This document shows, in pieces, positions 1 to 64,000 of a stretch of DNA of 64,000 nt (its first letter is position 1; each line of letters opens with the position of its first letter). Source of the DNA: Macrostomum hystrix (Eukaryota; Animalia; Platyhelminthes); assembly GCA_950097015.1 (NCBI GenBank), contig CATNEN010000025.1, forward strand, positions 7,068,001-7,132,000. The letters run 5' to 3'. The position numbers and the translations under genes are program-made. The notes under the pieces were generated by a model, which did no database searches, was not told where the DNA came from, and saw only the letters and a list, made by a program, of their open reading frames with translations.

Positions 1-177
1 GCCTTCCATATTGCCAGTCTTCAGCGCCTCCTGAAAAATGGCCTTACCCTCGGCGCTACTGAACGCAATACAGTTGCTAGGCAACGGACGCCGATAAAAT
101 TGACTTGGCGAAGACGAAGATGGAGGCGGCCGGTCCCGCTGCAGCAGGTGCAGCATGGAGTTGGACTTGCGGTCCAT
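1..177 (-). CDS. PCS: Phytochelatin synthase (glutathione gamma-glutamylcysteinyltransferase), 5' end; gene continues off the left edge
   Basis: Manual translation from ATG at 177: MDRKSNSMLHLLQRDRPPPSSSSPSQFYRRPLPSNCIAFSSAEGKAIFQEALKTGNMEG. This matches the conserved PCS N-terminus (plant PCS1 type YRRxLP...FSSAEGKxIFxEAL..G.MEG). An acceptor (ttttccag) lies 13 nt upstream of the ATG. The catalytic Cys/His/Asp residues are outside the window. Confidence 0.88.
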   Translation of the reverse strand, partial: MDRKSNSMLHLLQRDRPPPSSSSPSQFYRRPLPSNCIAFSSAEGKAIFQEALKTGNMEG

Positions 178-520
178 TCAATTGCGCAGGCTGGAAAATA
201 ATGACGATATTACCCTTATCAGACTACCGACAACTAAACAGTAGTAACAAAGACGGCAACAAAAAACGCAAAAAAAGAAAAAAATACATGTTTTTATCTT
301 TCAGCATTGAGTTTTTTATGTATTGTATTTTTTAATCAAGCAAAATTAAACATTGATATAAATGTGATTTTGCGTGTGCTCTGTATAGAAAGAAAATTTC
401 TAACCAAATCGGAAACATTGAAGCCCTCCAGTCGGTACTCTATAGTAAATCACAATGTCATTTTACAAAATTAAATGCACATTGCACTACTAATAGTAGA
501 TTGGTTAGATTGCACAGTCA

Positions 521-3500
521 TCAATCCGCTGATGGCATGCAGCGCAGACGCTTAAAAGCGGCCTCCTCAAGCTTCTGCCGATGATCCGGGTGGGCCACGT
601 TGATGAGGTGATAGGCCCGCTGGCGTAGGTTCCTGCCCCACAGGTGGGCAACGCCGTGCTCAGTTACTACGTAGTGAACGTGGGCTCGGGTTGTAACTAC
701 GCCAGCGCCTAGAGGATGCGAAACGAGGCAAAAGAGAGGCTTAATGTAATATAATATCTAGGATAATATCCTTAACAACTTAGGCATCCAGAAGAATTTT
801 GGGATCTTTTCTGTGGTTTTGGAACACGGAAATCCCAACCTAAAGATCTGGGAAGATAGGAATTCCAACGTGAGGATCAGGGAAGATGGAAATTCCAACG
901 TGAGGATCTGGGAAGATGGGAATCCCAACCTGGGGATTTGGGAGAATGAAAATCCCAACCTAAGGATCTCGGATGATGGGAATTACAACGTGAGGATGTG
1001 GGCGAAAGGGAATCCCGAAACTGAGGATCTTGGAGAATGGAAATCCCAACCTGAGGATCTTGGAGAAGGGAAATCCCAACCTGAGGATATTGTAGAATGG
1101 AAATCCCAACCTCTGAGGATCCTTGAGAAGGGAAATCCCAACCTGAGGATCTTGGAGAACGGAAATCCCAACCTGAGGATATTGTAGAATGGAAATCCCA
1201 ACCTCTGAGGATCCTTGAGAAGGGAAATCCCAACCTGAGGATATTGGAGAATGGAAATCCCAACCTCTGAGGATCCTTGAGAAGGGAAATCCCAACCTTA
1301 GGATATTGTAGAATGGAAATCCCAACCTCTGAGGATCCTTGAGAAGGGAAATCTAAACCTAAGGATTTGGAGAATGGAAATCCCAAAATGAGGGTTTGAT
1401 GTCTCTCACTAATGAGACAAGTAAAAGCGGTTTAAAGAAACAGGCAGCCAGACTCACCCTCCCGCAGGTATGGCACAATCTTGCTGCTACCCTTTTTAGT
1501 CGCCGACTGCAGAGCGATAATTGGCACGCCGAGGCCGTCGCTGGACAGGGCGGCTCCGCGCATGAAGTCGATTTGGCCGCCAACACCGGAGTAGATGCGC
1601 GGCCCGATGGAATCACTGACTACCTGGCCTGTCAGGTCAATCTCTATGCAGGAATTGATGGCTGTCACTCGCGGATTCTGGCTGATGATTGACACCTGTG
1701 CAAGTTAGGATGGGTGAGGGAGTGAGGCGGCACTGCATCGTTGAAAATTTTTGTGAAGATCCTAGTTCTTTATTTAAAAAAATCCCAAAATCCCACTTTT
1801 ATTCTCGTAGATAATCCCGAAATCTACTTTTATTTCATAGAGATAATCCTGAAATCCACTTCTATTTTGATGGAGATAATCCTGAAATCTACTTTTATTT
1901 TAGTAGATAATCCCGAAATCCCACTTCCATTTTCGTGGAGATAATCCTGAAATCCACTTCTATTTTCGTGGAGATAATCCCGAAATCTACTTTTATTTTA
2001 GTAGATAATCCCGAAATCCCACTTCTATTTTTTTGTGACGATGATTCCGAAATCCCACAATTGAAACTTTGATTCCCATGAAAAAGTGTATTCAAATGAA
2101 GCGTAGTTAAACTAGCGCACCTTATTAACAAACTGAATGTCGCACAGCTCAACCATGGCATTTTCGTCAATAAAGTCGAACACCTTCTTTGTGCCGATAA
2201 CGAAGCCGCTGACAATCTTGCCCGGCCTGATACGCTTCAAAGCGTTGGTGATAGCGCCGCAGGCGGTGAGATCCACCACACCGTCCGAGAACATCTCGGT
2301 GTGAATACCTAGATTCTTGTGACCTCTAAGCGAGGCCAGCACAGCATCGGGAATGCTGCCTATGCCAGTCTGGAGTGTGGCGCCATCCTCAACCAGCTTC
2401 TCGGCTATCAGCTTGCCTATTTGTTGCTCTTGTGGATTAATACGCTTTGGAGGCATTTCGTGCAGCGGCTGTTCCATCTCGACCATGCAGTCGATGTGGG
2501 AACAGTGGATTGCCGAATCACCGCGGGTTCGAGGCAAATTCGGATTTACCTATTTGCGATTATTTTGTTTCGGGTTTAGAATGGAGGAAGTTTCTGATTG
2601 GTTAGGAGTCCAATCATTAGGGATAGATGGAGGACAATAATCTATTATATAAAGGTTTCTGATTGGCTAATTGTCCAACCAATAGGAATTGAAATGAAAT
2701 TAGGAAAAATTTTAAAAAGCTCATTGGCTAGGAGACGAACCAATAGAGTTTCAGATGATAAAGAGGATGTCAACTTAAGGCTCTAGTATGGAGCCCAAGG
2801 TCAATCCTCAAACCAAACCAAGCTGAAATCAGTAGCTATAAGAAACACCGAAAAATCTCACCCATTCCTTCCTATGGTACACTGGAGGATATCTGCAACC
2901 AGCTACTAATTTCAGTCCGTTTCGTTCGAAAATTAACCTCGTGCTCGATTTTAAAGCCTCCAGTTGACACGAAATCACCATTTTATCCCATTTATCCCCC
3001 GAAGGTACCATTGCAAGGATTGGGGTGAGATGTCTCGGCTTTTCGAGTCGTTTCTAGAGCCTTAAGTTGACAAACTTTAGCAGGTCCTAATGCAGCAGAG
3101 AAAAATAATGGACACCTCAGATTGGCTAGGTTAATGAAAGACTTATATCGGATCGTGCATTTGATGATGATACGATTGTTGTTTTTACAAGCCGTTAATT
3201 TCCTACCTGAGCGACAATAAATCGAGCATTCTGTATGGCCGCCCTTGCGCAGTCAACAGACGGTCCCAGACTGCAGAAGCCGTGCTTATCTGGCGGAGTG
3301 ACCATGATTAGAGCCAAGTCTAGCTTCACAGCGCCGCGCCGAAATAGCAGCGGAATCTCCGACAGAAATATTGGCGTAAAATCGCCGCGACCTTTGTCAA
3401 TAGCCTCGCGACAATTGGCCGATGTGAACAAAGAATTGCTGCGAAATACGCCTTGGCAAGCTTCGGCATTGTATGCAGCCGGACCCTCGGTGTGAATGTG

Positions 3501-3788
3501 CATCACGCTAACATTCTTCAGTTTGCGATTCATGCCAACTTTAACCATACTGTCTATTAGGTGATTAGGCGTAGCCGCTCCGCCGTGCACAAACACCTTC
3601 TGATTGGAGTCCAGGTGCTTCTCAAACACTTTGTCAGCCTCAATTTTAATTGGCAGCTTATCCGGTATGGGATGAAACGGTTCACCCTGAGCCTGAGCAT
3701 CAACATAATAGGCGCGTAGGAGAGCTCGGCCAGGATTTCTAGCCAGTTGGCCGGCAAGACAGCGAGACGCGAACAATGACGACAGCAT
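521..3788 (-). CDS. Acetyl-CoA hydrolase/transferase family protein (mitochondrial acetate:succinate CoA-transferase-like), 4 exons, ~478 aa
   Basis: Exons 3788-3207, 2549-2121, 1695-1458, 708-521; all GT-AG and phase-consistent (0,0,1). Motifs VFVHGGAATP, GIGSIPDAV, GIHTEMFSDG (catalytic Glu region), GQIDFMRGA, VVTTRAHVHYVVTEHG. The Arg/Ser/Leu-rich N-terminus looks like a mitochondrial presequence. Confidence 0.93.
822..1386. repeat. Minisatellite, ~30-bp unit (GGGAAATCCCAACCTGAGGATCTTGGAGAA), ASCT intron 3
   Basis: Tandem copies visible directly. Confidence 0.9.
1790..2050. repeat. Minisatellite, ~32-33-bp unit (GAGATAATCCTGAAATCCACTTCTATTTT...), ASCT intron 2
   Basis: Tandem degenerate copies. 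Confidence 0.85.
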
Positions 3789-3863
3789 GTGTGACTCTTG
3801 TATATATATATATATATTTATATATCCGTCCTATCTCTACCGTGGTATTTACAAAGCTAATAT

Positions 3864-3897
3864 CACAGATTCTATATTAGGTAATATAGAATCTGTG
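3864..3897. mobile_element. 34-bp collapsed MITE / transposon remnant
   Basis: Perfect 16-bp inverted repeat CACAGATTCTATATTA-gg-TAATATAGAATCTGTG, flanked by an exact 8-bp direct repeat GCTAATAT (3856-3863 and 3898-3905). Confidence 0.7.
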
Positions 3898-4596
3898 GCT
3901 AATATAGCTAATAAACACAGGATATCGTCTATGGTTCGAAGTGCTCTATAATTTGTACTTTTAATGCTAGAAGACCACATACTATACTAACTATAGGTAC
4001 TAAATAGTTAATTTTGTATCTGTGAGCCAGATTGATCGAGTCAAAAGTGAAACAGAGGCATAGACTACTCGAAGATAAATACAGATAAAATAAAGTATAC
4101 ACTTTTTCTATTACCTTCTGAACTGAATCAAAAAAGTGCTAATTTCAATTTATTGCGACTCGAATGTCTCAGACAGATTTATTGAGACTATAAAAAATAT
4201 TTTAGATAAGATATATATTACTAGTCCATTTTATTCAATTAATAGCAGCCTATAACAGAGAAGCTAGTAGATTATTATTGATAGGTTTAAACAAAAACTG
4301 CAAACTAAGTAAAATACTATTTATTCACTTAAACATAACCTTGGACTTTCAAATCCAATCAGAAGCAAAAAGCGGTGCTTTTAAACAAAAAATATGGATA
4401 GTTGTATAAAAATTGTATTAAGTAAAAATTTGTGTTTCGACTTAAAAAAAAGACTAGAGATCTTAAGGGATACTGCTGCCGTAAGGGAATAAGCTTTGAT
4501 TTAAGCGATAACAATAGTGTTTGCTATAAGTTCACTAAAGGATGAAGTCATAAAACAACACCAAAAATTCGTATAGTCGTACAGATGATCTTACAA

Positions 4597-7500
4597 TTAC
4601 TTCAGTCCATACTGCTCGATAAGTCGCTTAGCTAGCTCAACATACTGAACGCGGGCCTGCCCCTGATCAACACCTTTGTGCTGATTCCAGCTGTCCCATT
4701 TGGCCTTGCCTTTTGGGTCCAGTATGCCAGGCCTATCAATGTTGACATCACCGATTGTGGCCTGTTTGAAAAGGCTGTACAGTTCTAGCAGCTCTGAGTC
4801 TGTGGGACGGGACTTCAGATTCTTTATCTTTCCAGCATAGTCGTTGAATTCAGCCTAAGGTGACAAAAGAGTGAAATTCTTATACCTTCAGAAATTCCAC
4901 TAGACTAAACGGTCTACTGACAAAATTAGCATGGACGGTTTTCACACAATGCTAGGAAATTTAAGATTATTAGGTGAGGTGAGTCAGAAAGTGGTTTGCT
5001 TTTATTATTATTATTATTATTATAGCTAACTTAAGCAACTATGATAACTTATGTTTTTGTATTAGGAGAAAAGCTATGAATATTAAGCAATCTGATTAGA
5101 CACACAACAACACAAGCTTCAAAAACACACACTTCCACAAATTTGCTCAAATATTTGTAACTAGATGTATACAAGTAAACTAAAATAAAACCATTGTCAA
5201 TTTTCATTGTCAATGTGGGACATTGGCATAACTAGCCTTGTAAAAAAATCAGTGAAACCAAAATTGGGGTAAACAGTGTATTGGCTTGGTTGATTTAGGC
5301 ATATTAAACATAATATGTACTTCAAATCTTTAGTAAAAATGTTTGACATAATTAATATTTTTAGAATCAATATTTAGTAGGTGCTAGTCATTTTGTCAAC
5401 TGCCATTTTGTCAAATAGGTTGACAAAGTGACCAAGATGTATTTGTTGTAATTCTGACCATTCCAAATTACTACTGTATGTGCTACATCTTTGGGGCAGT
5501 ATAACTCCACAATTGCCTGGTCCTAAGCCCATAATGAGCAAGGAGGAGGGTATTGCTAAAAATTACAAGTACTTAAGGGACTGATTAGTACTTAAGACAA
5601 CGATTTATTCCATTAGTTATTTCATCTGTCCCATCCATACACTTATATATAGATGTGTAAATCGTGACCGTGATCCTAAATTGTGACATGTAAATCACAA
5701 GATAGATTGTGTGATGTATGCATACATGTACACTTATGCAAGACAAAATTTGGCAGATTGTATCCTACTTAACTCTCATTGGATTGGCTACCTAAGACAA
5801 TTACCTTTGTATAGCTTCTGCGTGAATTTGTGTGCTAAGGGCATAGTTGAAAAAGTGACCCATTCTATGGGTCTCCCATTAGGCTAGTTGACAAAGTGAC
5901 AAACTATCAAAGTCATTTTATAAAACCCTAGTTGACAAAGAGGCAGTTGACAAAATGACTAGGATCATCTTTAAGATGTATGATGAATTAATGAAATTTT
6001 AACAACAAATATATTGTATACAATATTAAAAGAGCAGTATATCACATTTTAAAACAATTTTCCATTGTTATTTCTTTTAGACACACAGGCATAACTGGCC
6101 TATCAGCGAAGCCATAGTCCGGATCATGTCATTCATACATGCACAACCTCCCAAATCTTAGCCAGCCTTGCAACTTAGTTTTTGCTCTCATTTGTGACTT
6201 AGTTCGTTTCATTGCTCTATTTACGACTTAGTTTGCTCTCATTTGCTCTCTTTTTCTCTCCCCTTTTTACTTTTCTTCACGCCTTCCTTTTTTGTCCCTT
6301 GGTCCCCCCTTTGATTTTTTTGCACTTGGTCAATTGGTTTTTGCGACTTACCTTGCTTGGCCCTCGTTTCACCCGGCCGGTTCGGCGGGGTCAGCAGGGT
6401 GTTGCGCATGTATGATGTCGTTTACGCCGGAGATCTCCGGCGTAAATCTAGTTTGGGATCGGAGACAGGCGTAATGCTTAGCGTAAGTATAGGCCAAAAT
6501 GTGCCTTGGCGTAAGTGCTTGGCATAAATACATGGCATAAATCAAGTGGCGTAAATGTTGGCACAAATGAGATCATTCACGATCAAATGTATCACTATAG
6601 AACATTTCACATTTGCGTTAATTATGATGTTAAAGAGCAGCATTAAAAACAAAGTTCATTCAAATATTGCAGTTTTTATATATGAGATAGCAGAATATAT
6701 AGTGTAGGAAAGCAAACGTTTTTTTAGCTTCAAGATGCTTACTTTGATTATTTATTCAGAATTTGCAACTTGTGAGATTTTTAAACAGTTGCAACTTCTG
6801 AATTTAAATCACCGATTAATTGTGAATCATCTATTCTATTCATCTATTGTTTAAGTAGAGGGCAGCAAGCAAGGAGGCCAATAAAAAGACATGGATTAAC
6901 AAGAATTGTGAGGGACCTTTTTTGGGTGGCGTAAGTCAGAGGGACCTTTTTTGGTTGGCGTAAGTCTGGCATAAGTGCCAAAAAATCTTGGATTTTTTCT
7001 CCGGCGTAAGTCCAGCATGATCCGGACTATGGCAGCGAAGCTATGGTCAGCTTCTTTTTTAATTAGTGAATGTTGGCATAGACTTTTTAAAGCTCAATTT
7101 TACTTTACGTGTAACCTAATGTTTCCCTAATGTTTCTCTGGATCCTAGACACTTTGTCATCTTACAACTTTGTCATCCACTTGGAAGGTAGGACACTTGG
7201 TCATCCAGCCAATCAGCATGCTTTAAAGTTAGGCCTAGGTCAGTTCGTCATCTACTAGGGCCTAATAACAAGCAATCTAGTTTGTCATCAATAAAGTGAG
7301 GGTGGGGTGGTGGGGCAGAGGTGTGAACACACTTCACACTCTAAATTGTCAAAAAGAGGTGTCGAAACTGATTTCATTATAAGAGTTGAAAGATAGGTGC
7401 CAACACGATGTGAGGAGGGGTGGGGAGGGGTGGTTCGGTTCTAACTTTTAAACCTTTGTTTTATAGATGACAAAGTGTCCACAAGTCTAAGTCTCTTCGT

Positions 7501-7847
7501 CATCCATCCTCTGAGATATTGGACAGATCATCATCTGGATGACGAAGTTGTAAGATGACGAAGTGTCCAGGTACCTGTTTCCCCCTCCCCAAGAAAAAGC
7601 AGGATCTGCCACTATGCTCACCTGACTCTTCCTGGCTATTATGTTATAAAAACTCTAAATATATACAAATAAAACGATCTAGATAGACGGTAGCATTTAA
7701 AACATAAAAAACTGTGAACATAAGGCTAAGCAAAAGCAATAACTATAGTCTTAAAAGCAAAAACAATAAATATATAATAGGCTAAAAGGCTACAGTTCCT
7801 TTGCCCAACAAGGCTGCGACATAGCCTTTGCTTACCTCAGTCGTCAT
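4597..7847 (-). CDS. ACBP: Acyl-CoA-binding protein (ACBP/DBI), 2 exons, 89 aa
   Basis: Exon 1 is 7847-7836 (MTTE|GTAAG). Exon 2 is 4854-4597: AEFNDYAGKIKNLKSRPTDSELLELYSLFKQATIGDVNIDRPGILDPKGKAKWDSWNQHKGVDQGQARVQYVELAKRLIEQYGLK*. It has the diagnostic LYxxFKQATxGD and KGKAKWDxW motifs, and the tiny first coding exon is typical of ACBP genes. The exon 1 assignment is less certain than exon 2. Confidence 0.92.
5380..5967. mobile_element. MITE (older copy) in the ACBP intron
   Basis: 21-bp perfect inverted repeat CTAGTCATTTTGTCAACTGCC (5384-5404) / GGCAGTTGACAAAATGACTAG (5942-5962), with repeated internal TTGACAAA motifs. No clean TSD. Confidence 0.6.
6112..7032. mobile_element. Non-autonomous DNA transposon (921 bp) with 17-bp TIRs and an 8-bp TSD
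   Basis: TIR CCATAGTCCGGATCATG (6112-6128) / CATGATCCGGACTATGG (7016-7032). TSD CAGCGAAG at 6104-6111 and 7033-7040. Many internal GGCGTAAG/GGCATAA motifs and a perfect 26-bp palindrome at 6421-6446. No transposase ORF. Confidence 0.85.
7140..7575. mobile_element. MITE with ~40-bp imperfect TIRs
   Basis: GGATCCTAGACACTTTGTCATCTTACAACTTTGTCATCCA at 7140 pairs with TGGATGACGAAGTTGTAAGATGACGAAGTGTCCAGGTACC ending at 7575. Candidate 9-bp TSD tgtttctct / tgtttcccc (7/9 match). Confidence 0.75.
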
Positions 7848-9501
7848 TTTAGCTGTCTAGTCTCAGTTTTTACTTGTTGTACAACGCGACAAACTGTAAG
7901 TTAGCAATTCTCGCTTTTTTCCCAATTGTTAAAAAACGGATTCTTAGAAAGTTCTAACACAATTTGCATATGAACTCTTATTTTACTCACAGGGTTAACA
8001 ATTTCAACAATTTAACAAAAAACTTTTTTTCTTTTGCTACAATGGACTTGAACTTGCGTTTCTTAGTTTTGACAAGAACAATACAACTTTTTAAACTCCT
8101 ATTTGCAGTTCAAAGTAAGAGGAATAAATAAAAACGACTAAGCTGTTCGCGGAAAAGTTTTGTATTGATTTATTGAATCAAGTGACTTATCTTGATATTT
8201 AAAGCATTATAATTTCTAATGCTTGATTTTTTTGTGGACCCGGGGTGTTCCTATAAACGCTGATGTGTGAACCAGTGGCCTACCGTGTCGTGTAGCTCTA
8301 TTTTAATTTGACAAAGACAGGAGTTGAATTTGACGTGTATACACCAATAGTATTGGCCGGTGAACAGAATTTCGTAGTTCCGTAGCTCATTTGTATCGCA
8401 TAAGTAGAATTCTAAGACAGATAGCGGAAAGTATTCTAACCAAAATTTTCGAGACAAACAAAAACGATTATACGTGACACAATGTATTTACTTATCCAAG
8501 GTTCGATAATTCGAACTGTATTTGAACTGTATTGGGTGTGGAATTGCAAAATGCGTACCTAAATTTATAAAGAAATTTCGATTCGATCGCATGGCTACCA
8601 GCTTGAAAATGATTATTTAAGGAGGACAATTACCACTTTTGCCTTTCTCCATCTATGCACAAATCTGCACAATAATCGACTGTTGGAAAATACTGCTTCA
8701 TTTGAAATTTTAAGACAGAAAATTTTCATAAAGCATGAAATTCGATCTCATTGACGTCAAACTCGCAGCGCAATGGTTTGATGGACTGTTCTCATGATGG
8801 GCAGCCTTAGCAGTTGTCACACTGGGTGCGGTGTATCGGTTTACAATGCTGCTGAAAGAAATTGCCGGATTTAATCCATCAAGGATACTTGTTATTTTCT
8901 CAGGCGAAAAATTTAACGAACAAAGGAAACTTTGTGCCCAAGCCATCCACAAAGTTTTCAGCTCAATGTTTAAGTAGAAAACAAGAGGTAACCGTGTCGC
9001 TGACAAAACCCTGTTTCAGAAGTCTAAGGACTAGCCACGCCTAAAACCTACCGACCACACCCACCTTTCATTGTCAGAGAATTCGGGTCCCTGTTATCCC
9101 AAAATTTTCCCTCGGTACTTTTTATCCGTTTTTGTCGATGGTCATTACCAATTGACTACACAATTTCTGGTAGTTTATCGTACAATGGCCTTCTACTCGT
9201 ATAGTTAGCATCCTATAGACGCAAAGCCATAGAAGTCCATATATAATCTTACTTATCTTACCATTGAGGTATAATAATATGATATGTTTCAAAAGCTGTT
9301 TTACTTTCAAGGCGTTATCTCACGGGCCAGCACAATGGACTATGCAAATATAGAAGTGAAATACAAAAGTAATATTGTAATATTCGTGTGTCCCCGTTGA
9401 AAATTAACCTTTAATGCTAAGTCTTGAAAAGTGATCAGAATCTCATAGAGGGCCATTTGACGTCGTATCTTCAGCGAGGTAACACACTTCTGCTGAGAAA
9501 T

Positions 9502-10200
9502 CTCCTATTCACCACCTTCCATGTCCTATTCCTCATCTTCCATCTCCTATTCACCACCTTCCATGTCCTATTCCTCATCTTCCATCTCCTATTCACCACC
9601 TTCCATGTCCTATTCCTCATCTTCCATCTCCTATTCACCACCTTCCATGTCCTATTCCTCATCTTCCATCTCCTATTCACCACCTTCCATGTCCTATTCC
9701 TCATCTTCCATCTCCTATTCACCACCTTCCATGTCCTATTCCTCATCTTCCATCTCCTATTCACCACCTTCCATCTCCTATTCACCACCTTCCATGTCCT
9801 ATTTCTCATCTTCCATCTCCTATTCACCACCTTCCATGTTCTATTCCTCATCTTCCATCTCCTATTCACCACCTTCCATGTCCTATTCACCACCTTCCAT
9901 CTCCTATTCACCACCTTCCATGTCCTATTCCTCATCTTCCATCTCCTATTCACCACCTTCCATGTCCTATTCACCACCTTCCATGTCCTATTTCTCATCT
10001 TCCATCTCCTATTCACCACCTTCCATGTCCTATTCACCACCTTCCATCTCCTATTCACCACCTTCCATCTCCTATTCACCACCTTCCATCTCCTATTCAC
10101 CACCTTCCATCTCCTATTCCTCATCTTCCATCTCCTATTCCTCATCTTCCATGTCCTATTCACCATCTTCCATCTCCTATTCACCATCTTCCATCTCCTA
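9502..10200. repeat. Pyrimidine-rich minisatellite, 21-bp unit in two alternating variants
   Basis: TCCTATTCACCACCTTCCATG / TCCTATTCCTCATCTTCCATC. Confidence 0.93.
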
Positions 10201-10430
10201 TTTCTCAACTTCCGTCTCCTTTTGCTCGCCCTACATTCCATATTAGCTCGTAGTATTTCTTTCCCTAGCAACAAGAAATCTCAGCAAGACAACAGCCAAT
10301 CGTGTTCCATCTAAAGAGAGATTTACGATGAAATATAAAAGGCAAATGGACGCGGACTTGAAACTGCAAGATCGGTAACAGCCTCTTAAATCTCCGGACA
10401 CTGCAAGCAGCACAATCAAGGACCCGCTGG

Positions 10431-12618
10431 ATGGACTACAATCTGGGATTCGATCTGGCCAAGACAATCGGCCAGACAATCGGCTGCCTGCTCAACCTGG
10501 TGTTCATCGGCTTCACCTTCCGCGAACAGATCGGCAACCGGGCCTGCGCCGTCCTGTTCCGCTGCCAGTCGGTCATTGACCTGTCGGTGATGGTGTCCAG
10601 CCTGCTGCTGGTCCAATACCGCAGGAGAATCATCGCGTCACCGCCGCAGGGCGTCGGCGGCTCCAACGATGTCGCCTGGATTCTGTTCTGCTCCGTGGTA
10701 TTCAGCCAGCTGATCTATTGGATGCTTGTGAGCATGAGCGTGTACAACCTGGTGGCTCTCTCCATCGAGCGCTGCCTGTGCCTGTGCGCCCCCCTGTGGT
10801 ATAAGCTTCACAAACGCGTTGTGCTGCGATGGCTCATTGTGCTAGTAATTGCTTCGGCATTCTTTGTGCAGGCGAGTTTTTTGCACTTTTAACTTGACAA
10901 TTTGATAAGCTGTAATGTACGATCAATGCTCCATGCTTGGCGATATTCTTGAAGATACTCTTAGTTAACCAAGCTGTAAAATGTGTTCCAGTATCAACAA
11001 AGTACAGGTGTACACGCACACACAGGTGTGTACATCTGTCCTGACTATAGCGCTTCAAGTTTTGGTCTCTGTTTTGGTATTTCCTATATGTAGTCTAGCG
11101 GTTTGTGGCAGTCTAGATGGCTTGAAGGCTATAACTACTAACGACTATCGTTCTCAGTATCACGGCTGGCGGTTGCGATCTCTTCCGGGTCCTTACCTCG
11201 GGATCAGATCAAGAAAGAACACAAACGCAGTTAGTTTTCTAATTGTCTAACTTAACGGAGCTCAAAGCTAATTCTCTACCGAGCTCGCGGCGGTCCATTT
11301 TTCCGCGCTCCGCTCCGACTTAAATAATGTCTTTGAAACCCCTCGATCCGAGGGGAAGGCAATACCGTAGCAACATTCGTACTGTTCATTATCCCCTTCC
11401 CCTTCATCGATGCAGTCTTCTGGTGCGGTCCCGGCCTCCTCCAGAGCTCGTTCCCGATCGGGTCCGGGTGGCTCCAGTTTCAGGCTGGGCTGGGTCGATG
11501 CAGGCAGCTGCGGGTCGGGACAGGCCGGGTTGATTCCGGCAGCTCCACGTCAGCACAGCTGCGAGTCGGTTTCAGGTGGCTCAACGTCAGCACCGCTGCT
11601 GTCATGCCGGACCGGGTTTGCGCTGAAATGATTAAGTGGACTCGGGGCGAATCTTTTTCTAATCTTTCTTCTTTCAGTTGTTTGCCCTCTCTGCTGTTGA
11701 TCCTCTGCTAGTTTCCTCCTAGCGCTCTCTTGAATTCCCTTCAGATTTCTAAGTCTTATACTGACTTTCTCATCGTCAGGCAGTGTACATTTCACTGTGC
11801 ATTGGAGGTAGGCTTTCAAGGGCGCAGTCCTTCTCTCCGCAGCTGCGCCCCCAATTTAAATTGGCCTCGCCGAGGAATCGAGCTCAGGAACATTGGTGCG
11901 GGTGGCCCCGAGGTTTAATGAAGCAAAGGCACACAGACTCAGATGAGCACGACCTGAAATTCCGCAGATACCATTTTGCCTGATGTTTTCGCCACTATCG
12001 GAGCGCCTGCAGGAGAATCGCAAAGCAGCCAGCAGCAATGCAACTAACGACAGCGAGACATTGCTAACTATCGTCCGCTACTGCGACTGGAACCATTTCA
12101 CCGCGGCAGAGCTGACAGCATTCGGCATCGCCAACGTGGTGCTGTTCTGGATCGTGCCATTCCTGCTGTTCATCGTGACCTACTCGGCCATCATCATAGT
12201 CCTGGCCAGATCCACCAGCGGCGTCGGCAATTCGGCTGATCGGCAGAAGAAGTCGGCCAGCGCCGCTGCCAAACGGCTGACGGTCACATCCGGCGTCACC
12301 TGCTTCGCCTTCGTGGCACTGTTCGCTCTGGACTCGGTCACATTCGTGATGGACAGCCTGGCCGACTCGTCTGTTGGCAATACGTTCCTGCAGCTGCTGG
12401 ATTCATTTCTGATTAGCATGAACAGTGCTGTGAACCCCGTCATCTTCCTGATCTTCATGCCTAACTTCCGGGCCTTCTGCTTCCACTGCTGCGGCCTGCG
12501 CGGCGGCGGCGCCAGCGGCGGCAGACAGTCGGGAATGAGCAGCGGTGTCGTCAGCAATGCCGGTGGCGGCGCCAGCGGCGGCATGGCGTTGTCCAACGTG
12601 AAAGCAATCAAGAACTGA
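10431..12618 (+). CDS. Orphan rhodopsin-class (class A-like) 7TM GPCR, 2 exons, ~363 aa
   Basis: Exon 10431-10871 carries TM1-TM4 (GCLLN, QSVIDL, LSIERC as the DRY equivalent). Exon 11968-12618 carries TM5 (FWIVPFLLF), TM6, and TM7 (NSAVNPVIF plus helix 8 NFR). The phase-0 join AFFVQ|IPFCLMF restores the TM4 proline. The N-terminus is very short, so the start is uncertain. Confidence 0.85.
11010..11905 (-). mobile_element. tRNA-derived SINE family A copy, split by a 714-bp insertion
   Basis: The body fragment ending ...CATCTGTCCTGACT (11046) resumes at CTGACTTTCTCATCG (11761) and runs on to the tRNA-like head (GGAATCGAGCTC). It is homologous to the copies at 15.5, 33.5 and 34.6 kb. Confidence 0.75.
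11047..11760 (-). pseudogene. Decayed coding-like insert (possible retroelement N-terminal fragment)
   Basis: Bounded by a CTGACT direct repeat. One minus frame reads through in-frame stops and includes YECCYGIAFPSDRGFQRHY, which resembles a degenerate C2H2 finger. Confidence 0.3.
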
Positions 12619-13559
12619 ATAGCCGTTGACCGCTGTTAAAAACTATACATCTTGACATGATTGATTGATTGATTGATTCGATATCAAATCGTATCAATGA
12701 AAAAACAGAAGACCAAAAGACATTTAAAATTCTGTTAGTTTTTTATCTAAATTTCCGCTTAGCGCTTGGGCGGGACCGTTGGCTATCGCAGAAAATTAAC
12801 AATTCCTTGTGTAGCAAACATACTTACAAGCAACTGTTATTTGTTTACAGGCACAAAATCGTTTGCACAAAGTACTTCAGTCAGTGAATTATTAACTAGA
12901 ACATGCGCACAAACACACAAACGCTTTGTCGTCAATTCCAGCACTGAATGTTTATAAAAACGCTTCGACTGCGATATTTGAATTTATAGTAGTTCGAGTA
13001 TTTGAATGCCTAAATAACCTTTAACTATCTATCTAGACTTCGAATCCATTGATGCCTTCAAATGTTTTAGCAGAACGCAGGTTTGCTAAAGTCTGAATCG
13101 ATGTAAGACAAAACCTCGCATATTATTGGATAAGGCAAATTGTACATTTGAAGGCTGATTACTATACTTGATAATTCGTCACACAATATACACCCCACAC
13201 ACCATAATTAATAAGCACTCGTCCCAAATGCGAACACATTAAATGGTAAAAAAACTCCAATTAAATGTAAACCAACAAACAGTTTGACAGGTCAAATATT
13301 TTTGTCGAAAATTGTGTCCACCGGTTTGAGACAAAAACGCATGCGCTCATAGGAATTGTACTCGTAGCACAATAACTGGAGCTCAGAAATCAACGGTACT
13401 TCAGGTATATGCCATAAAAAAATAAATTATATTGCGGTACTTTTATTATTGAATTAAGGAATTGAAAATCCTTAGGCTAGAAAATAATGGTGACTTGTTG
13501 ACATTATCAGCCAATCAAAGAAAAGTAACGGGTTTTCGGAAAAAAATTATAAACAATAT

Positions 13560-14005
13560 TAGTCAATCAGAGACTTTGGCGGATTGGAGAGTTTTCAGTT
13601 GATAAAACTAGCCAATCAGAGAGACTTTGGCGGAGTGGAGAGTTTTCAGTTGATCAAACTAGCCAATCAGAGAGACTTTGGCGGATTGGAGAGTTTTCAG
13701 TTGATAAAACTAGCCAATCAGAGAGACTTTGGCGGAGTGGAGAGTTTTCAGTTGATAAAACTAGCCAATCAGAGAGACTTTGGCGGAGTGGAGAGTTTTC
13801 AGTTGATAAAACTAGCCAATCAGAGAAATTTTGGCGGAGTGGAGAGTTTTAAGTTGATAAAACTAGCCAATCAGAGAGACTTTGGCGGAGTGGAGAGTTT
13901 TCAGTTGATAAAACTAGCCAATCAGAGAGACTTTGGCGGAGTGGAGAGTTTTAAGTTGATAAAACTAGCCAATCAGAGAGACTTTGGCGGAGTGGAGAGT
14001 TTTTA
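13560..14005. repeat. Minisatellite, 51-bp unit containing a CCAAT box (copy 1)
   Basis: GAGAGACTTTGGCGGAGTGGAGAGTTTTCAGTTGATAAAACTAGCCAATCA, ~9 copies. Confidence 0.93.
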
Positions 14006-14113
14006 GTATTCATTAAATTAACAATAGTTTTTCAGTTAATGAAACAAGCGTAGAAAACGATATAGTCGCGTCTCCCAAAAAGCTCCACGAGCTGACCAGA
14101 CAGAAAATTGAGT

Positions 14114-17100
14114 TCAGACCGGGATTGGCTTGTTCCTGCGACCTTTATCCTCTTCGGACAACTCCTGTTCCTCTTCGGCCTCCGGATCGCGAACCAGAAT
14201 CCGTTCGTCGTCCTCACCTCCGCCTAACTTGTTCTCAAGCAGCCTGAGCTGGTAGGACTCGCAGGCGCCAGTCTTGGCCCACACTGCCAGGTGCTCGCAG
14301 TTGTTCTTAGTTAAACTGTACTGCGACTCGTCTAGGCGGCTGAGAGCCCGCTCGACAACCGTCTCCGGGGTGTAGCAGTCAAGGTTGTAGTAGTCCACTC
14401 GGTAGAGACTCGCCTGCTTATTCGAGAAGAGCCGACTGCGCCGCTGGACAGAGGCGAGGCCGCCGCCACCTCCGAATAGGCGCTCGCCTAGGCGAAGCTT
14501 AATATCGTATTCGACTGTCTCGAATGTCTCGGCGCCGACCTCGACTACGATGGCGTGATGGTAGTAGCCAATTTTGCGCCAGAATGCCACCTGACTACCG
14601 ACAATCAACTCGTCGATGTCGTAAACCTGCGAGAGCAATTACGAGTAATGGTGACTTATGTGAAATTAATGGTGACTTATTTACATTTTCAGCCAATCGA
14701 AGAAAAGTAACCGGTTTTCGGAAAAATTTTTAAACAATCTCAGCCAATCAGAGAGACTTTGGCGGACTGGAGAGTTTCAGTTGATATAACTAGCCAATCA
14801 GAGAGATTTTGGAGGAGTGGAGAGTTTTCAGTTGATAAAACTAGCCAATCAGAGAGATTTTGGCGGAGTGGAGAGTTTTCAGTTGATAAAACTAGCCAAT
14901 CAGAGAGATTTTGGAGGACTGGAGAGTTTTCAGTTGATAAAACTAGCCAATCGGAGAGATTTTGGCGGAGTGGAGAGTTTTCAGTTGATAAAACTAGCCA
15001 ATCAGAGAGATTTTGGCGGAGTGGAGAGTTTTCAGTTGATAAAACTAGCCAATCGGAGAGATTTTGGCGGAGTGGAGAGTTTTCAGTTGATAAAACTAGC
15101 CAATCAGAGAGATTTTCGCGGTGTGGAGAGTTTTCAGTTGATAAAACTAGCCAATCGGAGAGATTTTGGCGGAGTGGAGAGTTTTCAGTTGATAAAACTA
15201 GCCAATCAGAGAGACTTTGGCGGAGTGGAGAGTTTTCAGTTGATAAAACTAGCCAATCAGAGAGATTTTGGCGGACTGGAGAGTTTTCAGTTGATAAGTC
15301 TATCAAGTATTTCGGCGGTATTTCAAGTACCCACGTTTTTCATTTTTCGTTAAATCTTCCAAAATATTAAACCAATCGCCATGAAATTCCAGCACACGAG
15401 CTAAAGATTTTCACTCTATCCGATAATCCGATGATTATCTGGGTTCTGTGCTTCTGGGTTTTCATTTTTATAGTCAACTTGGTGGCTAAGTGTCTACCGA
15501 GGATATTGTGCATCATAGGGCTGCGAGCAGTGGCACATCATTTAGTGACAGTAAACCCGCAGCCAGCGAGGAGGCAATTCTGCCCATTTCGCTGACTCCT
15601 GAGCGCACACGCACACACAGGTGTGTACATCTGTCTTGACGTAAATTGTACGACGAACCCGCAAGCCTTTTCTCCGCGGCTGCACTCCAAACAAATGTGG
15701 CCTCGCCGCGGAATCGAGCTCAGGGACCTTGGTAAACACGTTAATGGCTCTGCCACTCACCCCCCGATATGGTGCATTATGAAACAGTACAAGCTGCAGC
15801 CAGGTCTCACCTTGACCATCTGATAGGGCCGGATGGAACTTCCACTCGACGCGTGACCCTTGAACAGGTCACGCAGGCCGGAAACAGTGGTGGGCACCTC
15901 CGGCTCCCAGCCGAGTCTGCTGGACAGGCTCATCACCGCCTGGCAACGCTCGCATTTCAACGTGTCCTCGTCGTCCTCGGTTGCAGTCGACGCCGGCAAT
16001 GTCGGCTGGCCCGGCCCCACCGGGTGCAGGCAGGCAAATTCGGCCCGGCAAGAGTCGCATCGGAGCAGCTCAGCGGCTAGTCGGCGCCTCTTCGCGGCAT
16101 TGGATGAGTCGACGTCGACAGCGTCACCCAACTTATCGGGCTCCTTCTTTCCAAGGCTTCTGTCATCGACTTGCGCCACTGCTGTGTGCCGCTGCTGCTC
16201 GTCAATTTTCTGCTTGCCTGGCTCCGGCGGAAGCAGCGGTGGTAGCGGCTGTGGTGCTGGCTGTGGTGCTGGCTGTGGCGCTGGCTGCGAATGCATTCGG
16301 GCCAGCAGGGGCACTGTGGGTGGTGTGCCACAGGGCGGCTGAAACGGCACAAAAAAGCAAAGTGAAAAAACTGATTTTCTGGACTCCTTAAAACAGAAGA
16401 AGATAAGATAAGAAAGTCTTGAACTCACGGAGAAGTGCTCAAAGCCGTAGGTTGGAGACGGCGGCGGCGGTGCCGATGGCTCAGGCGAGGTGGCGTCGGG
16501 CGGCGGTGGAGCCGACGCGAAGCTGAATGCCGGGCAGCTCGGAGCTGGCGTCGATGGCTGAAGTAAAAGAAGTGATTGATTGGTAGCCGATCGGTTCCGA
16601 AATGAGAGAGTGAAAAGCTCTACTTGAATTAAAAATTACCACTATGTGTTTCAAAGCCGTCGTAGCCGGAATGCCAGGCTTAACACAGCGCACAATGGCA
16701 ATTTTAGGCTGCTGCTGCTGCTGCTGCTGCTGCCGATTAGGCAGCTGAGAGGTTGCAGCGAACGCCCCAGCAGGTGCGTAGACTCGGCAGCCAGATGCTG
16801 GCTGACCTAGCTGAGACTGGTTTGTCAGCTGAGGAAGGCAGAATAATTATGTCAAATGCTAGTATTTTTCCTAATTTTTATCCAACTGAAAAGCACAATT
16901 CCCCAACACTCACTCTGACAGATAAGCCTGGCTGTTGCTGCTGTTGCTGCTGTTGCTGCTGTTGCTGCTGTTGCTGCTGTTGCTGCTGCAGTCGGCCTCT
17001 CACAACAAATGCGCCAGCCGGTAGTACTGAGTTTGAGGGCTGAAAATTATCAGTAAACTACTATGTAGAGGATTTCTAATAATTTCCGCGATGCAACTAT

Positions 17101-17414
17101 TAGCAATATTTTGCGAGTGTCACCATGGAAACCAATTGACCCGTCTGCACTGGCTGGCACTGCATTTGGAGAACATTGGCGTTGATAATGACAGGCGGCG
17201 CGGCTCCGGTCTGCTTCATAATCATCACCTTCTGGCGATTGTTTGGTAAAACTACTTGCTGAAACTGCTGCTGCTGCTGCTGCCGCTGCTGCTGAATAAC
17301 ACACACCAATGGTTGCCCTTGTAGAGAGGCTTGCCTGACGGGTATGACAACGTGTTGCCTTGCGGCATCGTGTCCAGCTTGCACACTGGACTGCTTTACT
17401 AAAGTCTTATTCAT
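14114..17414 (-). CDS. LRAT/H-rev107-like (NC-domain, permuted papain-fold) protein with a Q/P-rich N-terminus, 6 exons, ~591 aa
   Basis: Exons 17414-17124, 17039-16914, 16828-16640, 16557-16429, 16338-15811, 14626-14114; all GT-AG and phase 0. The last exon has the H-box YYHHAIVV and the NC motif YSLTKNNCEHLA. The middle carries CDSC...CERC pairs, and there are polyQ tracts in exons 1-3. Confidence 0.8.
14740..15297. repeat. Minisatellite, 51-bp unit (copy 2, same family as 13560-14005)
   Basis: Same unit, ~11 copies, in the last intron of the LRAT gene. Confidence 0.93.
15505..15765 (-). mobile_element. tRNA-derived SINE family A
   Basis: Minus-strand head GGGGGGTGAGTGGCAGAGCC...GAGCTCGATTCCGCGG (A-box and B-box-like), plus the conserved body CTCAGGAGTCAGCGAAATGGGCAGAATTGCCTCCTCGCTGGCTGCGGG shared with other copies. 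Confidence 0.8.
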
Positions 17415-17579
17415 GGCTAGTTACCGATTGATTTGCGAGCTCGTGTGTCTCAGTTAGAGTCATTCTGGCCTGGCCGGACCTTTCTATAGTGCTTATCTTA
17501 ATGGTTGCGCAATCAGTGTCAACTAATTAGCTCTCAGCCATGTTATGTAATCATTGTGTCTAGTGTTGTGGGGTCACGT

Positions 17580-17715
17580 TGTGGAGCTAGAATAGAATAG
17601 AAAATAAAATAACACCTTATCCAGTTGGGCCAGATGTACAACCAATTGCACAGTCGCAGCTATGGCATTGCGCAACGTTTCCAAGGGCTGCGTACAGCTG
17701 CTCAGTCCATGGACT
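17580..17715 (-). mobile_element. SINE family B, 3' fragment
   Basis: Shares GGCTGCGTAC...TCAGTCCATGGACT and GGCCAGATGT with the 40.7 kb copy. Short simple-repeat tail (TTCTA/TTTTA on the minus strand). Confidence 0.6.
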
Positions 17716-18361
17716 TTTGTAGCTAATGCAAATTCAGGCCACTTTTCTGCAATGCAAATATTATGTGAGAAAGTCGGTGCCCGGCAAGCACAGTCTAAAT
17801 GGCAATCATTTAGTAATCAGATCGAAATTGGTCTGCTTGTCTCCTCAGTTTCTTCTTTGTGGTAACATCTTTGTAGGCTGCTAATGATCAGACATTTTTC
17901 TTCTTTCTTTTAATGAACCGAGAAGGCAAAGAGCTCGGTCACAGACGACCCTCTTTTTCGTAAATTTACGGATTCCTGCTCTGATTGGAGTTGCTTATAG
18001 TGTGCTGCCGTGATTGCATGTTGTGAAATCATGCTTTGGCTTTTGAGAATGGCACCAAGAAATCACTTTTGTACATATGAGAAGCTTTGTTTGCGGTCAA
18101 GGAGATTCCAAAATGCGAAAGCCTCGCCCATTAGCAAATTAGAAGACAGTCAACTTTTGTTGTTGATGCTTCTAATTATCCCCAAACCATGCACCCAGAA
18201 TAGCTCAAAGGCCGAAAGGCTATCAATTTCTACAAAAAACTTATTATTGGACTGTGTCTGACATTTCTGACGATGTACTCGTACTATGAAAAACTGTCAG
18301 CGCTGCTTGGAATGGATTTTAGAACATCGAATATGGCAAGAATTCCACAAAATTTCTAAGG

Positions 18362-19320
18362 AAATGATTGCAGACAATTGTCTATGGTAATGATAGCAGA
18401 CTATTGTCTATATTAATGATTGCAGACAATTTTCTATGGTAATGATAGCAGACCATTGTCTATAGTAATGATTGCAGACAATTTTCTATGGTAATGATTG
18501 CAGACAATTGTCTATGGTAATGATAGCAGACCATTGTCTATGGTAATGATTGCAGACAATTGTCTATGGTAATGATAGCAGACCATTGTCTATAGTATGA
18601 TTGCAGACAATTTTCTATGGTAATGATAGCAGACAATTGTCTATGGTAATGATTGCAGACAATTGTCTATGGTAATGATAGCAGACCATTGTCTATGGTA
18701 ATGATTGCAGACAATTGTCTAAGGTAATGATTGCAGACCGTTGTCTATGGTAATGATTGCAGACCATTGTCTATGGTAATGATTGCAGACAATTGTCTAT
18801 GGTAATGATAGCAGACAATTGTCTATGGTAATGATTGCAGACCGTTGTCTATGGTAATGATTGCAGACAATTGTCTAAGGTAATGATTGCAGACCGTTGT
18901 CTATGGTAATGATTGCAGACCATTGTCTATGGAAATGATTGCAGACAATTGTCTATGGTAATGATTGCAAACCACTGTCTATGGTAACGATTGCAGACAA
19001 TTGTCTATGGTAATGATTGCAGACAATTGTCTATGGTAATGATTGCAGACAATTGTCTATGGTAATGATTGCAGACCACTGTCTATGGTAATGATTGCAG
19101 ACCACTGTCTATGGTAATGATTGCAGACCACTGTCTATGGTAATGATTGCAGACCACTGTCTATGGTAATGATTGCAGACCGTTGTCTATGGTAATGATT
19201 GCAGACCGTTGTCTATGGAAATGATTGCAGACCATTGTCTATGGTAATGATTACAGACCACTGTCTATGGTAATGATTACAGACCATTGTCTATGGTAAA
19301 GATTGCAGACCATTTTTATG
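18362..19320. repeat. Minisatellite, 26-bp unit (CTATGGTAATGATTGCAGACAATTGT)
   Basis: Tandem copies visible directly. Confidence 0.95.
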
Positions 19321-20384
19321 GTAATATTGCCTCTACAATCCTATTAACAGTAGGACCACCAAGCCATTGTGGGGCCTGATTTTATACCAAGGGGGACTTT
19401 TTTGGCAGCGCCTGAATGCTAACAGCGTTGGGTGGTGACTGATTGGTTGACAGACTAGGCGATGGTGTCCTGTGGTTGAGCTGCGCCTAATATTTTGGCT
19501 TGATCAATGAAATTAGAGAAATTCGCGTCAGGCTGTCCATAGTGACCTAGTTCCACCTGTTGTAGGCCTTGAAGGTCCAGCAGTCCGTCTAGATAAAGGT
19601 AGGTGACCACCGAAGACGGAGATGATGATAACATTAGGTTCAAGGCACACTCGGGTGACATGCTGATAAATTTTGAAGGCCTGGCAAGGCCGCACTGAGG
19701 CCCAGTGCTAATTCGTGTATAGGGGTGTATGAAATACACTAGCGCTTATGAGAAAAATCGGACCTTCGGCCAGAACCTTCGGGACTTGATTCTTGTTTCA
19801 GAAGATGCGCAACAAAAAGTTGGCCCGTGTTCTTGAGTTTCGTGCGCTTGCGTTGTTCCGTTCGGGTGCAGCACAAAAATTTGTCAGGGCGGGTAATTAC
19901 CCCCCCATTGGTAGTTCTACCGTTAAAAGAGAATTGAAAATCTAAATCCATCAGAAAATTTTCTATAGATGTATAGAATTTGACTGTATTTGTTGGTAAA
20001 ACACTATTAACATTTATTTAAAATTCTATAAAGTGTACTGGTTTTTAGCGCAAATATGCACAACACACTACTGCATCTACTTTAATATAGTAGAGTAAGT
20101 ATTCACACAGAAGTCCTATTGTATACATGCATTACAAATATATTAAAGTTATGTGAGGTATAATCGTTAATTTTTTTATGAGGGATATTTTATAACAAAA
20201 TATTGCGAACATGTACCAGAAAAAAGTAATGCAAATATTAAGGAATTAAGGATTGATAAGTGATGTCAATCACATTTTCTCTGTACAGATAATTAAAAAC
20301 GACTAAAAATCCGTAAAAAAAACTCTGTGGAAAACATTAGCGCAATATTTCACTCCATACTAACGAGCGTAATTGTAAAACTAT

Positions 20385-20690
20385 TGACTGTGTGAATTAT
20401 TGACTGCGTGAATTATTGACTGTGTGAATTATTGACTGCGTGAATTATTGACTGCGTGAATTATTGACTGTGTGAATTATTGACTGTGTGAATTACTGAC
20501 TGTGTGAATTACTGACTGTGTGAATTACTGACTGTGTGAATTACTGACTGTGTGAATTATTGACTGTGTGAATTATTGACTGTGTGAATTATTGACTGTG
20601 TGAATTACTGACTGTGTGAATTATTGACTGTGTGAATTATTGACTGTGTGAATTATTGACTGTGTGAATTATTGACTGTGTGAATTGTTG
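20385..20690. repeat. Minisatellite, 16-bp unit (GTGTGAATTATTGACT)
   Basis: Tandem copies, followed by a degenerate ~22-bp array to ~20860. Confidence 0.93.
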
Positions 20691-21341
20691 TACTCGCTGA
20701 ATTCTCGTACTACCCGAATTCTTGTACAGACCGAATTCTTGTACTGCTGGAATTTCTGGTTCTACCCCAGTTCTTGTAATGCCTGAACTCTTGTACTGCT
20801 GGAGTTCTTGTACTGTCGGGATTCTTGTTCTGCCTGATTTCTTGCACGTGAATTTTCCCTATTCACCATCAATTTTTTGACGTACACTACTTAGGCCTAA
20901 AACAGAACAACAACATCAAGATTTGTAACAAATATAATTAGCGAATATGTACACAACAGACTAGCCAATCAGAAATATTCATGTGATTTGTCAAACATTA
21001 AATTGCACTGCTCATTCAAAAGCGAAATTTTCTTGTCATTACAAGATGAAAACGTTTAAAAGGTGAAAAACAATTATGAAAACAATAATGACGGAAAAAA
21101 GCCAATCGCTCTAAAAACGTGACAAAACAAATGATTCAAAGAAGATTCTGATTTCGGGGGGGGGTAAGAGGCAGGGCTTGACGAAAGAAATGGCTAACAC
21201 AGAATAGAGAAAGCTCTGTTTACCCAGAATACACGCGTGCGCGGCTAAAACTGCAGCAACAGCAGTAGCTACAGAGTCAGTGAAACAACACACTCTGGAT
21301 GACTCCTTCTTCGGCGACTGAGAAGCAGTCCGCTGATTGTG

Positions 21342-22785
21342 CTATAGTAGGCTGCAGCAACTCCTTCTGCCAGAGCAGCAGCAGCAGCAGCAGCAGCAGC
21401 AAATGCCACCTTTTGCGCGTCGATGGTCGCCTGAAATTTTGAGAATAAATAATAGAAAAAATGAACAAGAATGACGAATACATAGAAACAGGGGAGGTTA
21501 GGAGGCACCTGAAGGCAAGGGGGTTCCGCTTAACAGACACCTGAAGGCAAGGGGGTTCCGCTTAACAGACACCTGAAGGCAAGGGGGTTCCGCTTAACAG
21601 ACACCTGAAGGCAAGGGGTTCCGCTTAACAGACACCTGAAGGCAGGTAGGTTCAGCTTAGGAGACACCTGAAGGCAAGGGGGTTCCGCTTAACAGACACC
21701 TGAAGGCAGGTAGGTTCAGGTTAGGAGACACCTGAAGGCAGGTAGGTTCAGCTTAGGAGACACCTGAAGGCTGAATGTTTCAGGTTAGGAGACACCTGAA
21801 GGCAGGGAGGTTCAGTTTAGGAGACACCTGAAGGCAGGGAGGTTCAGTTTAGGAGACATCTGAAGGCAGGGAGGTTCAGTTTAGGAGACACCTGAAGGCA
21901 GGGATGGAGGCGAGGCCAAGCTCACCATCAGAGCGTGGCTCCGGGGCAGAGTCCCTGGCAACTAAATGCATAACGGTGGTGCCTCCGGGCGGCAGTCGAA
22001 GCGCGGCCAGAGTGACGCTCCGATGCAGAAAGCGACCCTGATAGATGAGGCGCAGGATGTTGGAGGCTGGGCGCTCGGCAGGAGACCAGTCTGACGCGAA
22101 TGGAGTTCGGATTTGAGTTACTTGATTAAGTAATTAATATTTCAAATTAATGAATCAATTCACCCTGTTAGAACCTATGACTTCAAGGACTGGGAATTAA
22201 GTCAATCAAAAATTCACCTGAGAAGGATTACTGAATTCTCGAAACAAAACTCCCAAACCTGATGTTTCCAGAAAGTACAAAATCCCTAAACATGATGATT
22301 CCAGGAAGTACAAAATCCCTAAACATGATGATTCCAGGAAGTACAAAATCCCTAAATCTGATGATTCCAGGAAGTACAAAATCCCTAAATCTGATGATTC
22401 CAGGAAGTACAAAATCCCTAAATCTGATGATTCCAGGAAGTTCAAAATCCCTAAATCTGATGATTCCAGGAAGTTCAAAATCCCTAAATCTGATGATTCC
22501 AGGAAGTACAAAATCCCTAAATCTGATTATTCCAGGAAGTAAAAATCCCTAAATCTGATGATTCCAGGAAGTACAAAATCCCTAAATCTGATGATTCCAG
22601 GAAGTACAAAATCCCTAAACCTGAGGATTCCAGAAATGTAAGTCACCTTCCGGCCAGTTGTTGTAGACGAAGTCGGTGATCTCCTGCGCGCAGTCGTCAG
22701 GACTAAACAGGAAGCAGTGGGAGCTTCCGCTAACCAATAGAAGACGCAGGTTAACCCGGTCTGCGGGCACCGTAGCGGCGGACAT
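21342..22785 (-). CDS. UBL3: Ubiquitin-like protein 3 (membrane-anchored ubiquitin-fold protein), 3 exons, 130 aa
   Basis: Exons 22785-22647, 22090-21926, 21430-21342 (phase 1,1). Protein: MSAATVPADRVNLRLLLVSGSSHCFLFSPDDCAQEITDFVYNNWPEDWSPAERPASNILRLIYQGRFLHRSVTLAALRLPPGGTTVMHLVARDSAPEPRSDGDHRRAKGGICCCCCCCCCSGRRSCCSLL*. Matches the UBL3 motifs (NLRLxLVSG, NILRLIYQGRFLH, TTVMHLVAR) and ends in a CaaX box. Confidence 0.93.
21500..21902. repeat. Minisatellite, 32-bp unit (ACACCTGAAGGCAAGGGGGTTCCGCTTAACAG), UBL3 intron 2
   Basis: Tandem copies with variants. Confidence 0.9.
22262..22635. repeat. Minisatellite, 33-bp unit (AAATCCCTAAATCTGATGATTCCAGGAAGTACA), UBL3 intron 1
   Basis: Tandem copies. 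Confidence 0.92.
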
Positions 22786-22981
22786 CTGGAGTCTGGTGCC
22801 TCGGTCGGTTTGTCGGGTGTCTCCGATTAAGCAAGGTGCAACTGACGAGAGACAGTTAGGTTACGGCTTCAACGGCTTGGAGTTCACATTGACGCCATTG
22901 TGCTAGTGTTGCAGATTTTTCACTTCAACAAGCTGCAATCGGGGAATTTTTTGCTTTTTTAATTGAAAAAGAACTTCACAC

Positions 22982-23928
22982 AGGGAAAGGAGGGCAGAGG
23001 GAAAGTAGGGCAGAGGGAAAGGAGGGTAGAGGGAAAGGAGGGCAGAGGGAAAGTAGGGTAGAGGGAAAGGAGGGTAGAGGGAAAGGAGGGCAGAGGGAAA
23101 GGAGGGCAGAGGGAAAGGAGGGCAGAGGGAAAGGAGGGCAGAGGGAAAGGAGGGCAGAGGGAAAGTAGGGTAGAGGGAAAGGAGGGTAGAGGGAAAGGAG
23201 GGCAGAGGGAAAGGAGGGCAGAGGGAAAGGAGGGCAGAGGGAAAGGAGGGCAGAGGGAAAGTAGGGCAGAGGGAAAGGAGGGCAGAGGGAATGGAGGGCA
23301 GAGGGAAAGTAGGGCAGAGGGAAAGGAGGGCAAAGGGAATGGAGGGCAGAGGAAAAGGAGGGCAGAGGGAAAGAAGGGCAGAGGGAAAGAAGGGCAGAGG
23401 GAAAGGAGGGCAGAGGGAAAGGAGGGCAGAGGGAAAGGAGGGCAGAGGGAAAGTAGGGCAGAGGGAATGGAGGGCAGAGGGAAAGGAGGGCAGAGAGAAA
23501 TGAGGGCAGAGGGAAAGTAGGGCAGAGGGAAAGGAGGGCAGAGGGAAAGGAGGGCAGAGGGAATGGAGGGCAGAGGAAAAGGAGGGCAGAGGGAAAGGAG
23601 GGCAGAGGGAATGGAGGGCAGAGGAAAAGGAGGGCAGAGGGAAAGGAGGGCAGAGGGAATGGAGGGCAGAGGGAAAAGAGGGCAGAGGGAAAGAAGGGCA
23701 GAGGGAAAGAAGGGCAGAGGGAAAGAAGGGCAGAGGGAAAGAAGGGCAGAGGGAAAGAAGGGCAGAGGGAAAGGAGGGCAGAGGGAATGGAGGGCAGAGG
23801 GAAAAGAGGGCAGAGGGAAAGAAGGGCAGAGGGAAAGGAGGGCAGAGGGAATGGAGGGCAGAGGGAAAGGAGGGCAGAGGGAAAGGAGGGCAGAGGGAAA
23901 GGAGGGCAGAGGGAAAGGAGGGCAGAGG
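22982..23928. repeat. Purine-rich minisatellite, 16-bp unit (AGAGGGAAAGGAGGGC)
   Basis: Tandem copies, almost purine-only on the plus strand. Confidence 0.95.
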
Positions 23929-24439
23929 GTAATGCAGTATATTCTATATATTTAAGCAACGCAAATTGTATACTAACCAGTGTGTTAGCATACAACCAAG
24001 ATCACATGTTATATTTGAACAGAAGCTGCGTATAGCGCAAGGTAAGTACATAAAAAGTCAATACTAATCTTGATTCTATTGGCAGTGAAACGATTGGCTA
24101 ACCTTAATGATGCTCAAAAAGACATCATGGAATAGAACTGAAAATAGCACCGATGGAGTTAATGTTTTCCTTTGTGGAGTTATTTGGCGAAAAACAAGCA
24201 GACGCTTGAAATTTAAAGCGCAATACACTGCAGTAAAACAGCGAAAATTGATCTTTTAATAGCCGGAAGACGAGGGCTCTAGAAATCTCACTTGAAGGTT
24301 AAAAAACCATGCTCAAGGGTTGCTACAAATAAAGGTACAATCCAATCAAAATTATTGACACTCAAAATAGTAAAATTTAACTTATAAGAAATCACCGACA
24401 GGCTAATGAAAATGCGAAATCCCATCCTATTCATATCTT

Positions 24440-25045
24440 TTAGAAATCCCCATTTAACTCGGGCTATTAGAAATCCCAAATCCCACTCTGGCAATTAGAA
24501 AACCCCAAATCCCACTCGGGCTATTAGAAATCCCCATTCAACTCGGGCTATTAGAAATCCCTAATCCCACTCTGGCAATTAGAAAACCCCAAATCCCACT
24601 CGGGCTATTAGAAATCCCTAATCCCACTCTGACAATTAGAAAACCCCAAATCCCACTCGGGCTATTAGAAATCCCTAATCCCACTCTGACAATTAGAAAA
24701 CCTCAAATCCCACTCGGGCTATTAGAAATCCCCAAATCCCACTCGGTCTATTGGAAATCCCATTCAACTCGGGCTATTAGAAATCCCCAATCGCACTCGG
24801 GCTATTAGAAATCCCAAGTCCCACTTTGGGCTATTAGAAATCCCAAGTCCCACTCGGGCTATTAGAAATCCCAAGTCCCACTTTGGGCTATTAGAAATCC
24901 CAAGTCCCACTCGGGCTATTAGAAATCCCCATTCAACTAGGGCTATTAGAAATCCCCGATACTACTCGTGTTATTAAAAATCCTAAAACCCACTCAGGCT
25001 ATTAGAAATCCCTAATCCCACTCTGGCAATTAGAAATCCCGACAT
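24440..25045. repeat. Minisatellite, ~28-bp unit (GGGCTATTAGAAATCCCAAGTCCCACTC)
   Basis: Tandem degenerate copies. Confidence 0.9.
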
Positions 25046-26002
25046 CCCAGTGCAGTTAGAATTCCCAAACTCCCTAAACTTATAGTTTCGTATGTGAACA
25101 TTTGAGCATTTAAAATCTCAAATCCCATATTAATAATTTTTAGTACCCATAGAAAACAAAAACCGCAGACGCTGTCGCTACTAAAATACGTTCTGATTAC
25201 AAACAATCAAAGCCAACTCAATAAATAAATTTTTATAGAAAATGAAAAGAATCTTCTCATTATTTGCCTGGGAGCACGAGAAAAAGCAGGCAAGAGACTG
25301 CTCAAAGCATCTGGAGTGAGCACACTTATTATAGAAGACGATTAACATGGTAATATTATAGAAAGCAGACAATAGCAATAATAATATCGCTAAGCTGTTT
25401 AAAAAGAGAACATTCTTTGATTTAAACAAAAGCAACTTTTGGCATCTTAACCAAAAAAACTTGAATAAAAAAAGATTTCGAAACAGGCAGACAAAAAATC
25501 GGGAATAATGAAAAGCACAACAAAAATCGTAAATTGCAAAAAACTGCAGGAAGCACCAGAGATTAAAAAAAAGACTGCAATCGTTTTATAATCCAATTAT
25601 AATAATTAAAGAAATTAAATTATAGCAGCAAAAAACTTATTCTAGTTTAGACTACTGCAAGTAGGATATATGCGAATTAAAATTTTATAATGGCTAATGG
25701 GAATTTAATTGATTCTGTCAGTGTGAGGAAGGCACAAAACTGAATTCTGTGTACAAAGCACACGTCTATTATAATACAGTAGTTTATATTGGATTTTCAA
25801 AACAAATTTATTGGCGAAAAACATTATTTTCGATTCTGACAAAACAATCAAATAAGCAGGTCAGCTGAAGATAAGAAGGTGATTGGACGAAGGCGAGATA
25901 AATCTCAGACCGTATATTTCCATTGGATTTTTTAAATATAATTTATACTGAGAAAAGTCCGTCTAATGCTAGACTGGAAATCTGGAATTTCCAGTCAATG
26001 AG

Positions 26003-27537
26003 AGGAAGAGGGAATGACCAGTCTATGGGAAGAGGGAATGGCCAGTCTATGGGAAGAGGGAATGGCCAGTCTATGGGAAGAGGGAATGGCCAGTCTATGG
26101 GAAGAGGGAATGGCCAGTCTGTGGGAAGAGGGAATGGCCAGTCTGTGGGAAGAGGGAATGGCCAGTCTATGGGAAGAGGGAATGGCCAGTCTGTGGGAAG
26201 AGGGAATGGCCAGTCTGTGGGAAGAGGGAATGGCCAGTCTATGGGAAGAGGGAATGGCCAGTCTGTGGGAAGAGGGAATGGCCAGTCTATGGGAAGAGGG
26301 AATGGCCAGTCTATGGGAAGAGGGAATGGCCAGTCTGTGGGAAGAGGGAATGGCCAGTCTGTGGGAAGAGGGAATGACCAGTCTATGGGAAGAGGGAATG
26401 GCCAGTCTGTGGGAAGAGGGAATGGCCAGTCTGTGGGAAGAGGGAATGACCAGTCTATGGGAAGAGGGAATGGCCAGTCTATGGGAAGAGGGAATGGCCA
26501 GTCTGTGGGAAGAGGGAATGGCCAGTCTGTGGGAAGAGGGAATGACCAGTCTATGGGAAGAGGGAATGGCCAGTCTGTGGGAAGAGGGAATGGCCAGTCT
26601 GTGGGAAGAGGGAATGACCAGTCTGTGGGAAGAGGGAATGGCCAGTCTGTGGGAAGAGGGAATGACCAGTCTATGGGAAGAGGGAATGGCCAGTCTGTGG
26701 GAAGAGGGAATGGCCAGTCTGTGGGAAGAGGGAATGACCAGTCTATGGGAAGAGGGAATGGCCAGTCTGTGGGAAGAGGGAATGGCCAGTCTGTGGGAAG
26801 AGGGAATGACCAGTCTGTGGGAAGAGGGAATGGCCAGTCTGTGGGAAGAGGGAATGACCAGTCTATGGGAAGAGGGAATGGCCAGTCTGTGGGAAGAGGG
26901 AATGGCCAGTCTGTGGGAAGAGGGAATGACCAGTCTATGGGAAGAGGGAATGGCCAGTCTGTGGGAAGAGGGAATGACCAGTCTATGGGAAGAGGGAATG
27001 GCCAGTCTGTGGGAAGAGGGAATGGCCAGTCTGTGGGAAGAGGGAATGACCAGTCTATGGGAAGAGGGAATGGCCAGTCTGTGGGAAGAGGGAATGGCCA
27101 GTCTGTGGGAAGAGGGAATGGCCAGTCTGTGGGAAGAGGGAATGGCCAGTCTGTGGGAAGAGGGAATGACCAGTCTATGGGAAGAGGGAATGGCCAGTCT
27201 GTGGGAAGAGGGAATGACCAGTCTGTGGGAAGAGGGAATGGCCAGTCTGTGGGAAGAGGGAATGGCCAGTCTGTGGGAAGAGGGAATGACCAGTCTATGG
27301 GAAGAGGGAATGGCCAGTCTGTGGGAAGAGGGAATGACCAGTCTATGGGAAGAGGGAATGGCCAGTCTGTGGGAAGAGGGAATGGCCAGTCTGTGGGAAG
27401 AGGGAATGGCCAGTCTGTGGGAAGAGGGAATGGCCAGTCTGTGGGAAGAGGGAATGGCCAGTCTGTGGGAAGAGGGAATGGCCAGTCTGTGGGAAGAGGG
27501 AATGGCCAGTCTGTGGGAAGAGGGAATGGCCAGTCTA
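26003..27537. repeat. Minisatellite, 24-bp unit (GGGAAGAGGGAATG[G/A]CCAGTCT[A/G]T), ~64 copies
   Basis: Highly homogeneous; only two A/G variable sites. Confidence 0.97.
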
Positions 27538-27644
27538 CAGATGAACTGATGTATCGGATGAGAAATGTCAGGCAAAATCTAGGACACAGGGATCATCTCA
27601 AATAAAAGTCCAGCTAATGAAACTCTTAGAATCGCCTTGAGGGT

Positions 27645-30600
27645 TTAGCACTGGGTCGCGCGGTCCAACTCATCCATAATTCTAGTCGCTTGGGTAAAGA
27701 ACGGCTTAAAATCTTGAACCCTGGAGATTAGCACGGTGTGTCCCAGGTAGCCGAACCCGCTGCTGCAGCTGTCGGCACCGCCAGAGGCACCGCCGGCGCC
27801 GCCTCCGTCGTGCATTGGCACCATTGTGAAGGCCCGGCAGCGCTTCTCGCCCCGATCTGAACGACCCAGTCGCCTGAAAACACCAAATATTTTATGATTG
27901 GCTTTGAGGATCCGGTATGCAGCTTCGGAACCTGGGGATCTATAATGTAGCTTTGGAACAAGGGGATCTACATTGAAGCTTTGGAATCTAGAAACATAGC
28001 ATCCCATAAACTAGGGATCTGGAAACATAGCATCCCATAAACTAGGGATCTAGAAACATAGCATCCCATAAACTAGGGATCTGGAAACATAGCATCCCAT
28101 AAACTAGGGATCTAGAAACATAGCATCCCATAAACTAGGGATCTAGAAACATAGCATCCCATAAACTAGGGATCTGGAAACATAGCATCCCATAAACTAG
28201 GGATCTAGAAACACAGCATCCCATAAACTAGGGATCTAGAAACACAGCATCCCATAAACTAGGGATCTGGAAACATAGCATCCCATAAACTAGGGATCTG
28301 GAAACATAGCATCCCATAAACTGGGGATCTGGAAACATAGCATCCCATAAACTAGGGATCTGGAAACATAGCATCCCATAAACTAGGGATCTAGAAACAC
28401 AGCATCCCATAAACTAGGGATCTGGAAACATAGCATCCCATAAACTAGGGATCTGGAAACATAGCATCCCATAAACTGGGGATCTGGAAACATAGCATCC
28501 CATAAACTAGGGATCTGGAAACATAGCATCCCATAAACTAGGGATCTAGAAACATAGCATCCCATAAACTAGGGATCTGGAAACATAGCATCCCATAAAC
28601 TAGGGATCTGGAAACATAGCATCCCATAAACTAGGGATCTAGAAACATAGCATCCCATAAACTGGGGATCTGGAAACATAGCATCCCATAAACTAGGGAT
28701 CTGGAAACATAGCATCCCATAAACTGGGGATCTAGAAACATAGCATCCCATAAACTAGGGATCTGGAAACATAGCATCCCATAAACTAGGGATCTAGAAA
28801 CATAGCATCCCATAAACTAGGGATCTGGAAACATAGCATCCCATAAACTAGGGATCTGGAAACACAGCATCCCATAAACTAGGGATCTGGAAACATAGCA
28901 TCCCATAAACTAGGGATCTAGAAACATAGCATCCCATAAACTAGGGATCTGGAAACATAGCATCCCATAAACTAGGGATCTAGAAACATAGCATCCCATA
29001 AACTAGGGATCTGGAAACATAGCATCCCATAAACTAGGGATCTAGAAACATAGCATCCCATAAACTAGGGATCTGGAAACACAGCATCCCATAAACTAGG
29101 GATCTGGAAACATAGCATCCCATAAACTAGGGATCTGGAAACATAGCATCCCATAAACTAGGGATCTGGAAACACAGCATCCCATAAACTAGGGATCTAG
29201 AAACACAGCATCCCATAAACTGGGGATCTAGAAACACAGCATCCCATAAACTGGGGATCTAGAAACACAGCATCCCATAAACTAGGGATCTAGAAACACA
29301 GCATCCCATAAACTAGGGATCTAGAAACATTGCATCCCATAAACTAGGGATCTAGAAACATAGCATCCCATAAACTAGGGATCTAGAAACATAGCATCCC
29401 ATAAACTAGGGATCTGGAAACATAGCATCCCATAAACTAGGGATCTAGAAACACAGCATCCCTAAAACTAGGGATCTAGAAACATAGCATCCCATAAACT
29501 AGGGATCTAGAAACACAGCATCCGATAAACTAGGGATCTAGAAACATAGCATCCCATAAACTAGGGATCTGGAAACACAGCATCCGATAAACTTGGGATC
29601 TAGAAACACAGCATCCCATAAACTAGGGATCTAGAAGCATAGCATCCCTAAAACTAGGGATCTATAAACACAGCATCCCATAAACTAGGGATCTGGAAAC
29701 ACAGCATCCCTGAAACTAGGGATCTAGAAACATTGCATCCCATAAACTAGGGATCTAGAAACATAGCATCCTATAAACTAGGGATATAGAAACACAGCAT
29801 CCCATAAACTAGGGATCTAGAAACATAGCATCCTATAAACTAGGGATATAGAAACACAGCATCCCATAAACTAGGGATCTAGAAACATAGCATCCCATAA
29901 ACTAGGGATCTAGAAACACAGCATCCTATAAACTATGGATCTAGAAACACAGCATCCTATAAACTATGGATCTAGAAACATAGCATCCCATAAACTAGGG
30001 ATCTAGAAACATAGCATCCCATAAACTAGGGATCTAGAAACACAGCATCCCATAAACTAGGGATCTAGAAACACAGCATCCCATAAACTAAACTGCTCAC
30101 CTGAGATCGGCTCCGTAGAACAGGTAGTGCTCGGCAAGGCGCAGTTTAGCAGGCGCGTGACTCTGTACAAGGCCTTCCAATTTAGACATTCCCGGCAGGC
30201 CGCCCAAGCGTCCAGTCGGCGCCAAGGTGAGCTCGGACAGCTGATCGTCAAGGCTGGCAATGCAGGCGCTTAATCTGGCGCCAGATTTAGGCGCACTGTG
30301 CTCGGCGCGCACGTTTGTGTAGAACCGGCGCTCAACCAGGATGCTGCGCTGGCCGTAGATGGCCGGCCAAGCCGAGGCGGGATAATTGCGCAGCCGAAAT
30401 CGCATCCTGGAGGCGTAGTAGGCCAGGCTGCCGGACTCGGATGACCAGCTCTGAGCACGGATGGAGATGGGTAGGAGTCTGGGGATGACCAGCTCTGAGC
30501 ACGGATGGAGATGGGTTGGAGTCTGGGGATGACCAGCTCTGAGCACGGATGGAGATGGGTTGGAGTCTGGGGATGACCAGCTCTGAGCACGGATGGAGAA

Positions 30601-33600
30601 GGGTAGGAGTCTGGGGATGACCAGATCTGAGCACGGATGGAGAAGGGTAGGAGTGTGGGGATGACAAGCTCTGAGCACGGATGGAGATGGGTAGGAGTCT
30701 GGGGTGACCAGCTCTGAGCACGGATGGAGATGGGTAGGAGTCTGGGGTGACCAGCTCTGAGCACGGATGGAGATAGGTAGGAGTCTGGGGTGACCAGCTC
30801 TGAGCACGGATGGAGATAGGTAGGAGTCTGGGGTGACCAGCTCTGAGCACGGATGGAGATGGGTAGGAGTCTGGGGTGACCAGCTCTGAGCACGGATGGA
30901 GATAGGTAGGAGTCTGGGGTGACCAGCTCTGAGCACGGATGGAGATGGGTTGGAGTCTGGGGATGACCAGCTCTGAGCACGGATGGAGATGGGTTGGAGT
31001 CTGGGGTGACCAGCTCTGAGCACGGATGGAGATGGGTTGGAGTCTGGGGATGACCAGCTCTGAGCACGGATGGAGATGGGTTGGAGTCTGGGGATGACCA
31101 GCTCTGAGCACGGATGGAGATGGGTTGGAGTCTGGGGATGACCAGCTCTGAGCACGGATGGAGATGGGTTGGAGTCTGGGGATGACCAGCTCTGAGCACG
31201 GATGGAGATGGGTTGGAGTCTGGGGATGACCAGCTCTGAGCACGGATGGAGATGGGTTGGAGTCTGGGGATGACCAGCTCTGAGCACGGATGGAGATGGG
31301 TTGGAGTCTGGGGATGACCAGCTCTGAGCACGGATGGAGCATGGCCAGAGCAAAGCCCTCTCTGCCGCGGAATCGAGCACAGGGACCTTTGTCGGACTCA
31401 TCCAAAATAGGTCAACATACCTGCCAGCGATTGAGAATGGGCTTAACCAGCTCCCTGGGATCAACCAAGCGCTCCATCTGGGTAACGTGCTCAACCCGGG
31501 CCAGCTCATCGGACTCAGCGGCCGCCGACTCGGCGTGGCCAGAATCGGTGTAGTCAGCAGAATGGCTGTCGCTGGCGCCGACCGACGAGGCCAAAGGCTC
31601 CATGGTCTCAAACAGACTGCAATTGTTCACCTGGAATCGAAGGAAAATTACCTTAATTGATGTCACAATGGCCTAATAGATGGAAAATATTGGCAGAGCA
31701 GAATTGCTCATTTCAATTATTGAATCCCTGAATGCTAGACTAGCAATCCATTTCAATTCTTGAATCCCTGAATGCTAGACTAGCAATCCATTTTCTATTC
31801 CTTAATCCCTAAATGCTAGACTAGCAATCCATTTCGATTCTTGAATCCCTGAAAACTAGACTAGCAATCCATTTTAGATTATTTAATCCCTGAAGGCTAG
31901 ACTAGCAATCCATTTTAGATTATTTAATCCCTGAAGGCTAGACTAGCAATCCATTTTAGATTATTTAATCCCTAAAGGCTAGACTAGCAATCCATTTCGA
32001 TTCTTTAATCCCTGAATGCTAGACTAGCAATCCATTTCGATTCTTTAATCCCTAAAGGCCACAATAGCAATCCATTTTCGATTCCCTAATCTCTGAATGC
32101 TAGACTAGCAATCCATTTCGATTCTTTAATCCCTAAAGGCCACAATAGCAATCCATTTTCGATTCTTTAATCCCTAAAGGCTAGACTAGCAATCCTTTTA
32201 GATTATTTAATCCCTGAATGCTAGACTAGCAATCCATTTCGATTCTTTAATACCTAAAGGCTAGACTAGCAATCCATTTTCGATCCCTTAATCCCTGAAT
32301 GCTAGACTAGCAATCCATTTCGATTCTTTAATCCCTAAAGGCCACAATAGCAATCCATTTTCGATTCTTTAATCCCTAAAGGCTAGACTAGCAATCCATT
32401 TTCGATCCCTTAATCCCTGAATGCTAGACTAGCAATCCATTTCGATTCTTTAATCCCTAAAGGCCACAATAGCAATCCATTTTCGATTCTTTAATCCCTA
32501 AAGGCTAGACTAGCAATCCTTTTAGATTATTTAATCCCTGAATGCTAGACTAGCAATCCTTTTAGATTATTTAATCCCTAAAGGCTAGACTAGCAATCCA
32601 CTTTCGATTCCTTAATCCCTAAAGGCCACAATAGCAATCCATTTTCGATCCCTTAATCCCTGAAGGCTAGACTAGCAATCCATTTTCGATCCCTTAATCC
32701 CTGAAGGCTAGACTAGCAATCCATTTTCGATCCCTTAATCCCTGAAGGCTAGACTAGCAATCCATTTTCGATCCCTTAATCCCTGAAGGCTAGACTAGCA
32801 ATCCATTTTCGATTCCTTAATCCCTAAAGGCCACAATAGCAATCTATTTTCGATTCCTTAATCCCTAAATGCTAGACTAGCAATCCATTTCGATTCTTTA
32901 ATCCCTGAAGGCTAGACTAGCAATCCATTTCGATTCTTTAATCCCTAAAGGCCACAATAGCAATCCATTTTCTATTCCTTAATCCCTGAATGCTAGACTA
33001 GCTATCTATATTCGAATCTTTATTACCCAAAGGCTCTCTAGCAGAGTCCAGCATTTCAGTGATCTCATCATGCGGGAAGTATTATAGTTAGCTTACCTGA
33101 AAGTCGCTGGTTGCCAAAGTATCGCAGACCAGACGGGCAATCTCGCCGGCGTCAGTGCCAGAGGAGACTCGCACATTCACGGAGCGATCCAGCTCTTCGC
33201 CGATGTAAACAGGCACAAGAATCTCAAGCAGTACCACTGGCGGCTGGTTAGACAGGTGACTGTGATTAATAATGCGCTTGGCCTGATTGTACATTGCTAG
33301 CTCGTGCTCAACATCTGAGTCAGTGATGGCCAAAATCTGCTGCCGATTAACAACCAGGGATTCGACTAGCTGAGTGATGGGCATCACCTGGAGTAGGGAT
33401 TAGGGCCGAATTGTGTGTGTATTAGTTAATACTTAGTTAATAATTAATAATGGCCTATTTAATAAAAAAGTAAAAATAATATATGCAGCACCGCTGAGGA
33501 CAATGTGACATCATTTGGTGACACTAGACCCGCAGCCAGCGAGGAGGCAATTCTGCCCATTTCGCTGACTCCTGAGCACACACGCACACAGATACTGTAC

Positions 33601-36600
33601 GCAGGCACACGCTCACACAGGTGTGTACATCTGCCCTGACTTTCTCATCGTTGGTTGGCCTTCGAAGGCGTAAATAAATTGTACTAAAAGTCCCCAAATG
33701 AATGTGGCCTCACCGCGGAATCGAGCTCAGGCACCTTGATGCGAGAGGCAACAGCGTTAGACCGCTCTGCCACTCACCCTCCAACCTTCACGGCCTACAC
33801 AGTAGCTCTGGAGGCTGCGTACAGCCGTTCAGTCCATGGACTGTGAGGTGACGCAACACCCCACTCCAATTACCCCAGCTATCCTCCAATTGTTCCAGTG
33901 GAGTCAGGAATCGAACCCCAGACCTTAAAGTCGTGACACCCGCTCGGCTACAACCCCGCCAGCAAAGTCATCGTCACTGAATGTTCCTATGCATTCTTGA
34001 TGCTAACTTACATCGGCAACATTATCAGAAGGTCTCAAACTCTGGCCGAGTATGAGTGACATATTCTCCAGAGTCATCTTGTTGCTATGGCTGTAGCGCA
34101 CTAGCACAGCCGTGTGCAGTATGACCGCGCGCAGGAAGCTGTGGCTGGCAGGCCGGCGCTTCTTCAATTGGCGCAGATGCTCGGCGCACTGGGCCGGGCT
34201 GTCCTTAGCTGAGACCAGCTTCTCTGTTAGGCGAGGCGGCAACGGCGGCTCCGTTAGTTCGCGAAGGAACAGTTTTAGAAGGCCGGTGGCCACGTGCAGA
34301 TCGCTGTCCTGCAGCGAGATAATAATTGTGTATAGAAGAGATTAATTGCTAGGTTAAAAACAGTGACCTTGACCAAAAATTAATGAGTTGCATAACTGCG
34401 GCTTGAAGATAAATAATCCACAGGTATGAATTTCACCTTCGAACAAAACTTCGCTTCTTATCAACGAATAAGAATTTTCAGGTCACTTTTAATCAAGTAC
34501 TTGGCTACCTGATCAGGCAGCCAGTTCTCACCTGAATACGAGCTAATAATAATAATAATTGCAAGAGGGCTGCAGACAATGGCACACCATATGGTGACAC
34601 TAGATCCGCAGCCAGCGAGGAGGCAATTCTGCCCATTCCGCTGACTCCTGAGCACACACGCACACAGATACTGTACGCAGCTCACACAGGTGTGTACATC
34701 TGCCCTGACTTTCTCATCGTCAGGCAGTGTACACTCTCATTGTGCCTTGGAGGTTGGCTCTCAAAGCCTTCTCTCCGCGGCTGCGCCCCAAATAAATGTG
34801 GCCTCGCCGCGGAATCGAGCTCGGGCACCTTGGTGCGAGAGGCAAACGCGTTTGATCGCTCTGCCACTCACCCCCCCAGTTCTCACCTGAGTATAGACTA
34901 GTTTAAACTTGAGAGGCGCTCGCCGGAATTCGGCCAGCGATTCGGCCACCCGCAGCTGATTGCCGGTGATCCTGTAGATGCCCTCCGTCTCCAGGCCGTA
35001 GTTGGCTACAAACTGCAGGCAAGCGGAGGCCAGCAGAGGCACGCCTTTGGAATCCAACGGCTGATCCTCTAGGCTTGTGCCGCAAGACAAGGCGTCCTGC
35101 ACCACCTGCAGGAGCTCCTGCGCCTGCTCAGGCGTGGACGAGTGCACCCGCAGGTTGACGGCCTCCTGGCCGGGTCCGCGCGGCAGGCACAGGTGAATGC
35201 AGCGCGACTGCTCTGTGGACTGGCGGTAGCTCTGCACACACCGCAGGTCAAAGTAGTCCTTGGGATTAGGAGCCAGCTGGCCCTCGGTTACCAGCCACAT
35301 CCGGCGCTGCCCGAATGCCTTGGCGAGTGGAAAAGTGCAAAATTTAGCCTTCTCACAACTGGGAGATCTTGGCTTGTAGCTTTGCTAATCTTGGGATATG
35401 AGATTGAAGTTTGTGCTTCTAACCTGTAGATTTCGGATTCTAGATTTTATAATCTCGGGATTCGGAAATCTAGCTTTTATAACCAGAAAATTAGAGATTG
35501 AAGCTTCCTTTGGATTAGGGATTGTAGCTTCCTTTGGATTAGGGATTGTAGCTTCCTTTGGATTAGGGATTGTAGCTTCCTTTGGATTAGGGATTGTAGC
35601 TTCCTTTGGATTAGGGATTGTAGCTTCCTTTGGATTAGGGATTGTAGCTTCCTTTGGATTAGGGATTGTAGCTTCCTTTGGATTAGGGATTGTAGCTTCC
35701 TTTGGATTAGGGATTGTAGCTTCCTTTGGATTAGGGATTGTAGCTTCCATGGGATCTGAGACTGCAGCCCCTCTGGGATCTGGGACTGAAGCTTCCCTAA
35801 CCTGGGGATCAGGGATTGAAGCTTCTCTAACCCGGGGATCAGGGACTGAAGCTTCCCTAACCTGGGATCTGGGACTGAAGCTTTACTAACCTGGGGATCA
35901 GGGACTGAAGCTTCTCTAACCTGGGGATCAGGGACTGAAGCTCTCCAAAAAAGGACTACCTGCAGCTTCTAAAAGTTTAGGATCTAGGAATCTAGCTAGA
36001 GCAAATGTTCCAACTGTTTTTACACCTACCAGAATGCAGGTGAGCGGTTCGCTGCCAAATTCAGCCATCTGCACTCGAGCCCGAATCACCATGCTGTACT
36101 GCTTGGCTGCCTCCTCGTCGGCTAGGCCAGGCAGCAGGTGGCGGCACAACTGAAGCCACCAGGCTGATTGGCGCTCCTTCAAAGCCAGCTGGTGCCTGAC
36201 GGAGTCGCTAGCCAGCTGCATGAAGCCGCTGGAGAGGTGCAGGAAGCAGAGCTGGCTGCAGTCCTGCTTGACTCGCACTGACATCTCCTGGCTGTAGAGG
36301 CAGAGCAGGCCGTTGGATCTTAGGCAGAGCCACTGCTGCTCACCCTTGCTAATGCACAGATCCCAAAGCAGGACATCGCCAACAGCTTTGCGATTCAGGT
36401 CCACCAGTTTGGCGGCTAGGGAATCGGCTGCAATCAGATGCTGCAACGAGTCCAGTTGGGATTGGTGAATAGCTCGAAGGACCGCCTCCAACGGTGCCGA
36501 GTCAGCGAACTGGACAGCCGGCGTAGTGTCCATGTTGGCCTTGCGAATATATTTGCGCACTATGTAGTTTAAGCGGTCCTGCGGTGTGGCGAACTGGCGC

Positions 36601-39600
36601 TGGCTAATCTTTGGCTGCTCGCCGTGGCACCAGAATCTGCGAGACGGTGTCACAGTTTGAGGGTCCGAGGTCAACGAGCTATGCACGAAATTAATCTTCA
36701 GATTGGCTTTAATCATACCTACTGGACTTTGCTCATACATTCTTTGGGTGTAACCTTTGTTGGGCATAATCTATATCTTCAGGCCCTCAGATTGGTTAGT
36801 TGTTTTACCTTCAGGTCCTCAGGTGAGGTTTTACTTATATCTTCAGGCCGGTTTGGTGTTCCTTATATCGTCAAGCCCTCAGGCCCTCAGGCTCTTAGGT
36901 TTGATGTTAATTATAACTTCAGGCCTTTAGATAAGCTGTAATTTATATAACTTCAGGCTTTAAGATAAGCTGTAACTCATAACTTCAGGCCTTTAGATAA
37001 GCTGTAATTTATATAACTTCAGGCTTTAAGATAAGCTGTAACTCATAACTTCAGGCCTTTAGATAAGCTGTACAATTTATATAACTTCAGGCCTTAAGAT
37101 AAGCTGTAATTTATATAACTTCAGGCCTTAAGATAAGCTGTAATTTATATAACTTCAGGCCTTTAGATAAGCTGTAATTTATATAACTTCAGGCCTTAAG
37201 ATAAGCTGTAATTTATATAACTTCAGGCCTTTAGATAAGCTGTAATTTATATAACTTCAGGCTTTAAGATAAGCTGTAACTCATAACTTCAGGCCTTTAG
37301 ATAAGCTGTAATTTATATAAATTCAGGCCTTTAGATAAGCTGTAATTTATATAACTTCAGGCCTTTAGATAAGCTGTAATTTATATAACTTCAGGCCTTT
37401 AGATAAGCTGTACAATTTATATAACTTCAGGCCTTAAGATAAGCTGTAGCTTATAACTTCAGGCCTTAAGATAAGCTGTAGCTTATAACTTCAGGCCTTA
37501 AGATAAGCTGTAGCTTATAACTTCAGGCCTTTAGATAAGCTGTAGCTTATAACTTCAGGCCTTAAGATAAGCTGTAGCTTATAACTTCAGGCCTTTAGAT
37601 AAGTTGTAATTTATATAACTTCAGTTCTTTAGATAAGCTGTAATTTATATAACTTCAGGCCTTAAGATAAGCTGTAGCTTATAACTTCAGGCCTTAAGAT
37701 AAGCTGTAGCTTATAACTTCAGGCCTTTAGATAAGCTGTAATTTATATAACTTCAGGCCTTTAGATAAGCTGTAATTTATATAACTTCAGACGTTTAGAT
37801 AAGCTGTAATTTATATAACTTCAGGCCTTTAGATAAGCTGTAATTTATATAACTTCAGGCCTTAAGATAAGCTGTAATTTATATAACTTCAGGCCTTTAG
37901 ATAAGCTTTAGCTTATAACTTCAGGGCTTTAGATAAGCATTGCGTACAAAAATCACAACAAAAAGTGACACCTGTTGGAAGCGCCATTGCCTAGTCGAAC
38001 AAACAGCTGCACAACTTCATCCGTCCACACTTTGACATCGAACTTCAGTCCGTGCACCTTGGAGAAATCTGTGCTCAATTTCCTGTGATGGCCGCTGCAC
38101 TCGTCACACAGGGTGACGCACAGATTCAACGAAGCCCAAAGCGGGTTAGGCGCGCCGCAGTCGCCGCAGACGCGATTGCTCTCGTTCTCCAATACGGCTG
38201 CCATTGTGGCAGGGACGCCACTAGAAGCATCGGAGCCTGTCCTCTGATGCGTCGGCGCGCCCAGCGATGTAGCGGACGAGGCCAGCTGCTTCGAGACGCC
38301 GAGCTGGCCTGGCGATGGAGCGGCGTCGTCAGCGGTCCAATCAGTGCGAATGGCCTGCTCAACTGTCAGGTGAAATTTCTCCTGACGCTGCGCGTCTTCG
38401 AATTGCAACGCGAGGCGAACACTAGCCGAGACCAAGTCGATGCCAGATTTAGCAGGATTCGGCTTCAATAGACATGTGCGCAGAGACATGCGGTGAGTCT
38501 GCACGTGAGCCCGAAACTCTTCATCGGAGCGATAGTAGGCCAGGTAGGCAGCGCGGCGATTCAAAGCAAACAGGTATTTGTGCCGGCCAACCACCTTGGC
38601 CCAGCCCAGTTGCTCCTCATCGTAAAAACCAGACGGCACATTGCTGGAGATGATGCCATTGTAGATGAGGTTGCGCCACACTGTCTCCAATGGCTCCTGA
38701 TAGATTGCGTCTGAGTCATCGCATGATCTGTGTGACAATGGAGAATATCAATCTGGATAGTAGCCTCATTCACAAACACTTTGACAAAGATTTTCCATTT
38801 TTTCTCCCAAAATATTCAACATATCGCCGTGACAATCTAGTAAGCGCGCTAAAACTATACGCTCTATAGGATCAAACAACTTGCAGAGTTACAAAACATA
38901 GGCATCGTCGAGATATTCAACGATTATTGTCGGGGTATCTTGTGGCAAAAAAAACAATAATATAGGAATAATTTTTCTGCTAACAAAATTTCATCATGTA
39001 GCTATGTCGGCTATATTTTTATATTGTTCATACAGGCCAATGTTTGTTGTCCTTGTCACCAGAGTGACAAACACTAGAGGTCGCTTTGTGAATCAAAAGC
39101 TAGGGTCACTTTACCAAACAAAAGAGGTCCCTTTACTAAAAACGGAAGTCACTTTGCTAAACACTAGATGTCCCTTCACTGAAGAACAGAGGTCACTTTA
39201 CCAAACACTAGAGATCCCTTTACTGAAGAACAGAGGTCACTTTACCAAACACTAGAGATCCCTTTACTGAAGAACAGAGGTCACTTTACCAAACACTAGA
39301 GATCCCTTTATTGAAGAACAGAGGTCACTTTACCAAACACTAGAGATCCCTTTATTGAAGAACAGAGGTCACTTTACCAAACACTAGAGATCCCTTTATT
39401 GAAGAACAGAGGTCACTTTACCAAACACTAGAGATCCCTTTATTGAAGAACAGAGGTCACTTTACCAAACACTAGAGATCCCTTTATTGAAGAACAGAGG
39501 TCACTTTACCAAACACTAGAGATCCCTTTACTGAAGAACAGAGGTCACTTTACCAAACACTAGAGATCCCTTCTGTTCTCTGAAGAACAGAGGTCACTTT

Positions 39601-41767
39601 ACCAAACACTAGAGATCCCTTCTGCTCTCTGAAGAACAGAGGTCACTTTACCAAACACTAGAGATCCCTTCTGTTCTCTGAAGAACAGAGGTCACTTTAC
39701 CAAACACTAGAGATCCCTTCTGCTCTCTGAAGAACAGAGGTCACTTTACCAAACACTAGAGGTTCTTTTACTAAAAAACTGATGTCACTTTACCAAACAC
39801 TTGAGATCCCTTTACTGAAGAACAGAGGTCACTTTACCAAACACTATAGAGGTCCCTTTACTGAAGAACAGAGGTCACTTTACCAAACAATCAAATCCCA
39901 TTCTCAACAACCACCGGCTTGTTTTTAAAACACGATCTCATAGATTGCAGTAAGACTTCTCCAGTTTTTACAGTTTTCTCCAAGCCTCTCGTTGGTAAAA
40001 AATGGTTAATACAACGGCAAACAAAAGTGTACTTAACCGGAAAAACTCTGGACAGTATCTAGCTAATATCAAGCCAGCTAAAGTATTCAGCGTCAACTGT
40101 AATCTTGGGGTGCTTTGAAAATGACAAAGCTAAATCTATTTTTAGCACCAAAAAGCCGAGAGCTAAACGGCAGGCAGCGACCCCGCGAGCATGCAAAGAG
40201 GTGGGACCACCACACTTGCGTGGCTGGCTTAGGATAGAAGATGACTGAGAGAAATATAGAAACAGAGAATAAGTAAGACCAGCTGGAGGTAAATGGGGTG
40301 AAAGAAAATAGCGAATAGCGCGCACAAATTTACGGGAGGTTGGGGTGGCTGCAGATGTGGTTCAGGATGCGCGAAATATATCTAGAGAGAGGCCGAGAGA
40401 CATTGTGAACCGTATCGGAGACTAATAGTCATCCAAATAATGCAGAGAAATAGCGAGAGAGACTGGACCGCAGTACTGACTTACGAAACAAGATGCAGGA
40501 ATAGGGTTATTAAGAAAGAAAAAACTCACAAACTACCTATATCTAGCTGTCCTTGTTGCTGCCTAGATGCTTTGTCAAATGTATCCACTTGAAATACGAG
40601 CGTATGACCTAATAAAACCAATACTTCGGCTTATTTTAGGACCGTTTTGAGTGACTTTAGAAGCGGTCCATGGTCTTAATACAATAATTGATTACACCTG
40701 CCCTAATTTGGCCAGATGTGCAGCCGACAGCACAGCCGCGGCTATTGCGCGGCGCATCTGAAGGCTGCGTACGACTGTTCAGTCCATGGACTGGGGCGAC
40801 GCCACACCCATCCTCAATTACACCAGATAATGCTGGTACCAATTTAACAGGTGGGTGAACTGAAGCAACGTAGGGTTAAAAGTATCTTTCTAAAGGACAC
40901 AAATTGTTCTAATGGAGTCTGGAATCGAACCCCCGACCTTCCCGTTTTAACCCCTGACGCTCGCCGTTATAGAGGAACTTGCTACGGTACAGAGGCTTTT
41001 GAGTCTTTTGACACGACTTTATAAGGCCGTTTGTCACAGTCTCACATTTATCGTATTAGGAAATTCATCGCTTAATAAATAATTTATAGAATGAGATGAA
41101 CAGACCTGAACACCATTTCAACCTGCCGGTCCATGCGCAAAGTCAGCTCAAGCTTGTTCTTATTAACTCGGACATCCAACAGCTGGCTCAGTGGAATGAT
41201 CTTCTTCGAGACACTACTAGTCTGCTTAGCAAAGATGAATAATTCACAAGAGCTTAGCTTTAGATAGCGCTTAATCCATCTATAGCCGTACTGCATCTGC
41301 ATGTAGCCTTCGCGCACGTATTCCTCCTCCTCCAAGATGCTGACCGTGATGCGCATTTTCTCATCCAGAGTCAGATCCGAATAGATATTCTCGTCAGCGT
41401 CTAGCTCGTCCCCAGACTCTGCATCCGTGACAACCGAGACACAGCTGGGCAGGCCTGAATGCGGCGACAATTCATTGCCCGATGACGACGATGGTAATAG
41501 GCGCTGTTGCACAATTGAAAAATTTACTGGTGGTTGGGGAGGCGGTGACAGTGGCGGGGGCGGCGGCGGTGGCAGTGACGGCGGCGGAGGTGGTGTCAGA
41601 GGTGGCTGATGTGGCGGGAGTGGTGGCAGCAGTGAAGGCAGCAGTGGAGGAGGCAGCGAGTCAGGCAGCGGAGGCGATGATGAGAGAGGTGGTGCATTGC
41701 TTTTAGAAGATGTTTCCCAGATTTTGCCATACAGTTCCATATCCTGCTGGTCAATGTCGTCACTCAT
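27645..41767 (-). CDS. ARAP-like multidomain GAP (Pro-rich, PH, ArfGAP, PH-like, RhoGAP, RA), 9 exons, ~1277 aa
   Basis: Exons 41767-41106, 38727-37972, 36636-36030, 35318-34887, 34308-34012, 33387-33097, 31630-31421, 30450-30101, 27873-27645. Total 3834 nt (divisible by 3) and all phases compatible. ArfGAP Zn finger CGDC-x16-CDEC...HR; RhoGAP arginine finger GLETEGIYRITGN and NKM; RA-like ERLVDPRELVKPILNRW. Further upstream exons are possible (ctag|gtATG). Confidence 0.87.
27985..30090. repeat. Minisatellite, 31-bp unit (GGGATCT[G/A]GAAACA[T/C]AGCATCCCATAAACTA), last ARAP intron
   Basis: ~2.1 kb of tandem copies with no spacers. Confidence 0.97.
30440..31335. repeat. Minisatellite, 44-bp (43-bp variant) unit containing the ARAP exon 8 splice acceptor
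   Basis: GGGGATGACCAGCTCTGAGCACGGATGGAGATGGGTTGGAGTCT, ~20 copies; the last partial copy overlaps the exon start. Confidence 0.95.
31358..31405 (-). mobile_element. SINE family A head fragment
   Basis: Minus strand AAGGTCCCTGTGCTCGATTCCGCGGC matches the family A B-box region. Confidence 0.5.
31715..33005. repeat. Minisatellite, 40-41-bp unit (AATCCCTGAATGCTAGACTAGCAATCCATTTCGATTCTTT)
   Basis: Tandem copies with variants. Confidence 0.93.
33480..33782 (-). mobile_element. tRNA-derived SINE family A
   Basis: Head GGGTGAGTGGCAGAGCGGTCTAACGC...GAGCTCGATTCC, the conserved body, and a 3' region homologous to the 15.5 and 34.6 kb copies. Confidence 0.8.
33805..33962 (-). mobile_element. SINE family B lacking the CORE-like segment
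   Basis: Head with TAGCCGAGCGG (A box) and GGTTCGATTCC (B box), joined directly to the AGTCCATGGACTGAACGGCTGTACGCAGCC region. Confidence 0.7.
34545..34877 (-). mobile_element. tRNA-derived SINE family A, most complete copy
   Basis: tRNA-like head, hairpin-rich body and an (ATT)n tail at ~34545-34560. Confidence 0.85.
35497..35940. repeat. Two adjacent minisatellites: 24-bp (GCTTCCTTTGGATTAGGGATTGTA) then 30-bp (ACCTGGGGATCAGGGACTGAAGCTTCTCTA)
   Basis: Tandem copies; the units share GAAGCTTC/GGGAT segments. Confidence 0.9.
36910..37935. repeat. Minisatellite, ~31-36-bp unit (ATAACTTCAGGCCTTTAGATAAGCTGTAATTTAT)
   Basis: Tandem copies. Confidence 0.93.
38901..39062. mobile_element. Truncated MITE related to the 50957-51221 element
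   Basis: GGCATCGTCGAGATATTCAACGATTATTGTCGGGGTATCTTGTGGCAAAAA is near-identical to the TIR of the 51 kb MITE. Confidence 0.55.
39090..39890. repeat. Minisatellite, 44-48-bp unit (GAAGAACAGAGGTCACTTTACCAAACACTAGAGATCCCTTTACT)
   Basis: Tandem copies. Confidence 0.93.
40690..40975 (-). mobile_element. tRNA-derived SINE family B with a CORE-like central domain
   Basis: Minus strand: B box GGTTCGATTCC, then GTGTCCTTTAGAAAGATACTTTTAACCCTACGTTGCTTCAGTTCACCCACCTGTTAAATTGGTACC. By eye this aligns with the CORE-SINE consensus (GTGACCTTGGGCAAGTCACTTAACC...GCCTCAGTTTCCTCATCTGTAAAATGGG). Confidence 0.7.
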
Positions 41768-42042
41768 ACCTAGCTGTAATTTATTTCAGTAAGTTTTATA
41801 TTTGTTTTTAAGACATTCAAATGAAAAATCGGTTAAATAAAAAATGAAAGATATACCTAATTTTTCAAGACTCTAAATTAATCAAAATTTAACAAAAAAA
41901 TACTTTTCCCTTGTTTTTCATGCTTACTCTTGGTCAATCTAGTAAAAGTAGTATGAAAAATGACTAGCTGAAAACCTTTTGTATAATATAGTTAGCTAAG
42001 AAGCTCAATAATTTTCGAATTTGCTATAAATATTATTCACAT

Positions 42043-42227
42043 GTGTTAAATTATTTGCGTGTTAAATTATTTGCGTGTTAAATTATTTGCAGTGTTAAAT
42101 TATTTGCAGTGTTAAATTATTTGCAGTGTTAAATTATTTGCAGTGTTAAATTATTTGCAGTGTTAAATTATTTGCAGTGTTAAATTATTTGCAGTGTTTA
42201 ATTATTTGCAGTGTTAAATTATTTGCA
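42043..42227. repeat. 11-copy 16/17-bp array (GTGTTAAATTATTTGCA) at the 5' end of the RTE element
   Basis: Two 16-bp and nine 17-bp units immediately inside the left TSD. Confidence 0.95.
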
Positions 42228-42413
42228 CCCTAGTGCAAATAAATGCCGCCGCCTCCTGGTGACGCTGGAGTCCCCAGAGCTTGCCTCGGCCAACACGGAG
42301 AGCCGCGCCCTGGTGCTGCGGCTGCCAAGTGCGGCAGGTCGGGAGGACGGCGTGGACAGCGAAGCACCCGACGTCGCACCGAGCGGCGAAGGGAACGCAA
42401 CCGGCGAGGGCGA

Positions 42414-45410
42414 ATGAAAGGCCGCCTCCGCCAGTCTGCTGGCAACACTGATCTGCCGACCCCCGCCCAGTCGGCTCCGCCGGGTGGCGCCGGGGACCGT
42501 GAGGCCCACCAACATCGGGCCCCAGCCTTTACAAACCGCGCTCTAAGGCTAGCAACCTTTAACTGCCGAACGCTAAAGTCTGCCTGGAGAAGTGGCATGC
42601 TCGCAAAGCTGGCATCTGACCTGCGGCTGGACCTCGTCATGCTGCAGGAGGTGTCAATCACTGCTGAGTCTGGCCTACACCGTGAGGATCTGGGGAGCGG
42701 CTGGACGCTGCACTACACATCAGCGGACAGCAGAGGCCGTGGAGGAGTCGGCGTGCTTGTCGGACCACGGCTACGCGAGAGCATCTGCTGCGTCAGCCTG
42801 TCAGCCCGACTGCTGCGCGTGGACGTGAGACTACGTCGCCGCAATGTGCGGCTTTTCTGTGCGTACGCTCCCACAGCTGCCCATCAGCAGGAGGCGCAGG
42901 AATTCTTCGAGTTCCTGTCGGAGCAGCTCGAGATGGTGGCGCATCGCGACACTGTGGTGATGCTTGGTGATCTCAACGCCGTAGCGCCGCGGTCCCAGCG
43001 CTGCCCGTTTGTGTCGCCACGCCAGAACGCCAACACCGCCGCGCTTGCGGACCTGATGGCGAGGCTCGACCTGGTGTCAGCCAACACGCGCTTCCGCAAA
43101 CCGCCCAACCGGCTGGCGACCTTCGCCGGCTGCAAGCGAAGGAGGCGGAACGCGCGAGGCCGATTCGCTACGACCCGCTTGGCGCAGCTCGACCACGTGC
43201 TGATTCGCCATCGCGAACGCAGCCGGCTGCAGAACTGCGACACAATGGAACCCCTGGCTGTCCGGTCCGACCATCGCCTGCTCTACTGCGACCTGAGGCT
43301 CTCTGATCCGCTGTACCGACCACCAAAACGCCCTAGAAGAAGGTACTTCCGCGCCTTGCAAGACCCAGGCACCCGCAGCAGGTTTGCGTACGCCTTCGCG
43401 ACCGCCCTGGGATCAGCGCAGGCGCCGGACTACAGCACAATTAGCTCAGCCATCGCCACTGCCGCTGCCAAGACTCTGCCGCTTATGGAACCCGCGTCAC
43501 GGCAACTTCCAGTTTGGGCGAGCGACCCGGAGGTACGTGAGGCCCGCCGCACTGTCGAGCAGCTGCGGCGAGCCAGGCGACCGACATCCGATGCCGAGAA
43601 AGCCCTGGCAGACGCCTACGCAAGTCGACAGAAAGCCGCTGTTGACGACGCGATCCGGGCTGTCACCTCTGTCGGGCCTGAACGGCAGAACAGGGTCGTC
43701 TGGCCCGTTGTGAACGCCCTCACCGGTCGCAAAACGAAAGCGGCGCTCAACCTGGCTGGCGATACTGCCGAGGAGCGCAGAAACGAGCTGCGCACCTTCT
43801 TCGCCGCCATTGTCAACGCGCCGCCGCCGACTCTGCCGAACGAGATGCCGCTGCCCCCCGAGGTGGCGCTACCGCGGCAGGAGGACTTCGACACCAGTCC
43901 AGTGACCAGCACCGACATCGTGGAATTCGCCCGCAGGGCACCGGGAGGCCGCGCCCCCGGTCCGGATGAGGTCCCCGTAGAGGCACTGCGAGTCACAAGG
44001 GTTGCCACCGAGGTGGCCCGCGTGATGAACGGCGTCCTGGCGGGAGGCCCTGCGCCCCGCGAGTGGACCCAGGCCACCATCGTCGGCATCCCGAAGAAGC
44101 CGGGCACTACAAAGAAGGAGGAGCATCGCGGGATCTCGCTCATGTCCTGTGCCGCGAAGCTGTTCAACCGGGTGCTGTTAGCACGGTTACAGCCTGTGCT
44201 GGACTCGTTTCTGCGGTACGAGCAGAATGGGTTCCGGCCCCGTCGCGGCACGGTGACTCAGATCATGGCCCTCCGTCGCATCATCGAGGAGGCGCGCATC
44301 CACCAGTCAAGCCTTGTCGTCATCTTTGTTGACTTTCTCAAAGCTTTCGACTCGGTGGCCCGCGGCGCGCTGCCTCACGTGCTCCGTGCCTACAACATAC
44401 CGCAGCAGCTGATCTCCGCCATCATGGCACTGTATCAGGACACCACCGCTGTGGTAGCGACGCCAGACGGACCGTCGGACCTGTTCAGCACTACCTCCGG
44501 AGTGCTGCAGGGTGACACCCTGGCGCCTTTTCTTTTCGTGCTGGTGATGGACTGGGTGCTCAGGACCGGCCTGCCGACTGCAGAGGACGGTTTTCTGCTT
44601 CAAAGACGCACTAGTCGACGGCACCCGGAGAAGAAGTTGTCTGTCCTCGGCTACGCGGACGACCTTGCCCTGCTGTCTACGACGGCCGAAGGCGCCCAAC
44701 GGCTGCTGGATGGCCTGACTGCGGCGGCGGCGAGGGTCGGCCTCGCTATCAACGCCATGAAGACCGAGGTGCTGACGGTGCCGCAAAACCTACCTGCCGA
44801 GATTCGACTAAGAGACGGTGACGGCCCCGGGACCGTGCTCCCGAAGTGCCGTCAGTTCGTCTACCTCGGCGGACTGGTGCCTGACGTGGGCGACGACCTG
44901 GCGAGACGACGCGGCAAGGCCTGGGCCGCCTACCGTTCTGTGCGGGCGGTGCTACTCTCCGAGGCCCTGTCGAACGGCGCCAGGTCCCAGCTGTTCCAGG
45001 CAGTTGTCGAGACCGCCCTCTTGTACAATGCTGAGACCTGGACGATGACCGGGGCGCTCGAGGCGCAGCTCGACGCGGCGCATGCGGCCCTAGTTCGCGC
45101 CGCTTTCGGCGCCCGCCGCGGCCCTGGCAGCGAGACAACCGAGTCCCTGTACCAGCGTGCGCGCCTAACGCGGCCTTCTGTCCTGCTGAGTCAGCGGCGA
45201 CTGCGGCTGGCCGGGCATGTCATCCGCGCCGAAGCCTACTGCCCAGAGCCGCTGCAGGATGTCCTGCTGTGGACCTCGCAGGGACCGCGCAGGCGCGGCC
45301 AGGGACGTACAGCCCGCTATATTGACCGCCTTTTTGAAGACGCCCGAGCACCCAGCCAGGCGGCAGGTGTGAAGCACGTCAGAGACCTGGCACTGAAACG
45401 CGCGTTTTGA
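42414..45410 (+). CDS. APE endonuclease - reverse transcriptase polyprotein of the LINE
   Basis: The open frame runs 42243-45410; the likely start is MKGRL at 42414. APE motifs LATFNCRTL, LQEV, GVGVLV, YAPT, GDLNA, LDHVL, SDH. RT motifs APGPD, QNGFRP, DFLKAFDSV, GVLQGDTLAP, YADD, YLG. C-terminal LRLAGHVIR...GPRRRGQGR. No RNase H seen. Confidence 0.93.
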   Translation: MKGRLRQSAGNTDLPTPAQSAPPGGAGDREAHQHRAPAFTNRALRLATFNCRTLKSAWRSGMLAKLASDLRLDLVMLQEVSITAESGLHREDLGSGWTLHYTSADSRGRGGVGVLVGPRLRESICCVSLSARLLRVDVRLRRRNVRLFCAYAPTAAHQQEAQEFFEFLSEQLEMVAHRDTVVMLGDLNAVAPRSQRCPFVSPRQNANTAALADLMARLDLVSANTRFRKPPNRLATFAGCKRRRRNARGRFATTRLAQLDHVLIRHRERSRLQNCDTMEPLAVRSDHRLLYCDLRLSDPLYRPPKRPRRRYFRALQDPGTRSRFAYAFATALGSAQAPDYSTISSAIATAAAKTLPLMEPASRQLPVWASDPEVREARRTVEQLRRARRPTSDAEKALADAYASRQKAAVDDAIRAVTSVGPERQNRVVWPVVNALTGRKTKAALNLAGDTAEERRNELRTFFAAIVNAPPPTLPNEMPLPPEVALPRQEDFDTSPVTSTDIVEFARRAPGGRAPGPDEVPVEALRVTRVATEVARVMNGVLAGGPAPREWTQATIVGIPKKPGTTKKEEHRGISLMSCAAKLFNRVLLARLQPVLDSFLRYEQNGFRPRRGTVTQIMALRRIIEEARIHQSSLVVIFVDFLKAFDSVARGALPHVLRAYNIPQQLISAIMALYQDTTAVVATPDGPSDLFSTTSGVLQGDTLAPFLFVLVMDWVLRTGLPTAEDGFLLQRRTSRRHPEKKLSVLGYADDLALLSTTAEGAQRLLDGLTAAAARVGLAINAMKTEVLTVPQNLPAEIRLRDGDGPGTVLPKCRQFVYLGGLVPDVGDDLARRRGKAWAAYRSVRAVLLSEALSNGARSQLFQAVVETALLYNAETWTMTGALEAQLDAAHAALVRAAFGARRGPGSETTESLYQRARLTRPSVLLSQRRLRLAGHVIRAEAYCPEPLQDVLLWTSQGPRRRGQGRTARYIDRLFEDARAPSQAAGVKHVRDLALKRAF

Positions 45411-46999
45411 CGCTCCCCCCTCTTGGCCACTTCTGTGGTCGGCGTGGAGTGTAACTATTATTATTATTATTATTATAATTATTATTCACATAAATTTTTA
45501 TCTCCAGTAAAGCAAAAGCTTGTTAAGACTATTTTAAAAAATAAACAAAAAATAAACTTCTAGAATAGGGAACCTTATCAAATAATTAATTTGCTAAACT
45601 GGTAAGCTGTATTTAAGTTTTAGTAATATTGTTTTTTGTAATTATATACGTACCTCAGAATATAACTAAACTATATTTCATAAGAAGTATCTGGATTTTA
45701 CTTAGCAAGCAAGAAATATTGATTGGAATTTGAAATTCAAATATTGAAACACATATAGCATTTCATGAAATTATAATTTAGTATTATTTTTTGAATAAAT
45801 AAAAATTTTTGAGGGAATAATAATTTTAATATCAAAATCTACCCACTTTCACTCATTATAAAAATTAAAGTGGAAGCCAATAGTTATTATGGACATTGAG
45901 AAAAAACAGTGAGTCAGCTTTTATTGGGCCTAAAGTTCTACATTAGGAACAAAATATATTTATATATCTTTAAATGATGCTAGTTGTGAAAATATATATT
46001 GTTTAAGGAACAATAGTTCCCTAGTACCCTTGAATTTCTTCCTTTAGAGTTGGACTTCACTATTTAAAAAACTATTTCAAATAATAATGGCATTAAAAAT
46101 GACTACCTAATGTTATTGTATGCCTTTTCTAAACAGTTGATATAAGAAAAATGACATTTGTCTGAAATTAAAAGGTATTTAGTTTAGTTCAAAGATTAAG
46201 ATATTGTTAACTACTACTAGCCAGTAGCAAATTGACATTCAATTTTGTATTAATAATCTTTAAGACTAAAAAGGCTCCTTAATGTCATATTATTTCCGAT
46301 TGATATTGAAATGTACTATATTTTAACTTCTGTGGAGAACGCAATTATTACAGCAATATTTTTTATGAATCATATCATTGTAAATTAGTATATATCCATT
46401 TATCCTTTCCAAGCATAAACAATTTCGTTAAAAGTTGTTTAATACAGCTTCCTGGAAAAGTTATCGCGAATAAATAATTTTGAATTTGTAGTAAAAGTTA
46501 GAAGACTATATTAAACAAAATTCTTGTGGATTTAAAGATTCTTAAAAAACACAAAAACATAATTTGTCAAAAAATATAGTAAAAATTTTAAAGTCCTTGC
46601 GAAAATTATATTGTAGGCTGTGACATTAACAGTTTTTACGTCTATTTGTGTTATTCGTCTGCTCCGTATTCTAAATGTGTATATATAAAGCGCACTTAAT
46701 TATTTGTTTCTTCGGAGTAACATTTAACAGCTGAGTGACAGAAGAAATACATACAGAGTTAATTGTGTCTTGCTAAAGGGCGACACAAATGGTCCCCCCT
46801 CCACTAGTTCTATATTATTATAATCGACTTAAGTTGGCCTACTTTTATATATGGACTTACAAGGTTACAATAGCCCTTCACCAATTAAAATGACTTTATA
46901 TCTGATTAGGTCGCTCCAGTCTATATTTATTGTTACGTAAACACTCAATATAATTCATGTTACTTTTGAATACAAGTTATTAAAAAGTAAACACCTGCA

Positions 47000-47150
47000 A
47001 TGCGACAGATACAGTTGCAGCTATTGTGCAGCGCATCCTTAAAAGGCTGAATATTGTTTTTTTCAGCCGGTGAACATGGGCTGTCAAACCACTCATTTTT
47101 CCCAAGCTGATGCGGGTGCCCATTTTAAAGCTCGGTGAGCTGAAGCTGAA
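47000..47150 (-). mobile_element. Degenerate SINE family B fragment
   Basis: CAGTTGCAGCTATTGTGCAGCGCATCC...AAGGCTG and GGGTGCCCATTTTAAAGCTCGGTGAGCTGAAGC resemble the 3' region and CORE-like region of the 40.7 kb copy. Confidence 0.5.
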
Positions 47151-48574
47151 CGCAAAATTTCATTTTACGTATTTAAATCCGACGCAGAGTCGTAGAAGCT
47201 GAAAATAAGCGTACGCTCGTATATACGAGCGTATTACTTTTCGTTTTTTTGATAGCGTGTAGCGTGATGATACACAAAAAAACAAAAAAATGTTAACGAT
47301 TATTAATGAATTGTCAAAAAAGCATTAAGGTGTGTTTATTTTTAATAAGTTAAACTAACTCTTTATGTCTGTGCATTGAAGAGCTATATATAGAATTGGC
47401 GTTAAGGTCAATTAAGCCACTGCAGAAATATTACATGCGTCTGATGGAACTGGAAACATATGCATGTTTTGTTATAAGCTCGCAGTTATCAATGCGAGAA
47501 TAAAAGGTGCCGAAATGACTGGCTTATCAAAATACTCTCTCAAATAGTACTCGATCATCTTTAAGATGCATATTTTTTCTTCATCCTTTCCTTTGACACG
47601 CGATACTATTGTAAGTTGAAGCTAACAAATATCTCAAAGGTAATAGTGCCCTCATTCCACTGCTAGCCAACAGTCGGCTGCAGATCATGCAGATTAAGCG
47701 ACTGTTGGAATCGTTGCTAATTAAGGAGGCCGCCACTCGTGAAATGATATGTTTCACTTGATAACGCCATGCTTAAATAAATGCTAATTATGTCTATTGG
47801 TCTAGATAATCCTTTTGGCTGATTTAGTCAAGATATGAATGCCTTTTGATGTGAAATTTTCATTGGTCATGAAAACTGCTCATGGACTCCGTTTGTAGGC
47901 AATACTGTCTTGTTTCCACTAGTTTTACTGGGTCGGTGCCACGTATACCTATTATTAATTTAGATGATCAGTATCTTATTAGAAGTTGATCTTCTGGTGA
48001 GTAGAATCACCACTTGTCAAGACACAAGACTCATGCCAAATCAGAATTGCTGCATAGTGGAGAAAATTGCGGCAAATATGAACTCGAAAACTATTGCCTT
48101 TTTATCCAGGTAAAATTTGATCGAAGGAAACTAGGTGATCGTCTAAATAGCTACTCAAGCTGCATGCTCAGTTCAGAGTTTCGTGTTGCACCTTACTCAT
48201 ATAATGCTAGAGCAAACTACCACACCTATAGTAAACACAATCTTTTCCAATGCTTATAAGACAATATTTGCTGAACGAACCAAAAATCCGGCGTCGCAAG
48301 GGAATGAGGGAATTAGTGTTTAACCGTGCTGAAGCTGAAGTGGCAGTTTTTACCGAACTGGAAAGTCTTCAGTCAGGGACTACGAAATTGATCTTCTCAA
48401 ACATCTTCTCTATCAACAAGAAGGCCAAGAAGGAGAACAAAAATTGTCTACATTTCATCGTCAACTCTGATTTTTCGAAATTCGGTGCAAATCTTCACAA
48501 CTTTAACATTTACTAAACGCTTTGCGACCCAATTTCTGATGGCCATCGAGAGGCACTGTGTAGAAACTAGCAAT

Positions 48575-49123
48575 GCAACCTACAGCAGTCTCCTGCACCA
48601 AAGGCAGTGCAACCTACAGCAGTCTCCTATACCAAAGGCAGTGCAACCTACAGCAGTCTCCTGCACCAAAGGCAGTGCAACCTACAGCAGTCTCCTGCAC
48701 CAAAGGCAGTGCAACCTACAGCAGTCTCCTATACCAAAGGCAGTGCAACCTACAGCAGTCTCCTATACCAAAGGCAGTGCAACCTACAGCAGTCTCCTGC
48801 ACCAAACGCAGTGCAACCTACAGCAGTCTCCTATACCAAAGGCAGTGCAACCTACAGCAGTCTCCTATACCAAACGCAGTGCAACCTACAGCAGTCTCCT
48901 GCACCAAACGCAGTGCAACCTACAGCAGTCTCCTATACCAAAGGCAGTGCAACCTACAGCAGTCTCCTGCACCAAAGGCAGTGCAACCTACAGCAGTCTC
49001 CTATACCAAACGCAGTGCAACCTACAGCAGTCTCCTGCACCAAAGGCAGTGCAACCTACAGCAGTCTCCTATACCAAACGCAGTGCAACCTACAGCAGTC
49101 TCCTGCACCAAAGGCAGTGCAAG
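48575..49123. repeat. Minisatellite, 34-bp unit (GCAGTGCAACCTACAGCAGTCTCCTGCACCAAAG)
   Basis: Tandem copies; the 34-aa periodicity seen in all three plus frames confirms a unit that is not a multiple of 3. Confidence 0.93.
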
Positions 49124-50956
49124 CTGAATCAATTCACCGGAATATCGCCCGAGAAACCCAAAAAAAATTTCTTGTGCAGGCAGTTAAAACCAGCCTGCTT
49201 AAGTCGTACATGGCCAAGCTGTTTGAATTGTACCAAAGTCAACATGCGTTTTTGGTTCGTCTCGAAGCGAGCACCTTCTATTTAAAATTCTTTCTTCTAT
49301 TCATGGTTGCAAGCTGTCAAGAAAATTTGGCACCGAAATTGCAACATTTCTGAGCGTTTGACGAAGGTGTTTGACGAATCGAGAAAGGTACGAATTTATT
49401 TATTTAGCAGGTGAAAAGAATATATTAGAAGTATACCGTGCTAGACATTCAAATAAGTACTTTTCTGACTGTCTAGAACTGTTTATTAATAATTAGTTGG
49501 CGACTTTCTAAACGGCACGAAGAGAGTTTTACACGTACGACGACCCGTTATCGCATACAGAGATGATAGCAACAGAACTCGGATGATAAAAAACTTTTTT
49601 AAGGTTTGAACTTTAAGTGTTTTATGCTGCTCTGCAACAGTCTGGCAAGGCAGCCTTTATGGTGCTTTGTGCAGCGCATGTTTAACTCACTTTTTCAATT
49701 AAGGCATATAGACTATTTGAGCAAAACTGGAATGAATTTTGTCAGAACTTTTTTTGGCTTCTCAATCGACTCCTGCCACTTTCGAATGACACAATCGAGC
49801 CATGAAATTGTGTTATCGACAGAGCTCTCTCGGAGGGATGAGTATCTGAAGTCGCTCATTGAAGTGAGATTAACTACTGCGGATACAGCCCTGGGCACAC
49901 TGTCTGGCTGTCTGTCACTGCGAGCAGTCAGTGCACGGGGGACAATGCTTCAGTCTCCAACTGCAGCAGCACTTCAATTGGCCTCTCTATCGCATTAGCA
50001 AAATAATCAAGATGCACATGTACTGAAATTGTAACTCTTCCACTGCCGCTGCAAGGGGAGTCGAGAGATCTGGGCAGACTCCATTGGCATTCCGAGCGTC
50101 AACCAGAGAACCAATGGACTCGTTTTAATCAAGGGAATTCGTTTTTTAAGCCCCACTACAACTGCGCCACTCGGATCTTTTTTTCCGCCAGCGACAAGAG
50201 AATCGGCCCCTCATCGTGTTCGCGTGAGGCCACACAGAAGGCGGTTTTATTGAACTCTTTCAATAATGAAAGTAAAGATTTCCCAGCCTACCTCCACAAT
50301 CCCATCAGTTCCCATTTAGCCCGGATGTGCCCATGAGCTCACGAAAGTCTGGCGCTCAAGTCTCAAACTCGACTCACCGCCGCTACAGCCTGTCAGTTCA
50401 GCAACTGGAGGCATTTTTTCAATTTGATTCCGTTTTGGATCCAGCAAGGTCCTACACGCCATGTCAAACGTCATTTAATGGAGTGCTTCTTAAACAAAAG
50501 TACAATTTATTTGAGCCCTCAATCAACCTGGCGCAGATATTAACAGGTTCTTCGATGTAGACAAAATTTCAGGTTGAATTAAAAACCGATGCGGCGGCAA
50601 GATCAGAGGAAGCTGATAAGAGAGAGCTTGGAACAGACAATTAATTACAGGGCTAGAGGGCTCGCTGATTATCTAAGGACACTGGAACTAGTCATCTGAG
50701 AACTTTCTTTACCGAGACTGAATTTCAATCACCTGAGCGCATCTTCATCGAGTATCGGGCTCATATTAGTGTATGCCCGGTAATTAACTCTTGACATGAT
50801 CTGAGGGGAATGACCGGTGCGAGTCGAAGCTGACGACTTCGTACGTCAAATGAGGAATATCACCCACGCACACTGATACGTACGGAGGCAGACACGGAGG
50901 CAGTCAAAGTTTTTCGCCCTTAACGATGAACAAACTTTCAAAGCCGTCCGACATCA

Positions 50957-51221
50957 GCATCGTCGAGATATTCAGCGATTCCTGTCGAAGACCCTGGTGA
51001 CAAGAGCGACAAACATTGCTCTGCAGCTCTGCATAAGCCTCTATGACGAATCGTATTGGTTCAATAATAAAATAATTAACAATTAAATCAATTCAAAATA
51101 GTGAAAATTGATAGTCGAAATGGTTACATCCTAAAATTTTGTGAGCAAAAACTAATGTCTATACTGGTGGTTTTTGCCACCAGATACCCCGACAAGAGTC
51201 ATTGAATATCTCGACGACGCC
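50957..51221. mobile_element. MITE with ~45-50-bp imperfect TIRs
   Basis: GCATCGTCGAGATATTCAGCGATTCCTGTCG...CTGGTGACAA pairs with TTGCCACCAGATACCCCGACAAGAGTCATTGAATATCTCGACGACGC. No clear TSD. Confidence 0.65.
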
Positions 51222-51612
51222 GGATATTTGTGATTCTGGAAGTTGTTTAATCGGATAGAGCGGATAGGTTTAGCCCTGGAGATTTGGGAGATGCAGAACA
51301 AAAGGAGAATGTGGGTATTTTAAATGCCCCTGTGCTCTTTCTACTGTGAAATGATTGCGCGTAGAGACAACTTTTGTAATTCGATTGTAGATTTTTAACT
51401 CCGGCAGATTTATTTATGTCTTCAAACTTTGAACACATTATTAAAAATTTCTGGCCGCATTGAGGGCTAGTTTCATTGTCAATAGCTTTCTAAGAAAGCG
51501 ACTCAAAGCATCGATGTGTTAGCAATCATAATTGAGCTGAGTAAGCGGCAGGTTATAGTCCTAGTTCACTGCTCCTAACCAGACGTCGTTCGGCCCAGAC
51601 TGGAGTTGGACA

Positions 51613-54600
51613 TCAGCGGAAGCGCTTCCGCATCATGGCGCTGTAGTACTGGTTGAACAGGCTCTCCATGCTGTCCCCGTTCTCGCCGACGCACTCGCCG
51701 CAGCGTCTGCCGCCACGCTGGCGACGCTTCTCCAGCCCGGCACTGACGGATCGTCGGCGACGCTGGACAACGCAGCAGGTGGCCGCCGGACAGTCGGCGT
51801 CCGTCTGGCAGACGCCTTCGCCGTCGTTGTCCCCGGCCAGGCGCATGCTGGCCCGCCGGGATGTGCAGCGGCCGTACGGGGAGCCTGAAGGAAACGAGAG
51901 GCGAGACTTACCTGCTTGGCTTCGCATTCTGTAATCTAGATTCGCATTCTAAAACTGAAAATTCGACGAGAGTAATGACATTCTGAATTCTGAATTCGGA
52001 CTTTAAAAGGGTTTTTAAGGGACTGCAAAAAGGATTTTAGGATCTGGGAGGGTCTTTGGGATCTAGGAGGATTTTAGGGATCTGGGAGGGAGCTTAAGAT
52101 CTGGGAGAATGTTTGTTATCTGAGAGAATGTTTGGGATCTGAGAGAATGTTTGGGATCTGAGAGAATGTTTGGGGTCTGGGAGAATGTTTGGGATCTGGG
52201 AGAGTATTTGGGATCTGGGAGAATGTTTGGGATCTGGGAGAGTGTTTGGGATCTGGGAGAATGTTTGGGATCTGAGAGAATGTTTGGGATCTGAGAGAAT
52301 GTTTGGGATCTGGAAGAATGTTTGGGATCTGAGAGAATGTTTGGGATCTGGGAGAATGTTTGGGATCTGGGAGGGAGCTTAAGATCTGGGAGAATGTTTG
52401 GGATCTGGGAGAATGTTTGGGATCTGGGAGGGAGCTTAAGATCTGGGAGAATGTTTGGGATCTGAGAGAATGTTTGGGATCTGGGAGAATGTTTGGGATC
52501 TGGGAGAATGTTTGGGATCTGGGAGAATGTTTGGTATCTGAGAGAATTTTTGGGATCTGGGAGAATGTTTGGGATCTGGGAGAATGTTTGGGATCTGAGA
52601 GAATGTTTGGGATCTGGGAGAATGTTTGGGATCTGGGAGAATGTTTGGGATCTGGGAGAATGTTTGGGATCTGAGAGAATGTTTGGGATCTGAGAGAATG
52701 TTTGGGATCTGGGAGAATGTTTGGGATCTGGGAGAATGTTTGGGATCTGGGAGAATGTTTGGGATCTGGGAGAATGTTTGGGATCTGGGAGAATGTTTGG
52801 GATCTGGGAGAGTGTTTGGGATCTGGGAGAATGTTTGGGATCTGGGAGAATGTTTGGGATCTGGGAGAATGTTTGGGGTCTGGGAGAATGTTTGGGATCT
52901 GGGAGAATGTTTGGGATCTGGGAGAATGTTTGGGATCTGGGAGAATGTTTGGGATCTGAGAGAATGTTTGGGATCTGAGAGAATGTTTGGGATCTGGGAG
53001 AATGTTTGGGATCTTGGGTGTTCGTATAACTGCTTAGGACTCTTTACGACCCTCTGATACTTCATAACCATAGCTTTTATGCAATGTGACTTTACCTACA
53101 TGGAATTTAGGATGCAGGTCAGATACGCAATGGCACTGTCAAGAATTAGGATGGCTATGTGGAACAGTTTCTGTCCTCTGTCGAAAATTGAATTATCATG
53201 CACGCTGCGCAAGGAGCGAAAATTTGAGCTGAAGTACAAACACATTTTTAAGTCCAAAAATGCTGACTCAAGGCATTTAGCTTTTTGGAAAGAATAGTAT
53301 TTTTTAGGTTAAGGTCTGAGTATTTTTATCAACAAATCAGACTGTCCAGACTTGCTTAATACTCGTATTTTCCTATTTGTTGACAGCTTGTCAACACAGC
53401 ATCACATAAGTCGTCATTTTTTTTCAAAACGCTTTAAAGAGTTTAAACTTAAAGCAGCCTGTCAGTTGCTACCTTTAAAAGCCAGCTGGGTGCTATCTAG
53501 TCGAGGGTTAATAGTACAGGCAAAGGGAAGGTATACTCTTCGAGACTCATCGTGGCCTGCACGAACCTGTCAGCTTTGCTAATTATAGTAGACACTAGCT
53601 CAGGGATTTTCGAGACAGTCAGAAGGCTGGGGAATTGTCGGATTACTAAGATTCGCATCGTTACGCCTGGTGTGGCGGGGTAGATATTCCAAAATGGTTA
53701 TGGGGCAATCCCCATTCAATAGGATATCTTTTCTTTCTAAGCGGATTTCGAGAATGACAATCTGGTTCAATGAATTCAGGTGGTAAATTATCGATGGTTA
53801 GATTAGCTGACTTACTTACCCTTCATCCTGCTTCTCAGTCAGTTGGAATCTCTGTGATGCCTATCCATGTGACAGACTGTGATGCTCTCAGCCTCACCTC
53901 ACTCCCTGCCCCACCTCACTCCCTGCCCCACCTCACTCCCTGCCCCACCTCACTCCCTGCCCCACCTCACTCCCTGCTCCACCTCACTCCCTGCCCCACC
54001 TCACTCCCTGCTCCACCTCACTCCATGCCCCACCTCACTCCCTGCTCCACCTCACTCCATGCCCCACCTCACTCCCTGCTCCACCTCACTCCATGCCCCA
54101 CCTCACTCCCTGCCCCACCTCACTCCCTGTCGCCTCAAATCGCTGCCTGTGTGATAGCGCAGAGCATTTCATCTAGCACATTTGTATGTGATAGTCATGC
54201 GACTCACTTAGCGTGACTCGTTCGCAGCTGAAATCTTCACAACAGGCGCCCTGGGTAAAGCAGACACCGCCCTCGACCTCGCACTGCGGGAAAATAAGGA
54301 ATTCATCTTGTGTTTAGCAATGGGTAACAGGGTAAAAATTATATCATTGATGAATGTAGTCTCATTGTTCATACTTAAACAGTTAGACTCAAAGTGAATG
54401 GTTTTTACTACAAAGCAATTAATTCGCAAAGCTCACAATACAACATAGCAAAAAGCAAAGCGATTCTCACAGAGCCGACAGCGCAAAACGCGACAATCAA
54501 GACAATCAAGCGATTATCTAGTGTTTTATACACGCAAGCAAATTTTGTCAGTCCTTACAAGCAGCGAAGAGAATCTTACGGTGGCTTTACCGCCGCCGGA

Positions 54601-54696
54601 GACGATGCCGGAGAAGCCGACAGCCGGGCCGACTGTCAGTAGCAGCTGGAGAGTGGCTGCGGACAGCAGCAGTGGCAGCAGCTTGGCTGTTGGCAT
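51613..54696 (-). CDS. Small secreted cysteine-rich prohormone-like protein, 4 exons, ~145 aa
   Basis: Exons 54696-54580, 53851-53820, 51928-51912, 51884-51613 (phases 0,2,1 consistent). Signal-peptide-like MPTAKLLPLLLSAATLQLLLTVGPAVG, then CQTDADCPAATCC...CGEC with RRRR, KRR, RR and RKR basic sites. The two micro-exons are inferred from phase compatibility only. Confidence 0.65.
52045..53012. repeat. Minisatellite, 19-bp unit (GGGATCTGGGAGAATGTTT)
   Basis: Tandem copies. Confidence 0.95.
53893..54128. repeat. Minisatellite, 17-bp unit (CCCCACCTCACTCCCTG)
   Basis: Tandem copies; G-run-rich on the transcribed (minus) strand. Confidence 0.92.
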
Positions 54697-56329
54697 GGTC
54701 AACTAATAATATACCCGGCTAAGTTGCTGCTCCGACAGGCTGAGAGTGCTCAACTTTTTAGTTCGGATGAAAAATAGCTGTAGATCGCTTTAGATAGAGA
54801 CCGGATGAGGAAAAAACTGCATCCTATGAAGAGGAGACTCAGGGAAATATTTATGGCCGTCCTCATCATAGCGCGAGCTCAGCAGCCTCTGGACTGGGAA
54901 GCTGCTCTGGCAGCCAATAGCAGTTATCGGGCGTCATTCATTGGACCGTAGCCTCCTCAATGTGTCCTAGTGCGACTAGAGAGAACTCGGATGATGTGAC
55001 AAAACTATTTTGGCATCCGCGAATCCTTCGCCGTTAAAATCGGAATTCAAATTCTGCTTTAGCTGTCCTTGAGCGACCCTCGAGCTCCTAGTTTGTTTAC
55101 GCTCGCGCGCCCTCTTATTGTACTTTCTCCTCTCTCCCTCTTTCTGTTAACCTGTTTTCTTAGCTAACCTTCACTTCTCTTTCCTCTCCCTCGATTCTGA
55201 TTGGCTAGCTGTTCGTCTCTCTTTCATATCTCCCTCCTTTTCAGCTCTATCCCCACCCCCTCCTTTACGGGTGTTACCCTTCGGCACCCTCCTTATCTTT
55301 TGGTATATATGTGTGATTCTGGCTTTGCAACCGATGCAGCCAAGTCAGCTGCTTTTGAACCCCGTGTAAATTTTCGTACTTCAAACAAACTGTCAGACAG
55401 TTTTAGCACTTTCAGACGTTGTCCGCATTGGAACATTTTATTTGAAATCAAAAATAGTAAAAAATAAAAGCTCGATAATTACTGGAGCTGTTAATTTCAA
55501 TTGCGGGTCTTACAATGTTCAGACGGAACAATGGCCAACAGAGAAGAGGCTCATTTTGCTAGTTCCAATATACTAAAAATAGACCAATAGAAATTCTACG
55601 CTTTTACGAATTTTTTGTAGTTTGTCAAGCAAATTTGCAGATCAATACTAACAAGGATGCCATGCAGTTAAAGGTAATCGATTTTTTAAAGTTTAACCAC
55701 TCATGAAAAATCTCATTTCGTCAAAAGTAACTCCTTAGCTTCACAAACAATGGCGAGATGCAAGCGTATTCAAACGACAATTTTGAATGCAAAATCTTCA
55801 AAATTTTCATAAAAAATTGTCAACAGGTAGTGTAGTAAGCAAACGTGCCTGGGTATTTTAATGAAAGTATAGAGAATAGGTTCTGCTGGGTTTCCCCGAA
55901 ACTTTGATAGAAAGAAATAGAAAACTTTGAAAAATAGTAAATATGCAGAAAAACTATTTTCGATGATTTATCAGAACTGAGTGCAGCAATGACAGTTACA
56001 AGCATGCAGTGACGGATACTTTTCTGATATATTTAGAAGAAATATCTTTGCACAATTATAAAATTAAAATAAAATACTAACATAAATATTTACACCAAAA
56101 AGTCTTTCATTTGTTCGTCATTTGAAGTTGTTATAACCTATTTACTGCAACAAGGGCTAGCATGCTGTGTCAGACAATGGGGTATCAAAGTAGTTATGTG
56201 TCTCAATTGTAGTCTGTTTTATTGTTTTATTTTATTACTCAACACGACGTTACAAACAGAGAAGTTTTTCGTATTAATTATCTGACTAAAGCATAAAATG
56301 GGAGGCAGGAAACAAGATAGGATGAAGGG

Positions 56330-56855
56330 AGAAAGAAGAGAAGAGGGGAGTGGAGGGGAGGGGAGAGGAGAGGAGAGGAGAGGAGAGGAGAGTAGAGAAG
56401 AGGAGAGGAGAGGAGAGGAGGGGAGGGGAGGGGAGGGGAGGGGAGGGGAGAGGAGAGGAGAGGAGGGGAGGGGAGGGGAGGGGAGAGGAGAGGAGAGGAG
56501 AGGAGAGGAGAGGAGAGGAGAGGAGAGGAGAGGAGAGGAGAGGAGAGGAGAGGAGAGGAGAGGGGAGGAGAGGAGAGGAGAGGAGAGGAGAGGAGAGGAG
56601 AGGAGAGGAGAGGAGAGTAGAGGAGAGGAGAGGAGAGGAGAGGAGAGGAGAGGAGAGGAGAGGAGAGGAGAGGAGAGGAGAGGAGAGGAGAGAAGAGGAG
56701 AGGAGGGGAGGGGAGGGGAGAGGAGAGGAGAGGAGAGGAGAGGAGAGGAGAGGAGAGAAGAGGAGAGGAGAGGGGGGGAGGGAGAGGAGAGGAGAGGAGA
56801 GGAGAGGAGAGGAGGGGAGGGGAGGGGAGAGGAGAGGAGAGGAGAGGAGAGGAGG
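56330..56855. repeat. (GAGGA)n purine-only microsatellite
   Basis: ~520 bp of GAGGA/GAGGG. Confidence 0.97.
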
Positions 56856-57024
56856 CGGTATCAATTCTGATACCAAACCAGGGACACTGATGTTGTTGAA
56901 GTGTCATTGAGACATCTGTTGTGATGATTTGCTTCACCATGTGAGTGCGATGTCGGCCAATAAGTTTCACGTCGCAAGTTCACAAACAAAACAGAAAAAG
57001 AATCACTGGTTCCAGGGCGGCTTG

Positions 57025-60000
57025 TTAACTGTCCTCGTCGATGAGACCTTTCCAGTAGGCATAGTTGGCATTCATATTCTCCAGTAGTACGGGCACGTTG
57101 CAGAACTCTAATTGTGAGAGAGGAAGTGTTGTATCAATGGTTACTATTAGGAAAATGGAACATGGGATCTCGGGAACTTGGGATGGTCAGGGAATCTTGG
57201 GATCTTCAGGGAATCTTGGGATCTTCAAGCAATCTTGGGATCTTCAGCGAATCTTGGGATCTTCAAGCAATCTTGGGATCTTCAAGCAATCTTGGGATCT
57301 TCAAGCAATCTTGGGATCTTCAAGCAATCTTGGGATCTTCAGCGAATCTTGGGATCTTCAGCGAATCTTGGGATCTTCAGGGAATCTTGGGGATCTTCAG
57401 GGAATCTTGTCATCTTCAGGGAATCTTGGGATCTTCAGCGAATCTCGGGATCTTCAGCGAATCTTGGGATCTTCAGGGAATCTTGGGATCTTCAGCGAAT
57501 CTTGGGATCTTCAAGCAATCTTGGGATCTTCAGGGAATCTTGGGATCTTCAGGGAATCTTGGGATCTTCAGCGAATCTTGGGATCTTCAAGCAATCTTGG
57601 GATCTTCAGGGAATCTTGGGATTTTCAGCGAATCTCGGGATCTTCAGCGAATCTTGGGATCTTCAAGCAATCTTGGGATCTTCAGGGAATCATGGGATCT
57701 TCAGCGAATCTTGGGATCTTCAAGCAATCTTGGGATCTTCAGGGAATCTTGAGATCTTCAGGGAGTCTTGGGATCTTCAGCGAATCTTGGGATCTTCAAG
57801 CAATCTTGGGATCTTCAGGGAATCTTGGGATCTTCAGCGAATCTTGGGATCTTCAGGGAATCTTGGGATCTTCAGGGAATCTTGCCATCTTCAGGGAATC
57901 TTGGGATCTTCAGGGAATCTTGTCATCTTCAGGGAATCTTGGGATCTTCAGCGAATCTTGGAATCTTCAGGGAATCTTGGGATCTTCAGGGAATCTTGGG
58001 ATCTTCAGCGAATCTTGGGATCTTCAGGGAATCTTGGGATCTTCAGGGAATCTTGGGATCTTCAGGGAATTTTGGGATCTTCAGAGAATCGTGGATTTTT
58101 CGGCATCATGGGATCTTTTCAACCAAAGAAATTACTGCGACGGATGCAGTAAATTAGTACCAAAAAGAAGTAAAATTAGGAATTGAGTCAAGAATAGTGC
58201 AAGCTTCACTCACTGTGCCAAACATTAAACATCTCCTTGAGAAAGAAGTCGATAAAGCTGACCTGCGACTTGGGCATGTTGCAGCTGGCGCGATCGAACA
58301 CCGGCATCACAATCGGCAGGCCTTTGGCCTTCTCTTCATCGGTCTGCAACAGAGCAATAATTGAATATTTAATAGGCATTGAGAAGCAATCCGGCTGCCT
58401 TGCAAGGAGCCAAATAGGTGAGAAATTGAAATTTTTAAGATCCCTAAAATCTTGCAAGAATTTCTAAAAACCTGTCTGCCTGTAAAAATAAATCGCCTGA
58501 ATTCGATTTTAAATTCTCACGAATCGGATTGGGAATCTGACGAATCGGATTGGGAAACTGACGAATCGGATTGGGAATCTGACGAATCGGATTAGGAATC
58601 TGACAAAACTAATTAGGAATCTGACGAATCTGATTAGGAACCTGACGAATCGGATTGGGAATCTGACGAATCGGATTGGGAATCTGACGAATCTGATTAG
58701 GAATCTATGAATTGGATTAGGAATTTTACAAATCAGATTGGATAAAAATCGTCAGTCGGTCATGTTTTCAAAATATTTTACCTGTTGAAAATACTCCTCT
58801 GAAATTCGGGCGGCCCACTCCTTGCACAGTTTCAACGGTCGGCACGGATTGCTCACGTCTGAGCATTTGATGAGCACACGCCGGATCAGCGTGCGATTCT
58901 CCGGCCTGGTCAGCAGCTCCTGAACCTCCTCTTCGCTGATTGGCTGGCCGTACTCGGCGTCCTCCTCCATTGCCAGAAGCGGCGCCAGGATCTGATTTGA
59001 GAACTTGCCAACGTGCTCAAAGTGTTTAGCCATCTCTGTTGCTAAGACAACGTCTATCATGCTCTGGCGTAGTCTTTTATAGTCCTCTAGGCTCATGTTT
59101 TTGAATATGTTGATTCGTTCGTCCTTAGTGGTCAGTTGAAAAGCAAGGGAAACGTGATGGCTTTCTAGTACGGACCTGTTGAAATGGTTTAACATTATAG
59201 TATATGATTTAATATGGCTTTTTGCGCTCTGATCTACTTAAGAAAAGCTGCGTTCTATTTAACTTATAATTGTGGTCTGTGGTTCTTAATAGAGTTGTCT
59301 ATGGTTCTTAATAGAGTGGTCTATGGTTCTTAATAGAGTGGTCTATGGTTCTTAATAGAGTTGTCTATGGTTCTTAATAGAGTGGTCTATGGTTCTTAAT
59401 AGAGTGGTCTATGGTTCTTAATAGAGTGGTCTATGGTTCTTAATAGAGTTGTCTATGGTTCTTAATAGAGTGGTCTATGGTTCTTAATAGAGTGGTCTAT
59501 GGTTCTTATTAGTGTCGTCTATGGTTCTTAATAGAGTGGTCTGTGGTTCTTATTAGTGTCGTCTATGGTTCTTAATAGAGTTGTCTATGTTTCTTAATAG
59601 AGTTGTCTATGGTTCTTATTAGAGTGGTCTATGGTTCTTAATAGAGTGGTCTATGGTTCTTAATAGAGTTGTCTATGGTTCTTAATAGAGTGGTCTATGG
59701 TTCTTAATAGAGTGGTCTATGGTTCTTAATAGAGTGGTCTATGGTTCTTAATAGAGTGGTCTATGGTTCTTAATAGAGTGGTCTATGGTTCTTAATAGAG
59801 TTGTCTATGGTTCTTAATAGAGTGGTCTGTGGTTCTTATTAGTGTCGTCTATGGTTCTTAATAGAGTTGTCTATGTTTCTTAATAGAGTTGTCTATGGTT
59901 CTTATTAGAGTGGTCTATGGTTCTTAATAGAGTGGTCTATGGTTCTTAATAGAGTGGTCTATGGTTCTTAATAGAGTGGTCTATGGTTCTTAATAGAGTG

Positions 60001-63000
60001 GTCTATGGTTCTTAATAGTGTCGTCTATGGTTCTTAATAGAGTTGTCTATGGTTCTTACTAGAGTGGTCTGTGTTTCTTATTAGTGTCGTCTATGGTTCT
60101 TAATAGAGTGGTCTGTGGTTCTTAATAGAGTGGTTATGGTTCTTAATAGAGTGGTCTATGGTTCTTAATAGAGTGGTCTATGGTTCTTAATAGAGTGGTC
60201 TATGGTTCTTAATAGTGTCGTCTATGGTTCTTAATAGAGTTGTCTATGGTTCTTACTAGAGTGGTCTGTGTTTCTTATTAGTGTCGTCTATGGTTCTTAA
60301 TAGAGTGGTCTGTGGTTATTATGTGTAACTATTTTCTTTAATGGCTCTCACATGTCATTGTAAAGCAGAGCTAGTTGATGCCTGGAGTTGATTAGGAACG
60401 GGTTGGTGCGGCCAGGGTGGTCTAGGTCGTGCACCAGCGCGCCGAGCAGCGACGCCGCCTCGTCCGTCTCGTCGAAGGCCAGCTTGACTCGGTCCCGGCT
60501 GAGAAAATAGGCGGAGCACTGCATGACGTCAGCGCCGTGGGTGGCATTGTGATAGCAGTTGTCAGGTCGGTAATGATCCTGCATCACATGCAGCCAGCTC
60601 AACATGGTGTCCTCGCTGCACTGCAGATGTCGGCAGACATCAAAGCGTCGCAGAGTTCGCATGGCCAGGTGGACCATCGGCTTGCGGTCGGTGACGCGCT
60701 CCAAGGCCAGGATGTCGAAGCTCCATTCGTTGTCGCCTTCCAGGTAGGGCAGCAGGTGGTCCGGAGTGTCCCGCAGCGACTGAATATTGCCTGCTGAGTT
60801 CTCTGCCATTGGTTGGAGTTCGAGTGGCAATGCAAATGGAACCTAGAAACTGTTAATAACTGTACGTTGAAAATGCATAGTAACGGCAATTGGTCTCGGG
60901 GTCCTGATAGATAGTTTTGTTTAGTAAAGGAATACTTGAGTCATGGGTCAAGGCTGCAGGAAGTAAATTAAGGATTAAAACACCAGAGTCACACGGGTCA
61001 AGGATTAAAACACCTGAGTCACGCGGGTCAAGGATTAAAACACCTGAGTCACACGGGTCAAGGATTAAAACACCAGAGTCACACGGGTCAAGGATTAAAA
61101 CACCTGAGTCACACGGGTCAAGGATTAAAACACCTGAGTCACACGGGTCAAGGATTAAAACACCTGAGTCACACGGGTCAAGGATTAAAACACCTGAGTC
61201 ACACGGGTCAAGGATTAAAACACCTGAGTCACACGGGTCAAGGATTAAAACACCTGAGTCACACGGGTCAAGGATTAAAACACCTGAGTCACACGGGTCA
61301 AGGATTAAAACACCTGAGTCACACGGGTCAAGGATTAAAACACCTGAGTCACACGGGTCAAGGATTAAAACACCAGAGTCACACGGGTCAAGGATTAAAA
61401 CACCTGAGTCACACGGGTCAAGGATTAAAACACCAGAGTCACACGGGTCAAGGATTAAAACACCAGAGTCACACGGGTCAAGGATTAAAACACCAGAGTC
61501 ACACGGGTCAAGGATTAAAACACCAGAGTCACACGGGTCAAGGATTAAAACACCTGAGTCACACGGGTCAAGGATTAAAACACCTGAGTCACACGGGTCA
61601 AGGATTAAAACACCTGAGTCACACGGGTCAAGGATTGAAAAACCTGAGTCACACGGGTCAAGGATTAAAACACCTGAGTCACACGGGTCAAGGATTAAAA
61701 CACCTGAGTCACACGGGTCAAGGATTAAAACACCTGAGTCACACGGGTCAAGGATTAAAACACCTGAGTCACACGGGTCAAGGATTAAAACACCTGAGTC
61801 ACACGGGTCAAGGATTAAAACACCTGAGTCACACGGGTCAAGGATTAAAACACCTGAGTCACACGGGTCAAGGATTAAAACAACTGAGTCACACGGGTCA
61901 AGGATTAAAACACCTGAGTCACACGGGTCAAGGATTAAAACACCTGAGTCACACGGGTCAAGGATTAAAACACCTGAGTCACACGGGTCAAGGATTAAAA
62001 CAACTGAGTCACATGTATATACTATTCAGGCAGTATCAATTTTTAGATTTCTACTCAGCCTTAGAAATTATACAATTGCACTAGAAGCAAAGAAGTTACT
62101 GTAAATGTTTTTACTGACAGCACGAGGTACATTCTGAAAGCTAATTTATATTTTTGTTACTCGCAGAAAGAAAACAGCTAATAATTAGACTAAGTTAAAA
62201 TCGTTAAAAAAAAATTAACGCTTATTTGTCTAAGCATGCAAAATTATGCGCTGGAAAAATACACTGCAAACACTACAACATTTTTGTTGCAAAAACGATT
62301 GAAAAACCCGGCGTATAGTTAGAAGACCCACAGTTTTCTTATTTTGCAGTATCTCCTATATAAATCAACCACTCGTCATAAAAATCCAGAAAACGGGCTT
62401 AAGTTTTACAAACTTTTACAAAGATCTGTGACTCAGGAAGCTATCGTGAAGTAGGCAGTGGGTAGCATCGTGAAGTAGGCAGTGGGTAGCATCGTGAAGT
62501 AGGCAGTGGGTAGCATCGTGAAGTAGGCAGTGGGTAGCATCGTGAAGTAGGCAGTGGGTAGCATCGTGAAGTAGGCAGTGGGTAGCATCGTGAACTAGGC
62601 AGTGGGTATTTGAAATTTCAATTTCTTCCCCGTGGTCTTTCCCATTGGCCAGGGACTAATTTATAATAGTTGCTAGGCAGTAAGGACTATGATTATCTTG
62701 GCTAGTTTTTGACTAGGATGGCAGGCTATGGATTAGGCTAGGTTGACCCCGATCTGACATCACGAATAAGCATGCTCATTAGTTCACAGACAGTCATTCA
62801 GACTGCTTTCCTGGAAAAGGAAGCGGATAGTATGTTATGCCTTATCCCCATCCTTTGTGCGATTCGGGTAGGGGGTGGGTAAGCTACATTGCGATGCTGT
62901 TTGAGCGGGCCAATTGCCAGTACCTAGCAGTTGATTAATGTGCTCCTTCATGACCTCCGAGGGTCTAGGACCTGCAATTGACAAGAAAAGAGAGCAGATA

Positions 63001-64000
63001 TAAGGGCAAATGAGAATAGAAACTAACCGACTTCATCGTTTTCCTTCTCTGACCCTTTTAACCTGAGTCAATTTTGACCTATTATTGGCTTGCATCGCTT
63101 CTGACCTTCACCATTTGAGTTTCGAATAGGATGCCACTTTGAAGAATGTCACTTTTGAAGGATGCCACTTTTGACGGATGCCACTTTTGAAGGATGCCAC
63201 TTTTGACGGATGCCACTTTTGAAGGATGTCACTTTTGACGGAAGCCAATTTTGAATGGTGCCACTTTTGAAGGATGCCACTTTTGAAGGATGCCACTTTT
63301 GACGGATCCCACTTTTGAACTTTTGAAGGATGCCACTTTTGACGGATCCCACTTTTGAACTTTTGAAGGATGCCACTTTTGAAGGATGCCCCTTTCGAAA
63401 TATGCCTCTTTTGATGAATGCCATTTTCAACAATGACATTTTTGAAGGAAGCCACTTTTGACGGATGCCACTTTTGAAAGGGATGTCATTTTCACCTATT
63501 TCTCTCATCTGATCTGTATCAAAGCATAATTTTCTGCAAATGACAACCGTAAGACATTGGCACAGACTACCCCAGATGCAGTTGAGCAGGAGTTTAAGCT
63601 CCGAAGCTACTCACGTCTCTGCGCGGCAGCCAACGAGATTCGCTTTTTGTCAGGCAGCTTCGAACCGCTCTGGAAATTATTGAATAGGCAACTCGCCAAT
63701 TACTTCATCGAACACTTCAATCGCATCTGGTTTGTATATTAATGAGCTAGCATTCATCTATAACGAATTGTTATTCTCACTGCTCGACTAATTTATGCAC
63801 AGGTGAAGACGCATTTTCAAAACATTTTCAAAGGTCATGTTTTCTGATAAGATCATGCGCATGTTACTACTCACTTAAGTAGACTAAAACGAATCTAAAA
63901 AACAGAAAGAGCCAAAAACAATGCAGAGCCTCACCGCCATCAAGCCGCCGACATAGTCGGAGGTCATCTGGTAGTCCTGCGAGTTTGCAATCTCGCCAGA
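57025..64000 (-). CDS. PDE8: cAMP phosphodiesterase of the PDE8 family, 3' portion; gene starts beyond the right edge
   Basis: Exons >64000-63935 (DYVGGLMA), 63669-63615, 62971-62924, 60790-60352, 59175-58782, 58343-58214, 57107-57025. Motifs [76 protein letters not shown] follow the PDE8 catalytic domain. The two small upstream exons are less certain. Confidence 0.93.
57190..58085. repeat. Minisatellite, 19-bp unit (GGGAATCTTGGGATCTTCA), PDE8 last intron
   Basis: Tandem copies. Confidence 0.95.
58515..58740. repeat. Minisatellite, 21-bp unit (GACGAATCGGATTGGGAATCT)
   Basis: Tandem copies. Confidence 0.9.
59278..60318. repeat. Minisatellite, 22-bp unit (CTATGGTTCTTAATAGAGTGGT)
   Basis: Tandem copies. 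Confidence 0.95.
60968..62012. repeat. Minisatellite, 30-bp unit (CAAGGATTAAAACACCTGAGTCACACGGGT)
   Basis: Near-identical tandem copies. Confidence 0.97.
62442..62608. repeat. Minisatellite, 24-bp unit (GTAGCATCGTGAAGTAGGCAGTGG)
   Basis: ~7 tandem copies. Confidence 0.92.
63130..63482. repeat. Minisatellite, 16-bp unit (GAAGGATGCCACTTTT)
   Basis: Tandem degenerate copies. Confidence 0.9.

What the first reader, a model, noticed from the sequence alone, without database searches (positions are those of the whole stretch)
1..7847. Candidate trans-spliced eukaryotic operon: ACBP > acetate:succinate CoA-transferase > phytochelatin synthase
Seen: three co-oriented minus-strand genes, with only ~340 bp between the ASCT stop (521) and the PCS ATG (177), and ~810 bp between the ACBP stop (4597) and the ASCT ATG (3788). 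Other intergenic gaps in the window are several kb. Read in the sense direction, the ASCT-PCS spacer has ATTAAA (331-336), then a long U-rich tract (~257-285), then an acceptor ttttccag 13 nt before the ATG, with little room for a promoter or an upstream exon. ASCT also has an AG 8 nt before its ATG. Established: this poly(A) signal / U-rich / acceptor layout is how spliced-leader trans-splicing resolves polycistronic transcripts in nematodes, and flatworms also have SL trans-splicing and operon-like clusters. Inference: a co-transcribed acyl-CoA / anaerobic acetate / metal-thiol stress module.
Basis: partly seen in the sequence, partly recalled or inferred. Interest (0 to 1): 0.75.

Follow-up and report, generated by a model that had tools for sequence, protein, structure and literature searches.

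The report
Flatworm spliced-leader operon candidate, conserved trio
Three neighbouring genes of the flatworm Macrostomum hystrix (an acyl-CoA-binding protein, a mitochondrial CoA-transferase and phytochelatin synthase) lie in the same order in M. lignano, and at least the last two look like a spliced-leader operon, a gene arrangement already described for about 15% of M. lignano genes.

Summary
The window is Macrostomum hystrix (220,453,370 bp in 42 contigs). It carries three co-oriented minus-strand genes: ACBP, then an ASCT-1B / 4-hydroxybutyrate-CoA-transferase-like enzyme, then phytochelatin synthase (PCS). The gaps are 808 and 343 nt.

- The genome holds canonical SL RNA genes.
- The trio is syntenic in two M. 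lignano scaffolds.
- Both annotated M. lignano PCS proteins begin two bases after the homologous acceptor, the mark of an SL-trimmed mRNA end.
- So ASCT>PCS meets the published Macrostomum operon rule, although no M. hystrix RNA was seen.

ACBP's membership is weaker.
- For it: the ACBP>ASCT pair is kept in a second, older paralogous locus in both species, where both genes show SL-type starts. One M. lignano gene model has the length expected if ACBP exon 1 were spliced to ASCT exon 2.
- Against it: ASCT here has only a poor acceptor after a (TA)n run.

The "functional module" idea is untested. SL operons are known in this genus, and the scan has flagged similar clusters elsewhere in this genome. 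This is a new member of a known kind.

The parts
7836..7847 (-). Candidate ACBP exon 1: ATG + 3 codons, phase 0, followed by the donor GTAAG at 7835-7831. If the operon reading holds, this is the likely head of the cluster.
   Evidence: The M. lignano orthologue has the same kind of 3-codon first exon (ATG TCT GAG|gtaagc; protein P0001 starts MSES). Non-coding sequence around it does not align between the species.
4597..4854 (-). ACBP exon 2 (85 codons + TAA) after the acceptor ccttAG (4856-4855). The exon has no ATG of its own. An SL ending in AUG would also be in frame here.
   Evidence: PF00887, E 2.4e-26. 76% identical to M. lignano ACBP P0001.
3789..4596 (-). ACBP-ASCT spacer, 808 nt. AATAAA at 4325-4320, 4235-4230, 4183-4178 and 4154-4149. 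A perfect 16+16-nt palindrome at 3897-3864. A (TA)8 run at 3816-3801. Weak AG acceptors at 3798-3795.
   Evidence: The only [T/C]TNCAG match is at 4303-4298, far from the ATG.
521..3788 (-). ASCT-1B / 4-hydroxybutyrate-CoA-transferase-like gene. Exons 3788-3207, 2549-2121, 1695-1458 and 708-524, plus stop 523-521. The N-terminus looks like a mitochondrial presequence. Two introns carry minisatellites.
   Evidence: PF02550 + PF13336. TIGR03948-like. Best solved relatives are 4-hydroxybutyrate CoA-transferases, E 4.5e-38. Exons are 81-94% identical to M. lignano.
331..336 (-). ATTAAA, the likely poly(A) signal of ASCT, 185 nt after its stop.
   Evidence: Only A[AT]TAAA in the spacer. M. lignano has AATAAA at the corresponding place in its spacer, followed by a T-rich run.
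236..285 (-). U-rich tract downstream of the poly(A) signal.
   Evidence: M. lignano has a comparable T-rich run after its AATAAA.
191..198 (-). Predicted SL trans-splice acceptor ttttccAG. The SL would be joined to base 190, 13 nt before the PCS ATG.
   Evidence: Only [T/C]TNCAG match in the spacer. The homologous M. lignano acceptor cattttcAG is exactly where the annotated PCS mRNA/CDS begins in two scaffolds.
1..177 (-). Phytochelatin synthase, first 59 codons of exon 1. The gene continues about 2.5 kb beyond the window start.
   Evidence: PF05023. Exon 1 runs to L001:1267. 91-96% identical to M. lignano PCS P0088 over the catalytic domain.

Best explanation
This is an ordinary Macrostomum spliced-leader (SL) operon-type cluster.

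Core claim (confidence 0.6): RNA polymerase II reads through the ASCT poly(A) site (ATTAAA at 336-331 plus the U-rich tract). The PCS mRNA is then released and capped when the 35-nt SL is trans-spliced to the acceptor ttttccAG at 192-191, 13 nt before the PCS ATG.

Extension (about 0.4): ACBP is the head gene, with its promoter between 7847 and the divergent GPCR, and some or all ASCT transcription starts there. All three genes would then share one primary transcript.

Shown:
- gene identities and spacing;
- SL RNA genes in this genome;
- conserved order in M. lignano;
- M. lignano PCS gene models that start at the homologous acceptor.

Inferred:
- use of the acceptor in M. hystrix;
- co-transcription;
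- lack of an internal promoter.
For: 1. Organism and machinery. [quoted passage not shown] The 29-nt core of the M. lignano SL occurs 27 times exactly. One copy (locus L005) reads SL-ATG|GTAAG, then a Sm-like AAUAUUUUUAG.

2. Synteny. ACBP>ASCT>PCS is found on M. lignano scaffolds NIVC01001587.1 and NIVC01002291.1, with ASCT-PCS spacers of 475 and 473 bp.

3. PCS start. M. lignano PCS proteins P0164 and P0088 start SYYKPP-MDRKS. They are 5'-partial coding sequences that begin 2 nt after cattttcAG. That annotation cut transcripts at mapped SL sites and called ORFs with TransDecoder, so the annotated mRNA end is the acceptor. The same signature appears at paralogue ASCT2 and at ACBP2 (P0002 starts AEF directly after ctcAG and is named 'partial').

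4. Layout. Stop, then 185-225 nt, then A(A/T)TAAA, then a U-rich run, then the Y-tract acceptor 13-20 nt before the ATG is shared by both species, while the rest of the spacer does not align. The spacer has one motif match and no GTRAG donor.

5. Published rule. Same strand, less than 1 kb after subtracting repeats, downstream gene trans-spliced; typical intergenic distance about 100 bp. The distance from ATTAAA to the acceptor here is about 140 nt.

6. ACBP link. A second ACBP>ASCT pair exists on M. hystrix contig C11 and in M. lignano L012-L014. In C11, ACBP2 has no ATG after ttttAG (an SL AUG would be in frame), and ASCT2 has gttccAG 8 nt before its ATG.

7. Read-through hint. M. lignano locus L015 carries a gene model running from beyond the locus start, upstream of ACBP exon 2, to the ASCT stop. 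Its product is 287 aa with only the C-terminal domain. That equals 3 + 284 aa, the size expected for ACBP exon 1 spliced to ASCT exons 2-4.

8. Repeat-adjusted ACBP-ASCT spacers in M. lignano are about 0.75 kb.
Against: - No RNA from M. hystrix was available, and no transcript contigs of these genes were found in the protein collection.
- A start at an SL site does not distinguish an operon from a monocistronic gene with its own promoter and a short outron. The paper found a unimodal distance distribution for pairs in which a non-trans-spliced gene precedes a trans-spliced one.
- ASCT's acceptor here (acaAG/AG after a (TA)8 run) lacks a pyrimidine tract and the CAG motif. The M. lignano orthologue is no better, and its annotated CDS is complete, so its 5' end is unknown.
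- 808 nt and 343 nt can each hold a promoter. TATA-like runs exist in both spacers.
- An SL AUG joined at base 190 would open a 38-codon out-of-frame ORF overlapping the PCS start; the M. lignano equivalent is at least 57 codons.
- The 287-aa model was matched by length only. Its sequence was not seen.
Confidence: 0.6

Rival explanations
1. Three independent transcription units. PCS is SL trans-spliced, but from its own promoter in the 343-nt spacer or the ASCT 3' end, with an outron of about 100-150 nt. ASCT and ACBP each have their own promoters. The closeness reflects a compact genome and inherited synteny.
For: About 60% of trans-spliced M. lignano genes are not in operons, and distances for pairs in which a non-trans-spliced gene precedes a trans-spliced one are unimodal. 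TATA-like runs lie upstream of both downstream genes. ASCT lacks a good acceptor. Synteny is broadly conserved among the three Macrostomum genomes.
Against: Only about 140 nt separate the ASCT poly(A) signal from the PCS acceptor. The pair meets the published operon rule. The ACBP>ASCT pair is retained in two paralogous loci in two species. One M. lignano model appears to read from ACBP exon 1 into ASCT.
Confidence: 0.27
2. Two-gene operon only. ASCT>PCS are co-transcribed from a promoter in the 808-nt ACBP-ASCT spacer. ACBP is a separate, conventionally cis-spliced gene that merely sits upstream.
For: ASCT has a TATA-like (TA)n/TATAAA run and a perfect palindrome within 110 nt of its ATG, and no canonical acceptor. 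Four AATAAA signals end ACBP well before ASCT. In scaffold NIVC01001587.1, ACBP and ASCT are annotated as separate complete genes.
Against: The conserved, duplicated ACBP>ASCT pairing, with clear SL-type acceptors on both genes of the paralogous pair. The 287-aa read-through model in NIVC01002291.1.
Confidence: 0.25
3. The acceptor at 192-191 is a cis-splice site fed by an upstream non-coding PCS exon, as in the Schistosoma mansoni PCS gene.
For: S. mansoni PCS has a non-coding exon 1 and gave no product with an SL primer. Flatworm acceptors are often shared between cis- and trans-splicing.
Against: There is no GTRAG donor in the 343-nt spacer. Both M. lignano PCS models start at the acceptor, with an open 5'-partial frame and no upstream exon.
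Confidence: 0.05

Closest known systems
SL trans-spliced operons of Macrostomum lignano (Wudarski et al. 2017, PMC5730564; Ustyantsev & Berezikov 2021, PMC8629364), including the orthologous locus on NIVC01001587.1 / NIVC01002291.1
   Same: Same genus and the same 35-nt SL ending in AUG. Same gene order. Same stop / poly(A) signal / U-rich run / YAG acceptor layout. The spacing falls within the published under-1-kb rule.
   Different: A different species, with non-coding sequence that no longer aligns. The spacer is shorter (343 vs about 475 bp). M. hystrix PCS exon 1 lacks the extra intron seen in M. lignano. This trio is not named as an operon in any paper I could read.
Caenorhabditis elegans SL2-type operons
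   Same: A poly(A) signal, a U-rich element and a trans-splice acceptor about 100 nt apart resolve a polycistronic pre-mRNA (established knowledge; also summarised).
   Different: Macrostomum has a single SL and no specialised SL2. Its SL carries a 3' AUG that can supply or interfere with start codons. Spacers are often inflated by minisatellites.
Schistosoma mansoni phytochelatin synthase gene (Ray & Williams 2011, PMC3101182)
   Same: A flatworm PCS with the same catalytic domain.
   Different: SmPCS has a cis-spliced non-coding exon 1, alternative mitochondrial and cytosolic forms, and no evidence of trans-splicing. Here the mRNA appears to begin at an SL acceptor directly behind another gene.
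Conserved trematode operon cytochrome b-c1 subunit 7 > enolase (Op8 in PMC12582326)
   Same: A flatworm gene pair in which the second, metabolic gene is trans-spliced and the pairing is conserved across species.
   Different: Different genes and a different lineage. That study used a stricter 300-bp limit. The CDS-to-CDS gap here (343 nt) exceeds it, although the distance from the poly(A) signal to the acceptor (about 140 nt) is shorter.

Membership tests
Flatworm SL trans-spliced operon (Macrostomum criteria, PMC8629364) | Adjacent genes on the same strand with no opposite-strand gene between them | tested here: met
   ACBP, ASCT and PCS are all on the minus strand and contiguous. The upstream neighbour is a divergent GPCR.
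Flatworm SL trans-spliced operon (Macrostomum criteria, PMC8629364) | Repeat-adjusted intergenic distance below 1 kb | tested here: met
   343 nt and 808 nt, CDS to CDS. The M. lignano orthologues have 473-475 bp and about 0.75 kb after subtracting a 28-bp minisatellite.
Flatworm SL trans-spliced operon (Macrostomum criteria, PMC8629364) | An SL RNA gene with SL, a GT donor and a Sm site is present in the genome | tested here: met
   27 exact copies of the SL core. L005 shows SL-ATG|GTAAG followed by a Sm-like site. SL trans-splicing in M. hystrix is published.
Flatworm SL trans-spliced operon (Macrostomum criteria, PMC8629364) | The downstream gene PCS is SL trans-spliced | tested here: inconclusive
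   No M. hystrix RNA was available. Indirect support: a motif match TTCCAG 13 nt before the ATG, and both M. lignano PCS models start 2 nt after the homologous acceptor.
Flatworm SL trans-spliced operon (Macrostomum criteria, PMC8629364) | The middle gene ASCT is SL trans-spliced | tested here: inconclusive
   Only weak AGs after a (TA)8 run, with no [T/C]TNCAG near the ATG. The paralogue ASCT2 does have an SL-type acceptor in both species.
Flatworm SL trans-spliced operon (Macrostomum criteria, PMC8629364) | A polycistronic precursor exists and there is no internal promoter | not testable with these tools
   The only hint is a 287-aa M. lignano model whose length fits ACBP exon 1 joined to ASCT exons 2-4. 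No TSS or long-read data are held.
Acyl-CoA-binding protein (PF00887) | An ACB domain over the Pfam cut-off | tested here: met
   92.1 bits against a cut-off of 28.3.
ASCT subfamily 1B (Fasciola-type, 4-hydroxybutyrate-CoA-transferase-like) | Acetyl-CoA hydrolase/transferase N- and C-terminal domains, with closest relatives among 4-hydroxybutyrate CoA-transferases | tested here: met
   PF02550 + PF13336. PDB best hits are 4-hydroxybutyrate CoA-transferases, E 4.5e-38. PMC3785491 states that the Fasciola-type ASCT is homologous to these enzymes.
ASCT subfamily 1B (Fasciola-type, 4-hydroxybutyrate-CoA-transferase-like) | Acetate:succinate CoA-transferase activity, and orthology to the F. hepatica enzyme | not tested
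Substrate specificity cannot be read from the family (NCBIfam exon scores are far below the equivalog cut-offs). The mitochondrial presequence was judged by eye only.
Phytochelatin synthase (PF05023) | A PCS domain with the Cys/His/Asp catalytic motifs | tested here: met
   PF05023 at 156.8 + 100.8 bits over two exons. The AYCGL, GDGHFAPIGGY and MDTARFKYP motifs are present in the ORFs. Their assignment to the catalytic triad is from memory of plant PCS1.

The most novel reading that the evidence does not exclude
ACBP>ASCT is an old, functionally coupled operon. An acyl-CoA-binding protein and a mitochondrial CoA-transferase would be kept together because they are co-expressed. The pair was duplicated as a unit before M. 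hystrix and M. lignano split. It was later extended in one copy by PCS and followed in the other by an ADHFE1-like dehydrogenase. That would be a rare case of a metabolically coherent animal operon.
Probability: 0.15. Interest if true: 0.5.

Novelty: new member of a known kind. Interest (0 to 1): 0.3.

Why it matters
The finding adds one well-documented, cross-species-conserved candidate to the list of Macrostomum operons. It also suggests that PCS, a metal-detoxification gene that is conventionally transcribed in Schistosoma, is a trans-spliced downstream gene in this genus. The duplicated ACBP>ASCT pairing offers a small test case for whether flatworm operons ever group functionally related genes. 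None of this changes what is known about SL trans-splicing.

Tried and rejected
- **Rfam** at gathering threshold over the whole window: no match.
- **Word searches** with ACBP exon 2, PCS exon 1 and a Capitella PCS fragment found only M. lignano genome-derived proteins. No Macrostomum transcript contigs appeared, so no SL junction could be read directly.
- **Length limit.** Full-length M. lignano ASCT (472 aa) could not be reached, because no single ASCT exon is long enough for the search's length window. Its locus tag, and therefore its transcriptional-unit name, stayed unknown. Names of the PCS proteins were masked.
- **Supplements** of PMC5816591 hold neither Mlig029997, Mlig011452 nor phytochelatin.
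- **Retrocopies.** Genome search for SL-tail + PCS-exon and SL-tail + ACBP-exon junctions found none.
- **Non-coding alignment** of the spacers and of the ACBP 5' region between the species was not informative; the sequences are too diverged.
- **UniProt A0A1I8ISG4** (P0163, 736 aa) fuses ACBP and ASCT, but it looks like a chimeric gene prediction, including an internally duplicated ASCT stretch. I rejected it as evidence of co-transcription.
- **Joined models left out, as instructed.** I did not search with a joined ASCT or PCS model, and I did not look up the joined 287-aa model by exact sequence.
- **The big representative search** was not used. The proteins are not open questions.
Full report
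**Organism.** The window is G000:C25:7068001-7132000 of an assembly of 220,453,370 bases in 42 contigs. Those are exactly the figures published for Macrostomum hystrix (PMC10468722, Table 1). [quoted passage not shown] Earlier notes of this scan also call the genome a Macrostomum. Nothing here is human.

**The genes.**
- Read on the minus strand, the region holds three genes.
- ACBP has a candidate 4-codon first exon at 7847-7836, followed by GTAAG, and a second exon at 4854-4600 with stop 4599-4597.
- ASCT, a CoA-transferase, has four exons at 3788-3207, 2549-2121, 1695-1458 and 708-524, with stop 523-521.
- Phytochelatin synthase (PCS) has its ATG at 177-175 and runs off the window.
- Exon-by-exon Pfam scans give PF00887, PF02550 + PF13336 and PF05023.
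- The CoA-transferase belongs to the 4-hydroxybutyrate / butyryl-CoA:acetate CoA-transferase branch. The literature equates this branch with the Fasciola-type ASCT subfamily 1B (PMC3785491).
- PCS exon 1 continues to L001:1267, and the catalytic Cys, His and Asp motifs are present.
- The neighbour upstream of ACBP is a divergent plus-strand rhodopsin-type GPCR, so the co-oriented cluster starts at ACBP.

**The spacers.**
- The ASCT-PCS gap is 343 nt.
- It holds one A[AT]TAAA (336-331), a T-rich run (285-236) and one match to the published M. lignano trans-splice acceptor motif [T/C]TNCAG.
- That match is TTCCAG at 196-191, 13 nt before the ATG.
- The gap has no GTRAG donor.
- The ACBP-ASCT gap is 808 nt, with four AATAAA signals between 4325 and 4149.
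- ASCT is preceded only by acaAGAG after a (TA)8 run.

**Machinery.**
- The 35-nt M. lignano SL is given in PMC8629364.
- Its 29-nt core occurs 27 times without mismatch in this genome, partly in arrays with a period of about 11.6 kb.
- One copy shows the SL ending in ATG, a GTAAG donor and a Sm-like site.

**Comparative evidence for PCS.**
- The M. lignano ACBP (P0001, 76% identical) lies on NIVC01001587.1, directly upstream of a 472-aa ASCT and a 386-aa PCS.
- A second scaffold, NIVC01002291.1, has the same ASCT>PCS arrangement.
- The two PCS proteins (P0164, P0088) do not start with Met. They begin SYYKPP and then MDRKS.
- On the DNA, the first codon lies 2 nt after cattttcAG, and the PCS ATG lies 20 nt after that acceptor.
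- The M. lignano annotation trimmed SLs, cut transcriptional units at mapped SL sites and called ORFs with TransDecoder (PMC5730564).
- A 5'-partial ORF that begins at the first in-frame codon after an acceptor therefore means the annotated mRNA starts at that acceptor.
- Two other genes in these loci show the same signature. The paralogous ACBP (P0002, named 'partial') starts AEF directly after ctcAG, so the SL AUG would be in frame.
- The paralogous ASCT has its CDS starting 2 nt after tttcAG.
- Apart from the shared layout (poly(A) signal, U-rich run, acceptor), the M. hystrix and M. lignano spacers do not align.
- I take the acceptor at 192-191 to be a real SL site, with probability of roughly 0.85.

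**Is it an operon?**
- Ustyantsev & Berezikov class a pair as an operon when three conditions hold: the genes are adjacent on one strand, less than 1 kb apart after subtracting repeats, and the downstream gene is trans-spliced. The modal distance is about 100 bp.
- ASCT>PCS meets this rule. The distance from the poly(A) signal to the acceptor is about 140 nt.
- An SL site alone does not exclude a private promoter, and no RNA from M. hystrix could be examined.
- Schistosoma PCS is not trans-spliced and has a non-coding first exon.
- The absence of a donor in the spacer, and M. lignano models that start at the acceptor, argue against that layout here.

**ACBP.**
- Both species carry a second, older ACBP>ASCT pair: on contig C11 in M. 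hystrix and in L012-L014 in M. lignano.
- In the C11 pair, ACBP2 has no ATG after ttttAG, and ASCT2 has gttccAG 8 nt before its ATG.
- The 1,045-bp C11 spacer is about 650 bp minisatellite.
- That pair therefore looks like a standard SL operon, and the pairing predates the split of the two species.
- In the orthologous M. lignano loci, the ACBP-ASCT spacers of 1.9-2.7 kb are mostly a 28-bp minisatellite, leaving about 0.75 kb.
- On NIVC01002291.1, the gene called over ASCT starts beyond the locus edge, upstream of ACBP exon 2. Its product is 287 aa with only the C-terminal domain.
- ASCT exons 2-4 encode 284 aa, and ACBP exon 1 in M. lignano has 3 codons in the same phase.
- The length therefore fits a read-through transcript from the ACBP promoter.
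- Against inclusion of ACBP: ASCT in this window has no convincing acceptor, and it has TATA-like sequence just upstream.

**Caveat on translation.** An SL AUG joined at base 190 opens a 38-codon out-of-frame ORF across the PCS start. The M. lignano equivalent is at least 57 codons. PCS would then depend on leaky scanning. This holds equally for the M. lignano mRNA, so it does not argue against the site.

**Function.** PCS follows only one of the two ACBP>ASCT pairs. The other pair is followed, 3.4 kb away, by an Fe-alcohol-dehydrogenase (ADHFE1-like) gene. The proposed acyl-CoA / acetate / metal-stress module has no support beyond adjacency.

**Verdict.** SL operons cover about 15% of M. lignano genes, and this scan has already judged a similar trio elsewhere in the genome to be ordinary. 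This is a new member of a known kind, of modest interest.

Noticed in passing
G000:C11:3854672-3860030, minus strand (L016 + L017; ACBP2 exon starts at L017:2030, ASCT2 ATG at L017:731): A paralogous ACBP2>ASCT2 pair. ACBP2 has no ATG after its acceptor ttttAG, so the SL AUG would supply Met in frame (M-AEFNDY). ASCT2 has gttccAG 8 nt before its ATG. The 1,045-bp spacer is about 650 bp of minisatellite.
   Followed up: partly
L016:808-3237, minus strand (G000:C11:3848808-3851237): An iron-containing alcohol dehydrogenase gene (PF00465 + PF25137, ADHFE1-like) lies co-oriented 3.4 kb downstream of ASCT2. ADHFE1 acts on 4-hydroxybutyrate, and ASCT2 belongs to the 4-hydroxybutyrate-CoA-transferase branch, so there may be a metabolic link.
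   Followed up: partly
window 3864-3897: A perfect inverted repeat with 16-nt arms and a 2-nt loop, 76-109 nt upstream of the ASCT ATG, followed by a (TA)8 run at 3816-3801. Its role is unknown. It could be a regulatory palindrome or a transposon remnant.
   Followed up: no
window about 800-1400 and 1780-2060; L011:13061-15065; L015:1678-2758 and 5650-8030: Minisatellites fill ASCT introns in M. hystrix. In M. lignano they fill the ACBP-ASCT spacer and ASCT introns, with different copy numbers in the two M. lignano scaffolds. They explain most of the size differences between the loci.
   Followed up: partly
G000 contigs C15, C17, C42 (e.g. C17:2765, 14410, 26055, 37700): SL RNA genes sit in tandem arrays with a period of about 11.6 kb. 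A further 190 or so SL-like matches with 1-3 mismatches are scattered over the genome; they may be variant or decayed SL copies.
   Followed up: no
P0163 (UniProt A0A1I8ISG4, M. lignano): A 736-aa public gene model fuses ACBP with ASCT, includes a duplicated ASCT stretch, and starts with a stretch that resembles the antisense of the neighbouring GPCR. It appears to be a chimeric prediction.
   Followed up: partly
L011:19554-20004 versus L001:1267-1677: M. lignano PCS has an extra intron of about 450 bp splitting what is a single first exon in M. hystrix. This is an intron gain or loss between congeners.
   Followed up: no
window 10431-12618 (+) and 14117-14638 (-): A rhodopsin-type GPCR gene lies divergent from ACBP. 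Further on there is an LRAT-domain (PF04970) ORF, with long minisatellites between them (9424-10314, 13584-14006, 14740-15370).
   Followed up: no
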